Shown here: positions 1-32,000 of the stretch, piece by piece | Numbering within the stretch: position 1 is the first letter of the stretch | How the letters are laid out: every line of letters begins with the position of its first letter | NCBI GenBank assembly: GCA_024275415.1 | Contig: JAJRZD010000114.1 | Coordinates: 30,001 to 62,000 of the forward strand | DNA from: an archaeon | GTDB taxonomy: Archaea > Asgardarchaeota > Thorarchaeia > Thorarchaeales > Thorarchaeaceae | Direction of reading: 5' to 3' | DNA length: 32,000 bases | The notes under the pieces: generated by a model | The model's database searches: none | The model's input: only the letters and a program-made list of their open reading frames with translations | What the model was told of the DNA's origin: nothing | Position numbers and translations under genes: made by a program

Positions 1-1181
1 GCTTTCATGATCCCAGAGCCACTTGCCCCGTTTGCAACCAAGACCCCATTCTCATAGTAGACCAATGGGATCGCATCAGGCGAGTAGCAATATCCTCCCG
101 CCCAGCTGTTCACTGGTCGTGTGGACGCAAAGTCAGGAAAATACGCAGACAGTACAGGGAACATGCTATTCTCATAGTAGGAACTCTCTGGAACTAGCTC
201 TTCATCTGTCTGGATGTATTTGTATGCTCTGCCAAGTTTATCCCCACATCCGACCCAGAAACCATGCTCTTGTATTTGCGGTCTGAAATAGACGCCAGCA
301 CTGGGCAAGATGATGAACGGGCAAACCTCCATGTCATTGAAGCCTTTAGTGTTGAGGAGCTGCTTTAACCCTTCGTTGTCAGATGCATGGACCACAAACA
401 TCTGCCGTTTCTTGCATTTGGTACGGCTGTCCATCCCGATCGGGTCTAACAGCTCATTCGCCCATGCACCAGTTGCTAGAACGACACAGTCCGCTCGGAA
501 CTCGCCCTTGTCAGTCTTCACCCCCACGACTCGTTTGTCCTGCCAGACAAAAGGCTCGCCGGGCAAATCTAACTTAGGATCGGCTTCGAGAATGAGCTTT
601 TCCACATTGACCCCGAACCTAGGTTTGACCGAACTTATTTTCTTGAACTCCTCGAAATAGAATTCCACAAAGCGTGTAGCGTCTAGGACTCCGCAGTCAG
701 CCCCAAAGAGACCATAGCTGACCTCCTTGAGGTTCATAAGATGTGCTTCTTCGCTGTTCGAGAAGTCCACCACGAGACTTGGGATCATGTCTTTGAGTTC
801 GTGCTTGTCGTACACCTTGTGGCTAATCCCAGACCTTTTCATCCTTTCCATCCAGAGCTTGACACCTTCACTATTGAATTGTTCTTCGCTCAAAAGCCAG
901 AGATACCCACACTTTTCGAACATAAGCTCGAACCCAAGCTCTGTCTGCACATGCTCAATGAATTTGATGGTTGAATCTGTGAGAAGTTGATTGGTGGACG
1001 AAGCGAACATGTTCCGGACTGCTGCTGCACTCATGGCTGTATTTGCCTGACCTGCGGCAAGGTATCGGTCAAGCAAGAGGATCCTTTTCTCAGGATTGTT
1101 CTGCTGGAGATGGTAGGCAGTCGCCACACCAATGATTCCGGCTCCTACAACAATGATGTCAAAGGTCTCGGATTCGTTCAC
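1..1181 (-). CDS. FAD-dependent oxidoreductase, D-amino acid oxidase / sarcosine oxidase beta family (partial, runs off the left edge)
   Basis: Not in the ORF track because there is no stop codon in the window. Manual translation from GTG 1181 gives VNESETFDIIVVGAGIIGVATAYHL (GxGxxG dinucleotide fold). Near the edge it reads WAGGYCYSPDAIP...GASGSGIM, typical of the DAO C-terminus. SD GGAGGTG at 1187-1193. Confidence 0.88.
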   Translation of the reverse strand, partial: MNESETFDIIVVGAGIIGVATAYHLQQNNPEKRILLLDRYLAAGQANTAMSAAAVRNMFASSTNQLLTDSTIKFIEHVQTELGFELMFEKCGYLWLLSEEQFNSEGVKLWMERMKRSGISHKVYDKHELKDMIPSLVVDFSNSEEAHLMNLKEVSYGLFGADCGVLDATRFVEFYFEEFKKISSVKPRFGVNVEKLILEADPKLDLPGEPFVWQDKRVVGVKTDKGEFRADCVVLATGAWANELLDPIGMDSRTKCKKRQMFVVHASDNEGLKQLLNTKGFNDMEVCPFIILPSAGVYFRPQIQEHGFWVGCGDKLGRAYKYIQTDEELVPESSYYENSMFPVLSAYFPDFASTRPVNSWAGGYCYSPDAIPLVYYENGVLVANGASGSGIMK

Positions 1182-1385
1182 AGGAACACCTCCAATGGTA
1201 TGCTTCGCGGAAAAGTTCTTGCCTTTAACAGTTATGTTTTGTCGTCCATTGCAGGTCAGACATGGTATGATTTTTCCTACGAAGTATTAGGAATTCATAT
1301 GCAGCGTCTTGTGCAGACTGGTCTGTGGGTTTAGCAAGAAGAACTACTTACAGTCTATTCTTATAATAATATATCCAACTTATTT

Positions 1386-1393
1386 TTTATATA
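1386..1393. promoter_or_regulatory. Archaeal TATA box (TTTATATA) in the divergent intergenic region
   Basis: TTTATATA lies ~43 bp upstream of ATG 1436 in an AT-rich tract. Confidence 0.5.
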
Positions 1394-1435
1394 AACAAGC
1401 ATAGTTATAGGCATCTTGACGACTGTACTACAGAA

Positions 1436-2080
1436 ATGCGATCTTGTCTACCACAGGAAGACCTTGAACAGGTCATCGCACTAGTATTGGCTGGGCTACG
1501 CGAATCCACTATACGTTGGTTTGACGAAGCGAATCTAACGAGAGATGATACCATACATGTCATCGAACTTGTCTTAAGACGACTTGACAAGCATTGGATT
1601 GAACGAAAAATACCTCTAACGGTGATATACGTGGCAGCACGTATCATTGAAGAGGTTGTAGAGCGATTTGAGGACGAGAATGGTAAGGACTCGGCAAAGA
1701 TTGGGACTGTTGTCATCGGGACCATGAGCGAGGACTTCCACTCTTTGGGGAAGAACCTTGTAAGGCGAACGCTCATGCCTTTTTTCCATGTCCATGATCT
1801 AGGCGTGAATGTCGATATAGACCGGTTCATCTCCTGTGCTAAAGAGCATGACGCAGACATCATCGCTGTTTCAGCATTGATGATGAATTCAGTTCTTCAG
1901 CTGCAATCACTCCGCAATGCGATTGATGATACTTCATGGAAAAAGAAACCTAAACTCATTGTAGGAGGAGCCCCTTTCACAATTGACTCTGAGTTGCACA
2001 AATATACCGGTGCTGATGCATATGCACCAAATGCAATCGTTGTGGCAGAGAGATGTATGGCACTCATGGATGTGAAATAA
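1436..2080 (+). CDS. Corrinoid (cobalamin B12-binding) protein, MtbC/MttC-like, with cap domain
   Basis: DxHxxG motif (EDFHSLGKNLV), plus DLGVNV, SALM and VGGAP motifs and an N-terminal helical cap. Confidence 0.92.
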   Translation: MRSCLPQEDLEQVIALVLAGLRESTIRWFDEANLTRDDTIHVIELVLRRLDKHWIERKIPLTVIYVAARIIEEVVERFEDENGKDSAKIGTVVIGTMSEDFHSLGKNLVRRTLMPFFHVHDLGVNVDIDRFISCAKEHDADIIAVSALMMNSVLQLQSLRNAIDDTSWKKKPKLIVGGAPFTIDSELHKYTGADAYAPNAIVVAERCMALMDVK

Positions 2081-2081
2081 A

Positions 2082-3098
2082 TTGAAGCCTATAGAACGAG
2101 TCCTCAAAGCGTTGGAATTCGAGGAACCTGACAAAGTCCCTCTCTGGCTGTTGATGACAGCGCGAGGGGCCACGGAGCTAGGACTTTCAATTTCACAGTA
2201 CTTTAGCAGTGCCAGTAATATTGTCAAAGGTCAACTGTTCCTGCAGGAAAAATACAATCACGATTGTGTCTATGCATTCTTTTATGCGGCAAAGGAGTAT
2301 GAAGCATTCGGAGGTATGTCCATGCAAAAGACCAGTGGGCCTCCTGAGTCGGGCCGGCCTATCTTCTCATCAGCAGAGGAGATTCTAGCAGCTGAATTGC
2401 CGGATATCGATCACGAAGCATTTTCAATCATCCATGAAACTCATAGAATGCTTAACAATGAAGTTTCTACTTGGTTGCCAATACTGAGTAATGTAGTCGC
2501 CCCGCTTTCTCTTGTTGTGATGCTTGTTGGCTTTGAGAAGTGGATTGAATGTATCATTGACACCCCAGAGATTGCACGTCAGGTCGTGGAATACCTTACA
2601 GACCATTCTATCGATCTGTCAAACCGATATTTCGAGGATGGCGTAGCTGGTTTAGGTTATTTCAATCCTGTGGCCTCGGGTCATATCTTAAAAATCGAAG
2701 AATACAAGGATATTGCGCTTCAATCAGATAAACGGTACTTCAGCTCAATTCATGGACTGGCTGCATACGCGCTTGCGGGGAGTCGTTGCGAATCATTGCT
2801 ACCAACTCTTGTTAAGGATGTAAAGGCCCGAGCTGTATTTGTGTCAAGCCAGGATGACCTTGCATCTATCAAGAAGGAATACGGGCGAAATGTGGTTCTT
2901 ATTGGAAACCTGAATAATATCTCGATGACTCATTGGGACGAAGAAACGGCCGATAATGAAGTAAAGAATTGCATTATGGCGGGTGCGAATGGTGGAGGGT
3001 TCATACTGGCTGACCATCATGGGGACATCTCATCGAGTGTCCCTCAAAAGGTAATCCAGCAGATAGAGAGGGCTCGGAATAAATGGGGAACATATTGA
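2082..3098 (+). CDS. Uroporphyrinogen decarboxylase / MtaA-CmuA superfamily protein (divergent)
   Basis: N-terminal ERVLKAL..EEPDKVP, LSNVVAPLSL..MLVGFE, IGNL and GGGFILA segments; 338 aa. TTG start 1 bp after the corrinoid gene stop. Confidence 0.85.
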   Translation: MKPIERVLKALEFEEPDKVPLWLLMTARGATELGLSISQYFSSASNIVKGQLFLQEKYNHDCVYAFFYAAKEYEAFGGMSMQKTSGPPESGRPIFSSAEEILAAELPDIDHEAFSIIHETHRMLNNEVSTWLPILSNVVAPLSLVVMLVGFEKWIECIIDTPEIARQVVEYLTDHSIDLSNRYFEDGVAGLGYFNPVASGHILKIEEYKDIALQSDKRYFSSIHGLAAYALAGSRCESLLPTLVKDVKARAVFVSSQDDLASIKKEYGRNVVLIGNLNNISMTHWDEETADNEVKNCIMAGANGGGFILADHHGDISSSVPQKVIQQIERARNKWGTY

Positions 3099-4357
3099 TG
3101 GAGCCAGACAACAAACATACCCGCAGACCTGTTAGCGGGAAATCTGATGAGAACCTTGATGAGCTCAGGCAGAACTCAGCAAAATACGCACTCATCCAAT
3201 ATGTTCTTGGTAGTATTGTTGAACACTCCAAACCCGAGGAGTCGCTTGCACTTATCTTGCAGGAGATAGCCACTCTAACGGCAGGGAAACTCCGATTGTT
3301 TGTCGAGATACACAAGGGCATCTGGGAAGGATTTTCACTGGAACACTATGAGAAACATCGTTCATGGCTTTCAAGGTATCTAATAGATGAAGACCTCTAT
3401 TCTGCTGTCACAAGATTTGGCGATGTCATCTATTATCGAAACTTGCCAGAAAGAAACAGGATATCAGAAGATATCAGACAGCACCTCGTCAAATCACAGG
3501 CGGAGTCGTTAGTGCTGGTACTGCTTCGGGGAAAGCCAAACATTGTCATTGAGGTTCAAGACTTCATCATCCCTGACCGGGCTGATCGGTACCTTGAGGC
3601 GATAAGGGAATTTGTACTCCCCCTGAAGCTGTCGTTACATCATACAATCCTATTGGAAGAGAGCGAGCGTGCGCGCAGACGTGCAGATCTCCTTCTCGAC
3701 CTCCTTTTTCATGACATTAGGAATTCACTCAACAACATGCAGGTTTCCCTTGAGCTGTTGGAAATGCGATGGGACGACAAACAGCGGTCTCGGGAGAACC
3801 TTCTACAAGCAATGGACTGCTCCAGAACCGCAAATAGGTTGCTAGACCGAGTGAAACGAATTCTCACCATGATGCCAAAGGATGATTTATCGTCGTATGA
3901 CCTCTGCACTGTATTCGAAACCTGTGTCGCAACAGTACGAGCGAATCACAGGGACATCACGACTGACATAGCATTCCCACGCCCTTCTACATGCCAGATA
4001 AAGGTGCTTGGAAACGATTTGATATACGACCTCTTTGAGAATTTGCTTTCTAATGCCGTGAAGGCGATGAAAGGAAAGGTAGGAAAAATCACTATAGAGG
4101 CAGATGTATGGGACATCAATCCAGCGTTTGCACATATCAAAATAATCGATCAGGGCTCAGGAATGCCTGAGAAAATAAGGCCTCAAGTGGCTGGCCGGTT
4201 CCTTACGGAGAGCACAAGTGGCATAGGACTGGGGTTAAGCATCGTGATGCGAATTCTCGAGGAAATAGATGGGTACCTTTGGTATGAGAACAGGGTTCCC
4301 GATGACATATCAAAAGGCACCATAGCAAATGTCGCGTTGCGAATTGACCGCAAATGA
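3098..4357 (+). CDS. Soluble sensor histidine kinase (GAF-like input, HisKA, HATPase)
   Basis: H-box FHDIRNSL, N-box NLLSNAVKA, G1 DQGSGM, G2 GIGLGLSIV. No TM segment. ATG 3098 overlaps the upstream TGA (TGATG). Confidence 0.92.
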   Translation: MEPDNKHTRRPVSGKSDENLDELRQNSAKYALIQYVLGSIVEHSKPEESLALILQEIATLTAGKLRLFVEIHKGIWEGFSLEHYEKHRSWLSRYLIDEDLYSAVTRFGDVIYYRNLPERNRISEDIRQHLVKSQAESLVLVLLRGKPNIVIEVQDFIIPDRADRYLEAIREFVLPLKLSLHHTILLEESERARRRADLLLDLLFHDIRNSLNNMQVSLELLEMRWDDKQRSRENLLQAMDCSRTANRLLDRVKRILTMMPKDDLSSYDLCTVFETCVATVRANHRDITTDIAFPRPSTCQIKVLGNDLIYDLFENLLSNAVKAMKGKVGKITIEADVWDINPAFAHIKIIDQGSGMPEKIRPQVAGRFLTESTSGIGLGLSIVMRILEEIDGYLWYENRVPDDISKGTIANVALRIDRK

Positions 4358-4498
4358 GCCAAATGCTAGTTATCGGTCGCTAAATAGGAACTCGGATACA
4401 ATTGAGTGTGAGGGGTTCAAACAGCTGCGCTACACGTACCCAAACTCGGGCATCTCTTAGATGGCATTCAAAGTAATTTACAGGGCTTTATAGACTCG

Positions 4499-4526
4499 AT
4501 CACTCTCATAGGAGTATGAGGGTGAT
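4499..4526 (+). other. 12-bp stem-loop (ATCACTCTCATA-GGAG-TATGAGGGTGAT)
   Basis: Inverted repeat with a single G.T pair, in the intergenic region between the kinase and S-component genes. Confidence 0.45.
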
Positions 4527-4693
4527 ATGACACACAAACGGCCTTTGTAGAGTCCACCCCGTGCCGTTCGTGGGAGTACGTCACTCTAGTGTCCAGGATT
4601 GTGCAACTAAAATGAACGGTTTCAAATCGCAAGTATCTTATACAACCTGATACAGGACTGAGCCTGACCCCATAGTGTGTAGAGGTAAAGATC

Positions 4694-5461
4694 ATGAGTG
4701 AAAATGACAGCCTTGACCTCACCTATGCTGAGGGTCATTCGGACACAATTCTATTTGCCATAGGAGCTATACTGGCGGCGCTCTATGGCGTGGGCTCTTT
4801 AATTCCAATCAGCGTCTTTCTTGGTGCCACAGCAACCATAAGCCTGACCTTGCTGATCGCCCCGCTTTTCGGAATCCTGTTAGGTCCATGGAAAGGTTCA
4901 TTCTTCGGGCTTGTTGGTGGACTGACAGCGTTTGTTATTGGCGGATCTGGCGGGTTGTACCAGCTCATCCCCTTTCTCTTCCTATCGCCAGCTATCTCCG
5001 GACTTTTGACAGGACTTGTAGCACATCCGAAACAAGGAGATATCAGGTTCCCAGGAGGACTATTCACGGCAGCATATCTTTCAATCATCATCGTCCTTTA
5101 TGAGGTCGTGAACTATGAGGGGTGGTGGTTCATGCTCTACTATATGGTCGCCGTGGTCGTTGCGCTGGTCGTTCAAATCACTGGTATTGAGTTGCGATTT
5201 GAAGAGGTACGAGATAACCGGATTACCAAGCTTGTCCTGTTTGCGATAATTGGGACGATGACTGACTTTTCCCTGATGACGATGGGTGCAGTGTATATCA
5301 TGGGACTTGAGCCACTCCTGTTCGGGTTCGTGATATTCCCAGCCATGCTGATAGAACGCACTGCTGCTATCATTATCAGTGTGATTATCACAACGGCAGT
5401 GATCAAGGCATTCCCAGAAGTTTGGGGATCTAACCAAGTGCCTTCAAAATCAGCCTCATAG
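4694..5461 (+). CDS. Polytopic membrane protein, ECF transporter S-component-like
   Basis: Several hydrophobic helices. AALY...IAPLFGILLGPWKG..GLVGG pattern typical of S components. SD GAGGT upstream. Confidence 0.65.
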   Translation: MSENDSLDLTYAEGHSDTILFAIGAILAALYGVGSLIPISVFLGATATISLTLLIAPLFGILLGPWKGSFFGLVGGLTAFVIGGSGGLYQLIPFLFLSPAISGLLTGLVAHPKQGDIRFPGGLFTAAYLSIIIVLYEVVNYEGWWFMLYYMVAVVVALVVQITGIELRFEEVRDNRITKLVLFAIIGTMTDFSLMTMGAVYIMGLEPLLFGFVIFPAMLIERTAAIIISVIITTAVIKAFPEVWGSNQVPSKSAS

Positions 5462-6038
5462 CATCTACTTGCATATCAAGTGGCATGGTTGCCATGGAAA
5501 GATTATCTTTTTCCAGGGCCTGTTCGGGCAGGGGCGGCAGGTGGATGAATGTCGCCTTTGCCTTGACAGAGCCCGATGCTATCCAGTTGAGAACATTGAA
5601 CAAGATCCAGTTGCACCCATACGTGCCAGCATGATAGCTCACAGCTGCCGGAATTCCCATTGTCTTGATCTGGTCAACTAGCCCATGCACATCGATGGTG
5701 GAGAAATAGGCTGCTGGAGCATCAGGTTTGATGATATACTCTGATGGGGCAAAGTCATAGTTGTCTTTCCGACTGGTATTGACAACATTCAGCCCTACAA
5801 ACTCGAGTGTTAACGCAGCCCGATTGGCTTGTCCGCAACACAAGACGTACTTGGGATTGTGCTTGACAATGAAGTCCTTAAGCATACTGTCTGCTTTCTT
5901 ATAATCCAGTGGAAGGACAATCCCATAGACCCTCTTATTGAAAACGTCAGTCCCGTCTAGGATCTTTACAATCTCTGCAGAGGGATTGATTGAATATCCG
6001 TCAAAGGGCTCGAAGCCTGAAATAGCGACCTTCTCCAC
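5430..6038 (-). CDS. pcp: Pyroglutamyl-peptidase I (peptidase C15)
   Basis: SGFEPFDGYSINPS, AGTYGCN (catalytic Cys) and FIHLP (catalytic His). GTG start. Confidence 0.95.
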   Translation of the reverse strand: MEKVAISGFEPFDGYSINPSAEIVKILDGTDVFNKRVYGIVLPLDYKKADSMLKDFIVKHNPKYVLCCGQANRAALTLEFVGLNVVNTSRKDNYDFAPSEYIIKPDAPAAYFSTIDVHGLVDQIKTMGIPAAVSYHAGTYGCNWILFNVLNWIASGSVKAKATFIHLPPLPEQALEKDNLSMATMPLDMQVDAMRLILKALG

Positions 6039-6090
6039 CAGCCACCACCCACCTTACGTTTCTTACCACCTCATCAGATTCATCTTCTAA

Positions 6091-6753
6091 TCAAGTTATT
6101 GCAAGAAAGATGAAGTAGACACCAAGGACAACTTGAAAGATTCCAATCCCTACGTTGACCCAGTTGATCCCTTTGAATCCAGCTCGCTTCGCAGCCATCT
6201 CTGTCCCAGTGGTCAGGAAGGCTCCGAACAGGAAATCTGTTGAGATATGAGTAATATAGATCAGCACCCCTGCGATGAACACCGTGCCGACACCGACCTG
6301 TAGCTCGCCCACTAGCATGGTGACGTTGCTTAACCCGACTGCGGCCCACCAGAGCAAGAAATATGGCGAAAAGATGCTTACGGCAGCACCCTGAGCGGTT
6401 GCTTCTACGATACTTGACAGGTTCTCAGTCGTGTTTCTAGATTCACGCTCAGCATCACTCGTCTTGTATTGGTAGTCCCTCAATGCGAGAGCACCAAACA
6501 GAACAATGACAATCCCCCCTAGACCAATCATAAGGCTCACAGCGACGGGGTCAAATGCAAAAAGCTGGGCACTGATGATGATAGCAGCAACTATTCCCAG
6601 CTCGACAATCGCATGTCCTACCATAGGAAGGATACCATGTAAGCGTCCGTGCCTATTCGACTGCATGATGACCGCTGCGGAGAGCGGGCCTGGTGCTAAC
6701 GCCCCAGTAAGGGAAAGTCCGAACCATATCAAAAGGATTTCAATGATGCTCAT
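6091..6753 (-). CDS. LysE-family translocator
   Basis: ALAPGPL...HG.L..VGH..VE and FSPYFLLWW motifs; hydrophobic. Confidence 0.88.
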   Translation of the reverse strand: MSIIEILLIWFGLSLTGALAPGPLSAAVIMQSNRHGRLHGILPMVGHAIVELGIVAAIIISAQLFAFDPVAVSLMIGLGGIVIVLFGALALRDYQYKTSDAERESRNTTENLSSIVEATAQGAAVSIFSPYFLLWWAAVGLSNVTMLVGELQVGVGTVFIAGVLIYITHISTDFLFGAFLTTGTEMAAKRAGFKGINWVNVGIGIFQVVLGVYFIFLAIT

Positions 6754-6920
6754 CTATGCCACACCCGATAGGAAATACCATGCAAAAAAAAGATGATGTT
6801 ATAATCAATCAACGCTACTGGCACTGCCATTGTATTACAACCAAGGGTATTTGGGCTGTTTAGAATACATTTAATAGCCTTACAACGTCGAACAATGTAA
6901 TTCCATGGGGCTGTAAATCA

Positions 6921-8039
6921 TTGAAACAAGTTCAAGTTGCTGTTCCCTATGATAAAGCTGAGGCAGTGTATGACTTTCTTCTAGATGTACTGAATGTAAA
7001 GAATCTGACGAGGTTCATCACTGACACAGCTCATATCTATCAGTTCAGGATTACAGATGATGCCATAACCGATACTGTGGAAGGACTAAAGAGCCGTGGT
7101 GTAGGTGTGGACTATGGATTCATCGACATTTGGGATCTCAAGGCGGCATTGCCAAGAGGAATCTCTGAAGAATCACAGGAAACGAAGATCCAACGTGAGG
7201 CGACTCTGGCTGTTGAAGAGATCTATGATAGCGTGAAAAAGCAGGCATCGTTGAGCTTCGACTTTATGGCGTTCGTTGTCTTTGCTGCTGTAATGGCTGG
7301 ATTCGGACTCATCCAGAACAACGTCACGATTATCGTTGCATCCATGCTTCTCTCTCCATTGATGGGTCCAATGCTTGGTGTGGCATTAGGCTATGTTGTG
7401 GGAGACAAGAAACTCTTCATCAAGGGAACCATGAATGAACTCATGGCGTTGGGGCTCAGCTTTGGGATGGGTATCATAATGGCACTCATTGTCCCGATCC
7501 TTTACCCTGAAGGCTCGTTCATCGATGTTGTAGAGAGCCAGTGGGACACCTCGCAGTGGGCTCCAATAGTTCTCACAGAGATTACGCGTAGAGGGACGTT
7601 GTTCACGCCTTTAGACATTGGAGTGGCAGTATTTTCAGGAGCTGCCGTGGCTGTATCAGTCACCAAGGGCGATATGTCCTCACTTGTAGGCGTTGCAATC
7701 TCTGCCGCATTGATGCCTCCTGCAGTAAACGTGGGAATGATGATCACGCTCGGGTTAATCTATAACTCAGCTGCTGGTATCCAAATTGGTCTGGGATCTT
7801 TGGCTTTGCTGTCCATGAACATTATCCTCATCGACGTGGCTGCAATAATCATGTTCCGAATAAAGAAGCTAGGTGTAATTGCAGACAAGTCGGCACAGTG
7901 GCGTGCAGTGACCCGTTTCAGACAAAGTTCATCATCCTTATATCATCGTAACCCCTCATCATTCGTTAGCACGAAGAAAAAGGATTCAGAGAAGCCTACT
8001 CCGAAAGCGTCTGAAAAAGGCACGGATTCCTCGTCATGA
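6921..8039 (+). CDS. TIGR00341 / DUF389 family membrane protein
   Basis: IIVASMLLSPLMGP and LVGVAISAALMPP signatures. TTG start. Confidence 0.9.
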   Translation: MKQVQVAVPYDKAEAVYDFLLDVLNVKNLTRFITDTAHIYQFRITDDAITDTVEGLKSRGVGVDYGFIDIWDLKAALPRGISEESQETKIQREATLAVEEIYDSVKKQASLSFDFMAFVVFAAVMAGFGLIQNNVTIIVASMLLSPLMGPMLGVALGYVVGDKKLFIKGTMNELMALGLSFGMGIIMALIVPILYPEGSFIDVVESQWDTSQWAPIVLTEITRRGTLFTPLDIGVAVFSGAAVAVSVTKGDMSSLVGVAISAALMPPAVNVGMMITLGLIYNSAAGIQIGLGSLALLSMNIILIDVAAIIMFRIKKLGVIADKSAQWRAVTRFRQSSSSLYHRNPSSFVSTKKKDSEKPTPKASEKGTDSSS

Positions 8040-8060
8040 GAAAAAAGCGGATGCCACGAT

Positions 8061-8116
8061 ACCTATAGTATTACCACTGTGATACATCAACCTATAGTGG
8101 AAACGAGGGTTACCAC
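8061..8116 (+). repeat. Bipartite direct repeat ACCTATAGT...TTACCAC (two copies)
   Basis: ACCTATAGT at 8061 and 8090; TTACCAC at 8071 and 8110. Confidence 0.45.
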
Positions 8117-8145
8117 CTTTAGAATGTTGAACAGAAGTGATTTCA

Positions 8146-8406
8146 ATGGCAGGTAAGACCAAGCTCTTCAAGGGGCTCACAGAACATGATATCCTAACAT
8201 GGGAAGAGGAGAAGATGCGATTCCAGAGAAGAGTAGGTCAGAAGGTCACCGATCTGCAATTCTTACGGCACCTGCTCATGGTCGCCTCACGACCTGTGAT
8301 ATCTGGAAAGGACGGGGTTTCGAAAGGATTCCTCTCTGGGAACGGACCGATATACGACAAAGCTGATACGTTATTGGAGAAATATCGTTCAAGAACTCCA
8401 CCCTGA
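8146..8406 (+). CDS. Small hypothetical protein, possibly antitoxin/RHH-like DNA-binding
   Basis: 86-aa ORF from ATG 8146 with an SD-like GAAGTGA. Charged helical composition. The family call is inference only. Confidence 0.5.
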   Translation: MAGKTKLFKGLTEHDILTWEEEKMRFQRRVGQKVTDLQFLRHLLMVASRPVISGKDGVSKGFLSGNGPIYDKADTLLEKYRSRTPP

Positions 8407-8510
8407 GAGGGAAGTCATATCTGATCAGGGATATGCACAACTCTCAAAGCTTATATACCATTTATTCACTAGAATCTAGTGACCAACTATTCACTAGAGG
8501 AACACCAACT

Positions 8511-8666
8511 ATGTACATGAGCAGTGAGATACATTTTGAAGATGAAGAATCTACAAAGCGATCCAACATTGGTGATAACCAACAAGGATTCTGGTTCGAT
8601 GCTGGTCTTTATCGGGAATGGCTTGTATTTCTCCATGAGATATGGCAATCAGTCGAGTATCTTTAA
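8511..8666 (+). CDS. Possible small hypothetical protein
   Basis: Short ORF (MYMSSEIHFEDEE...EYL) filling the gap before ArsR on the same strand. No recognised motif. Confidence 0.25.
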   Translation: MYMSSEIHFEDEESTKRSNIGDNQQGFWFDAGLYREWLVFLHEIWQSVEYL

Positions 8667-8709
8667 GAGAAAAGAACAAGGCACAATGACTCGATAAGAT
8701 CAATGTAAG

Positions 8710-9402
8710 GTGATGATGATGAAGGGCTCATCGAGAGATTCCGATTATTTGGACACGATTTTCAAGGCACTCGGACATATCACTCGAAGAAGAATACTCA
8801 GACTATTAGCCCAGAGACCTCATTATCCTTATGAGCTAAGCAAGACTCTTGGATTCACTTCAAGAGTCATTATCAAGCATCTGGAAGTACTTGAGAACGC
8901 GGGAATCGTTGAAACCGAAGCAGGTGAACGGAGCCTAGGACCTGAGAGGACGTACTACAAGCTCCGTGCAGGGTTCGGTCTTTCCACCACCATCCTCCCC
9001 AATTCCTTTGCGGTTCATCTACGTCCCAATACAAGGATAACTACCATCCGAGCAAGAATATCGCTTCCTCCTGTCCGCAACGATGTCCGTGCGGTCAAGA
9101 TATTGCTGAATGAACTCAGGAAGATTGACCGACAAATTACCGCTCTTGAGGAAAAACGCCTTCAGCTGATGAACCATCGGGGACTGATCATCCAGAAGAT
9201 TGAGAACATCATGGAGAACTGTTCATGGGATGAAGAGAGCTGTAGATTGATACGGAGTCATATCAATCCTGTAGATACAGGGAATGATGTCAGCGATGAG
9301 AAGCCGATCGAGAAAGTGTTGGACATTTTTGAAAAACGGTTCTCAGGGAAAGCCAGTAAAAAGAAGGACGATAAACAAGAAGTCCGGATTGAGTTCGATT
9401 AG
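8710..9402 (+). CDS. ArsR-family winged-helix transcriptional regulator with C-terminal coiled coil
   Basis: IFKALGHITRRRILRLL...ELSKTLG...IIKHLEVLENAGIV; RTYY wing; heptad region. Confidence 0.9.
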   Translation: MMMMKGSSRDSDYLDTIFKALGHITRRRILRLLAQRPHYPYELSKTLGFTSRVIIKHLEVLENAGIVETEAGERSLGPERTYYKLRAGFGLSTTILPNSFAVHLRPNTRITTIRARISLPPVRNDVRAVKILLNELRKIDRQITALEEKRLQLMNHRGLIIQKIENIMENCSWDEESCRLIRSHINPVDTGNDVSDEKPIEKVLDIFEKRFSGKASKKKDDKQEVRIEFD

Positions 9403-9403
9403 T

Positions 9404-10084
9404 CTACCAGTTGAGTTTGATTCTCCATTGGCTCCGATCCGTGCCTTGCATACTTGGGACGTATTCGATGGGGTTGTATGGCATATCAATTCCAGTGGAT
9501 TTCTTTATCATTAGGTAGTGTTTTCCCCGTGCAGTGGTCAAAGTGATGATTCCTTGTGCCAGGGAGAACAGCTGATTCATTGTGACAGAATCAGCAGTGT
9601 CAGAATGGATGAGATAGAACTCTATTGAACCCGTCTTGATGCTTTCCTCCACGCTTTCCTTGAAGAACTGCACAACATCCCGTGGAGTGAAATCGATGAG
9701 GAGAGGCGTCAGAGCCTCAAATGTGACAACATTGGGAGAGAGCATGTTCCTTAGGCTTCGCATCATGATATTGATCTCGTGGAGATGAGGCGAACAAGTA
9801 TGGTTGCCAAGTGTTTTTTGTCCGTAATTGACTTCAAGGATATGGAACGAATCGCTCTGCAGTCTGGTCATGTGTTCCATGAGCTGTCGGTTTCTTGCCT
9901 CAGTCACGACATTCAAGGTCTTCATCCCGTTCTCCAATGCGCTGTGGATTAGGGTAGACATGAACAGGTCATAATGGCTTTCTTGTGACGCCATAACTAG
10001 ATAGACATAGCCATTAGGAGGTTTGACCAGTAGACGGTCAACTATGGAAGGGGCCATCTCATTATTCAGGGATACTCCCGTCAT
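9404..10084 (-). CDS. Degenerate RecA/RAD55/KaiC-like domain protein (no Walker A)
   Basis: VTFEALTPLL, LFSLAQGIITL and YLMIKKSTG resemble the KaiC-domain C-terminal half. No GxxxxGK[ST]. SD GAGGT upstream. Confidence 0.65.
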   Translation of the reverse strand: MTGVSLNNEMAPSIVDRLLVKPPNGYVYLVMASQESHYDLFMSTLIHSALENGMKTLNVVTEARNRQLMEHMTRLQSDSFHILEVNYGQKTLGNHTCSPHLHEINIMMRSLRNMLSPNVVTFEALTPLLIDFTPRDVVQFFKESVEESIKTGSIEFYLIHSDTADSVTMNQLFSLAQGIITLTTARGKHYLMIKKSTGIDMPYNPIEYVPSMQGTDRSQWRIKLNW

Positions 10085-10098
10085 CTAGTGATTACCTC

Positions 10099-10470
10099 TT
10101 ACTCCTCAAGTCCAAGATGTTTTCTTATAGTCGCAACCAATGCCTTTCCTGAAAAAGGCTTAACAATATATTCGTCTGCACCGGCTTCCTTTCCTTCCTT
10201 GATGTCCTTTGTAAGCCCTTTCGCTGTGAACATGATGATGGGGATTGTCTTGAACTCATCCCTAGCCTTCAGACGCCGGCATACTTCAAACCCATCGATC
10301 TTTGGCAGCATCACATCCAGCAATATCAAGTCCGGCTTATTTTCAATGGCAATGTCAAACGCTGCTTCACCGTCATATGCACAGATGACTTGAAACCCAT
10401 GCTTCTCCAGGAACCTCTTTGCCAGTTCGGTCGTTATTTCCTCGTCATCAACGACTAGTATCTTTTTCAC
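10099..10470 (-). CDS. Stand-alone response regulator receiver (CheY-like), canonical
   Basis: VVDD, LLD (phospho-Asp), FTA and KPF are all intact. Probable GTG start at 10470 (the ORF track starts at 10488). Confidence 0.95.
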   Translation of the reverse strand: MKKILVVDDEEITTELAKRFLEKHGFQVICAYDGEAAFDIAIENKPDLILLDVMLPKIDGFEVCRRLKARDEFKTIPIIMFTAKGLTKDIKEGKEAGADEYIVKPFSGKALVATIRKHLGLEE

Positions 10471-10480
10471 ATCAGTTTCC

Positions 10481-11866
10481 TCACACAATTGGCATCAATT
10501 CGTAGTCCAAGAACCCTCCTGAGAGCAGTTGCCGGATAGCAAGATAGTTCGTTCTAGGCGAAACCCCACAGATGCTTAACACTCCACATATCTCCTGTAC
10601 TCGCAAGTGAATGTTATGCGAGATTGACTCACTGCGAATCCCCTGCTCCCGACTGAGGATTGCGATGGTCGTACGGTTGGTCGATGAAAGCGCAGTAGAC
10701 ATCTCAGCCAGCAGCCCTCTGACAACATTAGCTCCGTACATGTTCTCAAGCGTGTCCAGTGCAAAGAGCTCCGTGACTTCCTGATTGAACTTCCGTTCGA
10801 GCACATCTACCTCATACCTGATCTCTTGCAATGTCTTTAACGGATCCAAGTCCAGGTTCCTCGAGTTCGGATATGTCCCAATAGATTGCCTTCCGAAGAA
10901 GACCACTCGTTCGTCCACATGGCTCCTATCGATGAACTGTGTCAGGCTCTTGCTGAACGTTTCAGGAGACCAGCCTTCGGGAAGTAGAATCACTGCTGAG
11001 CGCCCCTGCTGTAAATGGTTCGATAGAAATGGGATATAAATGGTTTCCAGATAGGGAACTGATAAGTCATCCACCTCGATTAGCGTGACCTTGCCCTTTG
11101 GGAACCCACCAGACAAGAGTTTGTCCAAGCTTTCATTCCCGGTGGAGATGTACGCACTGGAGGGGTCTGGTATTGGTTCTCGCTCAACAGTGATTGCGGG
11201 GTATTCATGCTGGTACCATGGTAGGTATGTGAAACGCCCTTCGTGCAACGTGAACAGGTACGAGTCCTGATTGACAGGGTGCGCGCGCATCTTGTCGATG
11301 ATTGCCTGTCGATACATCCGCTGCCCATCACGGATCTTTTCTAGCTGGATGATCCCATCCGCAGAGTGTAATAATGAGAGTTCGTGCTCACCTTTCATTC
11401 CCTTTTCAACAATCAGAATCAGCTTCTTCATTTCTCGCCGTGCAGCATGGATCAGGGCTTGCTGAATGGAATACATCTTAGATGGCTCTAGCATATGCAT
11501 GAAATCAGACCATGAGTCAATGATGACGATCTCAGACTGGGGAATATCCTGTGATGAGTTCACCAATACACTGAGAGCTTCATGCAGGGAATCGATATCA
11601 GTTGGAATCTGTTCCATCCGTTGTCCATAATGCATCCGAAAACGCCGTTCACTCCAGTTAGGAACATCCTTTGATAGGCAAAAGTCCACGGCACTGATGT
11701 TCTCCGCACTCGTGATTATGATCTGCGAGTCAGGATAGTTTCTTATGAGCTCATGTGCAAACAAGGACTTTCCCGTGCCCGGTAGACCACGTACAACTAG
11801 GACATAGCCGTGTTCTTCTGATAGTACCTCTTTGATGCTAGGAGGCAATCCACCAGTTGTACTCAT
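10481..11866 (-). CDS. Two-domain KaiC/RAD55 ATPase, GvpD-like (N domain intact, C domain degenerate)
   Basis: GLPGTGKS, IIDSW, SADGIIQL and KMR in domain 1. Domain 2 starts STGNESLDKLLSGGFPKG but lacks the Walker A GKS. Confidence 0.85.
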   Translation of the reverse strand: MSTTGGLPPSIKEVLSEEHGYVLVVRGLPGTGKSLFAHELIRNYPDSQIIITSAENISAVDFCLSKDVPNWSERRFRMHYGQRMEQIPTDIDSLHEALSVLVNSSQDIPQSEIVIIDSWSDFMHMLEPSKMYSIQQALIHAARREMKKLILIVEKGMKGEHELSLLHSADGIIQLEKIRDGQRMYRQAIIDKMRAHPVNQDSYLFTLHEGRFTYLPWYQHEYPAITVEREPIPDPSSAYISTGNESLDKLLSGGFPKGKVTLIEVDDLSVPYLETIYIPFLSNHLQQGRSAVILLPEGWSPETFSKSLTQFIDRSHVDERVVFFGRQSIGTYPNSRNLDLDPLKTLQEIRYEVDVLERKFNQEVTELFALDTLENMYGANVVRGLLAEMSTALSSTNRTTIAILSREQGIRSESISHNIHLRVQEICGVLSICGVSPRTNYLAIRQLLSGGFLDYELMPIV

Positions 11867-11958
11867 GCAATGATCCCCTGTCAGAATCCCTTTTTTCTTT
11901 ACGACTTATATACATAAGTGGGGTCTTGATTCTGTGTAATCGTATCGAATGAGCAGCT

Positions 11959-13560
11959 CTATTTAGAGATTCTTTGTAGAAACTCAATAAAATACGGGCA
12001 CAATGAGCCTTTCCAGAATAGATTGCCCATACATCCCGTACGTGAAATATCTCTTACAACACGACATTCGAAATTCCTTTCACAGTTAAAGAATATGCAC
12101 TGATCACTCGTAACGGACTCGTCTTGAAGTATCCTTGCTCGTAGAGATTGCATCGGTTTGCTATCTGAACTGTTGACCCACAAGTCTGGGCTACCAAGCT
12201 GCTCACGCACCAACTCTATCTCGCTATCTTCGACTGGTTCTGCAATTGCCAGCTTAGTAACAATCAAGCTGACACGAGTATTGAAGGCATCAATGTAGTC
12301 GTTTGCATCCTCGGCATACTTCAACGCTTCAGCGTGATTTAGGAGAGATTCCTCGTATCTCTCTTGCATGAAATAGGTGTCTGCAATTTGGGATGTCACA
12401 ATGGCCCTGGCATCTTTCATCCCAGAACAGGTAAGTATTCTTTTGCATTCATGGTAGTACTGCAAGGCCTTTTCAAAATCCCCTCGTTGGAATGCCACAT
12501 CGCCTAAATTGACCGTTGCAAAGGCGATTCCACGCATGTACTCGGCTTCTTGGCTGATCTCCAGCGCTCGACGATTGTAGGATTCCATCTGATCGAACTG
12601 ACCGAGACCTCTGTCAATCTCACCTACATTAATCAACGTCCGAGCGAGACCTATCTCATTGTTGAGTTGCTGTTGTATCAGGAGGATGTCCTCAAAATGG
12701 TCGCGCGCCTCTTGATGGAACCCACATTCCAACAGGAGTACTCCGAGAAGATTCTTGGCATCTGCAAGTCCTTCAAGATATCCCATTCGCTCATAGCGTC
12801 GAATTGCTTCCCGAGCTATATCCATCGCCCGCTCGTATTCTTTTGACTTGTGAAGTACCATCGCCCGGAGATAGAAGACATCAGTCTGGGCAAGTCTATG
12901 GTCTAGCACTCTTGCAGTTTCCTCTGCGGAGTCAAGTCGTACCAATGCTTCTTCATGGGCTCTCCGTTGGATGTCGACATATGCCATCTGGATCCTAGCC
13001 CGCAGAAGAGCTGCCTGCACCTTGGAACGAATTTCAACGGTCTTTGCAGTTTCTTTTGTAACTTTCTCTATCCCTTCGGATGCCGTTTCCTTTGCCTTGT
13101 CTGTGTATCCGAGATAGGCGAGGATATATGCAAGCTGACCAGAGAGCTCCGCAAATCCGATATAATCCTTTGACTGCCATGCCTGATTTACGTATGTCCT
13201 GAGGTTGTTCACCCAACGTGGGTCTAGGCGTTGCCTGCAATACGCAGCTGCTGCATAACCCCTGCACATGATATTATCAGTACCCTTTGCAAGAACCTGA
13301 TTGTATCCATACATCCCCCTCAAATATGCCGCTTTCGCACACATCGATAGGAACCCTTCACTCAGGTTATACCATTCTCCAGCACCTATATACTCCAGAA
13401 GGACATCAGTGAAAATCATGAATCTGTCCTTTCCAATCCTGTTGCTCACTGAAAGATGCCGGACTATCTCATCTTGTTCAGATTCTGTAATCCGGTCCTC
13501 ATACATCGCGAACTCCGGGATTATGGGATTGTCCGTCAATTTTCCTCTACTCTCAAGCAT
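11959..13560 (-). CDS. Tetratricopeptide-repeat protein with Cys-rich C-terminal tail
   Basis: Repeated TPR units (GLADAKNLLG, GLARTLINVGEI, GIAFATVNLGDV). Start at ATG 13560 or 13506; the track's 13821 start overlaps the opposite-strand ATPase. Confidence 0.85.
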   Translation of the reverse strand: MLESRGKLTDNPIIPEFAMYEDRITESEQDEIVRHLSVSNRIGKDRFMIFTDVLLEYIGAGEWYNLSEGFLSMCAKAAYLRGMYGYNQVLAKGTDNIMCRGYAAAAYCRQRLDPRWVNNLRTYVNQAWQSKDYIGFAELSGQLAYILAYLGYTDKAKETASEGIEKVTKETAKTVEIRSKVQAALLRARIQMAYVDIQRRAHEEALVRLDSAEETARVLDHRLAQTDVFYLRAMVLHKSKEYERAMDIAREAIRRYERMGYLEGLADAKNLLGVLLLECGFHQEARDHFEDILLIQQQLNNEIGLARTLINVGEIDRGLGQFDQMESYNRRALEISQEAEYMRGIAFATVNLGDVAFQRGDFEKALQYYHECKRILTCSGMKDARAIVTSQIADTYFMQERYEESLLNHAEALKYAEDANDYIDAFNTRVSLIVTKLAIAEPVEDSEIELVREQLGSPDLWVNSSDSKPMQSLRARILQDESVTSDQCIFFNCERNFECRVVRDISRTGCMGNLFWKGSLCPYFIEFLQRISK

Positions 13561-13692
13561 TTCTGGAAAGAACCCAGATTCAAACCCGTACACAGGAATC
13601 AAAAGCGTTCTAGTGATTCCTTTCGCATGAACATAGGCAAGCAAATAAGTAATATATTTGAAGCTATGATGAATTAGGACTGAGAGGATGCA

Positions 13693-14448
13693 ATGGCGAA
13701 AGAGAGAATCAGCAGCGGAATTCAGGGGCTGGATCAGATACTTAATGGCGGCTACATCAAAGGACGCTCCATGCTCATTGCAGGGGGTCCTGGAACCGGC
13801 AAGAGCATCATCGCATGGCATTTCATCTTCGACGCGATAGATAATGGAGAAAGTGCAATCCTTCTCTCACTCGATGAGCCATCAGACCTTATCATAGACG
13901 ACATGAAATCCTTCGGTTGGGATCCAGAGAAGGCCATATCGGATGGCAGGCTTACAATCCTTAGCGGCACGCTCAAGCTGGTGCCTTCAGGTTCGGGATA
14001 CTAGTATCTGATATCTTTCGAACATCCCCTATTCAGAGAGAAACCATTCACCATACCCCGACTGGCTGAACTGGTCAAGCAAAAGGCTGCTGAAACCAAG
14101 GCATCTCGGATTGTCGTCGATGGACTAGCACCCTTACTAGAGTTTGCAGGGAGCCGGTTTGAGATACGGCAAACAGTCTATACCTTCATGAGAGAGTTGA
14201 TATCCCATGATTCCACAGTCCTTCTCACCCACGAGCTGAGGACCCTCAGTGGATCTCAGAACGACGAGATGCCCTACTTCATCTCTGATGGCGTCATAAA
14301 GCTGGACACTCTGTATGCAACCGGCGATTACATTCGGACACTACGTATTGTAAAGCTGCGTGGGACTAACCATTCGATGAAGCCTGCCATGTTCAGGATA
14401 CAGGATGATGGCGTCGCTGTCTTCCCTGAAGCTAGAATACCTGAATGA
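13693..14448 (+). pseudogene. Single-domain KaiC/RAD55-like ATPase interrupted by an in-frame TAG at 14002-14004 (nonsense allele, read error or read-through)
   Basis: ORFs 13693..14004 and 14188..14448 are in the same frame, and the intervening sequence is open and encodes Walker B RIVVDG. Joined product is 251 aa with GGPGTGKS, SDGVIKL and KLRG. Confidence 0.85.
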
Positions 14449-14449
14449 A

Positions 14450-14818
14450 TCATAGGACAGGCTGCACTTTTCTCATCAGGTCGATCAGGTCAAACATTGA
14501 GAAAGGCTTGAGTAAGAACCCTCTGGCTCCCGCGAAGAAGACCTGGTCGCTGGAATCGTCCACAAATTCCGCCATGGCAATAATCGAGATGTGTGCATCG
14601 ATGTCAAGAATCTTCTCAATCGTTCGCATTTGCTCGGACTCTGATATCGAGAGATCAAGTAGCACAATTCCGACCTTATGACTGCTGCAATAGGCTAAGA
14701 GGTCTTCCTCAGTGTCCGGCTCTCCAACCACCGTGTACCCTGCCTCTTCTACAGCCATCCGAACCAACGACCTCAGAAGTGGAACATCACCAGCTATTAC
14801 AACATTCAAAGGATTCAC
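14450..14818 (-). CDS. Stand-alone receiver domain, atypical
   Basis: Receiver fold with LLD and KPF, but AGD replaces DD and Ala occupies the switch Ser/Thr position (IIAMAE). Confidence 0.85.
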   Translation of the reverse strand: MNPLNVVIAGDVPLLRSLVRMAVEEAGYTVVGEPDTEEDLLAYCSSHKVGIVLLDLSISESEQMRTIEKILDIDAHISIIAMAEFVDDSSDQVFFAGARGFLLKPFSMFDLIDLMRKVQPVL

Positions 14819-14863
14819 CTTTCAAGTGCCTGAATAGTACCACATCTGTAACACATTAATGGT

Positions 14864-15226
14864 TTACTCTGACACAGCGGTTTCAATCAGATCCAGCATA
14901 TGCCGAATCGTGACAGGTTTGAGACCAAAACTAACCGCACCACCCTTCATTGCCTCTTCTCTGACGTTCGCATCTGCACTGATGAACACAATCTTCGCGT
15001 TCGGCTCGATCTCTAAAAGTTCCTTCATAGCCTCCAGCCCATCCTTGTTAGGCATGCGATGGTCGAGGATGAGAACGTCTGGCTTTGGCTCCATCTCTCG
15101 ATATTTCTGCACGGCTTCCTCTCCATCAAAGGCATCTGCGACCACTTCATGCCCCTTGATCGCAAATACGTCCTTGTAAAGCCTGTGAAGAATCGGTTCG
15201 TCATCGATTATGAATATGGATACCAT
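14864..15226 (-). CDS. Stand-alone response regulator receiver (CheY-like), canonical
   Basis: IIDD, LILDHRMP..DG, ISA and KP. Confidence 0.95.
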   Translation of the reverse strand: MVSIFIIDDEPILHRLYKDVFAIKGHEVVADAFDGEEAVQKYREMEPKPDVLILDHRMPNKDGLEAMKELLEIEPNAKIVFISADANVREEAMKGGAVSFGLKPVTIRHMLDLIETAVSE

Positions 15227-16186
15227 AGGGGTGTTCCTGCCTGTTGGATGAATGCATCTAACATATCTCTCAGCTAGACGCCCTGTGGGTTCATATCATC
15301 GAGATAGTTAAAGCTTGGCGTTACATCATCCATATCCTTCTCTGATGTGATATAAAAATGAACTTGTGATTTCATAGCCAATTGTCATTCTCTACACTCA
15401 ATTCCTTTCTAAAAATACCAGTTTCTATCCCTCAGACTGGATCCATGCCCTAGTGAGGTTTCCCTCAATTGCCGTCCAATCCACTAAATGTTATTAACTA
15501 TATTTAATACGCAGTCACACTGTAAGATATTATTATCATTTGATTTTTTAATACAAATGCCTCATAATACCTTTGAATATGTTATATCTAAAGGAATAGA
15601 TGTATAGAGATATATTTGTTAAAATATTGATGATGGAAATAATATCAGATGAAGTTCGAATCTAATCATGAAGAGATCAATGATGTACAAAAGCCCTCTC
15701 TATTTCTATATTCACATTCTGAATACAGTTAGGTAGCAAACAGGCAGGTACATCGAAAAATCATACTCATTTACCGTGTATTGGCACTATTTACCGAGGT
15801 TAACCCCCATTATTTTGTCCCGAAAACAGGACATAGATTATATGACACAAAAAGTGAGTATGTGGGTCTTTTGTGGACTAGTCCTGCATAGTGATCTTGC
15901 AGAACGAACTCCGTAATGGAATACACAACCCTCCATTAAGCATTTAATTGAAATAATCAACGATGTATATTTACGATTATATATATTTCCTATAATGGTA
16001 TAAGTTTGTACCAGTATATCTCAAAACCAAAACATGAAACATCTATCTAAAAGTATAGATGATTAATGAATTGAGTGTTCCACAGACGATTTATCTAACT
16101 GTCATTTCAGCAAACAACCATTATAGAAAAATATTTTCTCTGCGGAATTCACACTCTATTGACATTCGGTAAACATGGGAGGTATG

Positions 16187-16609
16187 TCAAAAATCAAGGA
16201 TATCTATGCCAGATCCGTTCAATGCAGTGCCCAGTTCCGTAATGAACTTCTTGGACTCATTCAGATGGTCAAAAACCACGTTTTTGATTGTTATAAAATC
16301 GACCTCGCCATACCTATAGAGTATCATATTCCTCAATCTTGTTGCTTGTTTCATATTCATAGCTGTTTCAGAGGTGATCAAAGACCTTTGTGCTAAGATC
16401 TTGAATGCATTAGAGCAAGTATCCGGAGTTTCCCCTCCAAGTCTTCCTAGCACCTTTAGGGTCAAGTCGATTGTGCCTTGAATAGATGAATACAAATTCC
16501 ATAGTACAAAGGATTGAAGTCTAGAATCCTGGCTTAATGAAGCAACATCAATGTCCCTTACTTCTTCCAGTCGGTCTAGTGATTGGGTGATTAGATTGAT
16601 CAATGCCAA
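16187..16609 (-). CDS. hepT: HEPN / DUF86 toxin (HepT-like) with catalytic His replaced by Tyr
   Basis: DUF86 pattern (LYSSIQGTIDL...NAFKILAQ). The motif reads RNMILYRY rather than RX4HXY. Coupled to the upstream MNT gene. Confidence 0.8.
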   Translation of the reverse strand: MALINLITQSLDRLEEVRDIDVASLSQDSRLQSFVLWNLYSSIQGTIDLTLKVLGRLGGETPDTCSNAFKILAQRSLITSETAMNMKQATRLRNMILYRYGEVDFITIKNVVFDHLNESKKFITELGTALNGSGIDILDF

Positions 16610-16988
16610 GACGTTTCCTCACAGCTTGTTTGTATATCTCAAATGAGTCTTTAAAGTCAAGCCCTTCAATCAAAGCATTCGTGTAGAATTCAGTATGTAC
16701 CTTATTGCTTCTAGTGAATAGCAGAATGCCTTCAGAAACCACCTTCAACTTAAGAAGTGGAGGGGCATGATTGAGAATAACAAGATCCACATTGTCGCCA
16801 ACAACATCTGAGGTGGAATTCAAGATATCGATGAATTTCCCTGAAGTGTATTCATCTAAGAATACCGCAACATCAACATCACTGAATGGATGTGTCTGGT
16901 TTCTTGCTACAGATCCGAATAGATATGCGAATACTACATGCTCGTTCTTTTTCAGCTCTGCACGCAATGTTACAGCAATGTCGACCAT
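16548..16988 (-). CDS. mntA: Minimal nucleotidyltransferase antitoxin (MntA-like)
   Basis: AYLFGS-X10-DVD motif, VDLVILN and PPLLK. Probable ATG 16988. Confidence 0.9.
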   Translation of the reverse strand: MVDIAVTLRAELKKNEHVVFAYLFGSVARNQTHPFSDVDVAVFLDEYTSGKFIDILNSTSDVVGDNVDLVILNHAPPLLKLKVVSEGILLFTRSNKVHTEFYTNALIEGLDFKDSFEIYKQAVRKRLGIDQSNHPITRPTGRSKGH

Positions 16989-17287
16989 TGTCACACATCT
17001 ATCAGGAGATGATAGATTTGACACAAATAAGTCCGAGCTATCGAAATCGACCATTGTACTCATGACAGTGGTCTGAGGTTCAAGGCCGACACATGAGACC
17101 ATTGACAACTAGGGATACGGTTCGCAAAGGAAATGAGTGCGTTGACGGTGGTCTAAGTCTGATATATGGCGGTGAAAGACATAATGCCCGTATTACATCA
17201 TCTAAAATATTTGTATGGTGTCGTCAGTGTGGGGAAATACTGCTAAACTGTTATTGATCCGAAAGGGATCCAAAACCTCACTACTGA

Positions 17288-17497
17288 TGAAACGTGTACG
17301 ATATGAACCCAACGTGTACTATTCACTATATCTCAGTGATAACGTGTACTGTCCACAATTAATCCTTCGTTTGAAGCGTTAATATTGCCGTCTAATAGGT
17401 ATTCATCAAAACAGTACACGTAGGGTGGTCTAACAGGTAAACATGGATGTACTCTCACGGTAGGTGGATGTACTCGTGAGCCTCTGTAAACGTGTTG
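17288..17497. promoter_or_regulatory. Cluster of five GTAMACGTKTAC-like sites, plus a TGGATGTACTC direct repeat
   Basis: AACGTGTAC at 17291, 17311 and 17341. Inverted copies GTACACGT at 17414 and GTAAACGT at 17486. TGGATGTACTC at 17444 and 17465. Confidence 0.6.
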
Positions 17498-17709
17498 CGA
17501 TCCATATGATTTCCATTCTCCGATATCGGTCCCGTGTGAGAAGTCGATAATACCCTCCTACAAGGTACCCCTCTGTTTCATGAAATGTGGTGGTAAGTTT
17601 CATCCATTTGCGAATGTTGGAAGATAGGTCTCTTGGACTCGCCATGCTCAAAAGTCATAAGACCATCTTGATAAGGACGACATTCATCCACAAGAATTGA
17701 GGGAATCAG

Positions 17710-18495
17710 GTGAAGTCCACAAAGGAAGTCCTTCAAGCTGTCAAGACAGGCGAGATATCGATCGATGAAGCTGAGAAGGCGTTGCGAAAACTATCACTTG
17801 CAGAAATCGGTCGGATTGGCATGATGGATCTGAACCGTGAGGAAAGAAGCGGGATCCCAGAGGTCGTCTACGCTGAATCAAAGACCGTTGAACACCTTAT
17901 CCACATAACAAAGGAAGCGGTGGGGATCAAAGACGCAATACTTCTTTCGAGGGTGAGCGCTGACAAGATGAGGACATTGAAGGAAAACCTTACGGATATC
18001 ACATTCGAGGCAGGTGGAGAGGGTGACCATCTGACGGTCATCGCACATAAGGAAGGCTGGTCGCCTCCCGAATCAAAGGGGAAGATTGCCGTCATCACGG
18101 CAGGCACATCAGATATCGCCTATGCAGAAGAAACGGTGGCAATTGCCAAGTTCATGGGTGTGCAAGCACTCACATTCTATGATATCGGGGTTGCTGGTAT
18201 CCATCGGATCATAGAGCCGCTGAATACCATCATTGAAGAGAACGTAGACGCATTGGTCGTCTTTGCAGGAATGGAAGGTGCTCTCCCGACGGTCATTGCC
18301 TCGCTCGTCGATGTTCCAGTCATTGGTGTCCCTGTGCCTGTGGGATATGGACACGGGGGCGGAGGAGAAACAGCTCTGGCATCGATGCTTCAGTCCTGTG
18401 CTCTTGGATTAGCGGTCGTGAACATCGGCAACGGGCTGGGTGCAGGGGCGATTGCTTGCCTGATTGCAAAGAATGCTGCCAGGAAACAAGAATGA
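17710..18495 (+). CDS. larB: Nickel-pincer cofactor biosynthesis protein LarB (PurE-like)
   Basis: PEVVYAESK, AGTSD, DIGVAGIHR, AGMEGALP, VPVGYG and MLQSC motifs. GTG start. Confidence 0.9.
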   Translation: MKSTKEVLQAVKTGEISIDEAEKALRKLSLAEIGRIGMMDLNREERSGIPEVVYAESKTVEHLIHITKEAVGIKDAILLSRVSADKMRTLKENLTDITFEAGGEGDHLTVIAHKEGWSPPESKGKIAVITAGTSDIAYAEETVAIAKFMGVQALTFYDIGVAGIHRIIEPLNTIIEENVDALVVFAGMEGALPTVIASLVDVPVIGVPVPVGYGHGGGGETALASMLQSCALGLAVVNIGNGLGAGAIACLIAKNAARKQE

Positions 18496-18542
18496 TGCAG
18501 TGTGCCAATGTGGTTATTAGGGACTGTCTATGAGATGGCATT

Positions 18543-19742
18543 ATGGATCATGATGCCGATGTGGTGATCGTTGGTGCGGGTCCGAGTGGACTGACTGCCG
18601 CTAGAATGCTGTCTGAAGCCGATGTGGACTATCTCCTTATAGCAAAGGAGTTGACACCATGCGAGGACAAGCCATGCGGCGGATTTGTGCCAGCGAGAGC
18701 CTTGAAAGAGTTCGCAATCTTATCGGTACATGAAGCATATCCGGTCAATGCCATCAGGATGAAGTTCCCCGGGGTGGACATGGTACGGGTGGATTTCGAG
18801 GAGCCAGTCGGAATCAATGCCACCCGTAGAGACCTCGGTATCGCATTGCTCAGGAAAGTGATAGACCACAAAGATAGAATCCAGATGGGGATCAGAGTGG
18901 TTAATGTAGATGTAGGAAAGGAAAAGGTGACTATCAAGGTCACAAAGGAAAACGATGATTATCCCATCACGGCAAGGATGATGATTGACGCAAGCGGAAC
19001 GAACTCGGTTTCATCACGGTGGGGCATCGTCCGTCCAAGGATTTCGAACGATAGGATGGGATATGGATTCCAATACCATCTAAGGAGTCCTGAAGGAAAA
19101 ACCTTCGAAGGAGTCAATGATTTCTATTATGGCCGTGAACATTCACCCGGAGGATATGCATGGGTGTTCCCGCGAGAACGAGAGGTAGTCGTCGGGACAG
19201 GAGGAATTGTGTCCTCTGTTCGGAAAAGTACCAAGCGACTATCTGAATACCTTGACCACTTGATCACTGAGGTCGAACCGACTTGTTCTGAACTGGCAAA
19301 TGCGACTTTGGTCAAACAGGATGCCGCAGTCATGCCTCTTGCGGGGATTGTTGTCCCATCCTATGCAGAACGGGTGCTTCTGGTTGGTGATGCGGCGGGT
19401 CATTGTTCACCGATATCAGGTCAGGGCATTTACTATGGCATGGTTGCAGGGGAGGTAGCAGCTGAGGTCGCAGCGGAAGCGGTTTCCAAATCTGATTTTT
19501 CGTCCAAGACTTTAGTGAGGTACGAGTCGGAATGGAGGAAGAGAATCGGCTCAGACCTCAAATGGGGACTATGGCTTCAAAGACGGCTGACATCACATGG
19601 CTCCTCAAGCATGGGGTCGAGGTTCCTTGGGTCTGAAAGGTCACAACGCATTATCGCCGAGATGCTTCTAGGAATGCGGTCAGTGCGTGGTGCCATGATT
19701 GCGGCTGTACCAAGCTACTTGAGGTCAAAAATAGGTCTCTAA
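18543..19742 (+). CDS. Geranylgeranyl reductase family FAD-dependent oxidoreductase
   Basis: VGAGPSG, KPCGG, GYAWVFP and LVGDAAG..SPISGQGI. Confidence 0.9.
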   Translation: MDHDADVVIVGAGPSGLTAARMLSEADVDYLLIAKELTPCEDKPCGGFVPARALKEFAILSVHEAYPVNAIRMKFPGVDMVRVDFEEPVGINATRRDLGIALLRKVIDHKDRIQMGIRVVNVDVGKEKVTIKVTKENDDYPITARMMIDASGTNSVSSRWGIVRPRISNDRMGYGFQYHLRSPEGKTFEGVNDFYYGREHSPGGYAWVFPREREVVVGTGGIVSSVRKSTKRLSEYLDHLITEVEPTCSELANATLVKQDAAVMPLAGIVVPSYAERVLLVGDAAGHCSPISGQGIYYGMVAGEVAAEVAAEAVSKSDFSSKTLVRYESEWRKRIGSDLKWGLWLQRRLTSHGSSSMGSRFLGSERSQRIIAEMLLGMRSVRGAMIAAVPSYLRSKIGL

Positions 19743-19891
19743 GATTCCATCTCTGATGAGCAACAACTTCTCGTTTGAGTGTTTGATCACGTCATCCTAT
19801 TGCTAATTCAGACCACTTGTCCTGAATTCGCATCCATTCCTACCTGACTGAGCATCTGGGCAGGATACCAAGTGCGTTATCCAATTGGTTG

Positions 19892-20347
19892 CTACCGCCT
19901 AGAATATGCATAGCGCAAAAAGACTTGGAAATCCAAATACATCCGAATTGTCAGATTTTGTATGCTGGCATAGAGGTAGTGATCCCTACAGAAGACCAAG
20001 TCACCATCTGTGAGTACCTTGTATCTAAACGGGAGAGATGCTTCATTTAGAACCTGTACATCGATAGGCAATCCCAGTTCTGCTTCCAGACTAGCAGCGA
20101 AGTCAATGGTAAAGGCATAGGTGGAGTCCTTGTCAGGTTCACGGATATAGACTGCTATGTCAATATCACGGAAGGATGAATCTGTATTGAAACTGCCATG
20201 GATGACACCGAAGATGATTTCCTCTTCTATCGCAAGAAGATCACTTATTTGCTTTCGGAGGTTCTTTCTTTCCTCAGGAGATGCATCATAATACCTGAAT
20301 TCTATAGATGGAGGATACCTATCGTCATTTGAACGCTTATCACTCAT
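19892..20347 (-). CDS. mntA: Minimal nucleotidyltransferase antitoxin (MNT)
   Basis: HGSF...RDIDIAVY and IDVQVLN. ATG 20347 overlaps the HEPN stop. Confidence 0.88.
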   Translation of the reverse strand: MSDKRSNDDRYPPSIEFRYYDASPEERKNLRKQISDLLAIEEEIIFGVIHGSFNTDSSFRDIDIAVYIREPDKDSTYAFTIDFAASLEAELGLPIDVQVLNEASLPFRYKVLTDGDLVFCRDHYLYASIQNLTIRMYLDFQVFLRYAYSRR

Positions 20348-20780
20348 CGCGCTTCGCCTCCTTGTCAAGTATCTTCCTTATTTCCTTGATGAAGTCCAAG
20401 AAATCCTGTCTTCCAGACTTCAGTAACTCGTAGATTTTCTCGTCATCAATCACCCAGTATCTATGGACAAGTATGTTACGTAATCTGCTTGCGGATGCGA
20501 ACTTGTTCCCTAAGGATGTAGAAAGCATTCCCTTTTGGGCCAGTCTACTAAAGCAGCTCGGAAATCCCGCGGGTTTCTCATTGAAGAATACTATCATCAT
20601 GTTGGTACAGATTGTAGCTGCGGCTTCCACAAGTTGGATTATCAGATATCGTAATGCCATATGTTCGGTGGTTCCCAGATCATGAAAGTCACTTTCAATG
20701 ATTGGACTCAATGCGAATAATGAGTCGTTAATATCGCGAATTCGATCTTCAATCAGATCAACGTTAAGATATCTTGACAT
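20340..20780 (-). CDS. hepT: HEPN / DUF86 toxin (HepT-like), intact motif
   Basis: RNILVHRY (RX4HXY). Probable ATG 20780. Confidence 0.9.
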   Translation of the reverse strand: MSRYLNVDLIEDRIRDINDSLFALSPIIESDFHDLGTTEHMALRYLIIQLVEAAATICTNMMIVFFNEKPAGFPSCFSRLAQKGMLSTSLGNKFASASRLRNILVHRYWVIDDEKIYELLKSGRQDFLDFIKEIRKILDKEAKRDE

Positions 20781-21014
20781 ACTATCAGGATAACTTTGTC
20801 GGGAGAGTCCAATAAACATAGTGATTGCTATGAGGACTAAATCGGGGTTTGCGATCTTGACCAATCAGACCGAAAAACGACAGAGAGTCGCTATCGGACT
20901 GGCCATGTTCAAAACGTGCTATTCGATCCCATAAAACGTGACTGCATGTGAACAATTATACAGGTTCCCGATTCAGCTTCCTTGCAATAGCAGAGCTTTG
21001 GAATAGGTTATACC

Positions 21015-22817
21015 ATGAGGACAATACGGCTCCCTGCCACATACATCGATGGGTCTGCAGGACAAATCAAGACTGACATCAAGGACAGTTGCATTGTTAT
21101 TAGTAAGAACAAACGGATAAGGACACTGGACTTGTCGCCCCTTGGCGAGTTGAAAGGACTCGAACAATTATATATCAACAGGAATAGCGACTTGGAAACC
21201 TTAGACCTTTCACCGCTGCGCGAACTGACGAGCCTCCAGTATCTTGAGGTCAGCGAGAACAGGAGTCTGAAACACTTGGACATAGATGGGCTCTCGGGAC
21301 TGTTGCAGCTTGTCATCAGCAGGAATAGTATCTTGGAAACCTTAGGACTGCATCGATTGCCAGGCCTTCTTCATCTTGAGGTCAGCGGGAACAACGCACT
21401 AAATGCCTTAGACTTGTCCTTGTCTAGCGAACTGGTGAGCTTGGTGCAGTTAGACATCTGGGCAAATAACGCATTGGTGTCCCTCCACTTAAGTGACTTG
21501 ACAAGCCTATTGCACCTCTACATTTGGGGGAATGAACGGCTGGCAGACCTGGATATCTACGGGCTGACAAGCTTGCAACACCTGACTATCAGCGAGAATG
21601 ATGCGTTAACAAGTCTTGATCTGTCATCATGGAGAGGATTGGCAGCCCTATACCAGGTAGAGATCGGGTGTAACGAAGGGCTGAATGTCATGGATCTGAG
21701 CGGACTGACAGGGCTACGACAACTGGAAATCAGAGGGCATGAGAAATTGGCAAGCATTGACCTGAGCACGCTCGCTGGACTACAGGATCTAGTCATCAGT
21801 TGGAACGAGGGTTTGAGAGCCCTCGACTTGAGTGCTCTTACAGAGCTGCGGAGGCTGGAGGTCAATGGATGTTATGATGTGAAGGTCATCAGTCTAGATG
21901 GGCTGTCGCACATGCAGAATCTGGGATTCAGGTGGAACACGTTCTTGGAGGAACTGGATCTATCGCCTCTGAGTGACTGTTCTGACCTGCAACACCTAGT
22001 GATCATCTGGAATCAGGCCCTCAAGAGTATCGACCTGACTCCTTTAGCTATCTTGGCAAATCTACAACAGGTGGAGATACATGAGAACTGGAGTCTGCAG
22101 GTTGAATGTTTTCTTTCTCAGAACACCATGCAGGCAATTGCACCTTTTGACTTGGATTCAATGTACCTCACATTTGCATTCACTCCATTCAGGTCTCTTG
22201 GGTTGATAGCCAAATTATTGCCTCTCGTAGAGTCCTATGAGGAAACATGGAAGATGCATCATCTTGTCCAGAAGACCTTAGAACTGCTTGACCTCGGGTG
22301 GCTCGGGATGCTCGATATGGATGTCGAGAACTTTGCGCAGATCATTCTGCAGTGGGAACGACCTGATTTTAGAGATATGGCAAGAGAACGATTCATCACC
22401 CACTGGGTGGCGCAAGTCGAGGATGGTGGTACTACCATCGGGACACTCTTGGAAGAGGTACTGAATGTCACGGGACTTGCAGGTATGACCGACAGAGTGT
22501 TTGCCCTGCGTGACGCCGAAATTCGACAGTTGGTATTGTACAGGGTTGATGATGAGGTCGACCTCCGTCCACTGTGGCTTACGGCATATGGCTTTGACAT
22601 CCTCAGACGTTTCAGGAGTGGCATTTCATCCTCAGAAACCGAGTTCCGACGGATTGCAACGGTCTTGAATGAACTCGGATACAGGTTGGATGTGAAAGAT
22701 GGGAACGATGATAAATCGAGATTCGCGGAGAATATCAGCGAGACCCTGACTGAGTATATTCTCCGACTCGCGGAGGATCGTCGCTCAGCACATGTGAGAG
22801 GCACGATAGCAGAATAA
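21015..22817 (+). CDS. Leucine-rich repeat protein (14 LRRs) with an uncharacterised C-terminal domain
   Basis: Fourteen LxLxxL..LxxLx[IV]xxN units of 22 or 25 aa, followed by a ~230-aa non-repeat region. Confidence 0.92.
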   Translation: MRTIRLPATYIDGSAGQIKTDIKDSCIVISKNKRIRTLDLSPLGELKGLEQLYINRNSDLETLDLSPLRELTSLQYLEVSENRSLKHLDIDGLSGLLQLVISRNSILETLGLHRLPGLLHLEVSGNNALNALDLSLSSELVSLVQLDIWANNALVSLHLSDLTSLLHLYIWGNERLADLDIYGLTSLQHLTISENDALTSLDLSSWRGLAALYQVEIGCNEGLNVMDLSGLTGLRQLEIRGHEKLASIDLSTLAGLQDLVISWNEGLRALDLSALTELRRLEVNGCYDVKVISLDGLSHMQNLGFRWNTFLEELDLSPLSDCSDLQHLVIIWNQALKSIDLTPLAILANLQQVEIHENWSLQVECFLSQNTMQAIAPFDLDSMYLTFAFTPFRSLGLIAKLLPLVESYEETWKMHHLVQKTLELLDLGWLGMLDMDVENFAQIILQWERPDFRDMARERFITHWVAQVEDGGTTIGTLLEEVLNVTGLAGMTDRVFALRDAEIRQLVLYRVDDEVDLRPLWLTAYGFDILRRFRSGISSSETEFRRIATVLNELGYRLDVKDGNDDKSRFAENISETLTEYILRLAEDRRSAHVRGTIAE

Positions 22818-23253
22818 AAACTGCATGAAAGAAGGTCTGATCCTCGCTCGATGTCTGGAACTGTGATTCATTTTGCAGCGATTGATATATCGAAGGATTT
22901 ATATTGTGAGAACCACAATAATATTTCAGGGTGCTGTGAGAATCGCAACATTGGTGCGAGGATTCATAGAAATCCGCAAGTTGTGAAGAAGCGAGGAACA
23001 AAGACCTCCACGAACAACGAACTCCACATTGACATTGGGATCGACAGCAACATCTTCAATGCGAAAATAGGAACTCCTTCTTCACGACCACCACTGAGAA
23101 CCATGATAGCATAAAATCCAAGCCACCTCGAATCCAAGCAACCGTGGATCATGTGGGCGAGTCTGTAACAACAGCAGTCGGGGACCTCTGCTGTTTTGAC
23201 TGGAAACGCAGATTCGCCCCCTCCTCTCTTTCTTCTTGGATCTTGCCATTTGC

Positions 23254-24579
23254 TCACGCTTCGTCGGGCAATGCATTATGGGCAATCTGCTTTGCCATTT
23301 CTTGGATGATAAGGTCGGGGTCTCGAAGTGCATAACCAAGGAGCACCATAGCATTCTCACGCCTCATCGAGTACAGTATGTTGAGCAGTTCCTTTTTCTG
23401 GCTGTGATTCAATATTAAATACAAGCGCGTGAGCATATCAGACTCGATAATGGTATTGCCTGTAAGAATTGCCTTTGCAGCATCTAGGTTGAATGCCTTA
23501 TTAGCAGTCCCGGACAGTCCGCGGATGAGGTCTTCTACGCCCCTGTCACGCTCCTTAGATGGGATGTCATGTGTCCGCTGAAACCTGATTGATCCTCGCG
23601 ATGTAATCAGTGATATGGCACGCGCTGCTTTGATTCTCAAGTTCTGCTCAGTAGACTCGAGGAATGGAGTAAGGTATGCATCGAATCTCGCGTCTCCTTT
23701 CTCACCGAGAATTTCAAGAACACTTGATTGGACTACAGGGCGTTTCAGGCTTAGCAAAGACGCAATCCTGGAAAGATATGCTATTGTGTCGAGAGTCTGA
23801 TATCTACGCAACGACTCCAGTTGAACGCGTTCATCAGGCGAATGGAGGTCATAGAGTATCGCCTGGAGGTTCTGTAGTCCGATCATCTCAGCTGAGAACT
23901 GTATCCTCCGCCTTTGTGTCCTTGGAATCAAACCTCTCCATTGTTCTTCATCCACCTTTACGAGGATATCGTCCTCATCAACGCCAAGATCAGCCAATGC
24001 ATCAGCAATCCTAATCCAAGCAGAAATGCCAACGACATCCGACTGGTTTCGTATTCCCAGTGTAGCAAGCAATTTCCAGCCATAGGAGGTATCGTATAGA
24101 GGACGGATATAGTATTTCTTAGAACCCAAGGAGCTTACAGTGACGGATGGAACACGCACTTCTCCAAACTCTTGCACACGACGCGTTAACAGGTCATGAA
24201 TGAATACAGAATAGGGGCCCTCCGCAAGCTCTTCGATCTCAAGTAGATGTGTCATAAGACACGGATCCCGATCCCGTAGCAGATTCATACAGAAACTCAC
24301 AACCTTGCCCACAGCCTCATCCTGATTACGGGCATGTGCAATGAGTTCCAGTATCTCAAACGCGGACAGCCTGAGTGCTGCATAAATCGGAAATCCATGA
24401 ACGAAGTAGAATATATGGTCGCGAACTGGAAGGGACAGCTCCGGGTTCTTTTCCACTTCATCTTTCAGCATTGATGAAATGTCAGAGAGAGTCCCGTTTC
24501 GCAAGCTGTTTTGCAAGAAGAAACCACTGCTAGAAAAATCGTGCTTTCGAACTGATTCTATAAAATCTGTGGGAGTCAA
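23254..24579 (-). CDS. HEAT-repeat (PBS-lyase-like) protein with an uncharacterised N-terminal domain
   Basis: LHSPDERVQLESL, VQSSVLEILG, LRIKAARAI and ALRDPDLIIQEMA. TTG start with SD-like GAGG. Confidence 0.8.
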   Translation of the reverse strand: MTPTDFIESVRKHDFSSSGFFLQNSLRNGTLSDISSMLKDEVEKNPELSLPVRDHIFYFVHGFPIYAALRLSAFEILELIAHARNQDEAVGKVVSFCMNLLRDRDPCLMTHLLEIEELAEGPYSVFIHDLLTRRVQEFGEVRVPSVTVSSLGSKKYYIRPLYDTSYGWKLLATLGIRNQSDVVGISAWIRIADALADLGVDEDDILVKVDEEQWRGLIPRTQRRRIQFSAEMIGLQNLQAILYDLHSPDERVQLESLRRYQTLDTIAYLSRIASLLSLKRPVVQSSVLEILGEKGDARFDAYLTPFLESTEQNLRIKAARAISLITSRGSIRFQRTHDIPSKERDRGVEDLIRGLSGTANKAFNLDAAKAILTGNTIIESDMLTRLYLILNHSQKKELLNILYSMRRENAMVLLGYALRDPDLIIQEMAKQIAHNALPDEA

Positions 24580-24665
24580 AGGTGCCTCACATGCCTCGGC
24601 AAATAGAAGCGATATCCGCTGTGGGCAAGTGAAGCACCTGTGTTATATCCATACCGAACGAGCAG

Positions 24666-24941
24666 TCACGACCCTACAGAGCCGTCGCGCATCTTATGGA
24701 CAATGAAGCATTTCTGTCGGTATGCCTGCTCCTCGAGCTCATTGATGAAATTCTCGAGTTGTTTCACCCGAGTGAACTCTTCTTCGAGCCCGAGGTCGCG
24801 AACGGTCAGATACGCCTTTTTTTGATCAATGCGGACATAGAGGCCTCCTAGGCCCACATTGTGTTTCATATACACGGGGTCCTCCTGGTTTTTGACCCTG
24901 TAAAATCCTTGTCTCCTAAGCATTCTTGTGAACATCATCAT
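24666..24941 (-). CDS. Small hypothetical protein
   Basis: Compact 91-aa ORF with protein-like composition (YMKHNVGLGGLYVRI) and an upstream TATA box. Confidence 0.7.
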   Translation of the reverse strand: MMMFTRMLRRQGFYRVKNQEDPVYMKHNVGLGGLYVRIDQKKAYLTVRDLGLEEEFTRVKQLENFINELEEQAYRQKCFIVHKMRDGSVGS

Positions 24942-24977
24942 TTTTTGTCAAGCCCTCCCGGCGGTCAAGACATGATG

Positions 24978-25245
24978 GTACACGTTTACTTCTATATAAA
25001 ATATCCCCTAGAGTTGTGTAAACGTTTGATTAAAATCGAGGGCATTGTATTGAGATAATAGTAATATTATTGATAAAAAAGGTGATTTTGTGCAGTCATT
25101 ATATAAGTACTATTACACATCACAGCCATATCGTCTTTTGTAATTCCACATGATATGACGAGGCGCCAAATACGTTTACTCGTTTTCGGTGAATAGTACC
25201 CATTGTTTATCCACGCGTTTACTAAATGGAAGTGCCAACGTGTAC
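24978..25245. promoter_or_regulatory. Second cluster of five GTAMACGTKTAC-like sites
   Basis: GTACACGTTTAC at 24978, GTAAACGTTTGA at 25018, ACGTTTAC at 25172, GCGTTTAC at 25215 and ACGTGTAC at 25238. Confidence 0.6.
24993..25000 (-). promoter_or_regulatory. TATA box (TTTATATA) of the 24941 gene
   Basis: About 52 bp upstream of the start on the minus strand. Confidence 0.5.
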
Positions 25246-25390
25246 AGACAAGAATATTCAGATCCCTAATCCCGGGTTATGTTATGTTATGTAATGGGAT
25301 TCCAAGGTGAGTAGGAGTAGACGACCAAGAAGGTGCAGTGGCAAGCCTTAAAATCCCTATAACATCCTCCAGAGAACAGGGAAAAAACAA

Positions 25391-25939
25391 ATGCAAGACA
25401 TCTTCGCCGATATCATCAATTCCATAGCCACTTTGTTGGATCCAGTGGCATCAATGCCGAATTCAGCGTGGTTCATTGTTCTCGTCAGTGTTTCGCTCGC
25501 ACTGGTTTCAATCATAGCAACAAAGCTGCTCACTGATGTCGAAGAGATGAAAGAAAACATGGAACGGATAAAGGAATGGCAGGCGAAAGCGAATGAGGCT
25601 AGGAAGTCCCAAGATCCGAGGCTCCTTCAGGAAGTCATGGACAGTCAGTCGCAAATCATGTCACTTCAAGGAAAGATGATGAGCGCACGATGCAAGCCAA
25701 TGCTCATTTACTACATCCCCTTCCTGCTCATCTTCGCTGTTCTGGCAGCAGTCTACGGTAACACTGCTGTGGCAATCCTTCCGTTCAATGCACAAGATGC
25801 TCTCCCGTTCCTTGATGGTTGGATGGGATATAATGTGCCCGGAGCAGGATTTGGCATGACCTACTTCTGGTGGTATTTGCTCTCAAGCCTAGGACTCGGA
25901 AATCTGATCAGGAAAGCCGCGGGCCTCCAGATTATGTAA
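25391..25939 (+). CDS. DUF106 / EMC3-TMCO1 family (Oxa1 superfamily) membrane insertase
   Basis: TM1, then a cytoplasmic coiled coil (EEMKENMERIKEWQ), KPM + TM2, LPF, and WWYLLSS...RK TM3. Confidence 0.88.
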   Translation: MQDIFADIINSIATLLDPVASMPNSAWFIVLVSVSLALVSIIATKLLTDVEEMKENMERIKEWQAKANEARKSQDPRLLQEVMDSQSQIMSLQGKMMSARCKPMLIYYIPFLLIFAVLAAVYGNTAVAILPFNAQDALPFLDGWMGYNVPGAGFGMTYFWWYLLSSLGLGNLIRKAAGLQIM

Positions 25940-26320
25940 ATTACTACAAACTGTGAATACAGACCTATCTGAACCTGTACGAATAGAGTATGTCATCACA
26001 TTGTTTGTGAAAAGACGACACAACAGGTTCGGCCCCCGTGAGGTGGACGGAGTTTCATACCGCCTGTGACACCCAGTATCCTCCTAGTAGACACATAGAG
26101 TTCCGAGTTACCATCCTCTCAAGGTCAAGAATGACACACACCAAAAGGTTTCTCCATCGTCACGATTCTGATTAACATACCGTATCAGGTTTACAGAATC
26201 TTTAGTTTCTGCAAGCAACGGTGTGGAATATCACGTTCACTCTTCATTTGAAAGATTGCAATATGAATTGAGAACAGGATGTTGGTAAGCTTTATAACCT
26301 TAACAAATACTATCGGGGTT

Positions 26321-28573
26321 ATGGATGTCGTAGAGGAGCATTGGTTAACTATCCGTGAAGCAGCAATTATGCTTAATGTATCTGAGAATACCTTAAGGAA
26401 TTGGGATGCAAGTGGAAAATTCAAAGCGGAACGACATCCATTGAACAACTACAGATTATATCGGGAATCTGATGTTCGAAAACTTGGGAGAATATTAACA
26501 GGTGGGAACGACGAGTATTATGAGGAAAACAAGATGGAAACGGTCTTGCGCAAGCTCTCGTTCTCTCAAACAGTGAAGCAACTGAATCGTCTTTATCGTG
26601 ATCATGACATGGATTTGATGACACGCTTTGAAGAGATTTCGAAAATACTATTTTGCAAATTCCTCGATGATCAGAAAGTGAAAAACAACAGTCGAAGCCA
26701 ATTTGCTATCAGAAATGGTGAGTCTGCACAAGATGTTTACAACAAAATTAGCAGATTCTATCTCGAGTCCCTACCTGATGGAGTAGATAGCAGAGGTGGA
26801 ATTGCCACAAATCACACTGCGATCCTTAATGCTGTAAGACTTCTGAAAACAATAGATCTCTCCGAATATGATGAGGACATCAAGGGTACAACGTACGAAG
26901 AGATGATAAAAAATACATTTGAAGCTAATGAAAATCAGCAGTACTTCACGCCTCGTCGGCTCGTGGATTTTATGGTCGAGTTGGCAAATCCACAACCTAC
27001 TGAAAATCTCTGTGATCCCGCATGTGGTACAGGAGGGTTTTTGATTGCGACTCTTAAGAAAATTCGACGTGAGATGCGGTTCGAGGAAAAGTCAAACATA
27101 GATTCTGAATTATATAATTATTCACAAGAAAAAATGCTAGGCATTGAAGTTGACTCACGTATTGCGTGGATTGCACAATTGAATTGCTACTTGCACGGTG
27201 GATCCGCCACTTCTATCCATCATCTATCGGATGGAGGCTCCCTCTCGCTTGATAATGGTTCTCTTGAAATACTACCCGACAGTTCACAGGACATAATTAT
27301 AACTAACCCTCCATTTGGTTCCGATTTTACTGATGTGAAAAATCTTGAGAGATACCGATGTGGGCAAGAAAAGAAATCTGTACGAAGAGGGGTTTTGTTC
27401 GTAGAAAGATGTCTTCGTGCACTGAAAGCCGGAGGCCGATTAGTCATAATAGTAGATGATAGTATACTTAATTCACAGAACAATGAAATGATTAGACGAG
27501 TGATCACAAAAGAATCAAATGTTTTGGCAGTGATTAGCCTCCCAGATGAAATGTTTATGCCTTACGCAACGGTGAAATCTTCTGTGTTGTTGTTGAGGAA
27601 AAAACATCCTAATGATACTAATCAAGTTCAAACTTTTATGGCCGAGCTGAAGGATATCGGAAAACGGAACATGAGAAGTACTACTTATCTCTCATCTATG
27701 ATGGACGAAGGGCCGAGTGATTTTGCACATGTACTAGATATGTGGCAGAAACATCAACTTGGTAAGAGAATAGAATCGCATGATGAATCTATATGCTTTG
27801 TATCAAGACTGGATCTAGGTAAATCAAATCCTACATGCCGTTTAGATACAACATTTCACCATCCTGCAAAAATGGCTGCCCTCGGGACACTATCATCCGC
27901 AAAGTACTCAATCCGGGCTTTGTCGGAGCTATTCACACTCAGAAATGAAACGGTTATTCCCGCAGTGTCGTACCCTGACGAAGAGATTCCATATTTGGGT
28001 CTAGCTGACATCGAGAAGGAAACAGGATGCTACCAAATCCGATTCCTAAGAGGGTCACAAATAAAAAGTGCTGTCAAAAAGTTTTACCCAGGAGATATCC
28101 TATTTGCCAAATTGCGTCCCCAATTAAGAAAAGTGGTTTTTGTTCGGGAGGAGGGTTATTGTTCATCAGAATGCTTGGTTCTTTGCCTCAAAGGAAGAAA
28201 CAATAGACCAATACAACAGACTCTTATCGAACTGCCAAATGGAACGAGTCCAGATCAACCAGGAATTGACGTTTGTCCCGAATTCATTAGTATTGTCCTC
28301 CGGAGTAATCTTGTTCAAGGTCAGATTAGACATCAGGTGACCGGCATAGGAAGACCTCGAATATCCACTAAGGTCGTTATGAGAATAAAAATACCAATAC
28401 CGCCCTTGAAAGAACAAGAAAAACTTGTAAAACAATTCCAAACCGAAGCAGAAACTGCATATGCCTTACATAAGCAGGGTGAACTGATGCTGGTCCAATC
28501 CAAACGAACACTAAAACTCGCTCACGAGAACATAATAGAATCGCTTCACAAACGCAAACCAAATAGTCTATAG
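26321..28573 (+). CDS. MerR-type HTH / N6-adenine DNA methyltransferase (HsdM-like) / single TRD (HsdS-like) fusion
   Basis: LTIREAAIMLNVSENTLRNWD..G...RHP.NNYRLY (HTH). QYFTPR, DPACGTGGFL and NPPF (MTase). ILFAKLRP, GIGRPRI and IPIPPLKEQEKLV (TRD and conserved helix). Confidence 0.9.
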   Translation: MDVVEEHWLTIREAAIMLNVSENTLRNWDASGKFKAERHPLNNYRLYRESDVRKLGRILTGGNDEYYEENKMETVLRKLSFSQTVKQLNRLYRDHDMDLMTRFEEISKILFCKFLDDQKVKNNSRSQFAIRNGESAQDVYNKISRFYLESLPDGVDSRGGIATNHTAILNAVRLLKTIDLSEYDEDIKGTTYEEMIKNTFEANENQQYFTPRRLVDFMVELANPQPTENLCDPACGTGGFLIATLKKIRREMRFEEKSNIDSELYNYSQEKMLGIEVDSRIAWIAQLNCYLHGGSATSIHHLSDGGSLSLDNGSLEILPDSSQDIIITNPPFGSDFTDVKNLERYRCGQEKKSVRRGVLFVERCLRALKAGGRLVIIVDDSILNSQNNEMIRRVITKESNVLAVISLPDEMFMPYATVKSSVLLLRKKHPNDTNQVQTFMAELKDIGKRNMRSTTYLSSMMDEGPSDFAHVLDMWQKHQLGKRIESHDESICFVSRLDLGKSNPTCRLDTTFHHPAKMAALGTLSSAKYSIRALSELFTLRNETVIPAVSYPDEEIPYLGLADIEKETGCYQIRFLRGSQIKSAVKKFYPGDILFAKLRPQLRKVVFVREEGYCSSECLVLCLKGRNNRPIQQTLIELPNGTSPDQPGIDVCPEFISIVLRSNLVQGQIRHQVTGIGRPRISTKVVMRIKIPIPPLKEQEKLVKQFQTEAETAYALHKQGELMLVQSKRTLKLAHENIIESLHKRKPNSL

Positions 28574-29596
28574 GTGCCTTTTAAGTATCTCCCAAATCTC
28601 ATCATCAGTGAGGAGATTCATTTTCTTCATACTATCTTGTTTTGCTTTGCCAGCATATATAGTGCATTGGAACTTTGGGTTGATCAAAATCCACCATTGG
28701 TTTTCAATGGAAATTGTGTCCATTATTGTGCTGCGTACTGGTACGTTATCGATAATATCCGTATAACGGAATACAAGAGCAAACTTGTTACCATTTTTTT
28801 CAATGTCAAGCCAACTGAAACATTTTGTATTGTCATGGCGTATTGACGTTATAGCTTGATTTTCATCAGCAATTTTCATGACGCGTTCGAGAAAGTACTC
28901 CGCCCTCGTTTTATCAAAGTTCTTAAGAAATAACCTAAAGTCATTGATTTCTCTTCTCTCCGAGTCACTAAAATAATGTGATTTTAGAATATCTGATTTA
29001 ATTGATTTTGCAATTCGACCAAGCTTGCCCAAATTCTCTTCTTCTCGTTTCCAATACCCATTACCTTTCAGGGAAGCGCCATCAAGTAGGATCTGCGTGC
29101 TATCGGCCTTCAACCATCCATAGTTTCTCATCTTTGCAATGGCCCTTGCCTCAAATACGCCTACATCCAAGATATTTGGATGAAAGCTATCATAGGTTTC
29201 AGTATTCTCATAAACAATTATCATCAATAATCCTGACGGGGGTATCCAAGCAATTGGTGTTGTGAGATTTCCTGCATATTCTTCGGCATTCAAATCAAGA
29301 CATTTTATTTCAATCCAATACATCTTATCCCCAAGTTTTAGATATATATCTCCAAACCTGTTGGAAACAATATAACCTGAAGATCCTTCACCAAGTATAT
29401 CATTTAGCATATGAGGCATTGAATATTCCAAGAGTATTCCAATCCGGCCTCTTCGATCAGTTAGATTACGATTATTCATCACCCGCGGAAATGAAGCCTC
29501 CGTGGACATTAAATCCCTAGCAAGTTGATTAAGCCTTGAAAGAAGATTATCCTTCTGAATTCCAAATCTGTATATGCCTTGTTGGATATCTATCAT
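28568..29596 (-). CDS. Putative PD-(D/E)xK restriction endonuclease
   Basis: EYS...FGDIYL...WIEIKC catalytic-type motif; convergent with the MTase. Confidence 0.6.
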   Translation of the reverse strand: MIDIQQGIYRFGIQKDNLLSRLNQLARDLMSTEASFPRVMNNRNLTDRRGRIGILLEYSMPHMLNDILGEGSSGYIVSNRFGDIYLKLGDKMYWIEIKCLDLNAEEYAGNLTTPIAWIPPSGLLMIIVYENTETYDSFHPNILDVGVFEARAIAKMRNYGWLKADSTQILLDGASLKGNGYWKREEENLGKLGRIAKSIKSDILKSHYFSDSERREINDFRLFLKNFDKTRAEYFLERVMKIADENQAITSIRHDNTKCFSWLDIEKNGNKFALVFRYTDIIDNVPVRSTIMDTISIENQWWILINPKFQCTIYAGKAKQDSMKKMNLLTDDEIWEILKRHL

Positions 29597-30082
29597 TCAT
29601 TTCACCTCTGTTCGCTCCTTTATATGAATCCGAATTCTCTCAATTTGAAGATAGAATTCATCAGAATAGCCATCACTAATACCACAACAATATGAAATGA
29701 ACCTGACAAAATCAAGTCTAAAGGGATATCTGCAGTCATCCCATACTAATTCAAAAGACTTCCCATCATCCTCGTCACTCTCAATTATCGTTCCAACTAG
29801 TTCATATCCCACTTCCTTGAATTTTTCCTCCCTCCTGTTAGAAAACTTTTTCATTATCAGAGAAACACACTCGTTATTTTTGACAAGATGAAAAACGAAC
29901 TTTCTAACACATTTCTTCTTCAATTTTGTTCGAAACTCTGCGGGACAAAAGATTATCTCAATTATGTCTCCTTTTGGGTCATCAAATTTACTCTCTAACA
30001 CTTGATGGGTATATTTACCCTGCGAAACATCCTTTGATAATTGTGCTGCTTGATTCAAGGCATCTATCAATGCTGCTATCAT
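29597..30082 (-). CDS. Hypothetical protein translationally coupled to the nuclease
   Basis: 161-aa ORF whose TGA abuts the nuclease ATG, with SD GAGGTGA inside its last codons. Confidence 0.65.
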   Translation of the reverse strand: MIAALIDALNQAAQLSKDVSQGKYTHQVLESKFDDPKGDIIEIIFCPAEFRTKLKKKCVRKFVFHLVKNNECVSLIMKKFSNRREEKFKEVGYELVGTIIESDEDDGKSFELVWDDCRYPFRLDFVRFISYCCGISDGYSDEFYLQIERIRIHIKERTEVK

Positions 30083-30267
30083 ATTCCCACAGATTGTGTG
30101 CCATAATTTGAAATAGAATAATACACAACCAAGTTATCCTTCAGGAATGGATGTCTGAATCTGAACACATAGAGTGTAGAGTGTCTGAATTTGGCACACA
30201 CAAAGGGGCAATAGTCCGCAAGTACTAAATACGGTTCGGGCAATCCACCGTATTGAGTTGTATGTAC

Positions 30268-30647
30268 ATGATAGAGAGGAGGTTAACCCCTAAGATATTC
30301 TGCTTGTAGTTGCTGTATCTTTGTTAATGATTCCCATTGTATCAGCACAGACAACATTGTATCCGAATGCGACTCTTGAAAATGAGTCGATGTGGGGAAG
30401 GAACGAGGTAGCTTACGAAAGCAACCTTTACCAAGTATCTCTTGAAGATGGACATTGGACTGTTGTAGTTCAAACCACGTTTGACCTTGAAGTGAAAATC
30501 ACTGTTGCGACAGATAGTAATATGAATAACACGATAGCTACGAGTGGGTCTGATTGGGGGAACTTTCCTCGGGTAGACTTCGACCTTGCTTCCAATGATA
30601 CGGTGGCGGTCAGATACCGAATCGGGATACGCCTAGGTGGAAGATAG
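30268..30647 (+). pseudogene. Secreted/surface protein remnant with a frameshift inside the signal peptide
   Basis: MIERRLTPK (from 30268) continues after a -1 shift at ~30295 as ILLVVAVSLLMIPIVSA-Q. The beta-rich mature part stops abruptly at TAG 30647. Confidence 0.5.
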
Positions 30648-30733
30648 TCGATTGTGTTGTGCTGGAAACGATGGGTGTAAGGTCATAGCCGAATGGAGTA
30701 ATGTTTTATGGAACGAGGCCTACATGAGAGGTC

Positions 30734-31939
30734 ATGACCTCTGAGGAAGTTTCGAAGGTATATTTCGGTTCAATAATACATGGCAACCCTGGAGCTTTTG
30801 CTTCGATCACAGCCAAGCTGGACAAAATCATTGAGGAATTGGATTTCTCTACCATTGACAAGAAGGACAAGGTTGCCATCAAGATGCATCTGGGCTTTAG
30901 AGATGGCTACCAGACAGTCCCTGTCTTCTTCGTACGCCGTGTCGTAGAAGCGGTGAAGGCTGTCGGAGCATTCCCGTTCGTCACGGACAATCCAACCGCC
31001 GTGTACAACGCTGCTGAAAGAGGTTACACATCTGAGACGTGTGGATGCCCTATCATCCCAATCGCAGGTGTCAAGGACGGCTATACAGAAAAGGTCGAGT
31101 TCAACTTCCATAATGTGGACTCTCTCGAGCTCTCAGGCGTGTTGCGAGATGCAGATGCATTGATTGACCTCACCCATGTCAAGGGGCACAACTCTTGTGG
31201 GTACGGAGGAGCCGTTAAGAACATCGCTTTGGGAGGGTATCATGGTCCGAGCCGGTGGAGAAAGATCCATGGCGTAGAGTCAAGCATTCCCTACTGGGAC
31301 CCTGAGAAGTGCACTCCCGAACACGCCAAGAAGCTCGTGGAGGCATGTCCTGACGGACACATCAAATATGATGAAGACAACCACAAGTTGAATGTCGCCT
31401 TTGGTATGTGCAATCAATGTCTCAAATGCATGGATGCCGACAAAGATGTAGGATGCTTGGATCTCAAACCCGAGAACTACGCGCTGTTCCAAGAACTCAT
31501 GGCAAAGGGAGCAAAGGCTGTGTTAGACACCTTTGACATGAACAAGGTGTTCTTCTTGAATTTCTTGATAGACATCACCGCACTTTGTGACTGCTGGGGA
31601 ATTGGGCAACCGCCAGTTGTGAATGATATCGGTATTCTTGGGAGCAGGGATATTGCCGCTATCGAGCAGGCTACACTTGATCTCATCGCAAAAGAAGGAC
31701 TTATCGAGAGCATGATCCCTCCGTTCTTTAGAAACCTCAACCTTGACCCTGCAGACGACCTCCATCCATTCCAACGGCTCCATGGCCCTTGGAAAGACCC
31801 TTACCTGACCCCGAAGTACTGTGAAGAACTGGGTCTTGGAAAGAGTGACTATGAACTTGTGGAAATCCTCTCGGTAGACGAGGTGCGAGGTATGAAAGCT
31901 CCTTCAGGGGTTAGCGAAACCCAGCCATCATTCTTTTGA
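30734..31939 (+). CDS. DUF362 family iron-sulfur protein
   Basis: KVAIKMHLG, LTHVKGH, GGAVKNIALG, ferredoxin-like CP...CNQCLKC, and CDC. Confidence 0.88.
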   Translation: MTSEEVSKVYFGSIIHGNPGAFASITAKLDKIIEELDFSTIDKKDKVAIKMHLGFRDGYQTVPVFFVRRVVEAVKAVGAFPFVTDNPTAVYNAAERGYTSETCGCPIIPIAGVKDGYTEKVEFNFHNVDSLELSGVLRDADALIDLTHVKGHNSCGYGGAVKNIALGGYHGPSRWRKIHGVESSIPYWDPEKCTPEHAKKLVEACPDGHIKYDEDNHKLNVAFGMCNQCLKCMDADKDVGCLDLKPENYALFQELMAKGAKAVLDTFDMNKVFFLNFLIDITALCDCWGIGQPPVVNDIGILGSRDIAAIEQATLDLIAKEGLIESMIPPFFRNLNLDPADDLHPFQRLHGPWKDPYLTPKYCEELGLGKSDYELVEILSVDEVRGMKAPSGVSETQPSFF

Positions 31940-32000
31940 AATCAACTGTTTCACATAAGTAGAATATTGCTACAGCGTCTGCAGGAAAAAAGAAGTACGG

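Follow-up and report, generated by a model that had tools for sequence, protein, structure and literature searches.

A corrinoid protein, a zinc-less URO-D-like protein and a histidine kinase form a candidate cytoplasmic sensor in an Asgard archaeon

Results

Three tightly packed genes in a Thorarchaeaceae genome

The window analyzed here is a stretch of 32,000 nucleotides from the Thorarchaeaceae contig JAJRZD010000114.1. Near its start, three tightly packed genes (the triad) encode a corrinoid protein, a URO-D/MtaA-fold protein and a histidine kinase. The features of this locus are listed below.

1383-1395, plus strand: TATA-like AT-rich element read from the sequence, about 45 bp 5' of the first start codon, candidate archaeal operon promoter
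1436-2080, plus strand: corrinoid (cobamide-binding) protein, 214 aa, helical cap followed by a Rossmann B12-binding domain (PF02310, 65.9 bits)
2082-3098, plus strand: URO-D/MtaA-fold protein of 338 aa that starts at a TTG codon, in a zinc-less "sensor-type" subfamily (PF01208, 137.4 bits)
3098-4357, plus strand: soluble histidine kinase without a receiver, 419 aa (424 aa from the ATG at 3083; HATPase_c, 65 bits)
3134-3607, plus strand: predicted input domain with a GAF fold, kinase residues about 13-170 (AF2 pLDDT 82.7; structural matches)
3614-3865, plus strand: DHp helices of the kinase with the phospho-acceptor His205 at 3710-3712 (orthologue alignment and AF2 model)
3890-4345, plus strand: catalytic ATP-binding domain of the kinase with the N, G1 and G2 boxes kept (alignment and HATPase_c)

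The corrinoid gene ends with a TAA codon at 2078-2080 and, after a 1-bp gap, the URO-D-like gene starts with TTG at 2082. This start is credible because the N-terminus of the product resembles the family consensus MxPxERV. The TGA stop of the URO-D-like gene (3096-3098) overlaps the ATG of the kinase gene (3098-3100) in the string TGATG. An alternative kinase ATG at 3083 gives an overlap of 16 bp with the URO-D-like gene, and overlaps in relatives range from 1 to 16 bp. The layout described in the original prediction, with a 1-bp gap, a TGATG overlap and a soluble, receiver-less kinase as the third gene, was confirmed from the sequence and by domain search. That the three genes form one operon is part of the sensor interpretation developed below, which as a whole we slightly favor; the element at 1383-1395 may be the promoter of this operon.

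The adjoining genes encode an FAD oxidoreductase (on the opposite strand), a protein with eight transmembrane segments, a pyroglutamyl peptidase, LysE, DUF389 and ArsR proteins. A domain search detected no MttB, MtaB or activator genes on the contig, and the RACo/RamA, MttB and MtrH genes of this genome are all on other contigs. The earlier statement that no substrate-specific methyltransferase or activator lies beside the triad therefore holds, with the caveat that a URO-D-fold enzyme can itself fill the methyltransferase role in bacterial O-demethylases. Scans of the 32,000 nucleotides of the window found no tRNA and no Rfam family, B12 riboswitches included. We considered an open reading frame at 4694-5461 as a possible cobamide ECF S-component. 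Its PF07155 match is weak (E = 5.6e-5, below the cut-off), it has no NCBIfam match and it is kept only in the nearest relative, and we left it out of the feature list.

A cobamide-binding protein and a partner that lacks the zinc site

The PF02310 score of the corrinoid protein is about twice the gathering cut-off of 32.1 bits, and its closest sequence match in the PDB is 1y80 (E = 5e-21). The cobamide-binding motifs DxHxxG (D100-F-H102-S-L-G105), SxL (S146-A-L148) and GG (G177-G178) are invariant in 29 of 29 corrinoid proteins of the cassette described below; the lower-ligand His102 is encoded at 1739-1741. The protein contains no transmembrane-like segment (KD19 maximum 1.24). It fails the NCBIfam cut-offs for MtbC (77.5 vs 350), MtgC (75.6 vs 370) and MtaC (31.9 vs 420).

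The PF01208 match covers residues 3-331 of the second protein and places it in the URO-D TIM-barrel family. All models for MtaA/MtbA-type enzymes score under their cut-offs: PRK06252 reaches 95.1 vs 244, TIGR01463 (MtaA/CmuA) 70.2 vs 235.4, and the curated MtaA and MtbA models 66.7 vs 400 and 57 vs 600, respectively. An identity as HemE is likewise not supported (TIGR01464, 25.4 bits vs 302.95). In MtaA and MtbA, a His-x-Cys motif and a distal Cys bind the zinc that activates the thiol acceptor. The LHICG of Methanosarcina mazei MtaA, our structural reference (PDB 4ay7/4ay8), aligns to YALAG in the URO-D-like protein, so that the His-x-Cys motif is missing. The position of the zinc-binding Cys is occupied by Ala (Ala232) in 107 of 108 relatives, and the zinc-site His is also gone throughout the Asgard clade. 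A paralogue on another contig of the same genome (C21) retains the motif (YHSCG). Other positions are strongly conserved: Q51, N276 and H313 are present in all 108 relatives, and 28 positions are kept in at least 93% of the 108 sequences.

A soluble kinase with a predicted GAF input domain

The HisKA match of the kinase is weak (21.2 bits vs a cut-off of 26.9), and HATPase_c spans residues 313-419 of the 424-aa form. The H-D-I-R box (H205 D206 I207 R208) is invariant in the orthologue alignment, in which N315, N319, D351-G353-G355 and G377-G379 are nearly invariant. The AF2 model (pLDDT 75) contains two long DHp helices, at residues 173-223 and 228-256. Neither a receiver domain (Pfam search) nor a transmembrane-like segment (KD19 maximum 1.22) was found in this protein.

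By sequence, the N-terminus has no Pfam GAF match. Its model aligns with PDE2A GAF-B over 154 aa (VIA-align Z 14.6, rmsd 2.9) and with dozens of other GAF domains at Z > 9, and Foldseek retrieves GAF domains of phosphodiesterases and phytochromes. Based on the model, we conclude that the N-terminus has a GAF fold and that this is the only input domain of the kinase. Among 10 orthologues, the invariant residues between positions 1 and 190 are M1, L23, Y35, G63, W76, F172 and P175, and no Cys or His is invariant in this region. A word-index search with the GAF region returned a single relative, and an exhaustive profile search returned 16 cluster representatives of 186-433 aa. A complex prediction with the corrinoid protein, the URO-D-like protein and the kinase GAF domain, each with its own alignment, gave a score of 0.01 and a mark of 0.32, values that say nothing on binding either way.

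The triad recurs as a unit within one Asgard family

All 10 relatives from this Asgard family keep the triad; its genes overlap there, and what flanks them differs. It is limited to 5 of the 86 species of this family, and the corrinoid/URO-D-like pair and the kinase co-occur in exactly these five. When 400 Asgard species genomes were compared, this type of kinase was found together with a URO-D-like gene of the f1 clade in the same five (G000, G328, G318, G347 and G387). Distant cousins of the kinase occur without the pair in L093 and in four genomes of genus g16.

The same pair precedes exchangeable signaling proteins in bacteria and archaea

The original prediction proposed a survey of the gene neighborhoods of URO-D-like homologues. 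Our survey covered about 90 loci, comprising the 10 loci of the Asgard family and loci from other archaea and bacteria. In nearly all of 80 bacterial and archaeal loci a B12-binding gene lies directly 5' of the URO-D-like gene, mostly with an overlap of 4 bp. The downstream partner in nearly every locus is a signaling protein of the kinase, GGDEF or PAS type. Among the open reading frames directly 3' of the pair in 74 loci, HATPase_c was found in 38, HisKA in 25, GGDEF in 13, a receiver in 7 and DUF1638 in 54, and a GAF-like region is common to 63 of the 74. In a phylogenetic tree, the URO-D-like protein of the Asgard triad groups with these cassette relatives. The arrangement recurs in more than 80 independent loci, which is far beyond chance, and a constant input pair combined with exchanged outputs is what marks a sensory module. 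The survey thus favors the idea that the pair is an input module; the homologues do not sit in methylotrophy operons, and such a setting without kinases would have spoken against it.

Bacterial versions of the cassette carry DUF1638 as a fusion with the output protein. The Asgard form differs in this respect: a PF07796 search of the genome, which is 92.9% complete, returned nothing at E ≤ 1, and a cassette-specific HMM that found DUF1638 in 65 other loci found none in the 10 Asgard loci or in the six-frame translation of the genome. The N-terminus of the Asgard kinase shows no similarity to the DUF1638 part of the bacterial proteins in a profile comparison (E = 0.37). With the kinase core excluded, the match between its GAF domain and the GAF-like region of the bacterial cassette is weak (E = 1.6e-5, 79% probability, 67 columns). 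Judged by gene order and sequence, the Asgard triad is a DUF1638-less form of a widespread corrinoid/URO-D-like/signaling cassette. No published description of this cassette was found in the literature covered, which excludes most subscription journals.

Candidate receivers for the kinase

The original prediction placed the output of the kinase in receivers 6-11 kb downstream. Three stand-alone receivers are encoded 5.7 to 10.9 kb downstream of the triad, all on the minus strand; the whole genome encodes about 20 proteins with a receiver domain.

10099-10488, minus strand: third stand-alone receiver, a weaker candidate, overlapping a KaiC-like ATPase gene (PF00072, 106.5 bits)
14450-14818, minus strand: stand-alone receiver RR-B, a candidate phospho-acceptor with 50% identity to the L088 receiver that comes second behind the kinase
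14864-15226, minus strand: stand-alone receiver RR-A, candidate phospho-acceptor, 82% identical to the L088 receiver that lies 63 bp after the orthologous kinase

In L088, a related metagenome-assembled genome, the orthologues of RR-A and RR-B directly follow the kinase, which supports this part of the prediction; the third receiver has only a partial match of 39% to the L088 receivers. Against it, RR-A is present in 59 of the 86 genomes of the family, with or without the triad, and is thus a core gene. A linked, dedicated response regulator is absent from 9 of the 10 family loci. We therefore rejected RR-A, which adjoins the kinase in one related locus only, as a dedicated receiver. A route from the kinase to the nearby receivers is weakly supported by these comparisons.

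Discussion

Interpretation of the triad and alternative explanations

We slightly favor the interpretation that the triad is a cytoplasmic sensor in which the corrinoid protein and its zinc-less URO-D-like partner feed the kinase. The corrinoid protein would bind cobamide in the base-off/His-on mode, and the URO-D-like protein would be its dedicated partner, docking on the cobamide in the way that MtaA docks on MtaC. It may add a methyl group to the cobalt or take one away, or fix the state of the cobalt by other means. The possible states of the corrinoid protein are apo or holo and, when cobamide is bound, Co(I), Co(II) or methyl-Co(III). The state would also depend on an ATP-dependent reductive activase encoded elsewhere, and two RACo activators in the genome, one of them on contig C67, make such an enzyme available in trans. 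The GAF domain of the kinase would read this state and switch autophosphorylation at His205, after which the phosphoryl group would pass to one or more stand-alone receivers. We infer the physical coupling of the three proteins, the identity of the signal (a methyl donor, a very low redox potential or the supply of cobamide) and the receiver that partners the kinase. Likewise, as originally proposed, the corrinoid protein may control the kinase through its methylation or its redox state.

An explanation that we regard as unlikely, but worth weighing in full, is that the corrinoid and URO-D-like proteins are a small metabolic pair for methyl transfer, acting together with a methyltransferase from another locus, and that the kinase is a co-transcribed regulator whose GAF domain responds to a ligand unrelated to the pair. 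Binding small ligands on their own is what GAF domains usually do. Other loci of the genome encode one MttB-superfamily protein, three MtrH-like proteins, the two RACo activators and a canonical corrinoid protein, so the pair could serve metabolism, and kinases that govern corrinoid methyltransferase genes have a precedent (bioRxiv 10.1101/2021.03.04.434021). However, the zinc site required for MtaA-type thiol methylation is absent, and none of the about 90 loci has a conserved MT1, MT2 or transporter gene next to the pair. The outputs vary (kinase, GGDEF or PAS-only) while the pair is constant, which is unusual for an operon-specific regulator. The carriers also include organisms not known for corrinoid methylotrophy, such as Bacteroidales, Comamonadaceae, Methylococcaceae and cable bacteria.

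The loss of the catalytic zinc site and the strict conservation of the cobamide-binding motifs would also suit a sensor of cobamide supply, in which the corrinoid protein engages the kinase differently in its holo and apo forms and the URO-D-like protein helps to load or hold it. Cobamide uptake, salvage or B12-dependent metabolism would then be tuned by the output. There are precedents, such as AerR with CrtJ, for a stand-alone B12-binding protein that acts on a separate regulator. Yet a full TIM barrel with the conservation described above is more enzyme-like than chaperone-like, cobamide transport and salvage genes are not conserved near the pair in the neighborhood comparison, and the window is free of B12 riboswitches; we consider this explanation improbable. 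Still further from what we expect is a light sensor, in which photolysis of an alkyl-cobamide on the corrinoid protein would switch the kinase, with the URO-D-like protein restoring the alkyl group in the dark. We know of no photoreceptor with a methyltransferase partner, and the operon encodes no MerR-type DNA-binding domain or photoglobin. Most carriers of the cassette are anaerobes that live in the dark (Asgard archaea of sediments, methanogens, sulfate reducers and cable bacteria), although B12-binding domains are the photoreceptors of CarH/LitR and are linked to signaling proteins in surveys (PMC8717448).

Returning to the cytoplasmic sensor, the cassette is probably an undescribed route from B12 chemistry to a cellular signal, as far as gene content can indicate. 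The more specific proposal, that the chemistry of a protein-bound cobamide (methylation by a URO-D-fold protein or Co(I)/Co(II) redox) itself gates a GAF-linked output and so constitutes a new class of input, is tentative, and we give it a little less than even weight. If it is correct, corrinoid proteins are, beyond methyl carriers and light sensors, the sensing element of widespread two-component and c-di-GMP inputs that span anaerobes, cable bacteria, methanogens and Asgard archaea. The supply of methyl donors or an extremely low redox potential would be relayed to these networks, which would offer a handle on how cells sense the supply of methyl groups, strongly reducing conditions or their cobamide status. 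To our knowledge, no sensor has been established to report any of the three. The DUF1638-less Asgard form would show that a corrinoid protein, a URO-D-like enzyme and a GAF domain are the minimal working core, and it points to the GAF domain, not DUF1638, as the part that reads the signal. This version is minimal, in that its three proteins are soluble, DUF1638 is absent and one GAF domain is the input, which makes it a clean target for reconstitution.

Comparison with known systems

The pair resembles the MtaC/MtaA and MtbC/MtbA pairs of methanogens, in which a corrinoid protein of about 210 aa with a cap and a DxHxxG-bearing Rossmann domain is encoded beside a URO-D-fold partner of about 340 aa. 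Unlike those pairs, the triad lacks the His-x-Cys zinc ligands, scores far under every curated cut-off and adjoins no MtaB-, MttB- or MtmB-type gene, and the third gene encodes a signaling protein in nearly all of its relatives.

Like the MsmS-type kinases of Methanosarcina, the triad kinase is a soluble archaeal GAF-type sensor kinase that is genetically tied to corrinoid/URO-D-type methyltransferase genes. MsmS senses via a heme covalently bound to a Cys of its GAF domain, whereas the GAF domain of the triad kinase has no conserved Cys or His. MsmS, RdmS and MA4377, all three kinases, regulate mtsD/F/H, which are genes for corrinoid/methyltransferase fusions (bioRxiv 10.1101/2021.03.04.434021). 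They do so at the level of transcription, by way of Msr factors, and the metabolic genes under their control are separate, with no translational coupling to the kinases.

The use of a B12-binding domain as the sensing element is shared with CarH/LitR and with AerR/PpaA-CrtJ, and AerR is itself a stand-alone B12 protein. In these systems the B12-binding domain is fused to a DNA-binding regulator or works with one, and they lack a methyltransferase-fold partner and the histidine kinase or GGDEF outputs of the cassette. A Pfam search found no HTH domain in the three triad proteins; the nearest HTH gene is that of ArsR at 8710-9402, with four unrelated genes between. Links between B12-binding domains and signaling proteins have been surveyed (PMC8717448). 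Light is unlikely to be the signal for the hosts of the cassette.

In the split methionine synthase of Phaeobacter inhibens, genetic data show that DUF1638 is needed together with a corrinoid protein, and DUF1638 tracks with RamA-like activators (PMC5764234). The bacterial cassette shares DUF1638 with that system, whereas the Asgard form has it in neither operon nor genome.

In the H-NOX systems, a cofactor-binding protein encoded directly upstream gates a soluble histidine kinase that lacks other obvious input. The triad would work in a similar way, with a separate, upstream-encoded cofactor protein gating a cytoplasmic kinase. It differs in that the cofactor would be a cobamide and not heme, that a second, enzyme-like component is obligatory, and that the kinase retains a GAF domain as a presumed docking or reading module.

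Triad layout and conservation in the Asgard family

The gene layout originally predicted is borne out in every detail, with three plus-strand open reading frames joined by a 1-bp gap and a TGATG overlap:

1436-2080, + strand, corrinoid protein gene (B12-binding Pfam, 65.9 bits)
2082-3098, + strand, URO-D-like gene (URO-D Pfam, 137.4 bits)
3098-4357, + strand, histidine kinase gene (Pfam HATPase_c and weak HisKA)

The corrinoid gene closes with TAA (2078-2080) and, 1 base further, TTG opens the URO-D-like gene, a start that is credible because the N-terminus of the product resembles the family consensus. The stop of the URO-D-like gene (TGA, 3096-3098) overlaps the kinase ATG at 3098; a second possible kinase start is ATG 3083. 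The kinase is cytoplasmic and lacks a receiver, as had been proposed, with neither a Pfam receiver domain nor a TM-like segment. Equally, no MttB- or MtaB-type methyltransferase or activator lies beside the triad: MttB, MtaB, MtrH and RACo are absent from its contig and present elsewhere in the source genome (Asgard, 3.5 Mb, 92.9% complete). On contig C67 (16647-20459), a RACo/RamA-type activator (542-aa frame, N-terminal ferredoxin-like Cys cluster) and an MtrH-like methyltransferase are about 2 kb apart, and this arrangement probably belongs to the metabolic corrinoid system of the genome. The window genes find their best protein matches in MAGs with Thor-, Loki-, Odin- and Hodarchaeal labels.

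Close homologues of the 338-aa URO-D-like protein (44-58% identity) come from Asgard MAGs. Across the family loci with enough flanking DNA (L001, L002, L004, L005, L008, L088-L091), the B12 gene is always followed by the URO-D-like gene and then by the orthologous kinase, with overlaps of 1-16 bp and, at one locus, a 33-bp gap instead. The flanking genes vary. Large NosD/beta-helix proteins occur upstream of some triads (L001 2084-5110, L002 1825-4029, L004 1-939) and are absent from the window. In the window, an 8-TM membrane protein (4694-5461, + strand) lies 336 bp 3' of the kinase. Its similarity to ECF riboflavin-type S components is sub-threshold (E 5.6e-5), NCBIfam gives no match, and the nearest relative, L001, is alone in conserving it (61%). 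A nucleotidyltransferase/HepT toxin-antitoxin pair is present at 16187-17108 (- strand), and a similar pair directly follows the orthologous kinase in L090 (6609-7440).

A cassette widespread in bacteria and archaea

Species genomes of bacteria and archaea were scanned with a degenerate pattern, which confirmed at least 370 relatives (35-41% identity), and 80 loci were retained for neighbourhood analysis. The bacterial carriers belong to Desulfobacterota, Bacteroidota, Chloroflexota, Nitrospirota, cable bacteria and, within Pseudomonadota, Methylococcaceae, Comamonadaceae and Thiotrichaceae; archaeal carriers include Methanosarcinaceae and Methanomassiliicoccaceae, and there are further taxa. 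In nearly all 80 loci a B12-binding gene is directly 5' of the URO-D-like gene, mostly with a 4-bp overlap. The next open reading frame (n = 74) encodes DUF1638 (54), HATPase_c (38), HisKA (25), GGDEF (13), PAS (about 12) or receiver (7) domains, and one GAF-like region is common to 63 of the 74. Homologues of the 338-aa protein are thus recurrently linked to signalling genes, and their placement in methylotrophy operons without kinases, which would have counted against the original idea, was not found in this survey. A constant two-protein front followed by exchangeable signalling outputs looks like a sensory input module.

DUF1638 is genetically required alongside the corrinoid subunit of a split methionine synthase; it also tracks activators of the RamA-like type (PMC5764234; PMC12478193). 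PF07796 has no match anywhere in the window genome, and a cassette-specific DUF1638 HMM, which matches 65 other loci, found nothing in ten Asgard loci or in the six-frame genome. The domain is missing from some bacterial loci as well, L009 and L026 among them. It is therefore frequent yet dispensable, and the comparison of loci indicates a constant core of corrinoid protein, URO-D-like protein and GAF. The window cassette is a minimal, DUF1638-less Asgard form. In other Asgard families the pair is followed by a DUF1638-HisKA protein, a PAS-only protein or two small uncharacterized proteins. Among the distant pairs of four such families (L113-L125; f18, f19, f21, f22), the kinase is replaced by PAS-only proteins of 297-369 aa or, at some loci, by proteins of about 256 and 110 aa without a Pfam match.

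Sequence and fold of each gene product

Base-off/His-on motifs (D100-x-H102-x-x-G105, S146-x-L148, G177-G178) and cap residues are intact in the corrinoid protein, and an alignment of 29 related proteins shows no variation at any of them. Its scores against the MtbC, MtgC and MtaC models are far under their curated cut-offs.

The closest PDB entry to the URO-D-like protein is M. mazei MtaA (4ay7, E 3e-6), in which LHICG aligns to YALAG of the window protein. A paralogue on contig C21 of the same genome retains YHSCG, which validates the zinc-site alignment. The His of the MtaA His-x-Cys is present in 82 of 108 relatives and lost in the Asgard clade; Ala replaces the Cys in 107 of the 108, and the protein is therefore, judged by its residues, not an MtaA-type zinc thiol methylase. 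Q51, N276 and H313 are universal among these relatives and D61 nearly so, and the protein is probably a constrained, active barrel. In an unrooted tree of the 108 proteins, those of the window's family form a single clade (support 100) with a long stem, apart from the main clade, which has 86 rows. In the closest relative (L001 5900-6010; also G347:C150 and L109) the gene is disrupted near codons 31-35, with the first 30 residues in another frame and one TGA within the match, and is called as 305 aa only, owing either to an assembly error or to early decay.

Among kinase orthologues the H-D-I-R box with His205 is invariant, and the N, G1 and G2 boxes are present. Residues 1 to about 190 have no Pfam match and are predicted to form a GAF fold (pLDDT 82.7). 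The model aligns to PDE2A GAF-B (VIA-align Z 14.6, 154 residues, rmsd 2.9), and its Foldseek matches are PDE and phytochrome GAFs. No Cys or His is conserved in this GAF among orthologues, which makes a covalent heme of the MsmS kind unlikely. By profile comparison, residues 15-418 align to positions 222-610 of bacterial DUF1638-GAF-kinases, spanning GAF and kinase core and excluding DUF1638, to which the Asgard N-terminus has no similarity; with the kinase core removed, the similarity of the GAFs is weak (E 6e-5 and 1.6e-5). The Asgard GAF type is rare: a search of 1.84 billion proteins yielded 16 cluster representatives, of which 15 share one architecture (389-433 aa, unless truncated by a contig end) and one has only 186 aa. 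It occurs in 9 of 400 Asgard species genomes, all of one family, and its five strong matches coincide exactly with the five genomes that carry the URO-D-like gene of the family clade. Four weak cousins in another genus, plus L093, stand alone without the pair.

Candidate outputs

Three stand-alone receivers lie on the opposite strand, 5.7 to 10.9 kb downstream, and were originally predicted to carry the output. In L088 (URO-D-like protein 47% identical), two receivers begin 63 bp after the kinase, followed by KaiC-like, TPR and KaiC-like genes. The receivers match those of the window at 14864-15226 (82%) and 14450-14818 (50%), and the block also matches the window TPR gene (50%) and 461-aa KaiC-like gene; the window thus carries the L088 block, inverted and displaced by about 10 kb (window 9404-15226, collinear with L088 7315-11023, there directly after the kinase). 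A 251-codon KaiC-like frame (13693-14448, + strand) has one in-frame stop at codon 104 and is open on both sides; its L088 counterpart (8189-8941) is called intact, at 250 aa.

In two close relatives the orthologue of 14864-15226 is separated from the kinase by about 11 kb, and in two others it is on a different contig. Of 86 family genomes, 59 contain this receiver and 5 the triad; the receiver is therefore not a dedicated partner and, by its distribution, is a conserved core signalling hub. Receiver domains give about 20 matches in the genome (19 distinct proteins), and HATPase_c gives about 30. An output route through the window receivers is plausible given the arrangement in L088, but the best-conserved of them belongs to the core.

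Proposed function and comparison with known systems

The cassette is real, conserved and undescribed; a full-text literature search found no description of a corrinoid/URO-D-like/signalling cassette. From its architecture alone we infer its function, and we lean towards the pair being the input of the kinase. The cobamide state would be set jointly by the URO-D-like enzyme and a trans-acting reductive activase, the GAF domain would read this state, and the kinase would report it onward. That the module senses cobamide supply seems improbable, and that it senses light very improbable. A more serious though still doubtful alternative is that the corrinoid and URO-D-like proteins are a small metabolic pair and the kinase their co-transcribed regulator. 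The variable outputs, the missing MtaA zinc site, the lack of a conserved metabolic neighbour at the loci and the host range of the cassette speak against such a regulator; in its favour is the analogy with MsmS, RdmS, MA4377 and the mts genes of Methanosarcina.

Follow-up and report, generated by a model that had tools for sequence, protein, structure and literature searches.

A stand-alone receiver and TPR gene cluster with an optional set of KaiC-fold genes in one Thorarchaeota family

Roughly 40% of the response regulators of archaea consist of a receiver alone, and most of these lack a conserved neighborhood (PMC5847659). The stretch of Thorarchaeota DNA analyzed here (the window, 32,000 nucleotides) carries three receiver genes packed among genes for KaiC-type proteins, and it raises the question of which proteins such receivers work with. 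A first-pass annotation of the window had taken the KaiC-type ATPases to be the hub of the cluster and had proposed that the receivers act on mixed assemblies of active and inactive ATPases. We examined the eight genes individually and compared 62 loci of one Thorarchaeota family. The genomes are metagenome-assembled genomes (MAGs), and at least one bin (G358) looks mixed.

The eight genes and their arrangement

All eight genes between positions 8710 and 15226 of the window, and the domains assigned to them, were borne out by Pfam, AlphaFold/Foldseek, and profile alignment. In all full loci the gene order is REC3>REC2>Kai1<TPR>Kai2>REC1>X226>ArsR< (read along the minus strand, with < marking genes on the plus strand). 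TPR is the first and X226 the last gene of an operon, TPR-Kai2-REC1-X226, in which TPR and Kai2 are separated by 92 bp, Kai2 and REC1 overlap by 8 bp, and REC1 and X226 are separated by 14 bp. Kai1 is divergent from this operon, REC2 is convergent with Kai1, and the ArsR-like gene is convergent with X226.

The three predicted stand-alone receivers all matched Response_reg. REC1 (10099 to 10488, minus strand; 106.5 bits) and REC3 (14864 to 15226, minus strand; 77.3 bits) are canonical. In alignments of orthologues read at D12/D13, D57, T/S87, and K109, the DD, D, T, and K positions of REC1 were all conserved and REC3 kept DD, D, S, and K. REC3 is the most conserved protein of the cluster, with 64 to 92% identity across the family. 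REC2 (14450 to 14818, minus strand; 53.4 bits) has a receiver fold whose acidic pocket is degenerate: it retains D57 and K109, but the acidic pair reads G-D in this genus and, elsewhere, G-E, G-I, or G-S, and alanine stands at the T87 position. Judged by these residues, REC2, one of the three receivers of the annotation, is probably a pseudoreceiver.

Profile searches found no kaiA, kaiB, gvp, che, or kinase gene inside 8710 to 15226, as the annotation had said of kaiA, kaiB, gvpA, che, and kinase genes, and no cognate kinase in the conserved cluster of any relative examined. The statement holds for the cluster but not for its surroundings. The nearest kinase, a HisKA/HATPase_c histidine kinase, is encoded at 3083 to 4357, 4.4 kb upstream of the cluster, and is kept nearby only in the closest relatives (43 to 47% identity). 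Genome-wide, HATPase_c matches number about 30 and receiver matches 21. Archaeal stand-alone receivers usually sit away from kinases (PMC5847659). Since such placement is the archaeal norm and kinase matches outnumber receiver matches in this genome, a kinase-free cluster is not special.

The regulator gene (8710 to 9402, plus strand) encodes an ArsR/Phr/SurR-like winged-helix protein, in keeping with the ArsR assignment (HTH_5, 37.8 bits against a Pfam cutoff of 22). Its longest matches in NCBIfam were to Phr_regulator (E = 1.1e-18, residues 17 to 176) and SurR (E = 6e-11), both below their cutoffs, and it carries a long C-terminal helical tail. Most loci of either form, full or core (the core form is described below), keep the gene beside the cluster, and its product is the likely output of the module.

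Kai1 (13693 to 14448, plus strand) is a single-domain ATPase resembling the CI domain of KaiC. It aligned with KaiC along its whole length (E = 1e-52 to 1e-59) and, in 10 orthologues, its Walker A (GGPGTGKS) and Walker B ((I/V)V(I/V)DG(L/I)) motifs were invariant or nearly so. In the orthologue alignment, the catalytic EE pair was replaced by D-E/Q. The PYFISD of Kai1 lies opposite ISTITD of KaiC CII, with Y and F facing S431 and T432, which agrees with the annotated loss of the KaiC phosphosites, although Kai1 is a closer match to the nonphosphorylated CI domain, which has EFVSD at this position.

The other two KaiC-fold proteins contain domains that have lost the P-loop. Kai2 (10481 to 11866, minus strand; 461 amino acids) matched KaiC at 60 bits, PAXNEB over residues 233 to 312, and GvpD_P-loop (PF07088) at 24.4 bits against a cutoff of 24, a marginal match on which the analogy with GvpD rests; GvpD basic region 2 (PF20440) scored 17.7 bits, below its cutoff of 27.9. 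Among orthologues, the N-domain of Kai2 keeps Walker A and Walker B, with G27, G30, G32, K33, D117, and S118 invariant. The C-domain aligned with the N-terminal motifs of KaiC and the N terminus of Kai1 (probability of 89.6%), and it has VDNLAVPYLET at the position of the P-loop. The reading of Kai2 as a two-domain protein with one intact and one degenerate domain was upheld.

X226 (9404 to 10084, minus strand; 226 amino acids) matched no Pfam family at E values up to 0.01, including MEDS (PF14417) and DUF835 (PF05763), the named families of inactivated KaiC (iKaiC), and in NCBIfam it matched only FlaH, far below the cutoff (E = 1.7e-4). A sequence search of solved structures gave no match. 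Its AlphaFold (AF2) model (pLDDT of 85.3) matched FlaH (4yds), PH0284, and KaiC CI in Foldseek (E = 3e-12 to 1e-10; TM of 0.63 to 0.70), and its profile aligned with the Kai2 N-domain in hhalign (E = 4.5e-5). Because direct profile comparison of X226 with Kai1 was not significant (E = 0.17), the relation of these two proteins rests on the Kai2 N-domain and on the fold. MASQ(E/D)SHYD replaces GxPGTGKS in X226, and VVTFE replaces IIDSW, the Walker B aspartate having become glutamate. X226, which had been annotated as KaiC-like without Walker A, and the Kai2 C-domain are thus iKaiC domains, with a KaiC/RecA fold and no P-loop. Identity among X226 orthologues is 59 to 83%, and only 22 matches were found in 1.84 billion cluster representatives.

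The TPR solenoid protein, matched by TPR_12 and other families, had been correctly recognized, but its start was overcalled. The open reading frame as called spans 11959 to 13821 (minus strand); orthologues, with a conserved P-I-I-P-E-F start region, place the start at 13560, giving a protein of 533 amino acids (11959 to 13560) and removing the overlap with Kai1. The AF2 model is all alpha over residues 18 to 478 (pLDDT of 82), and a fold search returned generic TPR solenoids only, with no specific relative. The C-terminal module contains four cysteines (C488, C499, C510, and C521) that were invariant among orthologues. Neither this protein nor X226 matched a named family.

The intergenic region between Kai1 and TPR contains, on the TPR strand, a single conserved block, GCGRA-N7-8-YTAGAA-NNCTTTTGAT, at 13598 to 13626, about 40 nt upstream of the TPR start codon. 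The element looks, from its sequence, like a BRE/TATA-type promoter; it occurs once in the window and stands at a fixed distance in 42 of 59 loci when a strict pattern is used, with a variant form in the remaining loci read. The strict pattern had hinted at an ArsR operator that was missing where ArsR was missing, an idea that we dropped when the variant element was found in ArsR-less genomes.

As KaiC-fold proteins belong to the RecA superfamily, and toxin-antitoxin pairs and a restriction-modification methylase are encoded nearby in the window, the cluster could also be read as an antivirus defense set or a DNA repair and recombination set. PADLOC matches were limited to generic HTH, REC, and TPR hits, with none for the three KaiC-fold proteins, the toxin-antitoxin genes were missing from the same place in relatives, and Pfam found no nuclease or helicase domain in the cluster. 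We rejected the defense reading on the PADLOC result and consider either function very improbable.

Full and core forms of the cluster

The annotation had made its proposal depend on conservation of the cluster, and in every Thorarchaeota locus with enough sequence to judge, the genes indeed stand in the same order and orientation. Synteny across the family also extends to the flanking genes (DUF389, LysE, Pcp, ECF, and GGR), so that conserved order alone is weak evidence of function. The locus occurs in a full form, as here, and in a core form, REC3-REC2-TPR(-REC1)-ArsR, that lacks all three KaiC-fold genes and accounts for about half of the family. Intact Kai1, Kai2, and X226 were all present in 22 loci and all absent in 30, and no judged locus had a mixed set.

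Mapped on the TPR tree, the state of this trio changed 12 times, at least 9 of them on well-supported branches, and Kai1 followed Kai2 in all nine phylogenetically independent pairs (P = 0.0039). Remnants of all three genes were found in one genome (G017) and partial remnants in three others (G345, G362, and G370), so that the direction of change is loss. Because Kai1 and Kai2/X226 flank the retained TPR gene on opposite sides, each loss needs at least two deletions. REC1 went with the trio in no more than about half of the contrasts and often remained with the core after the trio was lost. The TPR protein was present in 71 of 86 family genomes; its N-terminal part was found in 69 of these 71 (this genome, G000, included) and in none of 315 genomes elsewhere in the phylum sample.

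The receiver-TPR core is thus the conserved heart of the cluster, and the KaiC-fold proteins behave together as a single unit that the family can do without. The earlier view of the KaiC-type ATPases as the hub does not stand, given that about half of the family keeps the core without them. The all-or-none pattern fits joint working of active and inactive KaiC-fold proteins, as in mixed oligomers, and lends that idea indirect support. A link between receivers and ATPases is plausible from gene arrangement: REC1 lies inside the Kai2-REC1-X226 part of the operon, overlapping Kai2-like and REC genes appear again as a pair in a second cluster of this genome (G000:C97) and in another genome (locus L059 of G035), and fusions of receivers to iKaiC have been published (PMC5847659). 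The Kai2 paralogue on G000:C97 scored 56 bits against GvpD_P-loop.

The persistence of the core without KaiC-fold genes in roughly half of the family leaves room for another reading, in which the cluster holds two separate systems: a receiver-TPR-ArsR system and, interleaved with it, an inserted, self-contained KaiC module (Kai1, Kai2, X226, and perhaps REC1) with a different target. Consistent with this, the core stays intact without the trio in 30 loci, and the N-terminal part of the TPR protein is confined to the family while Kai2-like and X226-like proteins are more widespread. Other Asgard families have trio-like sets alongside Ras-like GTPases and TackOD1 proteins, without receivers or the TPR protein, and in one other Asgard family a Kai2-like, KaiC, and X226-like set adjoins an HTH regulator. 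The arrangement of the genes argues against separate systems: Kai2-REC1-X226 are codirectional with TPR and lie downstream of it, with a single conserved promoter-like element in front of the four genes, Kai1 sits between REC2 and TPR, and this interleaving is unchanged in 29 of 29 full loci. The frequent retention of REC1 with the core argues the same way. On this evidence, we regard two unrelated systems as unlikely, though a reading to be taken seriously.

An in-frame TAG in Kai1

Kai1 is a member of the KaiC family, as annotated, but its reading frame is broken by TAG at 14002 to 14004. Read through this codon, it matched PF06745 at 163.8 bits, and the C-terminal piece alone (14188 to 14448, plus strand) still matched KaiC in Pfam at 51.4 bits, against a cutoff of 26.6. 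The TAG was the sole stop among 25 Kai1 orthologues, and its position was D or E in all nine aligned orthologues. On the strength of these residues, together with a search of this genome (92.9% complete) that did not find PylS, we rejected a reading of the codon as pyrrolysine.

The codon marks either an optional layer newly starting to decay in this genome or a base that is an assembly error. If the KaiC layer were already nonfunctional here, TAG would be a genuine nonsense mutation that opens the kind of decay found in G017, G345, G362, and G370. The position of the stop at a conserved D/E, its uniqueness among orthologues, the failure to find PylS, and the loss of the trio at least nine times within the family are consistent with such a mutation. 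The remainder of Kai1 is intact, as are Kai2 and X226, and the same picture would result from an assembly error at one base or from a minority variant in a MAG. A relative-rate comparison, moreover, showed in this genome a mild difference across the genome as a whole and no acceleration particular to the cluster, on which grounds we dropped relaxed selection on the cluster. We judge it improbable that the layer is already nonfunctional.

Known systems and a proposed mechanism

Makarova, Galperin, and Koonin reportedly described archaeal KaiC-like ATPases in 2017 as forming "signal transduction hub" neighborhoods. Like those neighborhoods, the cluster combines single- and two-domain KaiC ATPases, inactivated KaiC-fold proteins beside receivers, and HTH regulators, and it can be seen as a variant of them; a similar arCOG neighborhood may already be in that 2017 work. 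REC-iKaiC, REC-MEDS, REC-DUF835, and REC-TPR fusions and divergent REC/ArsR gene pairs have also been documented (Galperin et al. 2018, PMC5847659). Unlike the hub neighborhoods and the fusions, the domains here are encoded by separate genes in a fixed order of eight, in one Thorarchaeota family, with a trio that is optional and lost as a set.

Kai2 resembles haloarchaeal GvpD in its length (about 460 amino acids), its N-terminal P-loop KaiC-like domain, its second, non-P-loop region, and its position near a transcription regulator. GvpD binds GvpE and reduces the activity or amount of this regulator. In contrast to GvpD-GvpE clusters, there are no gvp genes in the window, the regulator is Phr/ArsR-like and not GvpE, and GvpD basic region 2 is below cutoff. 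A search of the genome for the gas vesicle family PF00741 was negative, but the control genomes were negative too.

In the cyanobacterial KaiABC clock, KaiA has a pseudoreceiver domain, to which REC2, a probable pseudoreceiver adjoining a KaiC-type ATPase, may be compared in function. Circadian KaiC has tandem CI and CII domains, whereas Kai1 is a single CI-type domain with Y-F at S431-T432 and D-E/Q at the EE pair. The only KaiB-like match in the genome was subthreshold (24.7 bits) and on another contig. The cluster also recalls the Rap phosphatases of Bacillus and Spo0F in encoding a TPR solenoid with single-domain receivers, and Rap structures were among the fold matches (TM of about 0.61 on the target); the match is generic, however, with LGN, APC, and OGT ranking higher, the sequences are unrelated, the TPR protein yielded no phosphatase motif, and the four-cysteine tail is absent from Rap proteins. 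In Haloferax volcanii, mutations in the single-domain KaiC-like protein CirA and in QarA, a regulator with a receiver, alter motility and shape in the same way, which links the two kinds of protein genetically in one pathway (PMC13464002). The cirA and qarA genes differ from the present cluster in being unclustered, in another phylum, and without a TPR or inactivated KaiC partner.

With modest confidence, we favor the view that the locus is a two-layer signaling module specific to one Thorarchaeota family. The first layer, always kept, would consist of REC3, the pseudoreceiver REC2, and the TPR protein with its four-cysteine end, usually with the Phr/ArsR-like regulator alongside. The second, optional and lost as a set, would consist of Kai1, Kai2 (with an active and an inactive domain), and the inactive X226, with REC1 embedded between Kai2 and X226. 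We infer the source of phosphorylation, the protein-protein contacts, and the transcriptional output as follows. Histidine kinases encoded elsewhere would phosphorylate REC3 and REC1, and the receivers would then bind to both the TPR scaffold and an assembly of mixed Kai1/Kai2/X226 composition. The ATPase assembly would in turn bind the Phr/ArsR-like regulator and lower its activity or amount, much as GvpD does with GvpE, and so set transcription. A more elaborate version, to which we give little credence, makes the receiver-TPR core a sensor in its own right, with the four-cysteine tail of the TPR protein binding metal or an Fe-S cluster and reading redox state, and a Kai1/Kai2/X226 hetero-oligomer serving as an ATP-driven timer or remodeler that gates the Phr-like regulator, making the whole an Asgard-specific KaiC device that is independent of KaiA and KaiB and tuned by receivers rather than by autophosphorylation.

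For archaeal stand-alone receivers, the cluster offers candidate partners, namely, a family-specific TPR/four-cysteine protein and three KaiC-fold proteins. Having lost all three KaiC-fold genes and kept the core in about half of its members, the family presents a natural deletion series, and it provides evolutionary evidence in that catalytically dead KaiC-fold proteins are retained only beside live ones.

Gene organization and the KaiC-fold proteins

The map of positions 8710-15226 of the window was drawn from an ORF listing and profile searches. It starts with an ArsR-type winged-helix protein (8710-9402, plus strand), whose most extensive match is with Phr and SurR, two archaeal regulators. 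On the minus strand lie X226, a 226-aa protein without a Pfam match (9404-10084), the receiver REC1 (10099-10488), the 461-aa KaiC/GvpD-like protein Kai2 (10481-11866), and a TPR protein (11959-13560). The single-domain KaiC-like protein Kai1 (13693-14448) is on the plus strand, and two further receivers, REC2 (14450-14818) and REC3 (14864-15226), are on the minus strand. Strand and spacing give the transcription units REC3-REC2, Kai1 alone, and TPR-Kai2-REC1-X226 (a 92-bp gap, an 8-bp overlap, and a 14-bp gap, respectively), with the ArsR-like gene on the opposite strand.

The first-pass annotation had recognized a TPR protein here. The TPR solenoid stands, but the called ORF of 620 aa is too long. 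Orthologues start about 10 residues ahead of a conserved PIIPEF, giving a 533-aa protein and leaving an intergenic region of 132 bp between the divergent TPR and Kai1 genes. The only conserved block in that region, GCGRA-N7-8-YTAGAA-NNCTTTTGAT (TPR strand; 13598-13626), is found some 40 nt upstream of the TPR start codon, in loci with and without the KaiC-fold genes; by position and composition it is consistent with a BRE/TATA promoter. The TPR model is an unbroken alpha-solenoid over residues 18 to 478 (pLDDT 82), and its structural matches are generic TPR proteins. Within the last 45 residues, C488, C499, C510, and C521 are invariant and 10 to 11 residues apart. This region has low model confidence; metal sites are often modelled with low confidence.

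Four KaiC-type domains in different states had been proposed, and the alignments bear this out. In Kai1, Walker A (GGPGTGKS) is invariant among orthologues, Walker B is present, and D-E/Q occupies the position of the KaiC catalytic EE pair. The Kai2 N-domain retains G27/G30/G32/K33 and D117/S118, and the C-domain opens with STGNxSLDxLLGGGF, a KaiC-type motif, yet its P-loop position reads VDNLAVPYLET. X226 has MASQ(E/D)SHYD in place of the P-loop and Glu in place of the Walker B Asp. Its AlphaFold model (pLDDT 85.3) matches FlaH/ArlH, PH0284, and KaiC-CI, and the Kai2 N-domain aligns with the X226 profile (E 4.5e-5).

Kai1 had also been said to carry YF at the KaiC phosphosites. When Kai1 is aligned with CII, Y and F do fall opposite S431 and T432, but its best alignment is with KaiC-CI, which itself has EFVSD at that place. 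Kai1 is therefore a CI-type domain rather than one with a modified phosphosite. Nor is its frame uninterrupted: an in-frame TAG lies at 14002-14004, where nine of nine aligned orthologues have D or E, and across 25 Kai1 orthologues no other stop occurs. The source genome (92.9% complete) yielded no PylS, and the TAG reflects either a nonsense mutation of recent origin or an error in the assembly.

Conservation of the cluster and its two forms

All X226 orthologues in a collection of species-representative genomes came from Thorarchaeota MAGs. The synteny of the cluster held up across the loci collected through them, every one of sufficient length having the order REC3>REC2>Kai1<TPR>Kai2>REC1>X226>ArsR<. 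The TPR gene is the more widespread, occurring in 71 of 86 family genomes and all 16 genera, compared with 34 genomes for Kai2 and 37 for X226; its N-terminal 200 residues were found in 68 of 85 other family genomes but not in any of the 315 genomes sampled from the rest of the phylum.

We fetched and annotated 62 loci anchored on the TPR gene and found two forms. The full form has intact Kai1, Kai2, and X226 (22 loci), and the core form, REC3>REC2>TPR>(REC1>)ArsR<, lacks all three (30 loci); the others were contig-end cuts or remnants. G017 retains fragments of all three genes, G345 a fragment of X226, G362 a fragment of Kai2, and G370 a split X226 without Kai2, so the direction is loss. When mapped on a maximum-likelihood TPR-protein tree, the state of the trio requires 12 changes, at least nine of them on well-supported branches. 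Kai1 changes with Kai2 in nine of nine independent contrasts (P = 0.0039), and the same holds for X226; REC1 does so in only about half. The TPR gene, which is retained, separates Kai1 from Kai2 and X226, so each loss requires at least two deletions. The case for the three KaiC-fold proteins functioning as a unit rests most strongly on this joint presence and loss, which also shows that the receiver-TPR core can do without that unit.

The main rival reading, that core and trio are separate systems interleaved by chance, has this dispensability in its favour and the constant interleaving of the full loci against it, and we consider it rather unlikely. Gene order by itself proves little, because the ArsR-side neighbours (a conserved 89-aa ORF, DUF389, LysE, Pcp, and ECF) are also syntenic.

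Several local features were seen around the cluster. The 89-aa ORF (8137-8406, plus strand; 66 to 85% identity across the family) had no match in Pfam or NCBIfam. Its position between DUF389 and the ArsR-like gene is constant, and the ORF persists even where ArsR is missing (genus g3). In genus g4 (L072, L105, L109, and L112), ArsR and REC1 have relocated together past REC3, where they form a divergent pair, which suggests that they remain linked after loss of the KaiC-fold genes. Lineage-specific insertions occur in G013, where a TrmB-HTH/MEDS (inactivated KaiC) regulator separates X226 from ArsR (L017:11644-13077), and in G018, where REC1 and Kai2 are separated by an N6/N4 DNA methylase (L018:4618-5547). 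Two HepT/MNT toxin-antitoxin pairs lie at 16187-17108 and 19892-20864. The first is in a 38% GC stretch and is probably an insertion, since relatives have other genes between REC3 and the GGR gene. One MAG, G358, holds two complete cluster copies (L080 and L081, the same records as L025 and L038); these group with different genera, g1 and g6, on the TPR tree, so the bin is probably mixed.

Related clusters and a proposed route from kinases to the regulator

In a second cluster of the source genome (G000:C97; L023, 17000-36000), a receiver gene overlaps the gene for a Kai2-like protein of 477 aa. Also encoded there are a KaiC of 296 aa, a HisKA-REC protein, and two large PAS kinases, together with two divergent KaiC-family genes, one of them DUF7504-like; G035 has a cluster of the same kind. 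In another Asgard family (L066, G149:C1:3328000-3345000), Kai2-like, KaiC, and X226-like genes accompany two Ras-family GTPases and two TackOD1 proteins, one with an AsnC-type HTH. The trio thus looks like a portable device joined to different input proteins. Elsewhere in the source genome, a subthreshold KaiB-like ORF (24.7 bits; cutoff, 27) lies directly upstream of its best KaiC matches, two adjacent KaiC domains (G000:C104:19825-21533); this may be a kaiB-kaiC pair.

Fusions of REC to inactivated KaiC, MEDS, DUF835, and TPR domains, and divergent REC/ArsR pairs, are on record (PMC5847659), and in Haloferax a KaiC-like protein is genetically linked to a receiver regulator (PMC13464002). A full-text literature search found no paper on the Thorarchaeota receiver-TPR-KaiC cluster. 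The cluster is real and represents a new variation on the KaiC-like signalling neighbourhoods known from archaea.

Of the three stand-alone receivers described at first, REC1 and REC3 keep the full set of five receiver residues; in REC2 both the acidic pair and the counterpart of T87 are missing, so this protein is probably a pseudo-receiver. The description of the region as kinase-free is correct locally, within 8710-15226, but not beyond it: a HisKA/HATPase_c kinase lies at 3083-4357, and the source genome has 30 HATPase_c matches and 21 receiver matches. No CheW was found in that genome. The soluble kinase at 3083-4357 belongs to a tight run with a B12-binding protein and a URO-D/MtaA-like protein (1436-4357), 4.4 kb upstream of the cluster, and is near the cluster only in the closest relatives (43 to 47% identity).

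In the best-supported reading, which we hold to be somewhat the likelier account and all of whose contacts we infer, unlinked kinases would phosphorylate REC3 and REC1, and these would act on the TPR scaffold via protein contacts. Where the trio is present, the receivers would act also on a mixed live/dead KaiC-fold assembly, whose GvpD-like action would modulate the Phr/ArsR-like regulator. The cluster names candidate partners for archaeal stand-alone receivers, and the full-form and core-form genomes provide a natural deletion series.
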